From a virus (Duplodnaviria > Caudoviricetes): 36,857 nucleotides of DNA. A model generated the notes under the pieces. It saw nothing but the letters and a program-made list of their open reading frames with translations. It did no database searches and was not told where the DNA came from. Shown piece by piece: positions 1 to 36,857 of this stretch. A program made the position numbers and the translations under genes. The first letter of the stretch is position 1. Each line of letters starts with the position of its first letter. Location: positions 1-36,857 of IMG/VR virus record IMGVR_UViG_3300032272_000043; one strand, 5' to 3'.

Positions 1-768
1 GTCTACCTGTCGAACGATACCGTTGCTAACGCGTATGCGTATTTCAACATTGGCGCGACAACCTGCGCGGTGGGCACCGTGGGCGCGGCGGCAACAGCAG
101 CCGTTGAGGACTACGGGACTATTTGCTCGGTAGAAATCCGGCTCACTTGCACGGCGGCGGCGCAGACAATCGCACTCCAAACCGCAGAGGCCGACAACGA
201 CAAGGTGTTCGCGGGCGACGCGTCCACGGTCAACACGTATTTCGGCACTGTTCAGGTTGAGCAATACGCGCACAAGACTAGTTTTGTCGCCACCACCACC
301 ACGGCAGGCCAGCGCGGGGCTGATGTGCTGCGATACGACGGCACTGGGATTGTTGGGGCTGAGGGGTCGGCGGTGGTTTCTCTGTGGGCGCCGACGCGTG
401 GCGGGGCTGACACTTATTTTCTCTCGCTCTCGGATGGGCTCTCGGCGGCTGACCGAATCTCCTTTGCCGCCGTGTCTGCTACAGGTGCCGTGTCAATCAG
501 GAGCCGGGCCACTGCGGGGGCCAACGGGACCACGGGCAGCAGCACCGACATTATGACAGGCGCTGCGTTCACGGCGGCTGGGTCGTGGGCGACGAATGCC
601 TACACTGTCGCGATAGACGGCGCGGATGAAACGATACCAGACGCCTCTGCCGACGTGCCCGACGACATAGACACAATCGGGATCGGGCAACATCGGGACA
701 GTGGATCCCAGTTCGGCGGCATAATAACCAGCGTCAAAATCTACGACCAGACCGGGGTGACAGAATGA
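1..768 (+). CDS. C-terminal part of a tail fibre / receptor-binding protein with a LamG (concanavalin-like) domain; 5'-partial
   Basis: Frame 1 is open from base 1 (VYLSNDTVANAY...). Thr/Ala/Gly-rich beta-type sequence ending in a LamG-like pattern (YTVAIDG...IGIG...FGGIITSVKIYD). Likely continues 35592..36857. Confidence 0.65.
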   Translation, partial: VYLSNDTVANAYAYFNIGATTCAVGTVGAAATAAVEDYGTICSVEIRLTCTAAAQTIALQTAEADNDKVFAGDASTVNTYFGTVQVEQYAHKTSFVATTTTAGQRGADVLRYDGTGIVGAEGSAVVSLWAPTRGGADTYFLSLSDGLSAADRISFAAVSATGAVSIRSRATAGANGTTGSSTDIMTGAAFTAAGSWATNAYTVAIDGADETIPDASADVPDDIDTIGIGQHRDSGSQFGGIITSVKIYDQTGVTE

Positions 769-1460
769 GCCGCCTCAAAAGAATCCTCGCAGGTGCCGCT
801 GCCATCGTTGGCCTAGGCGTGCTCGGGCTCTCCGCCGCGCTCCAACAGTCCGCGCTGGACGAGGGGCTTTCGACGTGCGCACAGTGGGGCAAAGCCATTG
901 ACCTTGCCGAGTCTCGTCAGTCGGTCGAATGGTACGCGCTGGTCACGGCTGGTTACGTTCCGCCGTCAACTCTCGGTGACCGCGTGCTCGGGACTGTCGA
1001 TGGCACGTTGCGCGCGGGGCGGATTCACGCGACTCCGGCAGCGTGCGAGCGTGGGCTGGAGTACACCTACAAGCGAGGCGCCACGATACAGGGCGCGGGG
1101 CTGTACCAGTTCAGCGGAGACCGACGCTTTGCACGCGGCTGGGAACTGCTTGCGGCGTCTGCCCCCGAGGTCAGGTATTTCGGCGGTTGGAAAGAGGTGG
1201 TTGCAGCGTGCCTTGCTGTGACCACCGGCGCGCGCTGTCTGAACTATCTCGGCGGGGTGAGTGAGTGCTGGAAGCTCGCGGGTGGCAACCTATGCCGTCA
1301 CGGGCTTGAGTACGGGCCTGGGCTCGGGGGCGTCAATGTAGACGGCACGCCCGCAACGTGCTCGCCCGGTGTTGGCTCGGTGCCGTATCCGTGTACCGAC
1401 CACGGGCGCGGTAGAGATTGGGCCGAGAACATTCAACCGCTAGACGTGACCGAGGAGTAG
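765..1460 (+). CDS. Exported or membrane-anchored Cys-rich protein of unknown function
   Basis: ATGA overlap with the upstream stop. N-terminus MSRLKRILAGAAAIVGLGVLGLSAA (basic then hydrophobic). 8 Cys. Confidence 0.7.
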   Translation: MSRLKRILAGAAAIVGLGVLGLSAALQQSALDEGLSTCAQWGKAIDLAESRQSVEWYALVTAGYVPPSTLGDRVLGTVDGTLRAGRIHATPAACERGLEYTYKRGATIQGAGLYQFSGDRRFARGWELLAASAPEVRYFGGWKEVVAACLAVTTGARCLNYLGGVSECWKLAGGNLCRHGLEYGPGLGGVNVDGTPATCSPGVGSVPYPCTDHGRGRDWAENIQPLDVTEE

Positions 1461-1464
1461 GCCC

Positions 1465-1815
1465 GTGAGCAAGGAAGCCGTAGAGTCAGTGGTTAGGTTC
1501 ATGCTGGAATCAGGGTTCCCGCTCTGGTTCGTTATGATAGCCATGACCTGGGGGATGCTCATCGGCGGGTTGTGGGCGCTGGATAAGTGGTGGTTTCACC
1601 GCAACCGGCGCAGGCAGAACGGCACGCCGCAACGGGTCGAGGTGGTCGGCATGGAGTCGCTACAGGAGCGCGTCCGCAGCGTTGAGATCGCAGTCGGGCA
1701 GCACTCGATGAAATCGTCCGAGGAGCACGAAGAAATCAGCGTGAAGGTCGAAGGACTAGCGGATGACCACACAAAGCTTCGCGCAGCGCTAAACCCAAAG
1801 GAGTCAACGGCATGA
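1465..1815 (+). CDS. Membrane protein of the lysis module (one TM segment plus coiled-coil-like tail; holin/antiholin-like)
   Basis: Hydrophobic stretch FPLWFVMIAMTWGMLIGGLWAL followed by a basic patch. GAGGAG upstream. Lies before the holin-like and endolysin genes. Confidence 0.6.
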   Translation: MSKEAVESVVRFMLESGFPLWFVMIAMTWGMLIGGLWALDKWWFHRNRRRQNGTPQRVEVVGMESLQERVRSVEIAVGQHSMKSSEEHEEISVKVEGLADDHTKLRAALNPKESTA

Positions 1816-2237
1816 ACTACATCGCAGAACTACAGGCAGCATGGGACGCAGGCGGCTGGCTCGCTGTATCGGGCGCTGGAATCATGGTCGCGATGCGCGG
1901 TTGGTCATCCGGCCTGGTTCAGAACGCAGTCGGCAAAATCCCCGGCGCGCCCGCGTGGCTACTCTGGGACAATCTCACGCCGTTTGGCAAGCTCGCCCTG
2001 GTTGGCGGCGTAACTGCTATCGGGTCGGCGGCTATTGCGTTCGCCACTGGCACCGGGCTCGGGGCTGCGGTCGGCGCTGGTCTCGCTGCTGGTCTCGCTG
2101 CCATCGGTAGCAACTCCGCGCACAATGCGCACAAGAAGTCACGCGAGGGCGGTCTCCGTAGCCTGCTGCCACCGGTACGGCAACCGAGCATCAGAGGAAA
2201 GATCGGCAAAGACATGCAGGCACCGGTCATCGAATGA
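1812..2237 (+). CDS. Putative holin
   Basis: Two to three hydrophobic helices and a basic C-terminus. ATGA-coupled directly to the endolysin. Confidence 0.6.
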   Translation: MNYIAELQAAWDAGGWLAVSGAGIMVAMRGWSSGLVQNAVGKIPGAPAWLLWDNLTPFGKLALVGGVTAIGSAAIAFATGTGLGAAVGAGLAAGLAAIGSNSAHNAHKKSREGGLRSLLPPVRQPSIRGKIGKDMQAPVIE

Positions 2238-2815
2238 CCCGCTGGGACATGTTCGGGGCACGGCCCAAGCCAGTGCCAGCGCCGCTTGAGATCCACCAGG
2301 AGCTAGCCCCGGGCCCATACAAGACCCGCAAGCGCACTGATTACGATTTTGTGCACCGGCTCAGTCTGTCTAAGCTCCCGTGGGGGCCAATAGCAGACCA
2401 CCACCTGCGGGCCGAGGACGTGATCCGGGAGTTCATGGCGCACCCGGAGTTGAACACCCGGCGCCGCGTGCCGTACAACGCCCTCGTGCTGGCCGACTCG
2501 TCGATCGTGCAGATCCTCCCGCTGTCCGCCGAGGGACAGCACGCGGGCGGCTATAACTACAGGTCCCGGGCGGTGGCTGTCGTCGGCCTGCTCGATGAAC
2601 ACAAGATGACGCATGGGCAGTATGCGTCCCTGATACACGTCTTGGCATCGTGGCGGGACATGGGGCCGCCTGCGGAGATCGTTGGGCATACCGAGCAGGC
2701 GCCGAGCAAAAAGTACCCCAACAAGCGATGCCCGGGCCGGTTCGTCTCGATGCATTCAATCCGCACGCAGGTCGAGTGCCAGCCGGTGACTGACTTTAGC
2801 GGCTGGTCCGTATAG
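2234..2815 (+). CDS. Endolysin, N-acetylmuramoyl-L-alanine amidase (Amidase_2 / T7 lysozyme-like)
   Basis: Motifs FVHR, PYN..V..D, GQHAGGYNYRS.AVAVVG, Q..SL, IVGH and K.CPG (Zn ligands H, H, C). Confidence 0.88.
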   Translation: MTRWDMFGARPKPVPAPLEIHQELAPGPYKTRKRTDYDFVHRLSLSKLPWGPIADHHLRAEDVIREFMAHPELNTRRRVPYNALVLADSSIVQILPLSAEGQHAGGYNYRSRAVAVVGLLDEHKMTHGQYASLIHVLASWRDMGPPAEIVGHTEQAPSKKYPNKRCPGRFVSMHSIRTQVECQPVTDFSGWSV

Positions 2816-3401
2816 ACTCTATCGACGCCCTGATCGCCCTCGTTTCGGCCGCGCGCTTCTCGCCCCTGCATATGGATCCGACTGAGCTTGAGCTAATGCC
2901 ATAGCACTCCGCGATATGGCGCTGTTGTGCCCCTCCCGCATGGAGCAGGCATATCGCGACGGAGTCGTGCGGCGACACCCTGGACGAGCCGTTGGCCACG
3001 CCCATTCTTCTCATCGTCCCCGCAGAAGCGGCATCGCGCATATTGTCTTCGTGCGTTCCACTGCGCAGATGCGCCGGGTTACAGCACCCGCGCTCATTAC
3101 ACGAGTGCAAGACCAGTCGACCGCGCGTGTAGTCGCCCCCAGACAACTCGAACGCCGTGCGGTGTGAGTAGAAACTCCTCTTCGCGATTGCCCCGTTTTC
3201 CCTGAACCTGATCGTAAAAACGCCGTAACCACCGCGCCCGTCTGGGCCCGCGTCACCATTGGTGCACATGAGCCACATCCAGCAGTCGTCTGGCCCTTTT
3301 ATGTCAACGCGTGACCAGAAGTACTCCGGCAGGGGCGCGCCACAAATAAACGTGCGGCCATGCGTCTCCATCATCATCCCAGCTTCTGATTTGTGATTCA
3401 T
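2796..3401 (-). CDS. HNH endonuclease with C-terminal HTH
   Basis: FWSRVD..GPDDCWMW, GYGVF, HR.AFEL, VLHSCNERGCCNPAHLRSGTHEDNMRD. Start placed at ATG 3401, which overlaps the recombinase stop (ATGA). Confidence 0.88.
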   Translation of the reverse strand: MNHKSEAGMMMETHGRTFICGAPLPEYFWSRVDIKGPDDCWMWLMCTNGDAGPDGRGGYGVFTIRFRENGAIAKRSFYSHRTAFELSGGDYTRGRLVLHSCNERGCCNPAHLRSGTHEDNMRDAASAGTMRRMGVANGSSRVSPHDSVAICLLHAGGAQQRHIAECYGISSSSVGSICRGEKRAAETRAIRASIESIRTSR

Positions 3402-3970
3402 TCCCATATCCTTTCGCCCATAACCTTGATTACCGCGGCCGGGCTGATGTGGTCCAAGTACCGGCTCGTCGTTGCGATACTGCTGTGCCCAAGCTGTCGG
3501 CTTATTATGCCGATATCGACGCCCTCCGCGCGGAGTTCGCATGCTAGCGTGTGTCGTAGCCCGTGGGCGTGAACCCTTCTCTCTATACCGGCCCTCTTTG
3601 CCAGCTTCTTAATCATGCGCCGAACATAGCTAGAATCAATGCGTCCGCCGGCCAGTGAACAGAATAGCCAGTCAGACTCAATCCCTGCTGCGGTGCGTTG
3701 CCCCCGCCATTCGTCGATGACCTTAAATGCTCTTGCATCCATCCCGACAGTGCGGTTTTTGTCGCCCTTGCCCCTCATCACCCGCACCGTCCCGCCATCG
3801 GTATCAACGTCCCAGGTCCGCAGGGCCAGCCCCTCGGAGCATCGCAGCCCGGAGCGGTACAGCAGCGTGAGCAGAGCTCTATCCCTCATCCCGGAGACAC
3901 GGCGCACGTCGGCGGCGTCGATTAGGGCGCTGGCCTCGGAGGGGGTTAATGGTTCGGGGGGGTACTTCAT
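3398..3970 (-). CDS. Small tyrosine recombinase (catalytic domain only, about 190 aa)
   Basis: Complete catalytic set: GLRCSE (R), GKGDK (K), HGLRH (HxxR), LGHSS (H), TSRY (Y). ATG 3970 overlaps the methyltransferase stop. Confidence 0.92.
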   Translation of the reverse strand: MKYPPEPLTPSEASALIDAADVRRVSGMRDRALLTLLYRSGLRCSEGLALRTWDVDTDGGTVRVMRGKGDKNRTVGMDARAFKVIDEWRGQRTAAGIESDWLFCSLAGGRIDSSYVRRMIKKLAKRAGIERRVHAHGLRHTLACELRAEGVDIGIISRQLGHSSIATTSRYLDHISPAAVIKVMGERIWE

Positions 3971-4003
3971 TTGCTCAACTCGTTGACTATGTGCCCGATG
4001 ACT
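3967..4003. repeat. 37-bp direct repeat, copy 1 (MTase 3' end plus recombinase start)
   Basis: TCATTTGCTCAACTCGTTGACTATGTGCCCGATGACT; 36/37 identical to 5751..5787. Confidence 0.95.
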
Positions 4004-4908
4004 TCGGCACACTGGGGGACGACGGCGTTCCCGAGGGCTCGGAGTCGGTCCAGCCGATGGGGAATCCCATTAGCCACTCCACAAATGCGGGGGCTAGGGA
4101 TCCGACCCGTTTCGATTCCGTGTCGTAGTTCACAGCCCCAGTTAGGGTGTCCTGTCTCGGCCCGTTCCCCTTCGGCCGACCGTCTATTGCCCGTGGCGTC
4201 GGCAGCGCTCCACGCCGGGCCAGCGTCTCCAGGCTCGGGCGGTCCTTCCCTGCTCGTCCCGCAGCCCCGCCCCTGTTGCTCCCGTAGCTGCTTGCTGTTG
4301 GCGTCGGCAGTAGGTCCGCCCACCCCTCCTTCTGTTTTCCCTTGCCCGTGGCGAAGTTGTGGGGGTTCACGTCTGTTGCCGACCATGTCCTGTTGTGGCT
4401 TGCCTTCCCCGGCCCGTCCGAGGCACGCGGCGTGGGCAACGATAAAGACCCTCCGCCGAAGGTGCGGAGCCCCGACATCATGTGCCGACAGCGGGACCGG
4501 TAACGCTTGGTAGTCGAGTTGTCCCATCCCGGCCATGATTGCGTCGACCCACCGATTAGCCCCGCTGGCGACGTTCTCAATGACGACCCACTCGGGCCTG
4601 AGCTCGCCGACGATCCTGGCAAACTCAAACCACAGTCCCGAGCGCTCTCCAGCAAGGCCCGCGCCCTTTCCTGCGCTGGACACGTCTTGACATGGGAATC
4701 CGCCGCAGATGAGATCGACAGGGGCGAGATTGCCAACTCCAGCTGTTCGGACATCGTCGAACCTTTCAGCGTCGGGCCAATGCCGCGCCAGTATTGATCG
4801 GCAGAAAGCAGACTGCTCGACCTGCCACACCGTGTGGGCTCCGGGGATTGCGCGCTCCAGGCCGAGCTCTAGCCCTCCGATCCCGCTGAATAGTGAGCCT
4901 ATGCGCAT
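3967..4908 (-). CDS. DNA (cytosine-5) methyltransferase, large (alpha) polypeptide lacking motif IX
   Basis: Motif I LFSGIGG, IV GGFPCQDVS, VI IENV, VIII HLRRRVFIVA and X RLRALGNAVVPQ. Confidence 0.92.
   Translation of the reverse strand: MRIGSLFSGIGGLELGLERAIPGAHTVWQVEQSAFCRSILARHWPDAERFDDVRTAGVGNLAPVDLICGGFPCQDVSSAGKGAGLAGERSGLWFEFARIVGELRPEWVVIENVASGANRWVDAIMAGMGQLDYQALPVPLSAHDVGAPHLRRRVFIVAHAACLGRAGEGKPQQDMVGNRREPPQLRHGQGKTEGGVGGPTADANSKQLREQQGRGCGTSREGPPEPGDAGPAWSAADATGNRRSAEGERAETGHPNWGCELRHGIETGRIPSPRICGVANGIPHRLDRLRALGNAVVPQCAEVIGHIVNELSK
3987..4754 (-). CDS. Nested out-of-frame beta polypeptide of the C5 methyltransferase (carries motif IX)
   Basis: 255-codon ORF wholly inside the MTase gene, same strand, different frame. 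Three LPTP repeats and SLAPAFVEWLMGFPIGWT (motif IX-like). Confidence 0.75.
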   Translation of the reverse strand: MSEQLELAISPLSISSAADSHVKTCPAQERARALLESARDCGLSLPGSSASSGPSGSSLRTSPAGLIGGSTQSWPGWDNSTTKRYRSRCRHMMSGLRTFGGGSLSLPTPRASDGPGKASHNRTWSATDVNPHNFATGKGKQKEGWADLLPTPTASSYGSNRGGAAGRAGKDRPSLETLARRGALPTPRAIDGRPKGNGPRQDTLTGAVNYDTESKRVGSLAPAFVEWLMGFPIGWTDSEPSGTPSSPSVPKSSGT

Positions 4909-4938
4909 CAACTAGTCCCGCTTCCTAGAGAAACGTGC

Positions 4939-5142
4939 CTATTCACAGCCCTGCATCCTTTTGAACGCCCGAATCATCGCCACGGTGTCGTGACGGGCTG
5001 CGGCTGCTTCGGCCTCGTTGAGCACCTGCTCTATAGCCGCAGCGCCGAACGCGCCAGCCGGTCCGATTTCCTTGTACCACGCTAAAAGCTCACGGCACCG
5101 CGCCTGCTCCTCGGGGTATTGTTCTGCCAGTGATTTACTCAT
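4939..5142 (-). CDS. Small hypothetical phage protein
   Basis: MSKSLAEQYPEEQARCRELL...; ATGA coupling at 5139..5142. Confidence 0.7.
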   Translation of the reverse strand: MSKSLAEQYPEEQARCRELLAWYKEIGPAGAFGAAAIEQVLNEAEAAAARHDTVAMIRAFKRMQGCE

Positions 5143-5390
5143 CCCTGCCTCGCTTTCTGGTTGGGGGTGAACACCGGCCGACCCTCGGTTAGTATGTGCC
5201 TGGCCATTCGGTTTCTTCGATTGTCCGCGATGACACACGACACGCTGAAGTACCAGACCGCTGACCCCTCATCCTTGAAATCGAGTCTGACCTCGTACTT
5301 CCCGTCGGTGTCTTCCACGACACCGGGAGCCCACAGGTATTTGTCAACCCGGGCCAGAACCCTCTGGCCTCTGGTGTAGTGTCGGCTCAT
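5139..5390 (-). CDS. Small hypothetical protein, possibly SH3/Tudor-like
   Basis: YTRGQRVLAR...WAPGVV...YEVRLD pattern; in the operon direction. Confidence 0.6.
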   Translation of the reverse strand: MSRHYTRGQRVLARVDKYLWAPGVVEDTDGKYEVRLDFKDEGSAVWYFSVSCVIADNRRNRMARHILTEGRPVFTPNQKARQG

Positions 5391-5420
5391 ATTCGGTCTC
5401 GCTTTTGTATAATTTCGTGA

Positions 5421-5708
5421 TCACTCATCGACGTGCACCCCGGCCCGGCGCGCGATGTCCATTATCGACTGGTTGATTGCATAAATGCCCGGGTCCTCTA
5501 ATTCGGCGGCGACTCGTCGGGTCTTTGCGTCAATCAGCGAGGGTAGCGGCTCCCGAGCAAAACGCCGAGCGCAGATGGCCCTTGCCGCGGACACTACCAG
5601 ATCCATGCGGCGCATCATCTCAGGCACATCGACCGTATCCGTGTGGTGGTCAGCGGTCAGCTTGCCGACCATGGCCTCAAACTGGGCTCTTGTTTCAACA
5701 CCAGTCAT
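5421..5708 (-). CDS. Hypothetical protein
   Basis: AAAGAGG upstream of the ATG; fills the space between two motif copies. Confidence 0.65.
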   Translation of the reverse strand: MTGVETRAQFEAMVGKLTADHHTDTVDVPEMMRRMDLVVSAARAICARRFAREPLPSLIDAKTRRVAAELEDPGIYAINQSIMDIARRAGVHVDE

Positions 5709-5750
5709 TCTTAACCTCTTTCTTGTCTCGCTTTCGTACCATTTCGTGCC

Positions 5751-5787
5751 TCATTTGCTCAACTCGTTGACTATGTGGCCGATGACT
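5751..5787. repeat. 37-bp direct repeat, copy 2 (orphan MTase 3' end)
   Basis: TCATTTGCTCAACTCGTTGACTATGTGGCCGATGACT; one mismatch to copy 1. Confidence 0.95.
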
Positions 5788-6025
5788 AGACCTCCGTGTA
5801 CGGCGTCATGTCCTTGTAGATGGTCATTGTGGAACCATGCCCGCAAGAACCGCAGCCGTCCTCGGTTTCAATGTCATTATCTGTGACGCCAAAGATGTCT
5901 CGGGCCTTGCGGTAGTCCTGCTCATCTGGGCACATTGAGAGCCTGATCTGAACAAAGCTACGCTCCAGGATATCTATGTCCCAGAAAGCGTCGAGCTGCC
6001 CCTTTACTGATTTCTTGAATCTCAT
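5786..6025 (-). CDS. Hypothetical protein with a CxxC motif
   Basis: ATGA-coupled; DGCGSCGHG motif. Confidence 0.65.
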   Translation of the reverse strand: MRFKKSVKGQLDAFWDIDILERSFVQIRLSMCPDEQDYRKARDIFGVTDNDIETEDGCGSCGHGSTMTIYKDMTPYTEV

Positions 6026-6285
6026 TCTTGTCCCGCTTTTGTATTGATCCTCTCCGCTGCGTCGCAGGCGGGCCTAGCGCTGTCCCGGTCCATTACGGCG
6101 GCCCTGACCAACTCCGGCACGCGCAGGGCCAGAACATGGTCTTGGATAGTTCCGTCGTCGGATGTCTTGGCGGCGTCGCCGAACAGCGCGCCTATCTCAT
6201 CAATGATGCCTCGGTAAAACTGTTCATTGCGGCAGTGCTGCTCTGCTGTGTGTTTCCAATTGTCGCGTTCCTGCTCAGCTCTCAT
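6022..6285 (-). CDS. Hypothetical protein
   Basis: GAGGAG upstream; operon-direction ORF with protein-like composition. Confidence 0.65.
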   Translation of the reverse strand: MRAEQERDNWKHTAEQHCRNEQFYRGIIDEIGALFGDAAKTSDDGTIQDHVLALRVPELVRAAVMDRDSARPACDAAERINTKAGQE

Positions 6286-6358
6286 TTACCATGCTCCTCG
6301 GTTTGTGGTTTCGTCATTGTTTTCGGCATTCCGGGGCCCGTTCTATCTCGCTTTCATG

Positions 6359-6697
6359 TCATTTCGTGACTGGCGCTAGCGCATCCCGCGCCCGCTGCCT
6401 GGATTCGATGTCTCGCCCGAGATCGCGGAACCAGATCAGCGCTTCCCGCAGCGCATCCCGCTCCCGCTCCGCCTCCAGCCGCAGCGCCTCCGACGCCTCA
6501 GCCGCTAGCCGGTGGCTCTCCGCATCGTCGCGCAGCTCGCGGTTGTCTCGCTCAAGGTCGAGGTAGGCGCGGGCCATCCTCGCAGTGCTGGCGTGGTACG
6601 CGTGGCAGCTTGGCGAGCTGTACTCTCGCGCGATACCACTCGCATAAGTTGACGCCCACTGCGCCTCGGTCTCGGGGTTGTTGGTGTGTTTAGCCAT
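6359..6697 (-). CDS. Hypothetical coiled-coil protein
   Basis: GAGGG upstream; overlaps the upstream stop; E/R/A-rich heptads. Confidence 0.6.
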   Translation of the reverse strand: MAKHTNNPETEAQWASTYASGIAREYSSPSCHAYHASTARMARAYLDLERDNRELRDDAESHRLAAEASEALRLEAERERDALREALIWFRDLGRDIESRQRARDALAPVTK

Positions 6698-7325
6698 TGG
6701 CGTTCACCCTCTCAAACTCGCAGCACCAGACCCAGGGGTTGTCGTCCCAGCCGAGGCCCTGCTTTGCGTAGATGGAGTCCCAAAGCGCCGCGAAGACCCG
6801 CACCTGATCCCCGGTTGTAATCCCGGATGGGTCGTGCATCTTTGTCCCGTCCCACCCTTCGGCGATTGCACCCAGGTCTCGGATATCCTGCACCCGCTCC
6901 ACCCAAACCCGCCCGACGCGCAGCCAGATACGGGCGAGGCGTTTGGGCATGTGGATTGACGGCACCCACGATCCGCGTCCTTGATCATCGCGACACGGGC
7001 ACCCGGCCTCCCAGTGCGTGCAGTCGTGGTCAGCCCTGTAGTCAACCAGTCTCCGGGCCTCGGTGTCGCTGATCTTCGGGTATTCGAAATGGTCGACATA
7101 GAACGTCTCCCGCACATAGAGCAGGTCGTTGGGCTGGCCGAAGGGGCTCTTGTGCTCGATGACGTCGCAATCAAAACCGCCGTCGTCGCTAGACTCCCAC
7201 CGCGACCCGGCAAGGGCCTGCATTAGTCGCCGCTGCGGCCTTACAGGCCTCCGCGTCTGCGTCTTGCGCCCGTCGAGGATCGCTCGGACCATCTCGGCGT
7301 TGAATAGGATCGGTCGGTCAGCCAT
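6690..7325 (-). CDS. ASCH/PUA-like domain phage protein
   Basis: RPILFNAEMVRAILDGRKTQTRR, LYVRETF, WVPSIHMPKRLARIWL, VERVQDI, WDDNPWVW. GAGGTG upstream of ATG 7325. Confidence 0.85.
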   Translation of the reverse strand: MADRPILFNAEMVRAILDGRKTQTRRPVRPQRRLMQALAGSRWESSDDGGFDCDVIEHKSPFGQPNDLLYVRETFYVDHFEYPKISDTEARRLVDYRADHDCTHWEAGCPCRDDQGRGSWVPSIHMPKRLARIWLRVGRVWVERVQDIRDLGAIAEGWDGTKMHDPSGITTGDQVRVFAALWDSIYAKQGLGWDDNPWVWCCEFERVNANG

Positions 7326-7497
7326 CTGTCTCACCTCTCTGCGCCCTGTGCGCGCTCTCAAGGGCCGCATAACTCGCAGGCCCTGGTTGTCCGATTCCCG
7401 CAAAGGCCGCCCTCAGTAGCCCACAGGAGAGCCGTGGGCTATGTCCTGAGTACCGCACGGCGCGGCGAATCAGGGACAGTCTGCGGCGGTAGGTCAT
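7318..7497 (-). CDS. Small hypothetical protein
   Basis: ATGA-coupled and fills the gap in the operon. Confidence 0.4.
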   Translation of the reverse strand: MTYRRRLSLIRRAVRYSGHSPRLSCGLLRAAFAGIGQPGPASYAALESAHRAQRGETDG

Positions 7498-7679
7498 GCC
7501 CATAGCGGCGTCAAAGGGTCTAGGTCGTCGTCTTCGTTGTTCATGCTTGAGTGTAAGAGCAAGTCCTGGGCCAACATCGCCGAACCGGAATCGTTGACCT
7601 TTTCCGCCCCAGGTGCGAAACGGATTACGCGGAAGTGCGTAACATTGTGCGCGGGGTGCGTAGTGGGTTGCGCGGTCAT
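7494..7679 (-). CDS. Small hypothetical protein
   Basis: MTAQPTTHPAHN...; ATGA coupling at both ends. Confidence 0.5.
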   Translation of the reverse strand: MTAQPTTHPAHNVTHFRVIRFAPGAEKVNDSGSAMLAQDLLLHSSMNNEDDDLDPLTPLWA

Positions 7680-8044
7680 GCCCGCCCCTTGCACGGCTCG
7701 CAGTGGCCCTCTGCGCCGCACTCGCACGCCTCGCCCTGCTCTGGCTCTATCGCCCTCAGCGCGGCGCTGGCGACGTTGAGCGGCGCATAGCCCAGGCCCT
7801 CTTGCGGGTTCATGTCGGCAATTTTGCGCAGGGCGGCAACGGCGGCGGAAACCCCCGCCGGCTCCAGGCCGTCCAGGGCGTTGACGCATGCGACGGCACG
7901 GGCTGCGTTTGCCGGGTTGTAGAATATCGGCAAATCAGTGTACCCGTGCGTCGTCAACAGCGGAGCGGCGTGGCGGTCAAGCATCTGGTCCGCCTCGGCC
8001 CCAGCGGTGGCCCACGGCTCCCCGTGCTGTCCTTTGGCGGTCAT
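7676..8044 (-). CDS. Hypothetical phage protein
   Basis: GGAGGA RBS. HGEPW...ANAARAVACVNALDG pattern common in small phage early proteins; C-terminal Cys cluster. Confidence 0.7.
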   Translation of the reverse strand: MTAKGQHGEPWATAGAEADQMLDRHAAPLLTTHGYTDLPIFYNPANAARAVACVNALDGLEPAGVSAAVAALRKIADMNPQEGLGYAPLNVASAALRAIEPEQGEACECGAEGHCEPCKGRA

Positions 8045-8232
8045 CGGTCCTCCTCCGCATCCGCCCTGGCCTCGGCTGCGGCGTTGCGCCACTCGGCGTG
8101 GGCCATGCGATCAAGTAGCTCAATCTCGTCCATGGCGGCGTCGCGGTCGGGGCCCGGTGGCATCTTTTCGGCCTCTTCACGGGCGGCGTCTATCTCGCGG
8201 TCTAGGCCGCGTGCTTCTCCGATGGCGCTCAT
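8041..8232 (-). CDS. Small acidic helical hypothetical protein
   Basis: GGAGG upstream; ATGA-coupled to the exonuclease-RecT gene. Confidence 0.6.
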   Translation of the reverse strand: MSAIGEARGLDREIDAAREEAEKMPPGPDRDAAMDEIELLDRMAHAEWRNAAAEARADAEEDR

Positions 8233-9617
8233 GATACCGCCTCCATTTCTTCTACGGTGTAAAGCCCCAGAATGATGTCCGAGTACACCGCGCGGCATAC
8301 CTCAGACTCGCACCTGTGCCGCAGCATGGTCGCCGGGAATTTCTGGTAGGTCTGCGAGTTCGTGAGCCCGGCGCGTTTGGCATCCTCGATTGTGAAGGAC
8401 ATCCGCGCGGGGTTCTTGCTCCCGACGCGCTTTGTCTCAATCGTGCATACCTCGGCCGTGCTCTCGATGAGGTCGAAATACTCGCAGACATCGCGGCGCT
8501 TGCGGACGAGCCCGACCATTGACGCGGCAGCAAGGCAGGGCTTCCCTTTCACGAGGTAGAAGGCCCGCAGCGAGCTCACCGCATCCAGCCCAAGCGATCG
8601 CCCGGTCATTATCATAGCCAGCGCGGCCTGGGCGTTCGGCAGGTCTGCGAATAGGCGCGACTCAAGCAGCGTCACCGAGAGGCGCTTGGCCTCGTTCAGG
8701 TTCGTTGGCTCCAGCCCGTGCTCCCAGCCGGGGGCGGCGACGGCCATTGCCTGGGTCGGCTGTGGTCCCGCCTCTGGTGCGGCGATAACCTCTGGCTCGG
8801 GCGCGTCGATGGTTTCGGGTGTTTCGGGTGTTTCGGGCTCTTGCATTTCCATCTCCTTGGGCTTGCGTTCTGCGAGTACGGCGTCGACATCGACCGGCGC
8901 GTCGTGCTCTAGCTTGACTAGCTGGTGTGACACCTTGAGCTGCACGCCGTCTAGGGCGTTGCCCGCCTTGTTTAGCTTCTCCTGGCCCGCTGCCTCGATG
9001 ATGCCGTCGAGGTCGCCGTACTGATTGAGCCACTTGGATGCGGTCTTGACTCCGACCCCCGCGACGCCCGGCACGTTGTCTGCCTTGTCGCCGGTGAGGG
9101 CCAGGAGTTCGCAGACGATGCCGGGGGGCACGCCGAACTTTTCGGCCACCTTGCTGGTGTCGTAGGTCGTTTTTGTCATCGTCGAGACGCACCGCACGAC
9201 ATTGCCGCCATCCTCGCCTCCCGACACCAACTGCATCAGGTCCTTATCGGCGCTGTAGATATCCACGCTGACGTCGTAGTCGAGCAGCTTATGGCAGAGC
9301 GTCGCAATAATATCGTCCGCCTCGTATCCCTCCGCGCCCACTATCGGATAGCCATCGGCGCGCAGCTCATCCAGGGCGAGCCTCATGGTCTCATGCATGA
9401 CCGCGGGAGCCTTCTCCCTGTGCGCCTTGTACTCCGCGAGAATCTTGCTGCGGCGGTACGGTGGCGAGTCGATGCAGATGGCGACGCGGTCATAGGCTGA
9501 AGCGTAGCCGGTGATCTCCTGCACGGTTTTGCGCACAGCCGAACTCGTCTCGTCGTTCTCGCTCGCGTGCCAGCGGATTCGGAAAATGTTGGAGAAGTCG
9601 ATTAGTGCGATTTTCAT
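8229..9617 (-). CDS. Fusion of a 5'-3' exonuclease / flap endonuclease (PolA N-terminal type) and a RecT/Bet-like single-strand annealing domain
   Basis: N half: LIDFSN, YKAHR, EADDIIATL, SADKDLMQL, GDKADNVPGVAGVGVKTA (H3TH). Pro/Glu linker. C half: G..LGL, YLVKGKP, FTIEDAKRAGL, YQKFPATML..R, GLYTVEEM. Confidence 0.88.
   Translation of the reverse strand: MKIALIDFSNIFRIRWHASENDETSSAVRKTVQEITGYASAYDRVAICIDSPPYRRSKILAEYKAHREKAPAVMHETMRLALDELRADGYPIVGAEGYEADDIIATLCHKLLDYDVSVDIYSADKDLMQLVSGGEDGGNVVRCVSTMTKTTYDTSKVAEKFGVPPGIVCELLALTGDKADNVPGVAGVGVKTASKWLNQYGDLDGIIEAAGQEKLNKAGNALDGVQLKVSHQLVKLEHDAPVDVDAVLAERKPKEMEMQEPETPETPETIDAPEPEVIAAPEAGPQPTQAMAVAAPGWEHGLEPTNLNEAKRLSVTLLESRLFADLPNAQAALAMIMTGRSLGLDAVSSLRAFYLVKGKPCLAAASMVGLVRKRRDVCEYFDLIESTAEVCTIETKRVGSKNPARMSFTIEDAKRAGLTNSQTYQKFPATMLRHRCESEVCRAVYSDIILGLYTVEEMEAVS
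8812..8837. repeat. 9-bp tandem repeat (GTTTCGGGT) x ~3 encoding PETPETPET in the inter-domain linker
   Basis: Seen directly in the sequence. Confidence 0.85.
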
Positions 9618-10003
9618 GGCTCACCTCGTGAGGACCCACGCGCGCCCGGGGGAGGGTCCGCAAGGCGGCTCAGACGCGCGTGGGTTTCGATAGCACCCTT
9701 GAGGGCGCTGTCGATGGTTTCTGATTTTGCTGGCTTGGCGATGACTGGCCGGTCGGTCTGCGGCTCCCCGCCGCTGTAGATTACGATCGGCACACCGGCT
9801 CGGGCTGCGATGGCAATGACCTCAGCCCCGCCGCCGTCTGGCATGTCCCAGTCGGACAGGATGACATCGGGTCGCTTCAGATCGCAACGCAGAGCGGCCT
9901 CGAGTGGGCCCGCTGCCATGTCGTAATCCCAGTGAAGGCGGCCAAGCGCGCGCGCGACAGAGCGGCGGACAAGGTATTCATCGTCTACGACTAATACGCG
10001 CAT
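9614..10003 (-). CDS. Stand-alone response-regulator receiver (CheY-like) protein
   Basis: RVLVVDDE, PDVILSDWDMPDGGG (phospho-Asp), PIVIYSG, AKP; no output domain. Confidence 0.9.
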   Translation of the reverse strand: MRVLVVDDEYLVRRSVARALGRLHWDYDMAAGPLEAALRCDLKRPDVILSDWDMPDGGGAEVIAIAARAGVPIVIYSGGEPQTDRPVIAKPAKSETIDSALKGAIETHARLSRLADPPPGARGSSRGEP

Positions 10004-10227
10004 GAGTAGAGTCCCAGTAGTTGAAGGATGGTTGTGCCGCCGGTCGCGTATTCGACCACGGCGAGGATGGTGCCGAATACGAGCGCGCCGGAGACCGCGC
10101 CGCAGGCCCAGCCGTAGCGAAACTCGGCCTTGAGCGGGTCCACGTATGCGGTGTTCGCATAGTCGTGCTCGACACGGCCGCGGCTGTAGACGGTGCGCGA
10201 GTGGCGCTGGGTTTTCTTGGGGGTCAT
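9991..10227 (-). CDS. Small membrane protein
   Basis: GGAGG upstream; hydrophobic stretch WACGAVSGALVFGTILAVV. Confidence 0.55.
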   Translation of the reverse strand: MTPKKTQRHSRTVYSRGRVEHDYANTAYVDPLKAEFRYGWACGAVSGALVFGTILAVVEYATGGTTILQLLGLYSCAY

Positions 10228-10472
10228 GCCCAGCACCTCCCGACGGCCGAGCAGCAGCCGCAGTTGAGTAGTTTTGCGCCGCAGAGGCAGACGAACGACC
10301 GCCGCCCGTCGATGTCTACGACCATGATGCGCCGCTCCCCGCTGGTTAGCGTGCAGTCATACGTGCCTGGAGCATACAGGGCGAAGTCCATCGACATGGC
10401 GGGCACCGTTATAGCTCCGCACCAATCATCCGAGGGGACGACGGCCCAGCCTTCTCCGGCGACTAACGTCAT
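10224..10472 (-). CDS. Small Cys-rich hypothetical protein
   Basis: MTLVAGEGW...; ATGA-coupled at both ends. Confidence 0.45.
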   Translation of the reverse strand: MTLVAGEGWAVVPSDDWCGAITVPAMSMDFALYAPGTYDCTLTSGERRIMVVDIDGRRSFVCLCGAKLLNCGCCSAVGRCWA

Positions 10473-10693
10473 CGTGCTGGCTCCGAAATCTCGCAGCAGC
10501 CACCGCAGTAGTAAACGTGGCCGTCGCGGGTGGAGTGGTAGTCCGCCGCCCCGAGTAGCGCCTCGATTTGGTCGGCGGCCTCGGTCTTGCGTTTGCAGTC
10601 TAGCGGGTCGTGGTCGGCGGTGCCGGTCTCGACCCACGTTAGGACGTGTAGCGGGGTTTCACAAATGTTACAGGGTTTTGATTCGTTGCCCAT
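10469..10693 (-). CDS. Small Cys-rich (CxxC) protein, first gene of the leftward operon
   Basis: GGGAGGG RBS; CNIC and CGGC motifs. Confidence 0.6.
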   Translation of the reverse strand: MGNESKPCNICETPLHVLTWVETGTADHDPLDCKRKTEAADQIEALLGAADYHSTRDGHVYYCGGCCEISEPAR

Positions 10694-10729
10694 GAGCCCT
10701 CCCGGAGCTGTTGGCTGTGTCGATTCCTG

Positions 10730-10759
10730 ACGTTAACCCGTTGCCGCACGGCAAGTCAA
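10730..10759 (-). promoter_or_regulatory. Leftward sigma70-like promoter TTGACT-N18-TAACGT
   Basis: -35 at 10759..10754 and -10 at 10735..10730, in the only divergent intergenic region. Confidence 0.6.
10741..10754. promoter_or_regulatory. Palindromic operator TTGCCG-CA-CGGCAA
   Basis: Perfect 6-bp arms inside the leftward promoter spacer. Degenerate copies near 10785..10798 and 10797..10810. Confidence 0.6.
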
Positions 10760-10784
10760 GCAAATGTTACGCGGCATTTACAAC

Positions 10785-10814
10785 TTGCCTTGTGGGCGCC
10801 CGTGTGGCAACAAT
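10785..10814 (+). promoter_or_regulatory. Rightward sigma70-like promoter TTGCCT-N18-AACAAT, possibly giving a leaderless cro mRNA
   Basis: The -10 ends 5 nt before ATG 10820. Confidence 0.45.
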
Positions 10815-10819
10815 GAGGC

Positions 10820-11023
10820 ATGACGAAATTACAGAAGTACCTCAACAGGAAAAAGCTACGGCAGGCCGACTTCGCCGTTACTCTGGGCGTTGTTCGCGGG
10901 TGGCCTATCGATCCCAGCCAGGTCTCGCGGTGGTGCAGCGGCGAACGCGTCCCGTGCATGGCGACGCGGGTGCATATTGAACAGGCCACGGGCGGGAAGG
11001 TCTCGCGGCGGGCGTGGTCATGA
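10820..11023 (+). CDS. Cro-like XRE-family HTH regulator
   Basis: LQKYL...RQADFAVTLG...PSQVSRWCSGERVP...IEQATGGKV; first gene of the rightward operon. Confidence 0.85.
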   Translation: MTKLQKYLNRKKLRQADFAVTLGVVRGWPIDPSQVSRWCSGERVPCMATRVHIEQATGGKVSRRAWS

Positions 11024-11589
11024 GCGCAAAAGAGAGATGGTCTGACCCAGTGCCGCTGCCGCCGAACAAAAAACACGCGGGGCCGGCGTATATGGTCTCA
11101 ACGCTTGGGCGCCTGCGCGTGAATTACAGCTGGGGCGGGTGCCCGTGTGAGTGGCGGCCCTTGAATCCGGTGCCACACCACAAGGGGTACCTCGTTCTCA
11201 GGGGCGGATGGGGGAGGCTGCGGGTCCACCGCGCGGTGCTGCTCGCGTTCGTTGGCCCGCCGCCGCCAGATAAACCCCTTGCCTGCCACAACAACGGGGT
11301 CCCGGGCGACAACCGGCTGGCGAATCTCCGGTGGGACTCATTGAGCGGGAACCGTCGCGACATGATTAAGCACGGCACGCACGACCGCGGGGCCCGCAAC
11401 TCGAACGCCCTTCTTTCAAACGCGCAGGCGATGGAGATACGCAGGCGGCGGCTGGCGGGCGCGCTGGTCTCGGCGCTTGCTCGCAGGTTTCGTGTTAGCC
11501 GCACGTGCGTCTACAACGTGGTTAACGGCAAAACATACAAAGAAGAGTACATGGTCAACGAGTCGCTTAGGACGGGGGCCAGGAAATGA
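11020..11589 (+). CDS. HNH homing endonuclease (NUMOD4-like N-terminus, C-terminal HTH)
   Basis: YMVSTLGRLR, KGYL, VHRAVLLAFVGP, CHNNGVPGDNRLANLRW...N..D. Confidence 0.9.
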   Translation: MSAKERWSDPVPLPPNKKHAGPAYMVSTLGRLRVNYSWGGCPCEWRPLNPVPHHKGYLVLRGGWGRLRVHRAVLLAFVGPPPPDKPLACHNNGVPGDNRLANLRWDSLSGNRRDMIKHGTHDRGARNSNALLSNAQAMEIRRRRLAGALVSALARRFRVSRTCVYNVVNGKTYKEEYMVNESLRTGARK

Positions 11590-11807
11590 GAAGCGCCATC
11601 GCATGGGTTGCACTTTTACTTAGCGCGCTCGCCGCCGTCGCTGCCGTTCGGCTGCTGTATCATCTGGCGGCGTTCGCGTTCTTTGGGATGGAGTCGAACG
11701 GAGATCAGAATTTCGCTACCTTCTTTCTGCTCATGACGGCGGGGGCGGTTGGCGGGTGCCTGTGGTTCGTTGTGTGCGATGCGCGTGATGAAAGAGGCGG
11801 CCGATGA
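11586..11807 (+). CDS. Small two-TM membrane protein
   Basis: Two hydrophobic segments; ATGA-coupled on both sides. Confidence 0.65.
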   Translation: MRSAIAWVALLLSALAAVAAVRLLYHLAAFAFFGMESNGDQNFATFFLLMTAGAVGGCLWFVVCDARDERGGR

Positions 11808-12550
11808 GTAAACCCGGCGACGTGTGGGTCTCGCCCTGCGGCCAGATGGAGCTGCGCTGCGGCGACTTTCGCGAGGTGCTGGCTGGCGTTGAGTGCGGCG
11901 CGGTGATTACGGATCCGCCGTATGGGGAAAGGACACACGCGGACGGGGCCAGCCTGTCTGCGTCTGCGTCTGCGTCTGCTCCGGTGCCGATCGGATATCG
12001 CCCGATGACCCCGCAGGGCGTTGCCGAGTCTGCCGCGCTGTGGTCGGGGTGGTGCTCGGGGTGGCTGTGCGTTTTTAGCTGCGACACGCTGCACCCGGTT
12101 TGGCGCGCCGAGATGGAGGCGGCCGGGCGGTATGCTTTCCCCGCGGTGCCTGTCCGGCAGTTTGTCCCACGGCTCGTGGGCGATGGACCGTCCCGATTCG
12201 GCCCCTATCTCACAGTCTCGCGCCCCCGGATGGCTGAGTTTATGAAATGGGGCACACTCCCTGACTGGTATAGCTCAGCCACCACGCGGGGCTATGTGCG
12301 CGGGGGCAAACCGCTGCCCCTGATGCAGGCGATCGTCTCCGACTACTCACGCCCCGGCGATCTGGTCTGCGACCCGTGCGCGGGCGGTGGCACCACTCTG
12401 CTCGCTGCGGCAATCGAGGGGCGGCGGGCAATAGGCGCCGAGCTGGATCCGGAGACGTTCGACAAGGCGGTGGCCCGGCTGTCGCGCGGGTACACGCCGC
12501 GGATGGTGCTGCCAGCGCGCAAGAAGCAGAAACAAGGATCGATGCTGTGA
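11804..12550 (+). CDS. DNA methyltransferase (N6-adenine / N4-cytosine, beta class)
   Basis: VITDPPYG precedes KP..LM and DLVCDPCAGGGTT...GRRAIGAELD. Confidence 0.88.
   Translation: MSKPGDVWVSPCGQMELRCGDFREVLAGVECGAVITDPPYGERTHADGASLSASASASAPVPIGYRPMTPQGVAESAALWSGWCSGWLCVFSCDTLHPVWRAEMEAAGRYAFPAVPVRQFVPRLVGDGPSRFGPYLTVSRPRMAEFMKWGTLPDWYSSATTRGYVRGGKPLPLMQAIVSDYSRPGDLVCDPCAGGGTTLLAAAIEGRRAIGAELDPETFDKAVARLSRGYTPRMVLPARKKQKQGSML
11956..11979. repeat. Hexamer tandem repeat (GTCTGC)x4 encoding SASASASA
   Basis: Seen directly; in frame. Confidence 0.9.
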
Positions 12551-12556
12551 TTTGTA

Positions 12557-12586
12557 TTGACCCCGGCGCGTGTCTCGGGGTATGCG
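12557..12586 (+). promoter_or_regulatory. Candidate promoter TTGACC-N18-TATGCG upstream of the replication genes
   Basis: Good -35, weaker -10. Inverted repeat ACCCCG...CGGGGT spans the spacer. Confidence 0.4.
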
Positions 12587-12692
12587 TGCCGAGCCAACAT
12601 GGACCCCAACCAATCATAAGATTCTGCGCTGCTCGCTCGGCACCCTTCCATGTTGGCGCATGGCCGGGCGGGCGGCGCGGATTATTCTGGGG
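12586..12692 (+). ncRNA. Structured cis-regulatory leader RNA (hairpin, pseudoknot or alternative pairing, 6-codon uORF) upstream of the replication initiator
   Basis: 19-bp stem 12623..12641 / 12663..12681 with 4 G-U pairs. 12593..12603 is complementary to loop 12647..12657. 12586..12594 is complementary to 12635..12643. uORF MDPNQS* at 12599..12619. Confidence 0.7.
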
Positions 12693-12697
12693 CGGCA

Positions 12698-13474
12698 ATG
12701 GCGTATTGTAGACTTGAGGACTCGTTTAGGAATTCGCGCAAGTTCACGCGGCTGGCCAAGGCCCTGGGCATTAGCGCCCCCCACGCCCGCGGGCTTGTCG
12801 CTGGCCTCTGGTCGTGGGCCGTGACCCAGGCACCCGATGGCGATTTGTGCGACCACGACCCAGACGAAATCGAGGCGGGAGCGGATTGGGGCGGCGAGGA
12901 GGGCGCTCTTGTGTCCGCGATGGCGGATCCACGTGTTGGGCTTTTGGACGAAACGTCAAGCGGCTACCGGCTGCACGGATATTTGCAGCGCTCAGAGTCG
13001 TATCAGGTGGCACAGCGCAAGGCGAAATCCCGTGTAACAAAATCAGCAACTTGCGCCGATAATGTCACGGACACGGCCGTGACACGACCGTCCAGGGTGG
13101 ACGCCAACGTCACGCCGATGTCACAAGGAGAGAGAGAGAAGAGAGAGACTAAAGAGAAGAGAGAGAGAGACCCGGAAGTCGCCACAGTCAAGGCCCACTT
13201 CGTGGGCGTCTACCCGGACAAAGCCATCCAGGCAGACACGCCCCAGACTCTCCGACTGATCAGGAAGTGGCTAGCAATAGGGTACACTCCCGAGCAACTA
13301 TGCCTCGCCATCGACGGCAACCTAGCCAGCGAGTGGCATCAGCAGAAACGGATGACCGGCATGGGTCAGATACTCAAAAGCGCGGAGGTCATCGACAGGT
13401 TTATAGACGCGGCCAAGCCTAAGCGCAGCAGGCCGCTGACGGTCAACGCCCCAAGACTGGACGGCCCGACATGA
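12698..13474 (+). CDS. Phage replication initiator / replisome organiser
   Basis: N-terminal K...LA..LG....A.GL...LWSW domain, internal repeats, GA-rich EREKRE linker and C-terminal helical domain. Coupled to DnaB. Confidence 0.75.
   Translation: MAYCRLEDSFRNSRKFTRLAKALGISAPHARGLVAGLWSWAVTQAPDGDLCDHDPDEIEAGADWGGEEGALVSAMADPRVGLLDETSSGYRLHGYLQRSESYQVAQRKAKSRVTKSATCADNVTDTAVTRPSRVDANVTPMSQGEREKRETKEKRERDPEVATVKAHFVGVYPDKAIQADTPQTLRLIRKWLAIGYTPEQLCLAIDGNLASEWHQQKRMTGMGQILKSAEVIDRFIDAAKPKRSRPLTVNAPRLDGPT
13030..13170. other. Putative replication origin (GTCAC/GTGAC iterons plus purine tract)
   Basis: TGTCACGG-N6-CCGTGACA inverted repeat at 13063..13084, further GTCAC copies up to 13124, and an almost pure GA tract at 13127..13170 inside the initiator gene, as in lambdoid origins. 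Confidence 0.55.
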
Positions 13475-14733
13475 GCGAAGCAGCAGAGAGATCCCTGATA
13501 GGGGCAGCGCTACTTGCTGGCAGAGTCCCGGCTGGTGGCGAGATGGTAAAGCCGGAGGACTTCGGCAACGCGGTGGCGTCCCGGGCATGGGGGGCGATTA
13601 GAGCTCTGGCCGACGCGGGTACCGTCATCGACGAGACCGCAGTTGCATCCGAGATGGGTGAGGGCTCGTTCAATTATTTGGCCTCGCTGGTCAACGAGGT
13701 CCCGACCGCAGCAAACTCCGCGCACTATGCCTCTGTTGTGCGCAAGAGCAGCAGGCACAGGGCCTACCTCGATGCCCTGTCTGCGGCCCTGCGGGATATG
13801 GACTCCCCCAACGGCGCTGACGAAATAGCGGCGCGCGTGTCTCGACTACTCAGCGACACGGTGGCCGGGTCTGACGCGGAAGGGCCGAAAAAGCTGGGCG
13901 GGTTGTTGTCGCAGGAGTTCATTGACCTGCAATCGCGACGGCTGAACGGAAAGGGGGCCGGGGTGCCAACGGGGTTTGTCAGCCTGGACCAGACCATCGG
14001 CGGGCTGCGGCCCGGTAACGTCACGATCATCGCCGGGGGTACGGGTAGCGGCAAAAGCGCGCTTGCGTTGTGCGTCATGCTCAACATGGCCGAGGCTGGG
14101 CGGCGGTGTCTCGGGTTTAGCCTGGAGATGATGGCTAGCGAGATGGCGCAACGGGCGATGGCTGCGGGCGCCGGGGTTCAACTGTCGCGGCTGGCCAATG
14201 GCCGGATCGATGAGTCCGACATGGCCAAGCTCGGCTCGCATCTGCCACGGCTTAAAGACCTGCCGATTTGGCTGTTTGACCGGCGCGTGTCGGTTGAGGA
14301 GCTAGCCGGGATCACACGAGTGCAGCACATGCGGCACGGTGTGGATGTGCTGTTTGTCGATTACCTGCAGTTGGTGGCGCCGGATAACAAAAAGGGCGCA
14401 AGCCGCGAGCAGCAGGTCTCCGAGATTTCGCGCTCGCTCAAGGGGCTGGCGATGGAGATGCAAATCCCCGTTGTCGCGCTGGCACAGTTCAACCGGGCGG
14501 CGGGGTCGAGGTCTGGCGACGATGCCAAGCCGCGTCTTAGCGACCTCCGGGAGTCCGGGGCGATTGAGCAGGACGCGACGCACGTTATCGGGATACACAA
14601 AGAGGCGCACGACTCGCCGGACGCGCTGCTGTGCGTGCTGAAAAACAGACACGGCCCGATCGGGGAAATCCTGGTCAGGTGGGCCGGGGGAACTACGAGG
14701 TTTTACGATGTACCAAGCAATTCGGGTAGGTGA
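13471..14733 (+). CDS. dnaB: Replicative DNA helicase
   Basis: AERSLIGA, GVPTGF..LD, Walker A GGTGSGKS, FSLEM, VDYLQL, LAQFNR, LSDLRESGAIEQDA, KNRHGP. Confidence 0.96.
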   Translation: MSEAAERSLIGAALLAGRVPAGGEMVKPEDFGNAVASRAWGAIRALADAGTVIDETAVASEMGEGSFNYLASLVNEVPTAANSAHYASVVRKSSRHRAYLDALSAALRDMDSPNGADEIAARVSRLLSDTVAGSDAEGPKKLGGLLSQEFIDLQSRRLNGKGAGVPTGFVSLDQTIGGLRPGNVTIIAGGTGSGKSALALCVMLNMAEAGRRCLGFSLEMMASEMAQRAMAAGAGVQLSRLANGRIDESDMAKLGSHLPRLKDLPIWLFDRRVSVEELAGITRVQHMRHGVDVLFVDYLQLVAPDNKKGASREQQVSEISRSLKGLAMEMQIPVVALAQFNRAAGSRSGDDAKPRLSDLRESGAIEQDATHVIGIHKEAHDSPDALLCVLKNRHGPIGEILVRWAGGTTRFYDVPSNSGR

Positions 14734-14926
14734 GTGGCGCGTGTTGCGCGACGACGCGGGGCTACACGCCGTGCATGACGGGACCGGATACGAGGTCCCG
14801 AGAATGGATAGCCAATGGCTGGCGACGGTCAAAGAGAAATCGTGGGCGACAGAGAAGACGATGCGAGACTTGCAGCAAGCGATCGGCTTGTTTGGGAGGC
14901 CCCAGGCGGGGCCAGTGTCAAGATGA
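14708..14926 (+). CDS. Small hypothetical protein
   Basis: Protein-like frame (WLATVKEKSW); ACGAGG upstream. Confidence 0.5.
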   Translation: MYQAIRVGEWRVLRDDAGLHAVHDGTGYEVPRMDSQWLATVKEKSWATEKTMRDLQQAIGLFGRPQAGPVSR

Positions 14927-15027
14927 CCGGCGATATCGTTGAGGCGCTTGCGTGTGTTGACCGCGTGTTCCCGGGGTCGCGGGTGCAGTGGTGGCGTAGG
15001 CCGCCAGGGAAGTGGGTGCGGCCGTGA
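14923..15027 (+). CDS. Very small hypothetical protein
   Basis: MTGDIVEALACVDRVFPGSRV...; ATGA and GTGA coupling at its ends. Confidence 0.35.
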   Translation: MTGDIVEALACVDRVFPGSRVQWWRRPPGKWVRP

Positions 15028-15443
15028 TTGTGTTCGAGTTGCGCAAGCCGACGCCGAGCCTTAACGAGCTCAACCGGATGCACTGGGGGGCGCGCAAGAG
15101 GCACCGGGAGGGACTACGGCTTGAGGTGGCTGCCCACGTCGCCCGCGCGGGCCTGAGACGGTTCACGCGACTCCACGCAGGCGAGAGGAGGGGCGAACCG
15201 TTCGGCGGCGTTGACGCGCGCACTGACGTCACTGTTTCGCGGCACTCCCCGAGGACGCTGGACTCGGACAACTTCGTGGGTGGGTGTAAGTCATTGATCG
15301 ATGTGCTGGTCCGCGAAGGGCTGGCGTGGGATGACTCGCCGGACTATATCGCGGTGACGTACAAGCAGGAGGCGAGCAAACGAGCTGATGCGCGAACGGT
15401 CGTCTCGGTTTCATGGGGCGAGCATGGGCAAGAATCAATATAA
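15024..15443 (+). CDS. RusA-like Holliday junction resolvase
   Basis: TPSLN, R.LDSDNFVGGCKSLIDVLV, WDDSP, RTVVSV. Confidence 0.8.
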   Translation: MIVFELRKPTPSLNELNRMHWGARKRHREGLRLEVAAHVARAGLRRFTRLHAGERRGEPFGGVDARTDVTVSRHSPRTLDSDNFVGGCKSLIDVLVREGLAWDDSPDYIAVTYKQEASKRADARTVVSVSWGEHGQESI

Positions 15444-15738
15444 GCGGCGACCGCTGCCCGGGATGTTTCATGCGTTTGGGTCTCGGTCGGTTCGGGACTT
15501 GGAGCGCATTGCGGAGACGGTCGACCAATTTATCCGGGAGCATGTGCCAGACGGCCGGAGCAGGTCGGGCGGCGGTGACCAGGCGGGAGCGATGGAAATC
15601 GCGACCTATGCCCAGGAGATGGGGCTGAACCAGACGGGGCTCATGGCCCTGTGGCGACAGTGGAAGCGCGGCGGGGATTTGCAGGATCAATCCAAATGGG
15701 CCAAGGGGCTGAAGCGAATTACAAAGAGGGATGCATGA
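15424..15738 (+). CDS. Hypothetical protein
   Basis: MGKNQYKRR...; operon-direction ORF. Confidence 0.55.
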   Translation: MGKNQYKRRPLPGMFHAFGSRSVRDLERIAETVDQFIREHVPDGRSRSGGGDQAGAMEIATYAQEMGLNQTGLMALWRQWKRGGDLQDQSKWAKGLKRITKRDA

Positions 15739-15947
15739 GCGATATCAAATGCAGCGATTGTGGCGAGAAGATCGATATCAAGTTTGACGCTGGGACGGGG
15801 TCCAGCTTTGCCCTGTGCTGCTCAGTGGCAGCGACGGGGGCGACGGCGTCCGAGGTGCTCGGCAAGTTGCGTTCTCGGGTCGAGCGGGACGAGAAGGCGC
15901 GAAAAGTGGTAGAGTATTGCGACAAGTGCGGACAGAAGGTAATCTGA
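15735..15947 (+). CDS. Small Zn-ribbon-like protein
   Basis: CSDC and CDKC motifs; AGAGGG RBS; ATGA-coupled. Confidence 0.6.
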   Translation: MSDIKCSDCGEKIDIKFDAGTGSSFALCCSVAATGATASEVLGKLRSRVERDEKARKVVEYCDKCGQKVI

Positions 15948-15950
15948 GCC

Positions 15951-17177
15951 ATGGTTGACTCTGGGAAATTGACATCAATGGACGATTTGAAGCCGGCGCC
16001 GTACAACCCGCGCACGATCGATGATGAGTCGGCGGCGGGGCTCGGCTACTCGCTATCTGAGTTCGGCGACCTGTCTGGGCTGACGTGGAACAAGCGCACC
16101 GGGCACATGGTCGCGGGGCACCAGCGCGTTAAAGAGCTCCGCAAGATGGGCGGGCAGATTCTCAAGGGCGCGGTGCAGGTTGCGAATGGCGACAGGTTCG
16201 CGGTTCGCGTTGTGGACTGGCCTGAGTCCAAAGAGAAGGCGGCTAACATCGTGGCCAACTCGCGGCACATTGCGGGCGAGTTTACGCCTGACCTCGCGGG
16301 GCTGATTGCAGAGACGAAGGTCGCGCTGCCGCCTGATGACTTTGCGGGGTTGCGGTTGGACAATCTGTTGGCGGACTCGCCGAAGCTGCCGGTTGAGATT
16401 GAAGAGGATGAGGTCCCTGAGCCGCCGAAGACGCCCGCGACTAAGCTGGGGGATGTTTGGACGCTGGGAGACCACCGACTGGTGTGCGGGGACAGTTCCG
16501 ACGAGAAGGCCTATGGCAGGGCCGTGTCCGGCGAAACGCCTGAGTTGATGGTTACGGATCCGCCCTACGGGGTGAATTACGACCCAAACTGGCGCAACGA
16601 TGCCGCGGATAAGGGATTGATAGCCCACGCGGCGTGCCGCGTGGGCGTGGTTGAGAACGACGACAAGGCCGACTGGTGGGACGCCACGGCAAACTTCAAG
16701 GGCGGAGTTGCCTACGTTTGGCATGCAGGCATTATGGCCGGGGAGGTTCTCCGGGTGCTCGCCGGCTGCGGTTTTGATGTCCGGAGTCAAATCATATGGG
16801 CCAAGGGGAGATTTGCCATCTCTAGGGGCCACTATCATTGGCAGCACGAGCCTTGCTGGTACGCGGTCCGGAAAGGGTCGACGGCGCGATGGGCCGGCGA
16901 CCGGTCGCAGACGACCCTCTGGGAGATCTCCAACGTCCTGAGTGACGCCGAGGGCAAGACGAGCCACGGGACGCAGAAACCACTAGAGTGCATGGCCCGC
17001 CCGATCCGGAATCACGATGGCGACGTTTACGATCCTTTCCTCGGCAGCGGCACTACCCTAATCGCCGCCGAGCAGCTAGGCCGCAAATGCTACGGCGTGG
17101 AAATCTCGCCCGCCTATTGCGACGTCATCGTCGAGCGCTGGGAGAATCTCACAGGCGGCAAGGCAACGCGCAAATGA
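15951..17177 (+). CDS. ParB-like N-terminal domain fused to an N6/N4 DNA methyltransferase
   Basis: LKPAPYNPR...VAGHQR; GDVWTLGDHRLVCGDS, TDPPYGV, HGTQKP, YDPFLGSGTT. Typical position upstream of terminase. Confidence 0.92.
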   Translation: MVDSGKLTSMDDLKPAPYNPRTIDDESAAGLGYSLSEFGDLSGLTWNKRTGHMVAGHQRVKELRKMGGQILKGAVQVANGDRFAVRVVDWPESKEKAANIVANSRHIAGEFTPDLAGLIAETKVALPPDDFAGLRLDNLLADSPKLPVEIEEDEVPEPPKTPATKLGDVWTLGDHRLVCGDSSDEKAYGRAVSGETPELMVTDPPYGVNYDPNWRNDAADKGLIAHAACRVGVVENDDKADWWDATANFKGGVAYVWHAGIMAGEVLRVLAGCGFDVRSQIIWAKGRFAISRGHYHWQHEPCWYAVRKGSTARWAGDRSQTTLWEISNVLSDAEGKTSHGTQKPLECMARPIRNHDGDVYDPFLGSGTTLIAAEQLGRKCYGVEISPAYCDVIVERWENLTGGKATRK

Positions 17178-17587
17178 AGGGGGCCAAGAAACAAAGCAAG
17201 GCAATCTGTGTCTCGGCCGAGCGCCGCATCCAATGCCTTGAACTTCGCAAGGCCGGCGCAACATACACCGCAATCGGGAAACACCTCGGCATCTCCAGAC
17301 AGGCGGCATTCAAGCACGTAACCAATGCGCTCGCAGAATTGAGAGCCGAGGCCACAGACCAGACCGAAGACCTGATACGGCTGGAGGTTGAACGCCTCGA
17401 CCAACTTCTGGTGGGACTGTGGGACAGGGCAAGGGTTGGCGGGCTAGAGGCCGTTGACCGCGTGCTCAAGATTCAGGCGCGGCGGTCGCTGCTACTCGGA
17501 CTGGACGCGCCGAAGCGCATGGAGGTCAAGGCCGACATCATGACCCACGAGGAAGCCGTCGCGGCGCTATCAAAAGCGGAGGACTAG
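17174..17587 (+). CDS. Terminase small subunit (HTH)
   Basis: LELRKAGATYTAIGKHLGIS, LEVERLDQL, R..LLGLDAP; directly upstream of the large subunit. Confidence 0.75.
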   Translation: MKGAKKQSKAICVSAERRIQCLELRKAGATYTAIGKHLGISRQAAFKHVTNALAELRAEATDQTEDLIRLEVERLDQLLVGLWDRARVGGLEAVDRVLKIQARRSLLLGLDAPKRMEVKADIMTHEEAVAALSKAED

Positions 17588-17594
17588 GGTGGGG

Positions 17595-19061
17595 ATGTCC
17601 GCGGCAGAGCGCGCAATGCGGATAGACTGCCGCGAAGACTTCGAGCACTACGCACGGGTGGCCCTGCGCATACGAACAAAGAAGGGCGCCATCGAAGAGT
17701 TAGACCTTAACTCAGCCCAGCGATTCATCCACGAGCGGCTACAGGGCCAGCTGGCGTCAACCGGCAGAGTTCGAGCGCTCGTACTCAAGGGCAGGCAGCA
17801 GGGTTGCTCAACATATGTCGAGGCCAGGTTCTATCACCGCACCACGCACGCGCCGGGCACGCGGGCCTACATACTGACCCACCACGCCGATGCTACCTCG
17901 AATCTGTTTGGGATGGCTGAGCGGTATCACGAGCACTGCCCACCGCTGCTCAAGCCGAGCACGGGCGCAGCTAATGCAAAAGAGCTTTACTTCGATGCGA
18001 TGGATTCCGGGTACAAAGTGGGCACGGCAGGCACCAAGGCGGTCGGCAGGTCAGACACTATCCAGCTTTTCCACGGGAGCGAGGTTGCCTACTGGCCCAA
18101 CGCTGACGACCACCTCGCGGGCATCATGCAGGCGGTCCCCGACGAAGACGGAACTGAGATAATCCTAGAGAGCACGAGCAACGGCAGCCGCGGTGTCTTC
18201 TATCAGAAATGCATGGACGCCAAAGCGGGCAAGTCGGACTATGAGCTGATCTTCGTCCCCTGGTTCTGGCAGACGGAATACAGAAGCGAGCCGCGGCCAG
18301 ACTTCAAGCGCTCGGGCGATGAGGAATCGCTAGCCGAGATGTACGGGCTCGATGATGAGCAGATAGCCTGGCGACGGAAGAAGATTGTCGAGCTTCAGAG
18401 CGTCTATAAGTTCAGGCGCGAGTATCCCAACAGCCCAGACGAGGCATTCACTCAGGAGATGCCCGGCGCTCTGTGGACACGAGCAGGAGTCGACGCAACC
18501 CGCGTTGAGACCTATCCGCCCCTCGCCCGCGAAGTGGTCGCAGTCGACCCACCGGCCAAGGGTCAGACCGAGTGCGGCATAGTCTCGGCAGGGATAACCC
18601 CGACACGCGACGTGTACGGAACGCAAGACCGGAGCACGGCCGGCACTCCCGAGATCTGGGGTGCTGCCGTGGTCAATCTGTTCATCGAGCGCAACGCGGA
18701 CCTGATAGTGTATGAGAGCAACCAAGGCGGCGATATGGTCAAGTCGGTCATCACCACAGCATGGCGGAAAATCAAGGGCGACCAGTCCGAGCCGCCCATT
18801 CGCGGCGTGCACGCATCGAAGAACAAGCAGGCCCGCGCCGAGCCCATCAGCATCCTGTGGACCGAGTCAGGCGGATTCCGTGGCCACATCGTGGGGCGGC
18901 TTGTGCGGCTTGAGGATGAGCTTTGCGGGTGGGAGCCGCTGAGCGGTATGGAGTCCCCGAATCGTCTTGACGCGTTCGTGTGGGCCATGACAGAACTGAC
19001 ACAGAGCACAACAGCACAGGCGGCCCCGGTCGACTTGGGCGAGGGGTCTAGATGGACGTAG
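17595..19061 (+). CDS. terL: Terminase large subunit
   Basis: LNSAQ, LKGRQQGCST (Walker A), HGSEVAYW (Walker B), ESTSNG, AVDPP, YESNQGG, SPNRLDAFVWA. Confidence 0.95.
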   Translation: MSAAERAMRIDCREDFEHYARVALRIRTKKGAIEELDLNSAQRFIHERLQGQLASTGRVRALVLKGRQQGCSTYVEARFYHRTTHAPGTRAYILTHHADATSNLFGMAERYHEHCPPLLKPSTGAANAKELYFDAMDSGYKVGTAGTKAVGRSDTIQLFHGSEVAYWPNADDHLAGIMQAVPDEDGTEIILESTSNGSRGVFYQKCMDAKAGKSDYELIFVPWFWQTEYRSEPRPDFKRSGDEESLAEMYGLDDEQIAWRRKKIVELQSVYKFRREYPNSPDEAFTQEMPGALWTRAGVDATRVETYPPLAREVVAVDPPAKGQTECGIVSAGITPTRDVYGTQDRSTAGTPEIWGAAVVNLFIERNADLIVYESNQGGDMVKSVITTAWRKIKGDQSEPPIRGVHASKNKQARAEPISILWTESGGFRGHIVGRLVRLEDELCGWEPLSGMESPNRLDAFVWAMTELTQSTTAQAAPVDLGEGSRWT

Positions 19062-19537
19062 AAGCGGGCAAAGAAGAGACCACTATGGGGCGGAGCGTAA
19101 CGGGCCTGATAGCGGCACCACCAGAGCCGCCGGCCGGCGCGGTAATGAGCGCCAGCCTTGCGTCGCGGTGTCTTGAGGTTTTGGAGTACACGCACAAGAT
19201 AGCGCTTGAGTACGGCCTTGACGATGTGCGCCACGTGACCCTTGAAGACCTCCGCGCGTATGTCCTAAGGGGCGAGAATCCGGGAGACGCCAAGTGGCGC
19301 AACAAAGCCGCCGCCGCAACATCCGCGCTGTTGGCAATCGACCACGCCGGCCGAGACGCGCGGGGTATGCTCAAGTGCAAATGCCGGATGTACGTCAACA
19401 TGCAGTGCGCGTCGTGTACGGCACGGATGGCGCTTGACCGCGTGCACCGGGAGGACGGCGCGGAGCTGCAAAAGGCGGTCGGGGAGTTTCACGCGGAGAT
19501 TGAGGCACGGGCAAAGGCGGCGCCGGTCATTGTGTGA
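19052..19537 (+). CDS. Hypothetical protein with a CxC...CxxC motif
   Basis: GAGGGG upstream; KCKC...QCASC. Confidence 0.55.
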   Translation: MDVEAGKEETTMGRSVTGLIAAPPEPPAGAVMSASLASRCLEVLEYTHKIALEYGLDDVRHVTLEDLRAYVLRGENPGDAKWRNKAAAATSALLAIDHAGRDARGMLKCKCRMYVNMQCASCTARMALDRVHREDGAELQKAVGEFHAEIEARAKAAPVIV

Positions 19538-20462
19538 CGTTGTCCAAATCTCCAAGGCCAACAAGGGCCGCACGCTAGGCCAGACCGCCAATCGTGTGGA
19601 GACCCGCTCGCGCGCAATGGCCAGAGCGCTGCGGGATTGGATGCGGCGCTATGGCAAGGCCATCGCGGATGAGGAGATTGCGCGACAACTCAAGGGCAAG
19701 GTCAGCAAGGCGGCGGGCGACCAGGCAGACCTAGAGCGGCAACTCGCGCAGATACTCCGAGCATTTGGGCTCCGGCAGATGTCCGGCAAGTTCGAGGGCG
19801 GCGTACCCCCGAGCGTGCTCGACGAGTTCTTAGCCACCAAGGACGTTCGGCTACAGGCCATCACCGCGGACACGAGGACCGAGATACGCGGTGCGGTGCG
19901 CGGGATTATCCGGCGGTCAATGCTTGAGGTGCCACAGCCCAGCGTGGGCGAGATAGCCAGGCGCATCCGGTCTACGTTCATCGCAACGCCGGGGACGTCG
20001 GCACGGCTCGGAAAGAAACCGTGGGAGGACCTGTCTGCCGATGCGACCGAAGACGGGCTAGTGTTGCCCACCACGCGAGTCGCCAACGAGTCGGGTGAAA
20101 TCTACGCCATGAGTTCAGAACGGGCCGCGCTCATTGCCCGCACCGAGCTGGCCCAGGCCGAAAACACCGCAATCATCGAGGGGCTGCGCGCTGCCGGGTT
20201 TACACACAAGACATGGTTAGCGTACACTGGCGCGGTGTACCCGAGCGGGTCCATGCGCGGCCCCGGCGACAGGCGCCACGACAAGATGAACGAAAAAACA
20301 ATCCCCATCGACGAGCCGTTTGTGCTACCCGATGGGACACTGATGCAACACCCAGGCGACCCTAGCGCGCCAATCAAGCAGTTGGCTAATTGCAGATGTA
20401 CTATCGCGGGCGCAGGATCTAAGGCCGATGCCAAACGACAGGCAGCCGCCGCAAAGGGATAA
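19530..20462 (+). CDS. Head morphogenesis protein (Mu gpF / SPP1 gp7-like)
   Basis: RAALIARTE, KTWLA, RRH, PIDEPF, HPGDP, ANCRC. Start codon uncertain (TTG 19530 assumed). Confidence 0.85.
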   Translation: MCDVVQISKANKGRTLGQTANRVETRSRAMARALRDWMRRYGKAIADEEIARQLKGKVSKAAGDQADLERQLAQILRAFGLRQMSGKFEGGVPPSVLDEFLATKDVRLQAITADTRTEIRGAVRGIIRRSMLEVPQPSVGEIARRIRSTFIATPGTSARLGKKPWEDLSADATEDGLVLPTTRVANESGEIYAMSSERAALIARTELAQAENTAIIEGLRAAGFTHKTWLAYTGAVYPSGSMRGPGDRRHDKMNEKTIPIDEPFVLPDGTLMQHPGDPSAPIKQLANCRCTIAGAGSKADAKRQAAAAKG

Positions 20463-20465
20463 GCG

Positions 20466-22064
20466 ATGACGACCGAGAAACAAGAAGCCCCCCTATTGGC
20501 CGAAGTCGGCGAGAGCGGTCTACGCAGATTCGGCGGCTACGTTGACGAGGAATGGCAAACGGACCTAAGTGGCCGCAAGGCCGTGGCGATGTGGCGGGAG
20601 ATGGGCGACAATCACCCGGGCGTGTCAGCGGTGTTCTACATCACCAAGATGATATCGCGACAGGTCGAATATCGCGTTGACGAGAAGGACGAAGCGGAGC
20701 GCGAGGCCGGCACCGAAGGTGACCCGATGTACGAGGTCGCGCGCCAGAAGATCGACGAGGCGTTTCAGGATGTGGAGGGCGGGATTAGGGGTGCGGTTGG
20801 CGATGCGCTCACCATGGGGCAGTACGGCTACGCCCTGGCCGAGAAGGTGTTTAAGCTCCGGCGCGGCGACCACGAAGACAAGCGCTTCCGGTCCAAGTTC
20901 AATGATGGAGAGTGGGGCTGGCGCGCATTCAAGACACGGGCGCAAGAGTCGATCCTGCGGTGGGAGTTCGCCGACGACGGCTCGGTGCTAGCAGCATGGC
21001 AGCAACCACCGACAGGCGGGACCAAGATTATTCCCATGTCCAAGCTGCTGCACTTCAGGCTGTTCACGGACAAGGGCAACCCCGAGGGCAGGAGCCTGCT
21101 GCGCGGGGCATACACGAGCTACCACTATCAGAAGAATATGCAGTTCGTGGAGGCTGTCGGCGTTGAGCGCAACGTCGCAGGCATCCCCGACATGCAACTG
21201 CCTCCGGAAATCATGCACCCGAACGCAAGCCCGGAGCAGAAGGCGATACGCGCTCAATACGTCAAGATGGTCAAGAATTTGCGCGTGGACCAGCAGGCCG
21301 GGATCGTGCGACCGTCCGAGAAGATTGGAGATGTTGAGACAGGCTATGTCCTGAAGCTGATGTCCAGCTCAGGCAAGTCCTTCGCCGACACGGACTTGAT
21401 TATCAAGCGATACCGAGGCGAGGTGCTAATCAGCCTAGTGGCTGAGCACGTAGTGGTTGGCATGGACTCGGTCGGCTCCCACTCGCTGCACTCCGACAAA
21501 ACCGACATGTTTGCGCTGGGCGTCGCAGGCCAGATAGACGCGGCGCTTGACGTGCTGAATGAGGACGCAATCCCAGAACTGCTAGAGTTGAACGGCATCC
21601 CGGCAAAGTACGCGCCGCACGTTGCCCGCGGCGACCTTGAGGGCATCGACCTGGGCCCATACGGCACGTTCGTCTCGCAACTCGTGTCTGCGGGCGTCAT
21701 CGTCCCAGACGAGAAGCTCGAAGACCACGTGCGCAAGATGGGCCACATGCCGCCATCGGACCGCGACGACCTGACGCCGCGCCCTGTGGTGCAGGCATCG
21801 CTTGGGCAGATGGAGCCGCAGCCAATGGGGCAGATGCCGCTGCCGTTGCCGGGCGATGGGCCGGAGGTCGAGAAGGAAGAGCCGGAAGCGCCCTTGTCTG
21901 AGTTTATGGACGTCGACCAGGCGGCGGAGCTGCTCAACATCTCGCGAGCCTCCATCATGCGCGCGATAAACAACGGCAAGTTGCCAGTCGGAAACAAGGT
22001 AGGCAGCCGCCACAGGATCCACCGTGGGGCTCTTATGAACTTTATGAGAGGCGGGCAGGCATGA
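20466..22064 (+). CDS. Portal protein (DUF935 / Mu gp29-like) with C-terminal excisionase-type HTH
   Basis: EVGESGL..FGG.V.EE, YGYALAEKVFK, GNPEGRSLLRGAY, EAVGVER..AGIP, LEDHVRK; then MDVDQAAELLNISRASIMRAINNGKLP. Confidence 0.9.
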   Translation: MTTEKQEAPLLAEVGESGLRRFGGYVDEEWQTDLSGRKAVAMWREMGDNHPGVSAVFYITKMISRQVEYRVDEKDEAEREAGTEGDPMYEVARQKIDEAFQDVEGGIRGAVGDALTMGQYGYALAEKVFKLRRGDHEDKRFRSKFNDGEWGWRAFKTRAQESILRWEFADDGSVLAAWQQPPTGGTKIIPMSKLLHFRLFTDKGNPEGRSLLRGAYTSYHYQKNMQFVEAVGVERNVAGIPDMQLPPEIMHPNASPEQKAIRAQYVKMVKNLRVDQQAGIVRPSEKIGDVETGYVLKLMSSSGKSFADTDLIIKRYRGEVLISLVAEHVVVGMDSVGSHSLHSDKTDMFALGVAGQIDAALDVLNEDAIPELLELNGIPAKYAPHVARGDLEGIDLGPYGTFVSQLVSAGVIVPDEKLEDHVRKMGHMPPSDRDDLTPRPVVQASLGQMEPQPMGQMPLPLPGDGPEVEKEEPEAPLSEFMDVDQAAELLNISRASIMRAINNGKLPVGNKVGSRHRIHRGALMNFMRGGQA

Positions 22065-22315
22065 GCGGCACAAGTTGGAGCACCGAGCCAGCGGACCCTG
22101 TCGCTGATATGCTCTCGGCGATAAAGACAATCAAGAAAGAGGGCGCCCGCCATCCCGGCCAGCCGCCGGTCTACATAACCATAGCGCAGCACCGCGTTGC
22201 GTCTGAGCCGTGCCCGTGCGGGAAGCCGTACACCATGGCAGCGCTGCCAATTTGCGAGACGCGCAGACACGCAATCATGCCAAGCGGGTCTGTTGTGCAA
22301 TTGGGGCCGATATGA
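22061..22315 (+). CDS. Small hypothetical protein
   Basis: ATGA-coupled; DPVADM and PCPCG motifs. Confidence 0.5.
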   Translation: MSGTSWSTEPADPVADMLSAIKTIKKEGARHPGQPPVYITIAQHRVASEPCPCGKPYTMAALPICETRRHAIMPSGSVVQLGPI

Positions 22316-22515
22316 TGCCCCGCCGCCCTGGTGAAATCACACCGCGCAGGGCCGCCCAGATATTGGGCGTGCATAGGAATACAATCTACTCCTGGTGCGA
22401 CGCTGCGCTAAATGGGGAGCCGTGCATACTCCCCCGCGACTCTGTCCGCCGCACGGTCACCAAGCGGCTCTGGCTCGTTCGTGAGGTCATTGTGAGTCTT
22501 TCCGAGACTGCCTGA
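22312..22515 (+). CDS. Small excisionase/MerR-type HTH protein
   Basis: ITPRRAAQILGVHRNTIYSW; ATG 22312 overlaps the upstream stop. Confidence 0.75.
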   Translation: MMPRRPGEITPRRAAQILGVHRNTIYSWCDAALNGEPCILPRDSVRRTVTKRLWLVREVIVSLSETA

Positions 22516-22548
22516 CGCTATTCGTCACAAGCGTCACAACCGTACATA
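22513..22548. promoter_or_regulatory. 9-bp-period direct repeats upstream of the head operon
   Basis: CGTCACAA at 22523 and 22532, degenerate CGTACATA at 22541; overlapping inverted repeat TGACG-N5-CGTCA at 22513..22527. Confidence 0.45.
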
Positions 22549-22581
22549 GACCAGACCGCCAGGGTTTGCGAAGTATGACCT

Positions 22582-23010
22582 GTGAGCAACACACAGGGCA
22601 CTGCGCAGGTCTACGACTTCCGTATCCCAATCACAAAACGGGACGACGCCAAGCGACTCATCTACGGGTGGGCCGCCGTCGTCACCAAGGCAGACGGCAC
22701 CCCCGTTGTTGACCTTCAGGGTGATGTCACACCGATCGACGAGATCGAGAAGGCCGCTCACAAGGCCCTGGCGTTCGGTGGCCGCGGCAAAACCGGCGTT
22801 CAGCATGAACACACAGGCGTCGGCGACATCGTTGAGTCCTGCATCATCAACAAGGCGTTCCGCGAAGCACACGGCATGCCCGCTGGCCCTGAGGGCTGGT
22901 GGGTCGGCATGAAGATCCACGACGAGTCGGTGTGGAAGCGCATCGAGTCCGGCGAGCTGTCGGAGCTGAGTTTCAAGGGCACCGCCCGAAGAACGGCAAT
23001 GGCGGCATGA
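22582..23010 (+). CDS. XkdF-like prohead serine protease (N-terminal part)
   Basis: RLIYGWA, VVDLQGD, EIEKAAH, QHE, WWVGMKIHDESVWKRIESGELSELSFKG. Confidence 0.85.
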   Translation: MSNTQGTAQVYDFRIPITKRDDAKRLIYGWAAVVTKADGTPVVDLQGDVTPIDEIEKAAHKALAFGGRGKTGVQHEHTGVGDIVESCIINKAFREAHGMPAGPEGWWVGMKIHDESVWKRIESGELSELSFKGTARRTAMAA

Positions 23011-23756
23011 CCAACCTGCTCACAGATATCGACGTTGTTGAAATCAGCGTAGTTGACAAGGGCGCAAGCGGTGACGACGAAGACCGCCCGCGTATCGTAA
23101 TCGCCAAACGGCACAAAGTGGAGAAAATGATGACACTTGACGAGGCAATGGCGGGACTCGCCCCCGAAAAACAGCAGGCAATCCTGATGGCAGTCCAGGA
23201 GGCCGCGAAACCCGCAGCGCCGGCAGCGCCGGCAATGCCTGAGAAAATGGAGCCAGAGATGCCGAATCCCGAAGCACCAGAAGCCCCGAAGCCCGAAGAC
23301 GAGGTGGCCAAGGCCGTCGCGAAGATGAGCGACTCCGAGCGCGAGACTGTTGCCAAGGCCCTTGAGGAGCGCGTTGAGCTCTCCAAGCGCGTGCAGGCGC
23401 TCGAAGACGAGAAGGAAACCGCGAAATTCGTCGACATCGCCAAGAGCATGGACGCTCTGCCCGGCATGACCACGGACCAGCGAGCGCTAGTGCTCAAGGC
23501 CGCAAGCAAGAGCCTTGACGCGAAGACCTACGAAGCCATCGAGAAATCGATGCGCGATGCCGCCGTCGCAATCTCCAAGGGCGCCCTGCTTACCGAGTTC
23601 GGCGCAGAGGGCGGAGACGCAGACGCCGACGCCCAGCTCACCGCCATCGCCAAGAAGCTGCGCGAAGAAGACAGCACCTTGACCGCATCTACCGCCCGCA
23701 TGAAGGCGATGGAGCAGCGACCGGAACTCTACAACGCAGCAAAAAAGGCCGGCTGA
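23007..23756 (+). CDS. Capsid scaffolding protein with an N-terminal protease-like strand
   Basis: MTNLLTDIDVVEISVVDKGA, Pro/Glu linker and coiled coil; precedes the decoration and capsid genes. Confidence 0.75.
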   Translation: MTNLLTDIDVVEISVVDKGASGDDEDRPRIVIAKRHKVEKMMTLDEAMAGLAPEKQQAILMAVQEAAKPAAPAAPAMPEKMEPEMPNPEAPEAPKPEDEVAKAVAKMSDSERETVAKALEERVELSKRVQALEDEKETAKFVDIAKSMDALPGMTTDQRALVLKAASKSLDAKTYEAIEKSMRDAAVAISKGALLTEFGAEGGDADADAQLTAIAKKLREEDSTLTASTARMKAMEQRPELYNAAKKAG

Positions 23757-23779
23757 GTCCGGAACCTAGGAGATAAATC

Positions 23780-24901
23780 ATGTCCAGCGGATTCAATTCA
23801 GACCTAAGGACCCTCACCCTGCCGGCCAGCGGTGACCTTAGCGCAAGTCAGTTTTTGCTCGTGTCGGAAAACACCAGCGGCCAGGCGGTTGTCGCCACCA
23901 CGCGCGGGCAGCGAGTCATCGGGCCCTTGCAGAACGACCCAGCGGCGTCCGGTCGGTCCGGCTCTGTCGGCTACTCCGGGATCAGCCAGGTCGAGTGTGG
24001 CGGGAGCTTCGACCCCAACGACGAGCTGACCACTGACGCAAGCGGGAAGGCCATCAAGGCCACGCTCCCCGAGGACGTTGTCTGGGGGACGGCGGTCGAG
24101 GCTGGCGTGAGCGGCGCTCGCGCATCTGCCATTGTCGGCACTGCCGGCGGCTACCTCTCGGCTCCTGGCTCTCAGATCCTCGAAGACCTGAGCGGCTACG
24201 CTGCCACTGACCTCGTTGCGCAGCGCGCAGTTGCTGGCACGGTCGGCACTGGCACCGCTGGCGACCTGAATGTGATTCAGCTTCTCAGCGGCACCAAGCT
24301 GGGTCTCTGGGTTATCGGGACACAGACCATCGTGACCCCGGCAGGTGTGGCTGGTGGAATCAACATCGGATACGACCAGACGGACAACGACGGGATTGAG
24401 CTTTTCTCGAACCTGTACCCGGCATCCGGCGCACCGTTCGTAGTCGGCACCTCTGGCGCGTTCTACATGAAGGTCGCGGTCAACTTCGCACTCGCGAACG
24501 GCACCGACGATCTGTTTATCGGCTTCCGCAAGGAGGAGAACGCGTACCAGGCGACAACGACCGGTTATGACACCTACTTCGGCCTCGGCAACACCACGGC
24601 AGCAAGCCCGATGGCGCTCAAGGTCCGCGAGGAGTTGAACGGAGCAGCAGGAGCGGCGACGGACACCACCGACACCCAGGCCGATGCCACCGACCTCTGG
24701 GTTGAGGTTCTGGTCTCCGCGGCTGGCGTTGCGACAGTGAAGCACGCAGACACAGAGGCGGCACTGGCCGCACCGACAGTCACGTCGACCTTCACTTTTG
24801 ACACTGGCGACATTTGCGTGCCGACCCTGCGATTCCTGCAAGCAGCCGCCGCGCAAACCGGCGCTGTCAAGCTCATTCACTGGGAAGCCGGCCTCCAGTA
24901 A
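23780..24901 (+). CDS. Capsid cement/decoration protein with C-terminal extension
   Basis: N-terminal DLSASQF..V, IGPLQNDP, G.S.V..G, LTTDASGKA resembles DUF2190-like cement proteins; AGGAG RBS; directly before the capsid gene. Confidence 0.7.
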   Translation: MSSGFNSDLRTLTLPASGDLSASQFLLVSENTSGQAVVATTRGQRVIGPLQNDPAASGRSGSVGYSGISQVECGGSFDPNDELTTDASGKAIKATLPEDVVWGTAVEAGVSGARASAIVGTAGGYLSAPGSQILEDLSGYAATDLVAQRAVAGTVGTGTAGDLNVIQLLSGTKLGLWVIGTQTIVTPAGVAGGINIGYDQTDNDGIELFSNLYPASGAPFVVGTSGAFYMKVAVNFALANGTDDLFIGFRKEENAYQATTTGYDTYFGLGNTTAASPMALKVREELNGAAGAATDTTDTQADATDLWVEVLVSAAGVATVKHADTEAALAAPTVTSTFTFDTGDICVPTLRFLQAAAAQTGAVKLIHWEAGLQ

Positions 24902-24927
24902 GCCGCCCACATTTAGGAGATTAGAAA

Positions 24928-25902
24928 ATGCCTCTTCCCTCAATTAATGACGTCCATGTAGACTCGCTACGGACAGAGATGTCCATCGCCTACATGCAGG
25001 CCGGAAACCGCTTTGTCGCCGACAAGGTGTTCCCGCTGCTGCGCGTAGACAAGCAGTCCGACAAATACGCTGTTTGGTCCAAGGCCGATTTCAACCGGCT
25101 CCAGATGACCCAGATCGCGGACGGCGCCCCTGCTCCCGAGATGAGCTTCGCTGTAGACACCTCCAATACGTTCTATTGCGAGACCTACGGCGGCAAGAAG
25201 TTCCTGACCGACAAGCAGCGCGCCAACTACGACACGCCACTCAAGGCGGACCGCGCCACAGTCAACTTCGTGACCCAGCAAGCGCTGCTCAAGCGCGACG
25301 CGATTGTCGCTGGCCAAATCTGGTCAACCGGCATCTGGGCAACTGACAAGGTCCCGGGCACGCTCTGGAGCGCTGCGAGTTCCGACCCCATCGGCGACTT
25401 GCGGGTAGGCATCCGTACCATCTCGACCGAGTCAGGACAGCAGGCCAACACGCTGGTCCTCGGCGCGGACGTCTGGGACACGCTGGCCGATCACTCTGAT
25501 CTGCTGGACCGTATCAAGCACACCCAAACGGGCGTCGTGACTACGGACCTCCTGGCCAACATCCTTGAGCTTGACACCGTTGTCGTGGCCACGGCCTCGT
25601 ACAACACCGCAAGCGCTGGCGTGACGGCGAGCATGTCTGAACTGTTCAACCCGAAGCACGCACTCCTGACCTACAGTGCTCCGGAGCCGAGCCATGATCT
25701 GCCGAGCGCGGGTTATACCTTCTCGTGGTCTGAGTTCGATGACGTCATCTCCGGGGATTCCATCTCTGGCACTGGCGCCGCCGCAATCAAGACCTGGCGC
25801 GAGAACGACCCTGACGGAGAGTATTTCCGCGCTCTGATGAGCTTTGACCCCAAGGTCACTGCCAGCGACTGCGGGTACTTCTTCAATGGCGCAGTGACCT
25901 GA
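24928..25902 (+). CDS. Major capsid protein
   Basis: DVHVD..T..SIAY.Q..FVADKVFP...VDKQSDKY; SDPIGD; NTLVLG..VW..L..H; PSAGYTFSW; D.GYFF..AV. AGGAG RBS. Confidence 0.9.
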   Translation: MPLPSINDVHVDSLRTEMSIAYMQAGNRFVADKVFPLLRVDKQSDKYAVWSKADFNRLQMTQIADGAPAPEMSFAVDTSNTFYCETYGGKKFLTDKQRANYDTPLKADRATVNFVTQQALLKRDAIVAGQIWSTGIWATDKVPGTLWSAASSDPIGDLRVGIRTISTESGQQANTLVLGADVWDTLADHSDLLDRIKHTQTGVVTTDLLANILELDTVVVATASYNTASAGVTASMSELFNPKHALLTYSAPEPSHDLPSAGYTFSWSEFDDVISGDSISGTGAAAIKTWRENDPDGEYFRALMSFDPKVTASDCGYFFNGAVT

Positions 25903-25929
25903 TAACAACCAAAAGGAAAGCGGGCGCAT

Positions 25930-26313
25930 ATGCCTTTTGAAGCCAGAAAACGCATGATGTGGTCGGACTGCGAGTCTCCATTGGACTCGCAGGGCCGGCA
26001 CATGCACAAAGAGGTTAAAATCGGCGATGAGGTCGTCTCGGTGCCGCCCAAGTGCGTCGAGCGTAAGATCGTCGCAGAGGTGGACAGGATTAGCGGGCGA
26101 CCGTGGGCGGAAATCCCGTCTCATTTTGCGCCCGCTAGTGCGGTGGGGCCCACGGAAGCCCTCCCACCTAAGCCAGCACCAAAGCCAGCCGAGCAACCGG
26201 CGCCGGTCGTTGATAGCCAACCCGTTGACGAGCAACCGGCGCCGGCTAAGCCCGTCGAGAAGCCAGCGCCTAAGCCGCGCAGACCACGAAAAGCACCCAA
26301 GCGCAGGACGTGA
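25930..26313 (+). CDS. Hypothetical protein with a Pro/Lys-rich tail
   Basis: Position after the capsid gene; low-complexity C-terminus. Confidence 0.6.
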   Translation: MPFEARKRMMWSDCESPLDSQGRHMHKEVKIGDEVVSVPPKCVERKIVAEVDRISGRPWAEIPSHFAPASAVGPTEALPPKPAPKPAEQPAPVVDSQPVDEQPAPAKPVEKPAPKPRRPRKAPKRRT

Positions 26314-26319
26314 TAATGC

Positions 26320-26730
26320 ATGACCTGGAGCTACGACAGCACGGACCTCTCTACTGACCTGAACAGGGTTAGACTTCTGATTGGTGACACAAACGACTCC
26401 TCGCCGCTACTCACCAACGAAGAGATCGCATACTACCTAAGCCAGAAGGATAATATCTTTCTGGCCGCTGCCGATGCGGTTGAGTACGGAATCCTCCCAA
26501 AGATTGCCCGGGACATCGACCGCAGCAACCTGGGGATGAGCGCCACCCGATCCCAGAAGTCCCAGCAGTATCGGGACCTCGCCAAGTCGCTGCGGGCTCA
26601 GGCGTACACTAACGCCGAGGTGGTCTCGACCGCGCAAAGCATCTCAGACCGCACGGCCAATGAGGCAGACACCGACCTGCTACAGCCCATCTTCGAGAGG
26701 GACCAGAGCCGCAACCCGGGGAACTTCTGA
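26320..26730 (+). CDS. Head-tail adaptor
   Basis: MTWSYD....DLNRVRLLIGDT....LLTNEEI pattern and gene position. Confidence 0.8.
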   Translation: MTWSYDSTDLSTDLNRVRLLIGDTNDSSPLLTNEEIAYYLSQKDNIFLAAADAVEYGILPKIARDIDRSNLGMSATRSQKSQQYRDLAKSLRAQAYTNAEVVSTAQSISDRTANEADTDLLQPIFERDQSRNPGNF

Positions 26731-27311
26731 TGGCCACCGGGGTCAAGATAGTCGACACAGCGACCCCGCTGCTTGCCGACGTGCAGCTATCGATGCTGGA
26801 CACGGTCAAGCGTGGTGCAATTCGTTCTGCCGAGCTCACCGCTGGCGTGCTCCGTCGCGAAATCATGCAGACCTATCCCGATGGCCGGGGTGGTCTCGCG
26901 CGGTCGTACAAGCCCAGCCTGATCAAGGCGTCGGGCAAGAAGGTGGTCGCGGGCGTGTTCTCCGATCTCGTCTATGCGGGGATTCAGAACCGCGGCGGCG
27001 TGGTCACCCCCCGCAACACCAAGAACCTCGCAATCCCCGTCAACAAATCGATCCCCGTTGGCAAATGGCCGCGCCACTTTGCAAAGGGCGAGCTGTTCCC
27101 GATACGCTCCAAAAAGGGTAACCTGTTGCTAGTTACCAAGAAGGGCAAGAACGGGATCAGCCCGATGTTTGTGCTCAAGAAGTCAATCACCATCCGCGGC
27201 ACCGGGTACCTCGGCAAAGCCAGCAAAAAGGCCCATCCGCTGATTGAGCGCGAGATGGGCCGCGAGGTCAAGCTGACCGTGGTCGAGTCAGGCAAGAAGG
27301 CGGGCAAGTAA
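26730..27311 (+). CDS. Neck / tail-completion protein (HK97 gp10 / virion morphogenesis-like)
   Basis: G.LARS, LVYAGIQNRGGVVTP...K.LAIP, FVLKKSITI; basic. Confidence 0.7.
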   Translation: MATGVKIVDTATPLLADVQLSMLDTVKRGAIRSAELTAGVLRREIMQTYPDGRGGLARSYKPSLIKASGKKVVAGVFSDLVYAGIQNRGGVVTPRNTKNLAIPVNKSIPVGKWPRHFAKGELFPIRSKKGNLLLVTKKGKNGISPMFVLKKSITIRGTGYLGKASKKAHPLIEREMGREVKLTVVESGKKAGK

Positions 27312-27793
27312 TGGCCACCCCGCACCGCAAACTCATTGCCGACCGCATCAACGCGCGGTTCGCCGGTATCAGTGTGGCGAATGGGTACAAAACCGACGTG
27401 TCAACGGTGGCGCGAGAGATCTTCGACTGGGAAACGGCCAACCAAGAGGGTTCGTTTCCATTCATTTGCTTTCGACTTGGCCGGACATCGTACACATACG
27501 AGGCTGGCCGCGGTGTGCGTGGCGTGATGGCCCTTGATGTGGTCATCCACGTTCCGGCAGCAACATCAGTAGAGAAGACGGACCAAATCAGCGACTTCGA
27601 GGACGATGTCTGGGCAGCGCTTGCTGATGACCAGCTCAACAGCGTGGGCGCAACCGTGCTGGCTACGTCCGTCAAGGTGCAGAGCTTTGAAACAGATGAG
27701 GGCGACCCCGACACCATGGACAGCCACGGCGGAAGCGGCACCGGCCACATCGTCGCGGAAATCGTCTACTACAGAACGGCGGATGCAACATGA
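27311..27793 (+). CDS. Tail terminator-like protein
   Basis: Acidic, about 160 aa, I..ANGY.TDV; lies before the tail tube gene. Confidence 0.65.
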   Translation: MATPHRKLIADRINARFAGISVANGYKTDVSTVAREIFDWETANQEGSFPFICFRLGRTSYTYEAGRGVRGVMALDVVIHVPAATSVEKTDQISDFEDDVWAALADDQLNSVGATVLATSVKVQSFETDEGDPDTMDSHGGSGTGHIVAEIVYYRTADAT

Positions 27794-27993
27794 TCACCTA
27801 TACACTAGACACCCCCAGTGGCATCACAATCAACGGTGTCGAACTCGTGAAGGGGGATACAGTCAAAGAGCCTCGCGGCCTCGTGGCGCATCTCCTGACC
27901 CGTGACGGCTGGTCTATCGCAGAACCCAAGACCGCACCCGAACCCGAACCAAAGCCCACCCGCAAGAAGCGCACCGCAAAGGATGACAGATAA
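27790..27993 (+). CDS. Small hypothetical protein
   Basis: Coupled at both ends. Confidence 0.6.
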   Translation: MITYTLDTPSGITINGVELVKGDTVKEPRGLVAHLLTRDGWSIAEPKTAPEPEPKPTRKKRTAKDDR

Positions 27994-29156
27994 TGGGACT
28001 CGTACAAGCACACGCCCTCGGGCGGAATCGCCGTTTCTTCGTTGAGACCGAAAGCACCGCCGGGACCTTTGTTAAGGCCACGTCCGCCGGTGCGGCAAAG
28101 CTCAAAGTTACCTCGATGGACAAGCAGATCGAGCGCAAGGACCGCGAGGACTCCCGACCGACCCGCAGCCTACTGGAGCGCATCACGGGCAAAGGGACCA
28201 TTTCATGGTCTGCCGAGGGATACCTTATCCCGTCCGGCACCGCTGGCACCCCGCCCGATATCCATGAGCTGCTGTATGGCATCCTTGGGACCTACGCCAA
28301 CGTCCCCGCGACATCAGACACCTACAGTCCATCCGAAACCCAGGTTATCCGGACAGTGAGCCTCACGCATCATTACAACGATGTAGCGATGGAGTCCGCG
28401 GCCGGTTGCTGGGTCAACGCGGCGACCATCACGAGCAGCGGCGGAGACGAGCCGACGATCGCTTTCGAGGGCGGCGCGATGTCGATGGCGTTCACAGGGA
28501 ACACCACGCTCGACGCAGCCACCCCGGGCGGTGGTGCAACTTTCCAGGTGCAGCCCGGCGGGACTCGCTCGATATCGGTCAACTCGGTTGTCCAGGTCGG
28601 CACCGATGACAACTCGAGCGCCGGTTTCCAGGTCGACGCCGTCAACCATACCACCTACATCCACACGGCCACGGGCGACACGATTACGGCACAGGCTGAC
28701 GATTCGGACGTTCTGCCGTTCAGCCCCGCCGAGACAACCGCCGGCAGCCCGATTAACGGTATCACCGGATCGCTGACTCTGGATGGGACCGAGTATCCCA
28801 TCACTGCGTTTGATGTCACCATCAGCAACAATATCAAGCCACTTGACGACGAAGCGTACCAGCAGTTCCCCGATGACATCATCCCGGGATTTCGGCAGGT
28901 CACAGGGACGATCGGCATCCGTGCCCGCAAAGACCTCGTTATCGAGCTAGGCAAGCGCGAGGCGTTCGGGACTCGCGCAATCGTCGTAGTGCTCGGCTCT
29001 GGCGCCGGGACAACATGCACAATCAGCCTCGACCAAGTAGAAATCGGCTTCGCCGCTGCGGAATTCCCCGAAGTGGACGAAGGCACAATCTCGCTGCCGT
29101 ACACGGCCCTAGGAACGGGCGCGGGTAACAACGAGATTGACATCGCATTCACCTAA
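27993..29156 (+). CDS. Major tail (tube) protein
   Basis: FVETESTAGT, PPDIHELL, AGCWVN, FDVTISNN, RQVTGTI. Acidic and Thr/Gly-rich; upstream of the chaperone and tape measure genes. Confidence 0.8.
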   Translation: MGLVQAHALGRNRRFFVETESTAGTFVKATSAGAAKLKVTSMDKQIERKDREDSRPTRSLLERITGKGTISWSAEGYLIPSGTAGTPPDIHELLYGILGTYANVPATSDTYSPSETQVIRTVSLTHHYNDVAMESAAGCWVNAATITSSGGDEPTIAFEGGAMSMAFTGNTTLDAATPGGGATFQVQPGGTRSISVNSVVQVGTDDNSSAGFQVDAVNHTTYIHTATGDTITAQADDSDVLPFSPAETTAGSPINGITGSLTLDGTEYPITAFDVTISNNIKPLDDEAYQQFPDDIIPGFRQVTGTIGIRARKDLVIELGKREAFGTRAIVVVLGSGAGTTCTISLDQVEIGFAAAEFPEVDEGTISLPYTALGTGAGNNEIDIAFT

Positions 29157-29176
29157 GCAAGAAAGAAGCGGGCGTT

Positions 29177-29770
29177 ATGTTAATTACGAACTTTGAAGCT
29201 GAAGCCGTTTGGTATGAGCCGGACTACCTCGATAATCGGGACATGGATGTGGAGGACCGCATGAGCGTCCTTCTCTCCCCGATGACCCGAAACGAGGTCA
29301 AGCGTGCGGATGAGAGCATCAGCAGCATCCGGGCAGGCAAAAAGGCGAAGATCAACTTTACCAAGCGTCACAACGAGATGCGCGACAAGGTGCTCCTGTC
29401 TCGGGTGCGTGAGATTGTCGGGCTCGACGTTGCGGTGCGTGACTCGTCAGGTGAGGTCACCGGCACGAGCGCCGTTGATACCCCCGAGATGTTGCTTAAG
29501 GTCGCTGACGATGACCTGCTGAACGACATCTTCGAGGCGGCCCGAGACGGGTCCAAGCTGGCAGAGGGAGTGCGGGGAAAGTCCGAATCGGCGTCAGACT
29601 CCAGCTCACACCAGGAAGCACCGTCTGGAACTGGGGATGCTCTCGATGCCGAGGCGAAGAATACGAAGAGCAAGACAAATGGCGCGGGGTCCGTGGATGT
29701 TCAAAGGAGCAACCAAGTCTCAACGTCGACTTCGAGCCTGGTCTACAACGATGCCCCTGGAGTCAGCTAG
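29177..29770 (+). CDS. Tail assembly chaperone (gpG-like)
   Basis: Between tail tube and tape measure; contains in-frame G GGA AAG. Confidence 0.8.
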   Translation: MLITNFEAEAVWYEPDYLDNRDMDVEDRMSVLLSPMTRNEVKRADESISSIRAGKKAKINFTKRHNEMRDKVLLSRVREIVGLDVAVRDSSGEVTGTSAVDTPEMLLKVADDDLLNDIFEAARDGSKLAEGVRGKSESASDSSSHQEAPSGTGDALDAEAKNTKSKTNGAGSVDVQRSNQVSTSTSSLVYNDAPGVS

Positions 29771-29964
29771 ATGCTGAGATCTGGACAATCCTCGGATGGT
29801 GGCGCGAGTGGCGGGTGTTCAAATCGCTCCCCTATGATGGGGGGTTCGGAGACCAGCCCTACTATGTAGCCGAGGCAATCGAAATCTGCGAACAAGAGGC
29901 GTTGAGGTACGAGAACGAGATGGCCAAGCAGGAACAAAAGAAAGTGACGCCGCCCAATGGCTGA
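29575..29964 (+). CDS. -1 frameshift extension of the tail assembly chaperone (gpGT-like); absent from the ORF track
   Basis: Slippery heptamer G GGA AAG at 29575..29581. The -1 frame is open to TGA 29962..29964 (KVRIGVRLQLTPGSTVWNWGCSRC...LPYDGGFGDQP...). Confidence 0.85.
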   Translation, partial: GKVRIGVRLQLTPGSTVWNWGCSRCRGEEYEEQDKWRGVRGCSKEQPSLNVDFEPGLQRCPWSQLDAEIWTILGWWREWRVFKSLPYDGGFGDQPYYVAEAIEICEQEALRYENEMAKQEQKKVTPPNG

Positions 29965-31273
29965 CGCTGCTGCCAGAGTCGGTATCACTATCGACGCGAC
30001 GGACAAGACCTCGCCCGCTTTCAACTCTGCGAGCAAGGGCGCGGGTCGGCTCACGTCTCGGTTTAAGTCTATGGCCCCACACCTAAAGGCCCTGCCGGAG
30101 TCGGCGGGCAAGGCGTCAGCGGCCCTGCTTCTCTTGCAGGGGTCTACCGGCCAGATGAGCGCGGGCGTTGCAGACGCTGTTAACAAGATCGGCGCGCTGG
30201 TGGCCATGATGGCTGTCGGCGGCCCGCTGGGTATCGGTATTGCCGCAATCACCCTGGGGTTGCTTGGTGTGCAGAAGATTTTAGAGGCCGTCAGGCCGCC
30301 ACTGAAAGACGACGTAGACGAGTTTGCAGAAATGAACTCACATTTCCGTGCGGGCGTCACCCATATCAAGCCTCTTATAACCGGCTTCAATGAGCTACGC
30401 AGGGCCATGGACCAGGTGACAGAGGCAAACCGGTCGTGGCGGCAGGCATCGGATGACGCACTAGACGCGGCCACTAGCGCGTCCAGGCTGTTGCGCGAAA
30501 ACGAAGAGAAGCTGGCCGCCAAAAGAGAGGCCCGATTTGCAAGGAGAGAGGCCCGCAGGAAAGAGGAGGAGACGGCCAGGGACGCGGCAGCGAAAGCCGA
30601 AGCAGAGAGACTGACCCGAGTCGCCGCCGTTGCAGACGACCTTATAGCCAAGCGAGAGTCAACCAGGCAAATCCTTCTCGCGCGCCAAGAGGCGGACGCA
30701 AAGTTCCTGGACGCTAAACTGACAGAGTCCGAGGGCAAGCGCAGGACCGCGGCGGTGCAGACGGCCAACGTCGTAGCCAACGCATCGGCCAACCTGGCCG
30801 CCGCCGTAATAGCTAACGACAAGGACGCCAAGCGCGCGGCCATCTCGGCCGCTATCGATGTAGCACAGGCCAAGATTGTAGCCGCCGCCGCCTCGGGAGC
30901 CGCTAACGCATTCGAGGGCGCGCAAAAACTACCGTTCCCCGCTAACGTCATCGTGGGCCCGGCCGTTGCCGCTGTTGTCCTGGCTGCAATTCTCGCTTTC
31001 CGATCCAAGATCAACCTCGCCCAAGGCGGGCTCGTACAGGGTGGCACCCCCGGTAGAGACTCAATCCCGGCCCTACTCCGTCCCGGCGAGCGCGTCCTAA
31101 CCCCCGAGCAACAGCGCGATGGCGCTGGCGGTGGAGGCGGCGGCGACACCTACAACTTTAGTATGCCAACCCTGATGCCGAGCGTCACCGAGGGCCGCAG
31201 AATGGCCAAGGAAGTGGTCAAGCAAATCCGCAGCGCTAAGCGCCTTGGCGTCACAGGATTCGCGGGGGCGTAA
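29957..31273 (+). CDS. Tape measure protein (short, 438 aa)
   Basis: ITIDATDKTSPAF, Ala-rich helices, LPFPAN, AQGGLV.GG..GRDSIPALLRPGERVLT. Confidence 0.85.
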   Translation: MADAAARVGITIDATDKTSPAFNSASKGAGRLTSRFKSMAPHLKALPESAGKASAALLLLQGSTGQMSAGVADAVNKIGALVAMMAVGGPLGIGIAAITLGLLGVQKILEAVRPPLKDDVDEFAEMNSHFRAGVTHIKPLITGFNELRRAMDQVTEANRSWRQASDDALDAATSASRLLRENEEKLAAKREARFARREARRKEEETARDAAAKAEAERLTRVAAVADDLIAKRESTRQILLARQEADAKFLDAKLTESEGKRRTAAVQTANVVANASANLAAAVIANDKDAKRAAISAAIDVAQAKIVAAAASGAANAFEGAQKLPFPANVIVGPAVAAVVLAAILAFRSKINLAQGGLVQGGTPGRDSIPALLRPGERVLTPEQQRDGAGGGGGGDTYNFSMPTLMPSVTEGRRMAKEVVKQIRSAKRLGVTGFAGA

Positions 31274-32157
31274 TGGCCTGGAGCGGAGCAGACATAAGCG
31301 CGGCCGATCTGGCCTTTGCTGCTGCTGATAAGCCCATACTCGCTGGCATCAACGCCTTGCGCGCTCCACAGGCGGCAAGTTGGGGCACTGGGCCGAGCAC
31401 GGCGGACAGAGTAGACGCGGACTACCCTGCTTCGAGGCTCTACGACGGGCGGACCCATCTTCGCACACGACCATCAGCAGCCGCGGCCAGCCACTGGTTA
31501 TCGGTGCAGTTGAGCGCGACGGTCGCCGACTTCGACGGCGTTCTGATTGTCAACCACAACTTGAGCGGCAAGCAGATTGACGTCAGGATAGCAAATAACT
31601 CGACATGGTCCTCCGGTAACGAGACCATAGCGACCACTACGCCCAGTGATAATTCCAGGGTGGCGTTCCTCGATCTACAGGATGCGGGCGCCTCTGTTGC
31701 GCAGCGATTCTCTGGTGTGCCGTACTTCTTCCTTTTCCTGTTCGGCACCTCGTGGACACCAGAGATTGGCGAAATCTGGCTTATCCGCCGCCGGCAAATG
31801 GAGCACTTCCCACGGCTGCCGTTCGACCCCAATATGTACGCCGCGGACTACGTTGCCCGGCAGACCAAAAGCGGGGCAATTTCCACCTACGTCAATCACG
31901 AAGGGCGGCAAGATCTATCCGCCTCGTTCTCTGCTGACTCGACATCGGAGAAGGACGAGTTCAACTCATTCATTATTGACAGCGGTTACGGGTCCAAGCC
32001 GTTTGTCTGGATCGAGAAGCCCGCCAGCGAGCCGGAGAAGTTCCGCATAATCCAGAAGATGCCAGGCGCATTTCCCTACCCGCTGGTGGGTCCGTTCGAG
32101 CGCCAAATCACAATCCAAGGTCAAGAAGTCGGGCCGCAGTTCCAGGGCAATGAATAA
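31273..32157 (+). CDS. Distal tail / tail-tip protein
   Basis: Directly after the tape measure gene; beta-rich; NHNL and EIGEIWL motifs. Confidence 0.6.
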   Translation: MAWSGADISAADLAFAAADKPILAGINALRAPQAASWGTGPSTADRVDADYPASRLYDGRTHLRTRPSAAAASHWLSVQLSATVADFDGVLIVNHNLSGKQIDVRIANNSTWSSGNETIATTTPSDNSRVAFLDLQDAGASVAQRFSGVPYFFLFLFGTSWTPEIGEIWLIRRRQMEHFPRLPFDPNMYAADYVARQTKSGAISTYVNHEGRQDLSASFSADSTSEKDEFNSFIIDSGYGSKPFVWIEKPASEPEKFRIIQKMPGAFPYPLVGPFERQITIQGQEVGPQFQGNE

Positions 32158-34229
32158 TGCCCCTTACGCCAACCGCAAACTGGACCGCGGCTTTTGCGCA
32201 AAGCTCCGTTGCCGATCGGTTCTATGTCGAGATTACCGACAACACGCCCACGACGTGGTCGGCGGTGTCCGGCACTTGTGACCAGATAGACGCGCCCGAG
32301 TCGGTGCAGGGCGTTGCCGCGATATCCGCAGAACTGGACCCGCTTACTCGAGAGGTGCAGACCGGGCAGATTGACGTGACGTTTGACGATGCGTTTCTCC
32401 GTCCGATTATCGTTGCCAACCGAATCACACAGGCTCAGATAACGGTAACGCTCGGGGCCAGGGAGTTAGCATCGGCCGACTTCATCTCCTACTTCAGCGG
32501 TATCATCGACTCGATCCACCCCTCGGACGACAAGCAAGGCATCACGGTCTCCTGCCTCGACGCCTTCGGGATGCTCAAGACGCGCGAGATCGTGGGATAC
32601 TGGTTCAACCAGCACCCGCTACAAATCATCAAGGACATTCTCGACAAGGCCGGTGTCCCTGCCGGGCTCTACGACGCCACCAGCCTGGACCCGTCCCAGG
32701 CGCAATACACCACGATCAAGCACTTCAACATGAGCCGCATCCGCCCGGTCGTCGGCAAGCCCACCAACGCGTGGGAACTTGTACAGGAGGTTGCCGAGCT
32801 GATTAACGGGCAATTCATCACCACGGCCGCAGGCAAGCTCTCGTTTGTGCTGTTCGATAACAGCGCATCGACTGACTTCGCATGGGACGCCGACACGCTC
32901 TTGAGCTTCAGCACCCGCGAGGTGCATAGCCGCATTCTCAACGAGTTCACGGTCAACTTCAGCCGCCTCGACGAGCGCACCGATAAGCTGACCGAGCACA
33001 CCCAGAAATACCTGATGCGTGACGATGATAGCCAGGGCAACTATGCCTATCCAGGCGAGTCGGATCGCATCATGGCGGAGTCGCTAACCACGGACTGGCT
33101 TGACCAGCAAGTCGTGTTGGCCGAGTCCATCGACAACTCGCAGACCACCGGCATCATAATTCAGGGCGCTTCGCTGCCGTCATTCTGCGGCATGTGCTAC
33201 AGCGGCAACTCGACGCTAGCGACCAAGCCCTCGTGGACTGACCTCGGGGCGTCAAACAAGCTGTACGTTGACCTCGACGGTGAGGTCATCACCGCGACCG
33301 GGTATACGTTTGGCGTGGCCGGTACGACGCTCGATAATACATCCGGCTATAGCTACGTCATCGACCCGGCTGATGGGGTGCAGGACCAGCTAGGCAAGCG
33401 CCCATCCATCGCAGAGCTCACCGGCGTTACTCGCGGGTCGTCCCCTGTCGCCCATGACGGCTGGGACCGCGGCGCACAAACCGCGACCCGAGTCTACGAT
33501 GTGACAATCCCGCAAGCCTTATCCGAGGCCAAGATCGAGCGCTTCGGTGACGGCATTGACGTGATTGAGGTCACCGTCGACCTGCGCGAGTTCCCGGCGA
33601 CCCTCGGCGACGTTGGCACGGTGACAGACGACACGTTTGTCCGGTTCGGCAAGGACGGCACCGACACGGGCGACAAGTGGGAAATCATCGGCAAGGAGCT
33701 GGACCTTGACGCCAAGGAAATCCGCTATACGCTCGCCAGCGCAGAGACCGCATCCCCTACGACGTCATTCACCACCGGATCGATCTCGACCTCTGGGCTA
33801 GAGGCGGTGCGGACCCTGGACGCGGGCGGGGGCGGTTCGTTCTCTGCGGGCGTCGGCACTGGTTTTGAATTGACAGCAAGCGGCCTAGACGTCACCGTGG
33901 CCGCTGGAACGTCGGTCAACGGCAGCCTCACGAGCCACCTCAACGCTGACGCAACGATAACAGTAGATGCGAGCCGCGACACCTACCTGTATAGGGACGT
34001 CGTTTCTGGTGCGGTCTCCGCCATATCCGTAGCCACGGCAGCAGCGGAGCCGCCATCCGCGCCCACAGAGCACCTGATCGGAATGGTGGTCGCTGGGGCG
34101 TCATCGGTGACTTTGCGCACAGAGCAGGTCAGCCGCAGCACGGCTACGGTGTCCACGGGTAGCAACGAGGCCCCCCGGTCTGGTAACCTGATCACAAATG
34201 GGAACTTTTCCCAGGTGAAAAAGGGATGA
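32157..34229 (+). CDS. Tail hub / central tail protein
   Basis: 690 aa; FSGIID, D...LK, ILNEFTVNF, LGDV..VTD; position in the tail-tip module. Confidence 0.7.
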   Translation: MPLTPTANWTAAFAQSSVADRFYVEITDNTPTTWSAVSGTCDQIDAPESVQGVAAISAELDPLTREVQTGQIDVTFDDAFLRPIIVANRITQAQITVTLGARELASADFISYFSGIIDSIHPSDDKQGITVSCLDAFGMLKTREIVGYWFNQHPLQIIKDILDKAGVPAGLYDATSLDPSQAQYTTIKHFNMSRIRPVVGKPTNAWELVQEVAELINGQFITTAAGKLSFVLFDNSASTDFAWDADTLLSFSTREVHSRILNEFTVNFSRLDERTDKLTEHTQKYLMRDDDSQGNYAYPGESDRIMAESLTTDWLDQQVVLAESIDNSQTTGIIIQGASLPSFCGMCYSGNSTLATKPSWTDLGASNKLYVDLDGEVITATGYTFGVAGTTLDNTSGYSYVIDPADGVQDQLGKRPSIAELTGVTRGSSPVAHDGWDRGAQTATRVYDVTIPQALSEAKIERFGDGIDVIEVTVDLREFPATLGDVGTVTDDTFVRFGKDGTDTGDKWEIIGKELDLDAKEIRYTLASAETASPTTSFTTGSISTSGLEAVRTLDAGGGGSFSAGVGTGFELTASGLDVTVAAGTSVNGSLTSHLNADATITVDASRDTYLYRDVVSGAVSAISVATAAAEPPSAPTEHLIGMVVAGASSVTLRTEQVSRSTATVSTGSNEAPRSGNLITNGNFSQVKKG

Positions 34230-34232
34230 TCA

Positions 34233-35183
34233 ATGCGGGCAATCATAGCGATTCTTTTTCTTGCAGCGTGCGGGGAGGCCCCCGGTAATATGGCAACCAT
34301 CGAAATAGGAGCCTGGGAGTTAGGCAACGGCGCTGTTCTCGGCACGGACATTGACGTGTCCACCACGGTGGTCAAGTCGGCGGCTCAGTCGCTGCACTTC
34401 TTGAACACGACCCCGGCTGCGAATCCGATTCTGACGACTCGGGACTTCATCCCCGTAAACCCGTCACGGTCATACTCATGGCGCGCAGAGATTCGGGCCG
34501 ACTCCGTAACCGCAACGCACAAGGTGATCTATCAGGTCTACTGGTTCCAGGCGGACAAAACAGCGAGCGCCGTTACTGTGTACGACACCGTGAATAACGC
34601 AATCGTAGCAGCCGCCAACACATGGGAGGTCGTATCTGGTGTCATCACGGCTCCGTCTGACGCCGCATACGCCAAGATCCGAATCGCAAAGGTGAACCTG
34701 GCGTTTAATGCGTACTTTGACAGCGTGGATTTTCGGCCGGCGGTGCCGCGGTGGAGGGCGACGCGCACCGCAGCCCTCACCCTGGTCGACACCGTCAACA
34801 CGGTCATAGCGTGGGACACTACAGACGAAGTTGATGCAACAGTGAACACGTCTACAGGGGTCGTGACTATCCTTGTGAGCGGAGTCTACCTTATTTCATC
34901 CAAGGTGGCGCTTACGTCGGTCCCGTCCGGGCAGGACAACCAACTAACGGTTGGTATTCTTGTGGACCCCCTCGGCGTCGGGTCGTTCGCGCTTGTTGGG
35001 CAGGTCAACGGGATAAGATACACAAACGCCACCACCGCCGGGTACTCTGAGGAAACAAGCGCATTGATCTCACTCAATGCCGGCGACCTTGTTGAGGTGA
35101 TTGCAGGGCAGTCGTCTGGCGCGAATCGTGCGATGACAGTAGGGACATACCACAGCTTCTTCACTGGAGCCCGAATCGAATAA
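34233..35183 (+). CDS. Predicted lipoprotein with carbohydrate-binding-module-like and C1q-like domains
   Basis: MRAIIAILFLAAC lipobox; FIPVNPSRSY...W..VSGVITAPSDAAYAKIRI...YFDSV (CBM-like); TGVVTI..SGVYLIS...LNAGDLVEV...FTGARI (C1q-like). Confidence 0.7.
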   Translation: MRAIIAILFLAACGEAPGNMATIEIGAWELGNGAVLGTDIDVSTTVVKSAAQSLHFLNTTPAANPILTTRDFIPVNPSRSYSWRAEIRADSVTATHKVIYQVYWFQADKTASAVTVYDTVNNAIVAAANTWEVVSGVITAPSDAAYAKIRIAKVNLAFNAYFDSVDFRPAVPRWRATRTAALTLVDTVNTVIAWDTTDEVDATVNTSTGVVTILVSGVYLISSKVALTSVPSGQDNQLTVGILVDPLGVGSFALVGQVNGIRYTNATTAGYSEETSALISLNAGDLVEVIAGQSSGANRAMTVGTYHSFFTGARIE

Positions 35184-35197
35184 ACACAGGAGAAACC

Positions 35198-35590
35198 ATG
35201 AAAATAAAAGCACTAACCCTCGCCCTTATCGCCACCGCTGGCTTTATCGCATTCAACGCCTTCGCCGAGCCGGACCAGTTCAGCCGAGACCGCGGCATCG
35301 ACTACGCGCGCGCGTGTATCCCGGTAGCCGGAGAGACAGCGCAGCTATCCGTCACGGCGAGCGCTGGGACCGGGGCGCTCGCGGCGGCGACCGTCTACTC
35401 GTACATCTGCACGGTGGCGACCTATTACGAGTTCGGCGACGCAGCGAACCCGACGGCGGACAGCTCGTCAAACTATCTGCCGAAGGACACGATGATTTAT
35501 TTCAGCACGGGCGCGGTGACATCGCTCTATCTGGCTGCGGTAGATGTCGCCACGGCTGGCGGAACATGCTACGTCCACAAGTGCCGCTAA
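35198..35590 (+). CDS. Secreted small beta-rich protein (Sec signal peptide)
   Basis: MKIKALTLALIATAGFIAFNAFA-EP (AxA cleavage site); AGGAG RBS; 4 Cys. Confidence 0.75.
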   Translation: MKIKALTLALIATAGFIAFNAFAEPDQFSRDRGIDYARACIPVAGETAQLSVTASAGTGALAAATVYSYICTVATYYEFGDAANPTADSSSNYLPKDTMIYFSTGAVTSLYLAAVDVATAGGTCYVHKCR

Positions 35591-35591
35591 C

Positions 35592-36857
35592 ATGCCCCGC
35601 CTACTCCTAGCAACCGCCGCCCTGTGCCTGCTCACGGGCGGCGTAGTCGGTCGCCCCGGTGTCGGGGTCGGTGTTGGTTCAACGTCACGGCAGGGCGGTG
35701 CGCGCCCCGACTTCGCCCCAACCTTCGACGGCGGCGGGGTCGCGAACCTCGATGCGTCGTTGACGATCAACGGGATAACGGTCGAGCCGTTAATTCGGTA
35801 CTACGGCGGGGACGCGGCGTCTGGCACTTGGCCAGCGGCGACATACGGCACGACGCTAACCGAGTTCCTAGATACAAATACCAATTCATTCAACGAAGGC
35901 TCCCCGCTAATGGGGGCCGATGACGACTCAATCTTGCTGTCAGCTAATGCGGGCTCCCGATTTGAGACCTCAGTATCAGCTACTGGCGACCTTGGAACGG
36001 GCGACCTTGCCCTCGCGATCCTGTTCAAAGCGAACACGGGCGGCGGAACATTTCTTGGAAAGCTATCTACGGATGGTTATCAGGTCGCAATAGCAAGCAG
36101 CACTCTTCGGTTCCTTCTGGATGACGCCGACGCGCAGGCCGGTGTTGCAACCGGAACGCTCATCAACGGTGCGTGGTACTACGCGAACTGCTTTATAAAT
36201 CGGGACGAGGCGAGCACAAACGGCAGCCGGTGCTATGCTAACAATACGGCAGGCACGGGGGTCGATCTCTCCGCCCTTGCGAGCACTCTCACAAATTCGA
36301 TCGGAATAGCAATCAACTCCAACGGTGAGGGCAGCGCGGTCGGGGAGGTTAACACTAATCTGGCATACATCGCGGTTTACGAAGCCCCAGGGGCGTGGTT
36401 TCAGGCAGGCGCGGCTGGCCCGGCAGAGTGGGCCACCGTCCACGCCGAGCAATTCGCCAAACTAACCGGCACATGGGACAGCACGTCAAGCGCAGGTCCG
36501 ACAGTCGCAACACGATCAAGCACCGGCACGCTACGCAAACGAACGGCAGGCGTTACCAAGCTATACACCGTGGGTGGGAATTGGCCCCGCACTGAGCGCT
36601 GGGTTGACGACTCAGGCGGCGAGGTAGTTGGCTACCTTGCAGAGCCGGGGCTGTTCAACCTGATCACAGACTCCATGGCCATGGACAACTGGACCGAAAA
36701 GGACGCAGGCGACACACAGGACATCGACGGCGCCGATGATGCGTTCGGGAACGCGACCATGGATGGCAACATCGCAGACGCTACGGATGGCGAGCACGGG
36801 TTCACACATGCCTCAGACGCGACAACGGCCACGGCCTGCACTGTCTCCGCCACGGCT
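35592..36857 (+). CDS. N-terminal part of a large tail fibre / LamG-like protein with signal-peptide-like N-terminus; 3'-partial, absent from the ORF track
   Basis: ATG 35592 (MPRLLLATAALCLLTGGVVG...) is open for 422 codons to the window end; contains ATRSSTGT...PR...GYLAEP...NLI, typical of phage fibre proteins. Confidence 0.75.
   Translation, partial: MPRLLLATAALCLLTGGVVGRPGVGVGVGSTSRQGGARPDFAPTFDGGGVANLDASLTINGITVEPLIRYYGGDAASGTWPAATYGTTLTEFLDTNTNSFNEGSPLMGADDDSILLSANAGSRFETSVSATGDLGTGDLALAILFKANTGGGTFLGKLSTDGYQVAIASSTLRFLLDDADAQAGVATGTLINGAWYYANCFINRDEASTNGSRCYANNTAGTGVDLSALASTLTNSIGIAINSNGEGSAVGEVNTNLAYIAVYEAPGAWFQAGAAGPAEWATVHAEQFAKLTGTWDSTSSAGPTVATRSSTGTLRKRTAGVTKLYTVGGNWPRTERWVDDSGGEVVGYLAEPGLFNLITDSMAMDNWTEKDAGDTQDIDGADDAFGNATMDGNIADATDGEHGFTHASDATTATACTVSATA

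Follow-up and report, generated by a model that had tools for sequence, protein, structure and literature searches.

The fusion gene is an uninterrupted open reading frame (ORF) of 462 codons at positions 8229 to 9617 on the minus strand of the window, the whole stretch of 36,857 nucleotides (nt) of viral DNA analyzed here. The plus strand across the same positions is closed by many stops. The protein of 462 amino acids (aa) combines a FEN-type 5' nuclease, a linker, and a RecT/Red-beta-fold annealase, as assigned with Pfam, PHROG, and AlphaFold2. The 5'-3' exonuclease/flap endonuclease domain with its H3TH motif (assigned by Pfam, fold, and invariant residues) covers residues 1 to 250 (8868 to 9617, minus strand), an acidic linker rich in proline, glutamate, and alanine and of low pLDDT covers residues 251 to 295 (8733 to 8867, minus strand), and the annealase domain (assigned by fold and PHROG) covers residues 296 to 462 (8232 to 8732, minus strand). 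The predicted ribosome-binding site of the gene is GAGGTGA (9621 to 9627, minus strand).

Two neighbors are given for context only. The upstream gene (9614 to 10003, minus strand) encodes a response-regulator receiver domain that stands alone; in an ATGA overlap, its stop runs into the start of the fusion gene, and the two genes are translationally coupled. Downstream, the fusion stop overlaps the start of an acidic ORF of 63 aa (8041 to 8232, minus strand), again as ATGA; scanned as the longer frame 8041 to 8298, this ORF gave no family match and showed no SSB-like tail.

An earlier note on this DNA had placed one ORF at 8229 to 9617, with an exonuclease joined to a RecT/Bet-like annealase by a linker without a stop. 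The single 462-aa minus-strand frame bears this out, and the motifs quoted in support (PETPETPET, YLVKGKP, FTIEDAKRAGL, YQKFPATML, and GLYTVEEM) are all present in the translation. A Logan contig spanning 7900 to 10000 has 0 differences and 0 gaps relative to the window; it comes from the single run holding the fusion, which may be the source of the window itself, and it counts as a second assembly, not as a second sample. The linker is likewise open in more than 200 homologues. The low depth of the single run (about 10) would fit an assembly or annotation artifact, or a decaying chance fusion, to which we nevertheless assign a negligible probability: there are 225 distinct two-domain proteins, the active site is invariant, the second assembly is identical, and the one split copy of the fusion seen (locus L353) has Ns at the break. 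The joining of exonuclease and annealase in one phage chain is confirmed as real and conserved.

Two domains and the linker between them

Residues 3 to 162 match the Pfam family 5_3_exonuc_N (PF02739; 95.9 bits, cutoff 34.3), and residues 163 to 253 match 5_3_exonuc (PF01367; 75.5 bits, cutoff 40). Both matches lie above their cutoffs, in line with the earlier description of residues ~1 to 250 as a PolA/T5-type 5'-3' exonuclease with acidic motifs and an H3TH. In an alignment of 107 sequences (the query and 106 full-length homologues of the same architecture), residues D50, R56, Y63, K64, R67, E99, D101, D102, D124, D126, D177, and D180 are invariant (107/107), and D7 is kept in 105/107, the other 2 being gaps. 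When aligned with Taq, D50/R56/Y63/K64/R67/E99 correspond to D67/R74/Y81/K82/R85/E117 and D101/D102/D124/D126/D177/D180 to D119/D120/D142/D144/D188/D191. Judged by these residues, the metal-binding carboxylates and the basic arch residues of the FEN active site are intact. Structural matches of the N-terminal domain include a plastid exonuclease, FenA, ExoIX, and T5 D15 (Z 25 to 28; Foldseek E 1e-16), and no Pfam match to the 3'-5' exonuclease or polymerase domains of DNA polymerase I was found within the fusion protein. In the AlphaFold2 model from the 107-row alignment (pLDDT 92.5), both domains are ordered and the linker is disordered; the pTM of 0.63 for the full protein suggests that the modeled domains have no fixed relative orientation.

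The C-terminal half had been called RecT/Bet-like, and it does have a Red-beta/RecT fold, with Beta and LiRecT as its best PDB matches. Pfam RecT (PF03837) matches residues 396 to 459 only weakly (21.5 bits, cutoff 24) and exceeds the cutoff in homologues (28.8 bits in G625 and 27.8 bits in P0112). Two PHROG families annotated as "RecT-like ssDNA annealing protein" match within residues 331 to 460, namely, PHROG 4171 (residues 331 to 459; 2.7e-21) and PHROG 561 (4.8e-14). Modeled alone (pLDDT 86.5), the domain finds lambda Red-beta first (7ujl; E 3.8e-5, TM 0.55; Z 9.1, rmsd 3.4 over 130 residues) and LiRecT second (7ub2; E 8.8e-3, TM 0.52, Z 7.1), and with a 14-row sequence profile of the domain Beta is the sole PDB match (E 1.1e-5). 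The signature W-x3-P-x2-ML-R-H-K ... R ... G-x-Y is matched by residues that are conserved across the family: in the profile alignment, Y424, P428, M431, and R433 correspond to Beta W143, P147, M150, and R152, and H434, R435, R442, and Y453 to Beta H153, K154, R161, and Y170.

The protein ends 5 residues after E457 and has no Beta-type C-terminal domain. Tails after the annealase core measure 1 to 18 aa across the 107 aligned fused homologues and 0 to 15 aa in 49/49 complete fused genes of the DNA-derived set; all 16 stand-alone relatives with the same motif have tails of 93 to 332 residues. According to sections of PMC11611040, the C-terminal domain of Beta binds lambda Exo and host SSB, so with this domain the known SSB contact is missing too. 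The same sections give LiRecT a tail of only ~26 residues, and a short tail is therefore not unique to the fusions. In proteins P0113 to P0116 (475 to 480 aa), the same annealase is N-terminal and is followed by a long helical C-terminal part without a known family.

Linker length between anchor residues ranges from 47 to 118 aa among homologues. A fixed 1:1 ratio of nuclease to annealase would be awkward for the coating of long overhangs, and a nested start was therefore sought. In the window, Met258 is preceded by AAGGAG at a spacing of 6 nt (8844 to 8858, minus strand), a putative internal translation start from which a free annealase of 205 aa could possibly be made. Among pooled family proteins, methionine accounts for 241 of 8,996 residues in the first 40 linker positions and for 105 of 7,851 further on, a difference of ~2-fold. 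Where linkers contain an ATG, a Shine-Dalgarno interaction better than −5 kcal/mol occurs in 18/27 representatives, with an expectation of 8.6 of 27 by position shuffling (P < 0.001) and of 15.6 of 27 by synonymous resampling (P = 0.11); because of the latter value, a nested start is inseparable from an E-E-x-x-M protein pattern or from a vestigial start.

Distribution of the fusion and cargo of its nuclease clade

The fusion is widespread in uncultured temperate phages. About 109 near-full-length homologues (32 to 48% identity) were listed in the first search, and the pool of these and the matches of the representative search came to 251 proteins, 225 of them distinct and with both full domains. 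In the DNA searches, 204 loci were examined and 52 distinct fused genes found, with the window counted once. No record among 50,697 GenBank phages covers 80% of the protein (294 partial matches), and 401 genomes of the phylum of genome G001 gave 21 annealase matches, none of them fused. A full fusion (G625) is present in 1/301 genomes sampled from the order to which a Polyangiales MAG belongs, a tally that takes in genome G484, on which no claim rests. This copy is flanked by an integrase and a DnaB-like gene and forms part of a prophage-like island of roughly 12 kb, on a 138-kb contig of otherwise cellular genes (EF-P, DnaX, kinases, and TPR proteins; 46 ORFs scanned). Another homologue is found on a 4.8-kb contig labeled Polyangiaceae. 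These Polyangiales links concern homologues of the window protein. When genome contigs were searched with a profile of the full alignment (3/64 parts scanned), all 80 kept loci matched by the N-terminal domain only and were Pol I. At L162 to L164, L173, L175, and L176, loci in genomes of the myxobacterial phylum, RecT/Bet-like genes lie among housekeeping-type genes, such as those for TPR, CDP-alcohol phosphatidyltransferase, NIF3, and TatD proteins, and are possibly domesticated annealases.

To describe what this type of nuclease is joined to, a nuclease-only profile, 14 of whose 16 rows come from RecT fusions, was searched against 1.84 billion representatives. Among the best 150 matches, 130 carry a RecT-like domain, a share that, given the makeup of the profile, is not a population frequency. 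The remainder carry ERF (2), a C-terminal Sak4/AAA_24 domain (4), an N-terminal AAA_24 domain in reverse order (1), or phrog_10048 (2); 1 is Pol I, and 10 end in the linker or leave the frame, some of which may be true stand-alone forms. At viral locus L093, the nuclease occurs with phrog_3290, "single strand annealing protein," a domain that by its motifs may be Rad52-like. Locus L284 has an unfused FEN, an AAA_24 protein, and an SSB in a row; this AAA_24 protein shares 42% identity with the AAA_24 domain of the reverse-order fusion.

A nuclease tree was built from 102 rows, made up of 46 sampled RecT fusions and the copy in G625, 10 fusions of other kinds, 23 Pol I, and 22 other viral FENs. 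A 98/90 branch separates all 57 fused rows from the rest; the tree is rooted at the midpoint, and its bootstrap had not reached convergence. Cargo changed on this tree at least eight times. One ERF-fused and one Sak4-fused nuclease are sisters with 67% identity, and AU tests, applied to a 30-row subset selected after the tree was seen, reject a single clade for cargo ERF (P = 2e-5), Sak4 (P = 0.001), and RecT. Derivation of the clade from the Pol I of myxobacteria, weak in a quick tree and absent in the careful one, is not supported. A RecT-like domain was found in none of 65 other viral FEN loci fetched. Every identified full-length cargo of the nuclease clade is, or resembles, an annealase.

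The C-terminal phrog_10048 domain of P0306 and P0328, which has a zinc-finger-like Cys insert, sits at the annealase position. In the ESM Atlas, it falls into unnamed clusters only, the nearest named one (SSAP_Sak, 0.78) being under the trust level. The phrog_10048 domain is a candidate for a new annealase family.

Neighboring genes and the phage record

The window has a GC content of about 0.62, and 60 of its 235 listed ORFs were scanned. Matches include an integrase, a replication initiator, DnaB, a RusA-like protein, terminase, portal, capsid, head and tail proteins, and several methyltransferases; this gene content places the fusion in the early/replication region, and the phage is temperate. 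No match to YqaJ, DUF3799, PDDEXK_1, SSB, or Pol A (PF00476) was found in the whole window. Since an initiator and DnaB are encoded yet Pol A is not matched, the phage appears to rely on host polymerases.

These neighbors bear on the proposal that the nuclease serves replication, in primer removal or nucleotide salvage (as with T5 D15, T7 gp6, and T4 RNase H), and that the fusion only coexpresses or colocalizes fork proteins. Phage FENs usually serve in replication, T5 D15 is among the structural neighbors, and fused loci commonly have genes for a helicase, an initiator, or a resolvase nearby. We still regard this explanation as improbable: the window lacks a Pol A match, the identified full-length cargo of the clade is always an annealase or annealase-like, and the 65 other viral FEN loci are without a RecT-like domain.

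The record is rated 45% complete. Its open-ended ORFs (1 to 768 and 35544 to 36857) join in frame within a tail gene, with a terminal stop only, which hints at a near-complete circle despite this rating. A short tyrosine integrase of ~200 aa, with the catalytic domain only, is encoded at 3398 to 4012 (minus strand), and a similar one lies near the fusion in L081 (1977 to 2555). For a 37-kb phage there are at least three DNA methyltransferase genes (3967 to 4911, 11804 to 12550, and 15951 to 17177), plus two HNH endonucleases, and a second frame at 3987 to 4754 scores as a methyltransferase too. A 42-nt direct repeat (3962 to 4003 and 5746 to 5787; 93% identical) flanks 1.8 kb with a DNA methyltransferase gene, and by its sequence this stretch looks like a homology-flanked cassette.

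In a neighbor scan of 93 ORFs of 170 aa or more, a PD-(D/E)xK-type nuclease was found within 2.5 kb in 7/16 stand-alone and 1/22 fused viral loci (Fisher P = 0.005, which overstates the contrast because the fused loci include several close relatives and were covered by less upstream sequence). The contrast is partial, as 9/16 stand-alone annealase loci have no PD-(D/E)xK neighbor seen within 2.5 kb and a PDDEXK_1 neighbor persists at one fused locus, L231. In genomes of the myxobacterial phylum, stand-alone relatives often adjoin YqaJ, DUF3799, or PDDEXK_1. Three stand-alone loci (L227, L234, and L259) have a 3'-5' exonuclease-like neighbor (PF10108) and no PD-(D/E)xK. SSB genes follow the fusion at L084, L085, L092, and L094, a minority of fusions, and an SSB-like PF tail is encoded downstream in 6/46 fused loci, as scored by tail pattern.

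Predicted mode of action and relation to known systems

The fusion protein probably acts as a single-chain exonuclease-annealase (resect-and-anneal) recombinase, an activity predicted from its parts. The FEN domain would resect the 5' strand from a DNA end, leaving a 3' strand for the tethered annealase to bind and anneal to homologous DNA; the same 5' polarity could also trim 5' flaps displaced during strand assimilation. We propose that the FEN domain stands in for lambda Exo or RecE, since fused loci rarely have a separate PD-(D/E)xK partner and cargo swaps repeat. The covalent linker may take over the docking role of the Beta C-terminal domain, since the fused annealases are without the tail through which Beta binds lambda Exo, and the annealase domains may oligomerize like Beta, with the nuclease domains on flexible arms. 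Counted against the one-chain reading are the lost SSB contact, the window without an SSB match, and the restriction of the PF tail to so few fused loci. Counted against it too is that Pol I-type nucleases are described in sections of PMC5499597 as structure-specific flap or junction cutters; long processive resection by a monomeric FEN is hypothetical.

The main alternative, which we judge less likely, is that the single-stranded DNA is made by host enzymes or by replication and paired by the annealase, with the FEN domain on its tether only clipping displaced 5' flaps to give ligatable nicks. Host Pol I already supplies flap activity, which counts against this, as do the absence of a separate resection nuclease at most fused loci and the fact that the lost tail is the one that docks Beta on the resecting nuclease. 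In its favor, flap cleavage is the documented specialty of the FEN fold (sections of PMC5499597), early models of Red resolve joints by 5'-3' exonuclease or Pol I flap activity (sections of PMC7496540), vaccinia G5R is listed as a flap cleaver in recombination (parts of PMC9415595), and the Sak4- and ERF-type fusions fit a role independent of Beta-style loading. Resection with annealing and the trimming of flaps are compatible, not exclusive.

Beyond the resect-and-anneal reading, we consider it possible, though doubtful, that the FEN clade, as a dedicated one, adds another class to the recombination nucleases of phages, a plug-in platform that needs no specific docking surface to resect for unrelated annealases (RecT-like, ERF, phrog_3290, and two Sak4 types). 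In this broader proposal, phrog_10048 would be an unrecognized annealase family, and the nested linker start would yield extra free annealase, so that one gene would set the nuclease-to-annealase ratio.

Sections of PMC7496540 and PMC11611040 name two open questions for lambda Red: in what way the exonuclease and the annealase work together, and by what means a long overhang can be coated by a 1:1 complex. A natural single chain makes the coupling directly testable via linker length and cargo swaps, the latter already made at least eight times in nature. If the resect-and-anneal reading is true, the FEN fold joins the resection nucleases of phage recombination. The protein could also serve as a compact one-gene editing tool in Polyangiales, including Sorangium-type natural-product producers; its efficiency is uncertain, since the SSB-binding tail is lost, and for myxobacteria there is already the two-gene system MxRecET.

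In metagenomes the architecture is common rather than a one-off. No description of a FEN-annealase fusion was found in the full-text literature searched (supplements of SSAP libraries could hold such proteins). The words "fused" and "fusion" are absent from the available sections of PMC8093625, PMC11611040, PMC7496540, PMC11783212, and PMC2896510, and those of the PIN/FEN classification PMC5499597 make no mention of RecT, ERF, Rad52, or annealing. The fusion is thus apparently undescribed in print.

Among known nucleases, the 5' nuclease of Pol I, T5 D15, Escherichia coli ExoIX, and Mycobacterium smegmatis FenA share with the fusion the same Pfam pair (Z 21 to 28) and the Taq-aligned catalytic residues; the fusion differs in having no polymerase and in belonging to a separate clade in which almost every member either carries an annealase or lies next to one. 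The FEN fold in viral recombination has a precedent in vaccinia G5R, a FEN-fold viral nuclease required for double-strand break repair according to parts of PMC9415595, which, however, belongs to a eukaryotic virus and stands alone, with no Rad52/RecT-type annealase attached. MxRecET, like the fusion, consists of phage-type recombination genes from myxobacteria, and it has been used for genome editing; it comprises two RecE/RecT-type genes from Myxococcus, and the only fusions mentioned in the available part of PMC13454183 are engineered.

The closest parallels are lambda Red (Exo and Beta) and Rac RecE and RecT (EATR), in which a phage 5'-3' nuclease is likewise physically coupled to an annealase of the Red-beta/RecT fold, and the fusion annealase resembles the N-terminal domain of Beta in fold (7ujl) and motif. 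Red and RecET are pairs of separate proteins, whereas the fusion is one polypeptide; their nuclease is of the PD-(D/E)xK type, whereas that of the fusion is FEN/H3TH; and the fusion annealase is C-terminal and without the Exo/SSB-binding C-terminal domain. The fusion-type nuclease is, moreover, also joined to ERF, Sak4-type, and other annealases. What is new relative to the known pairs is a predicted exonuclease-annealase recombinase with another nuclease fold, in one chain, and with interchangeable annealases.
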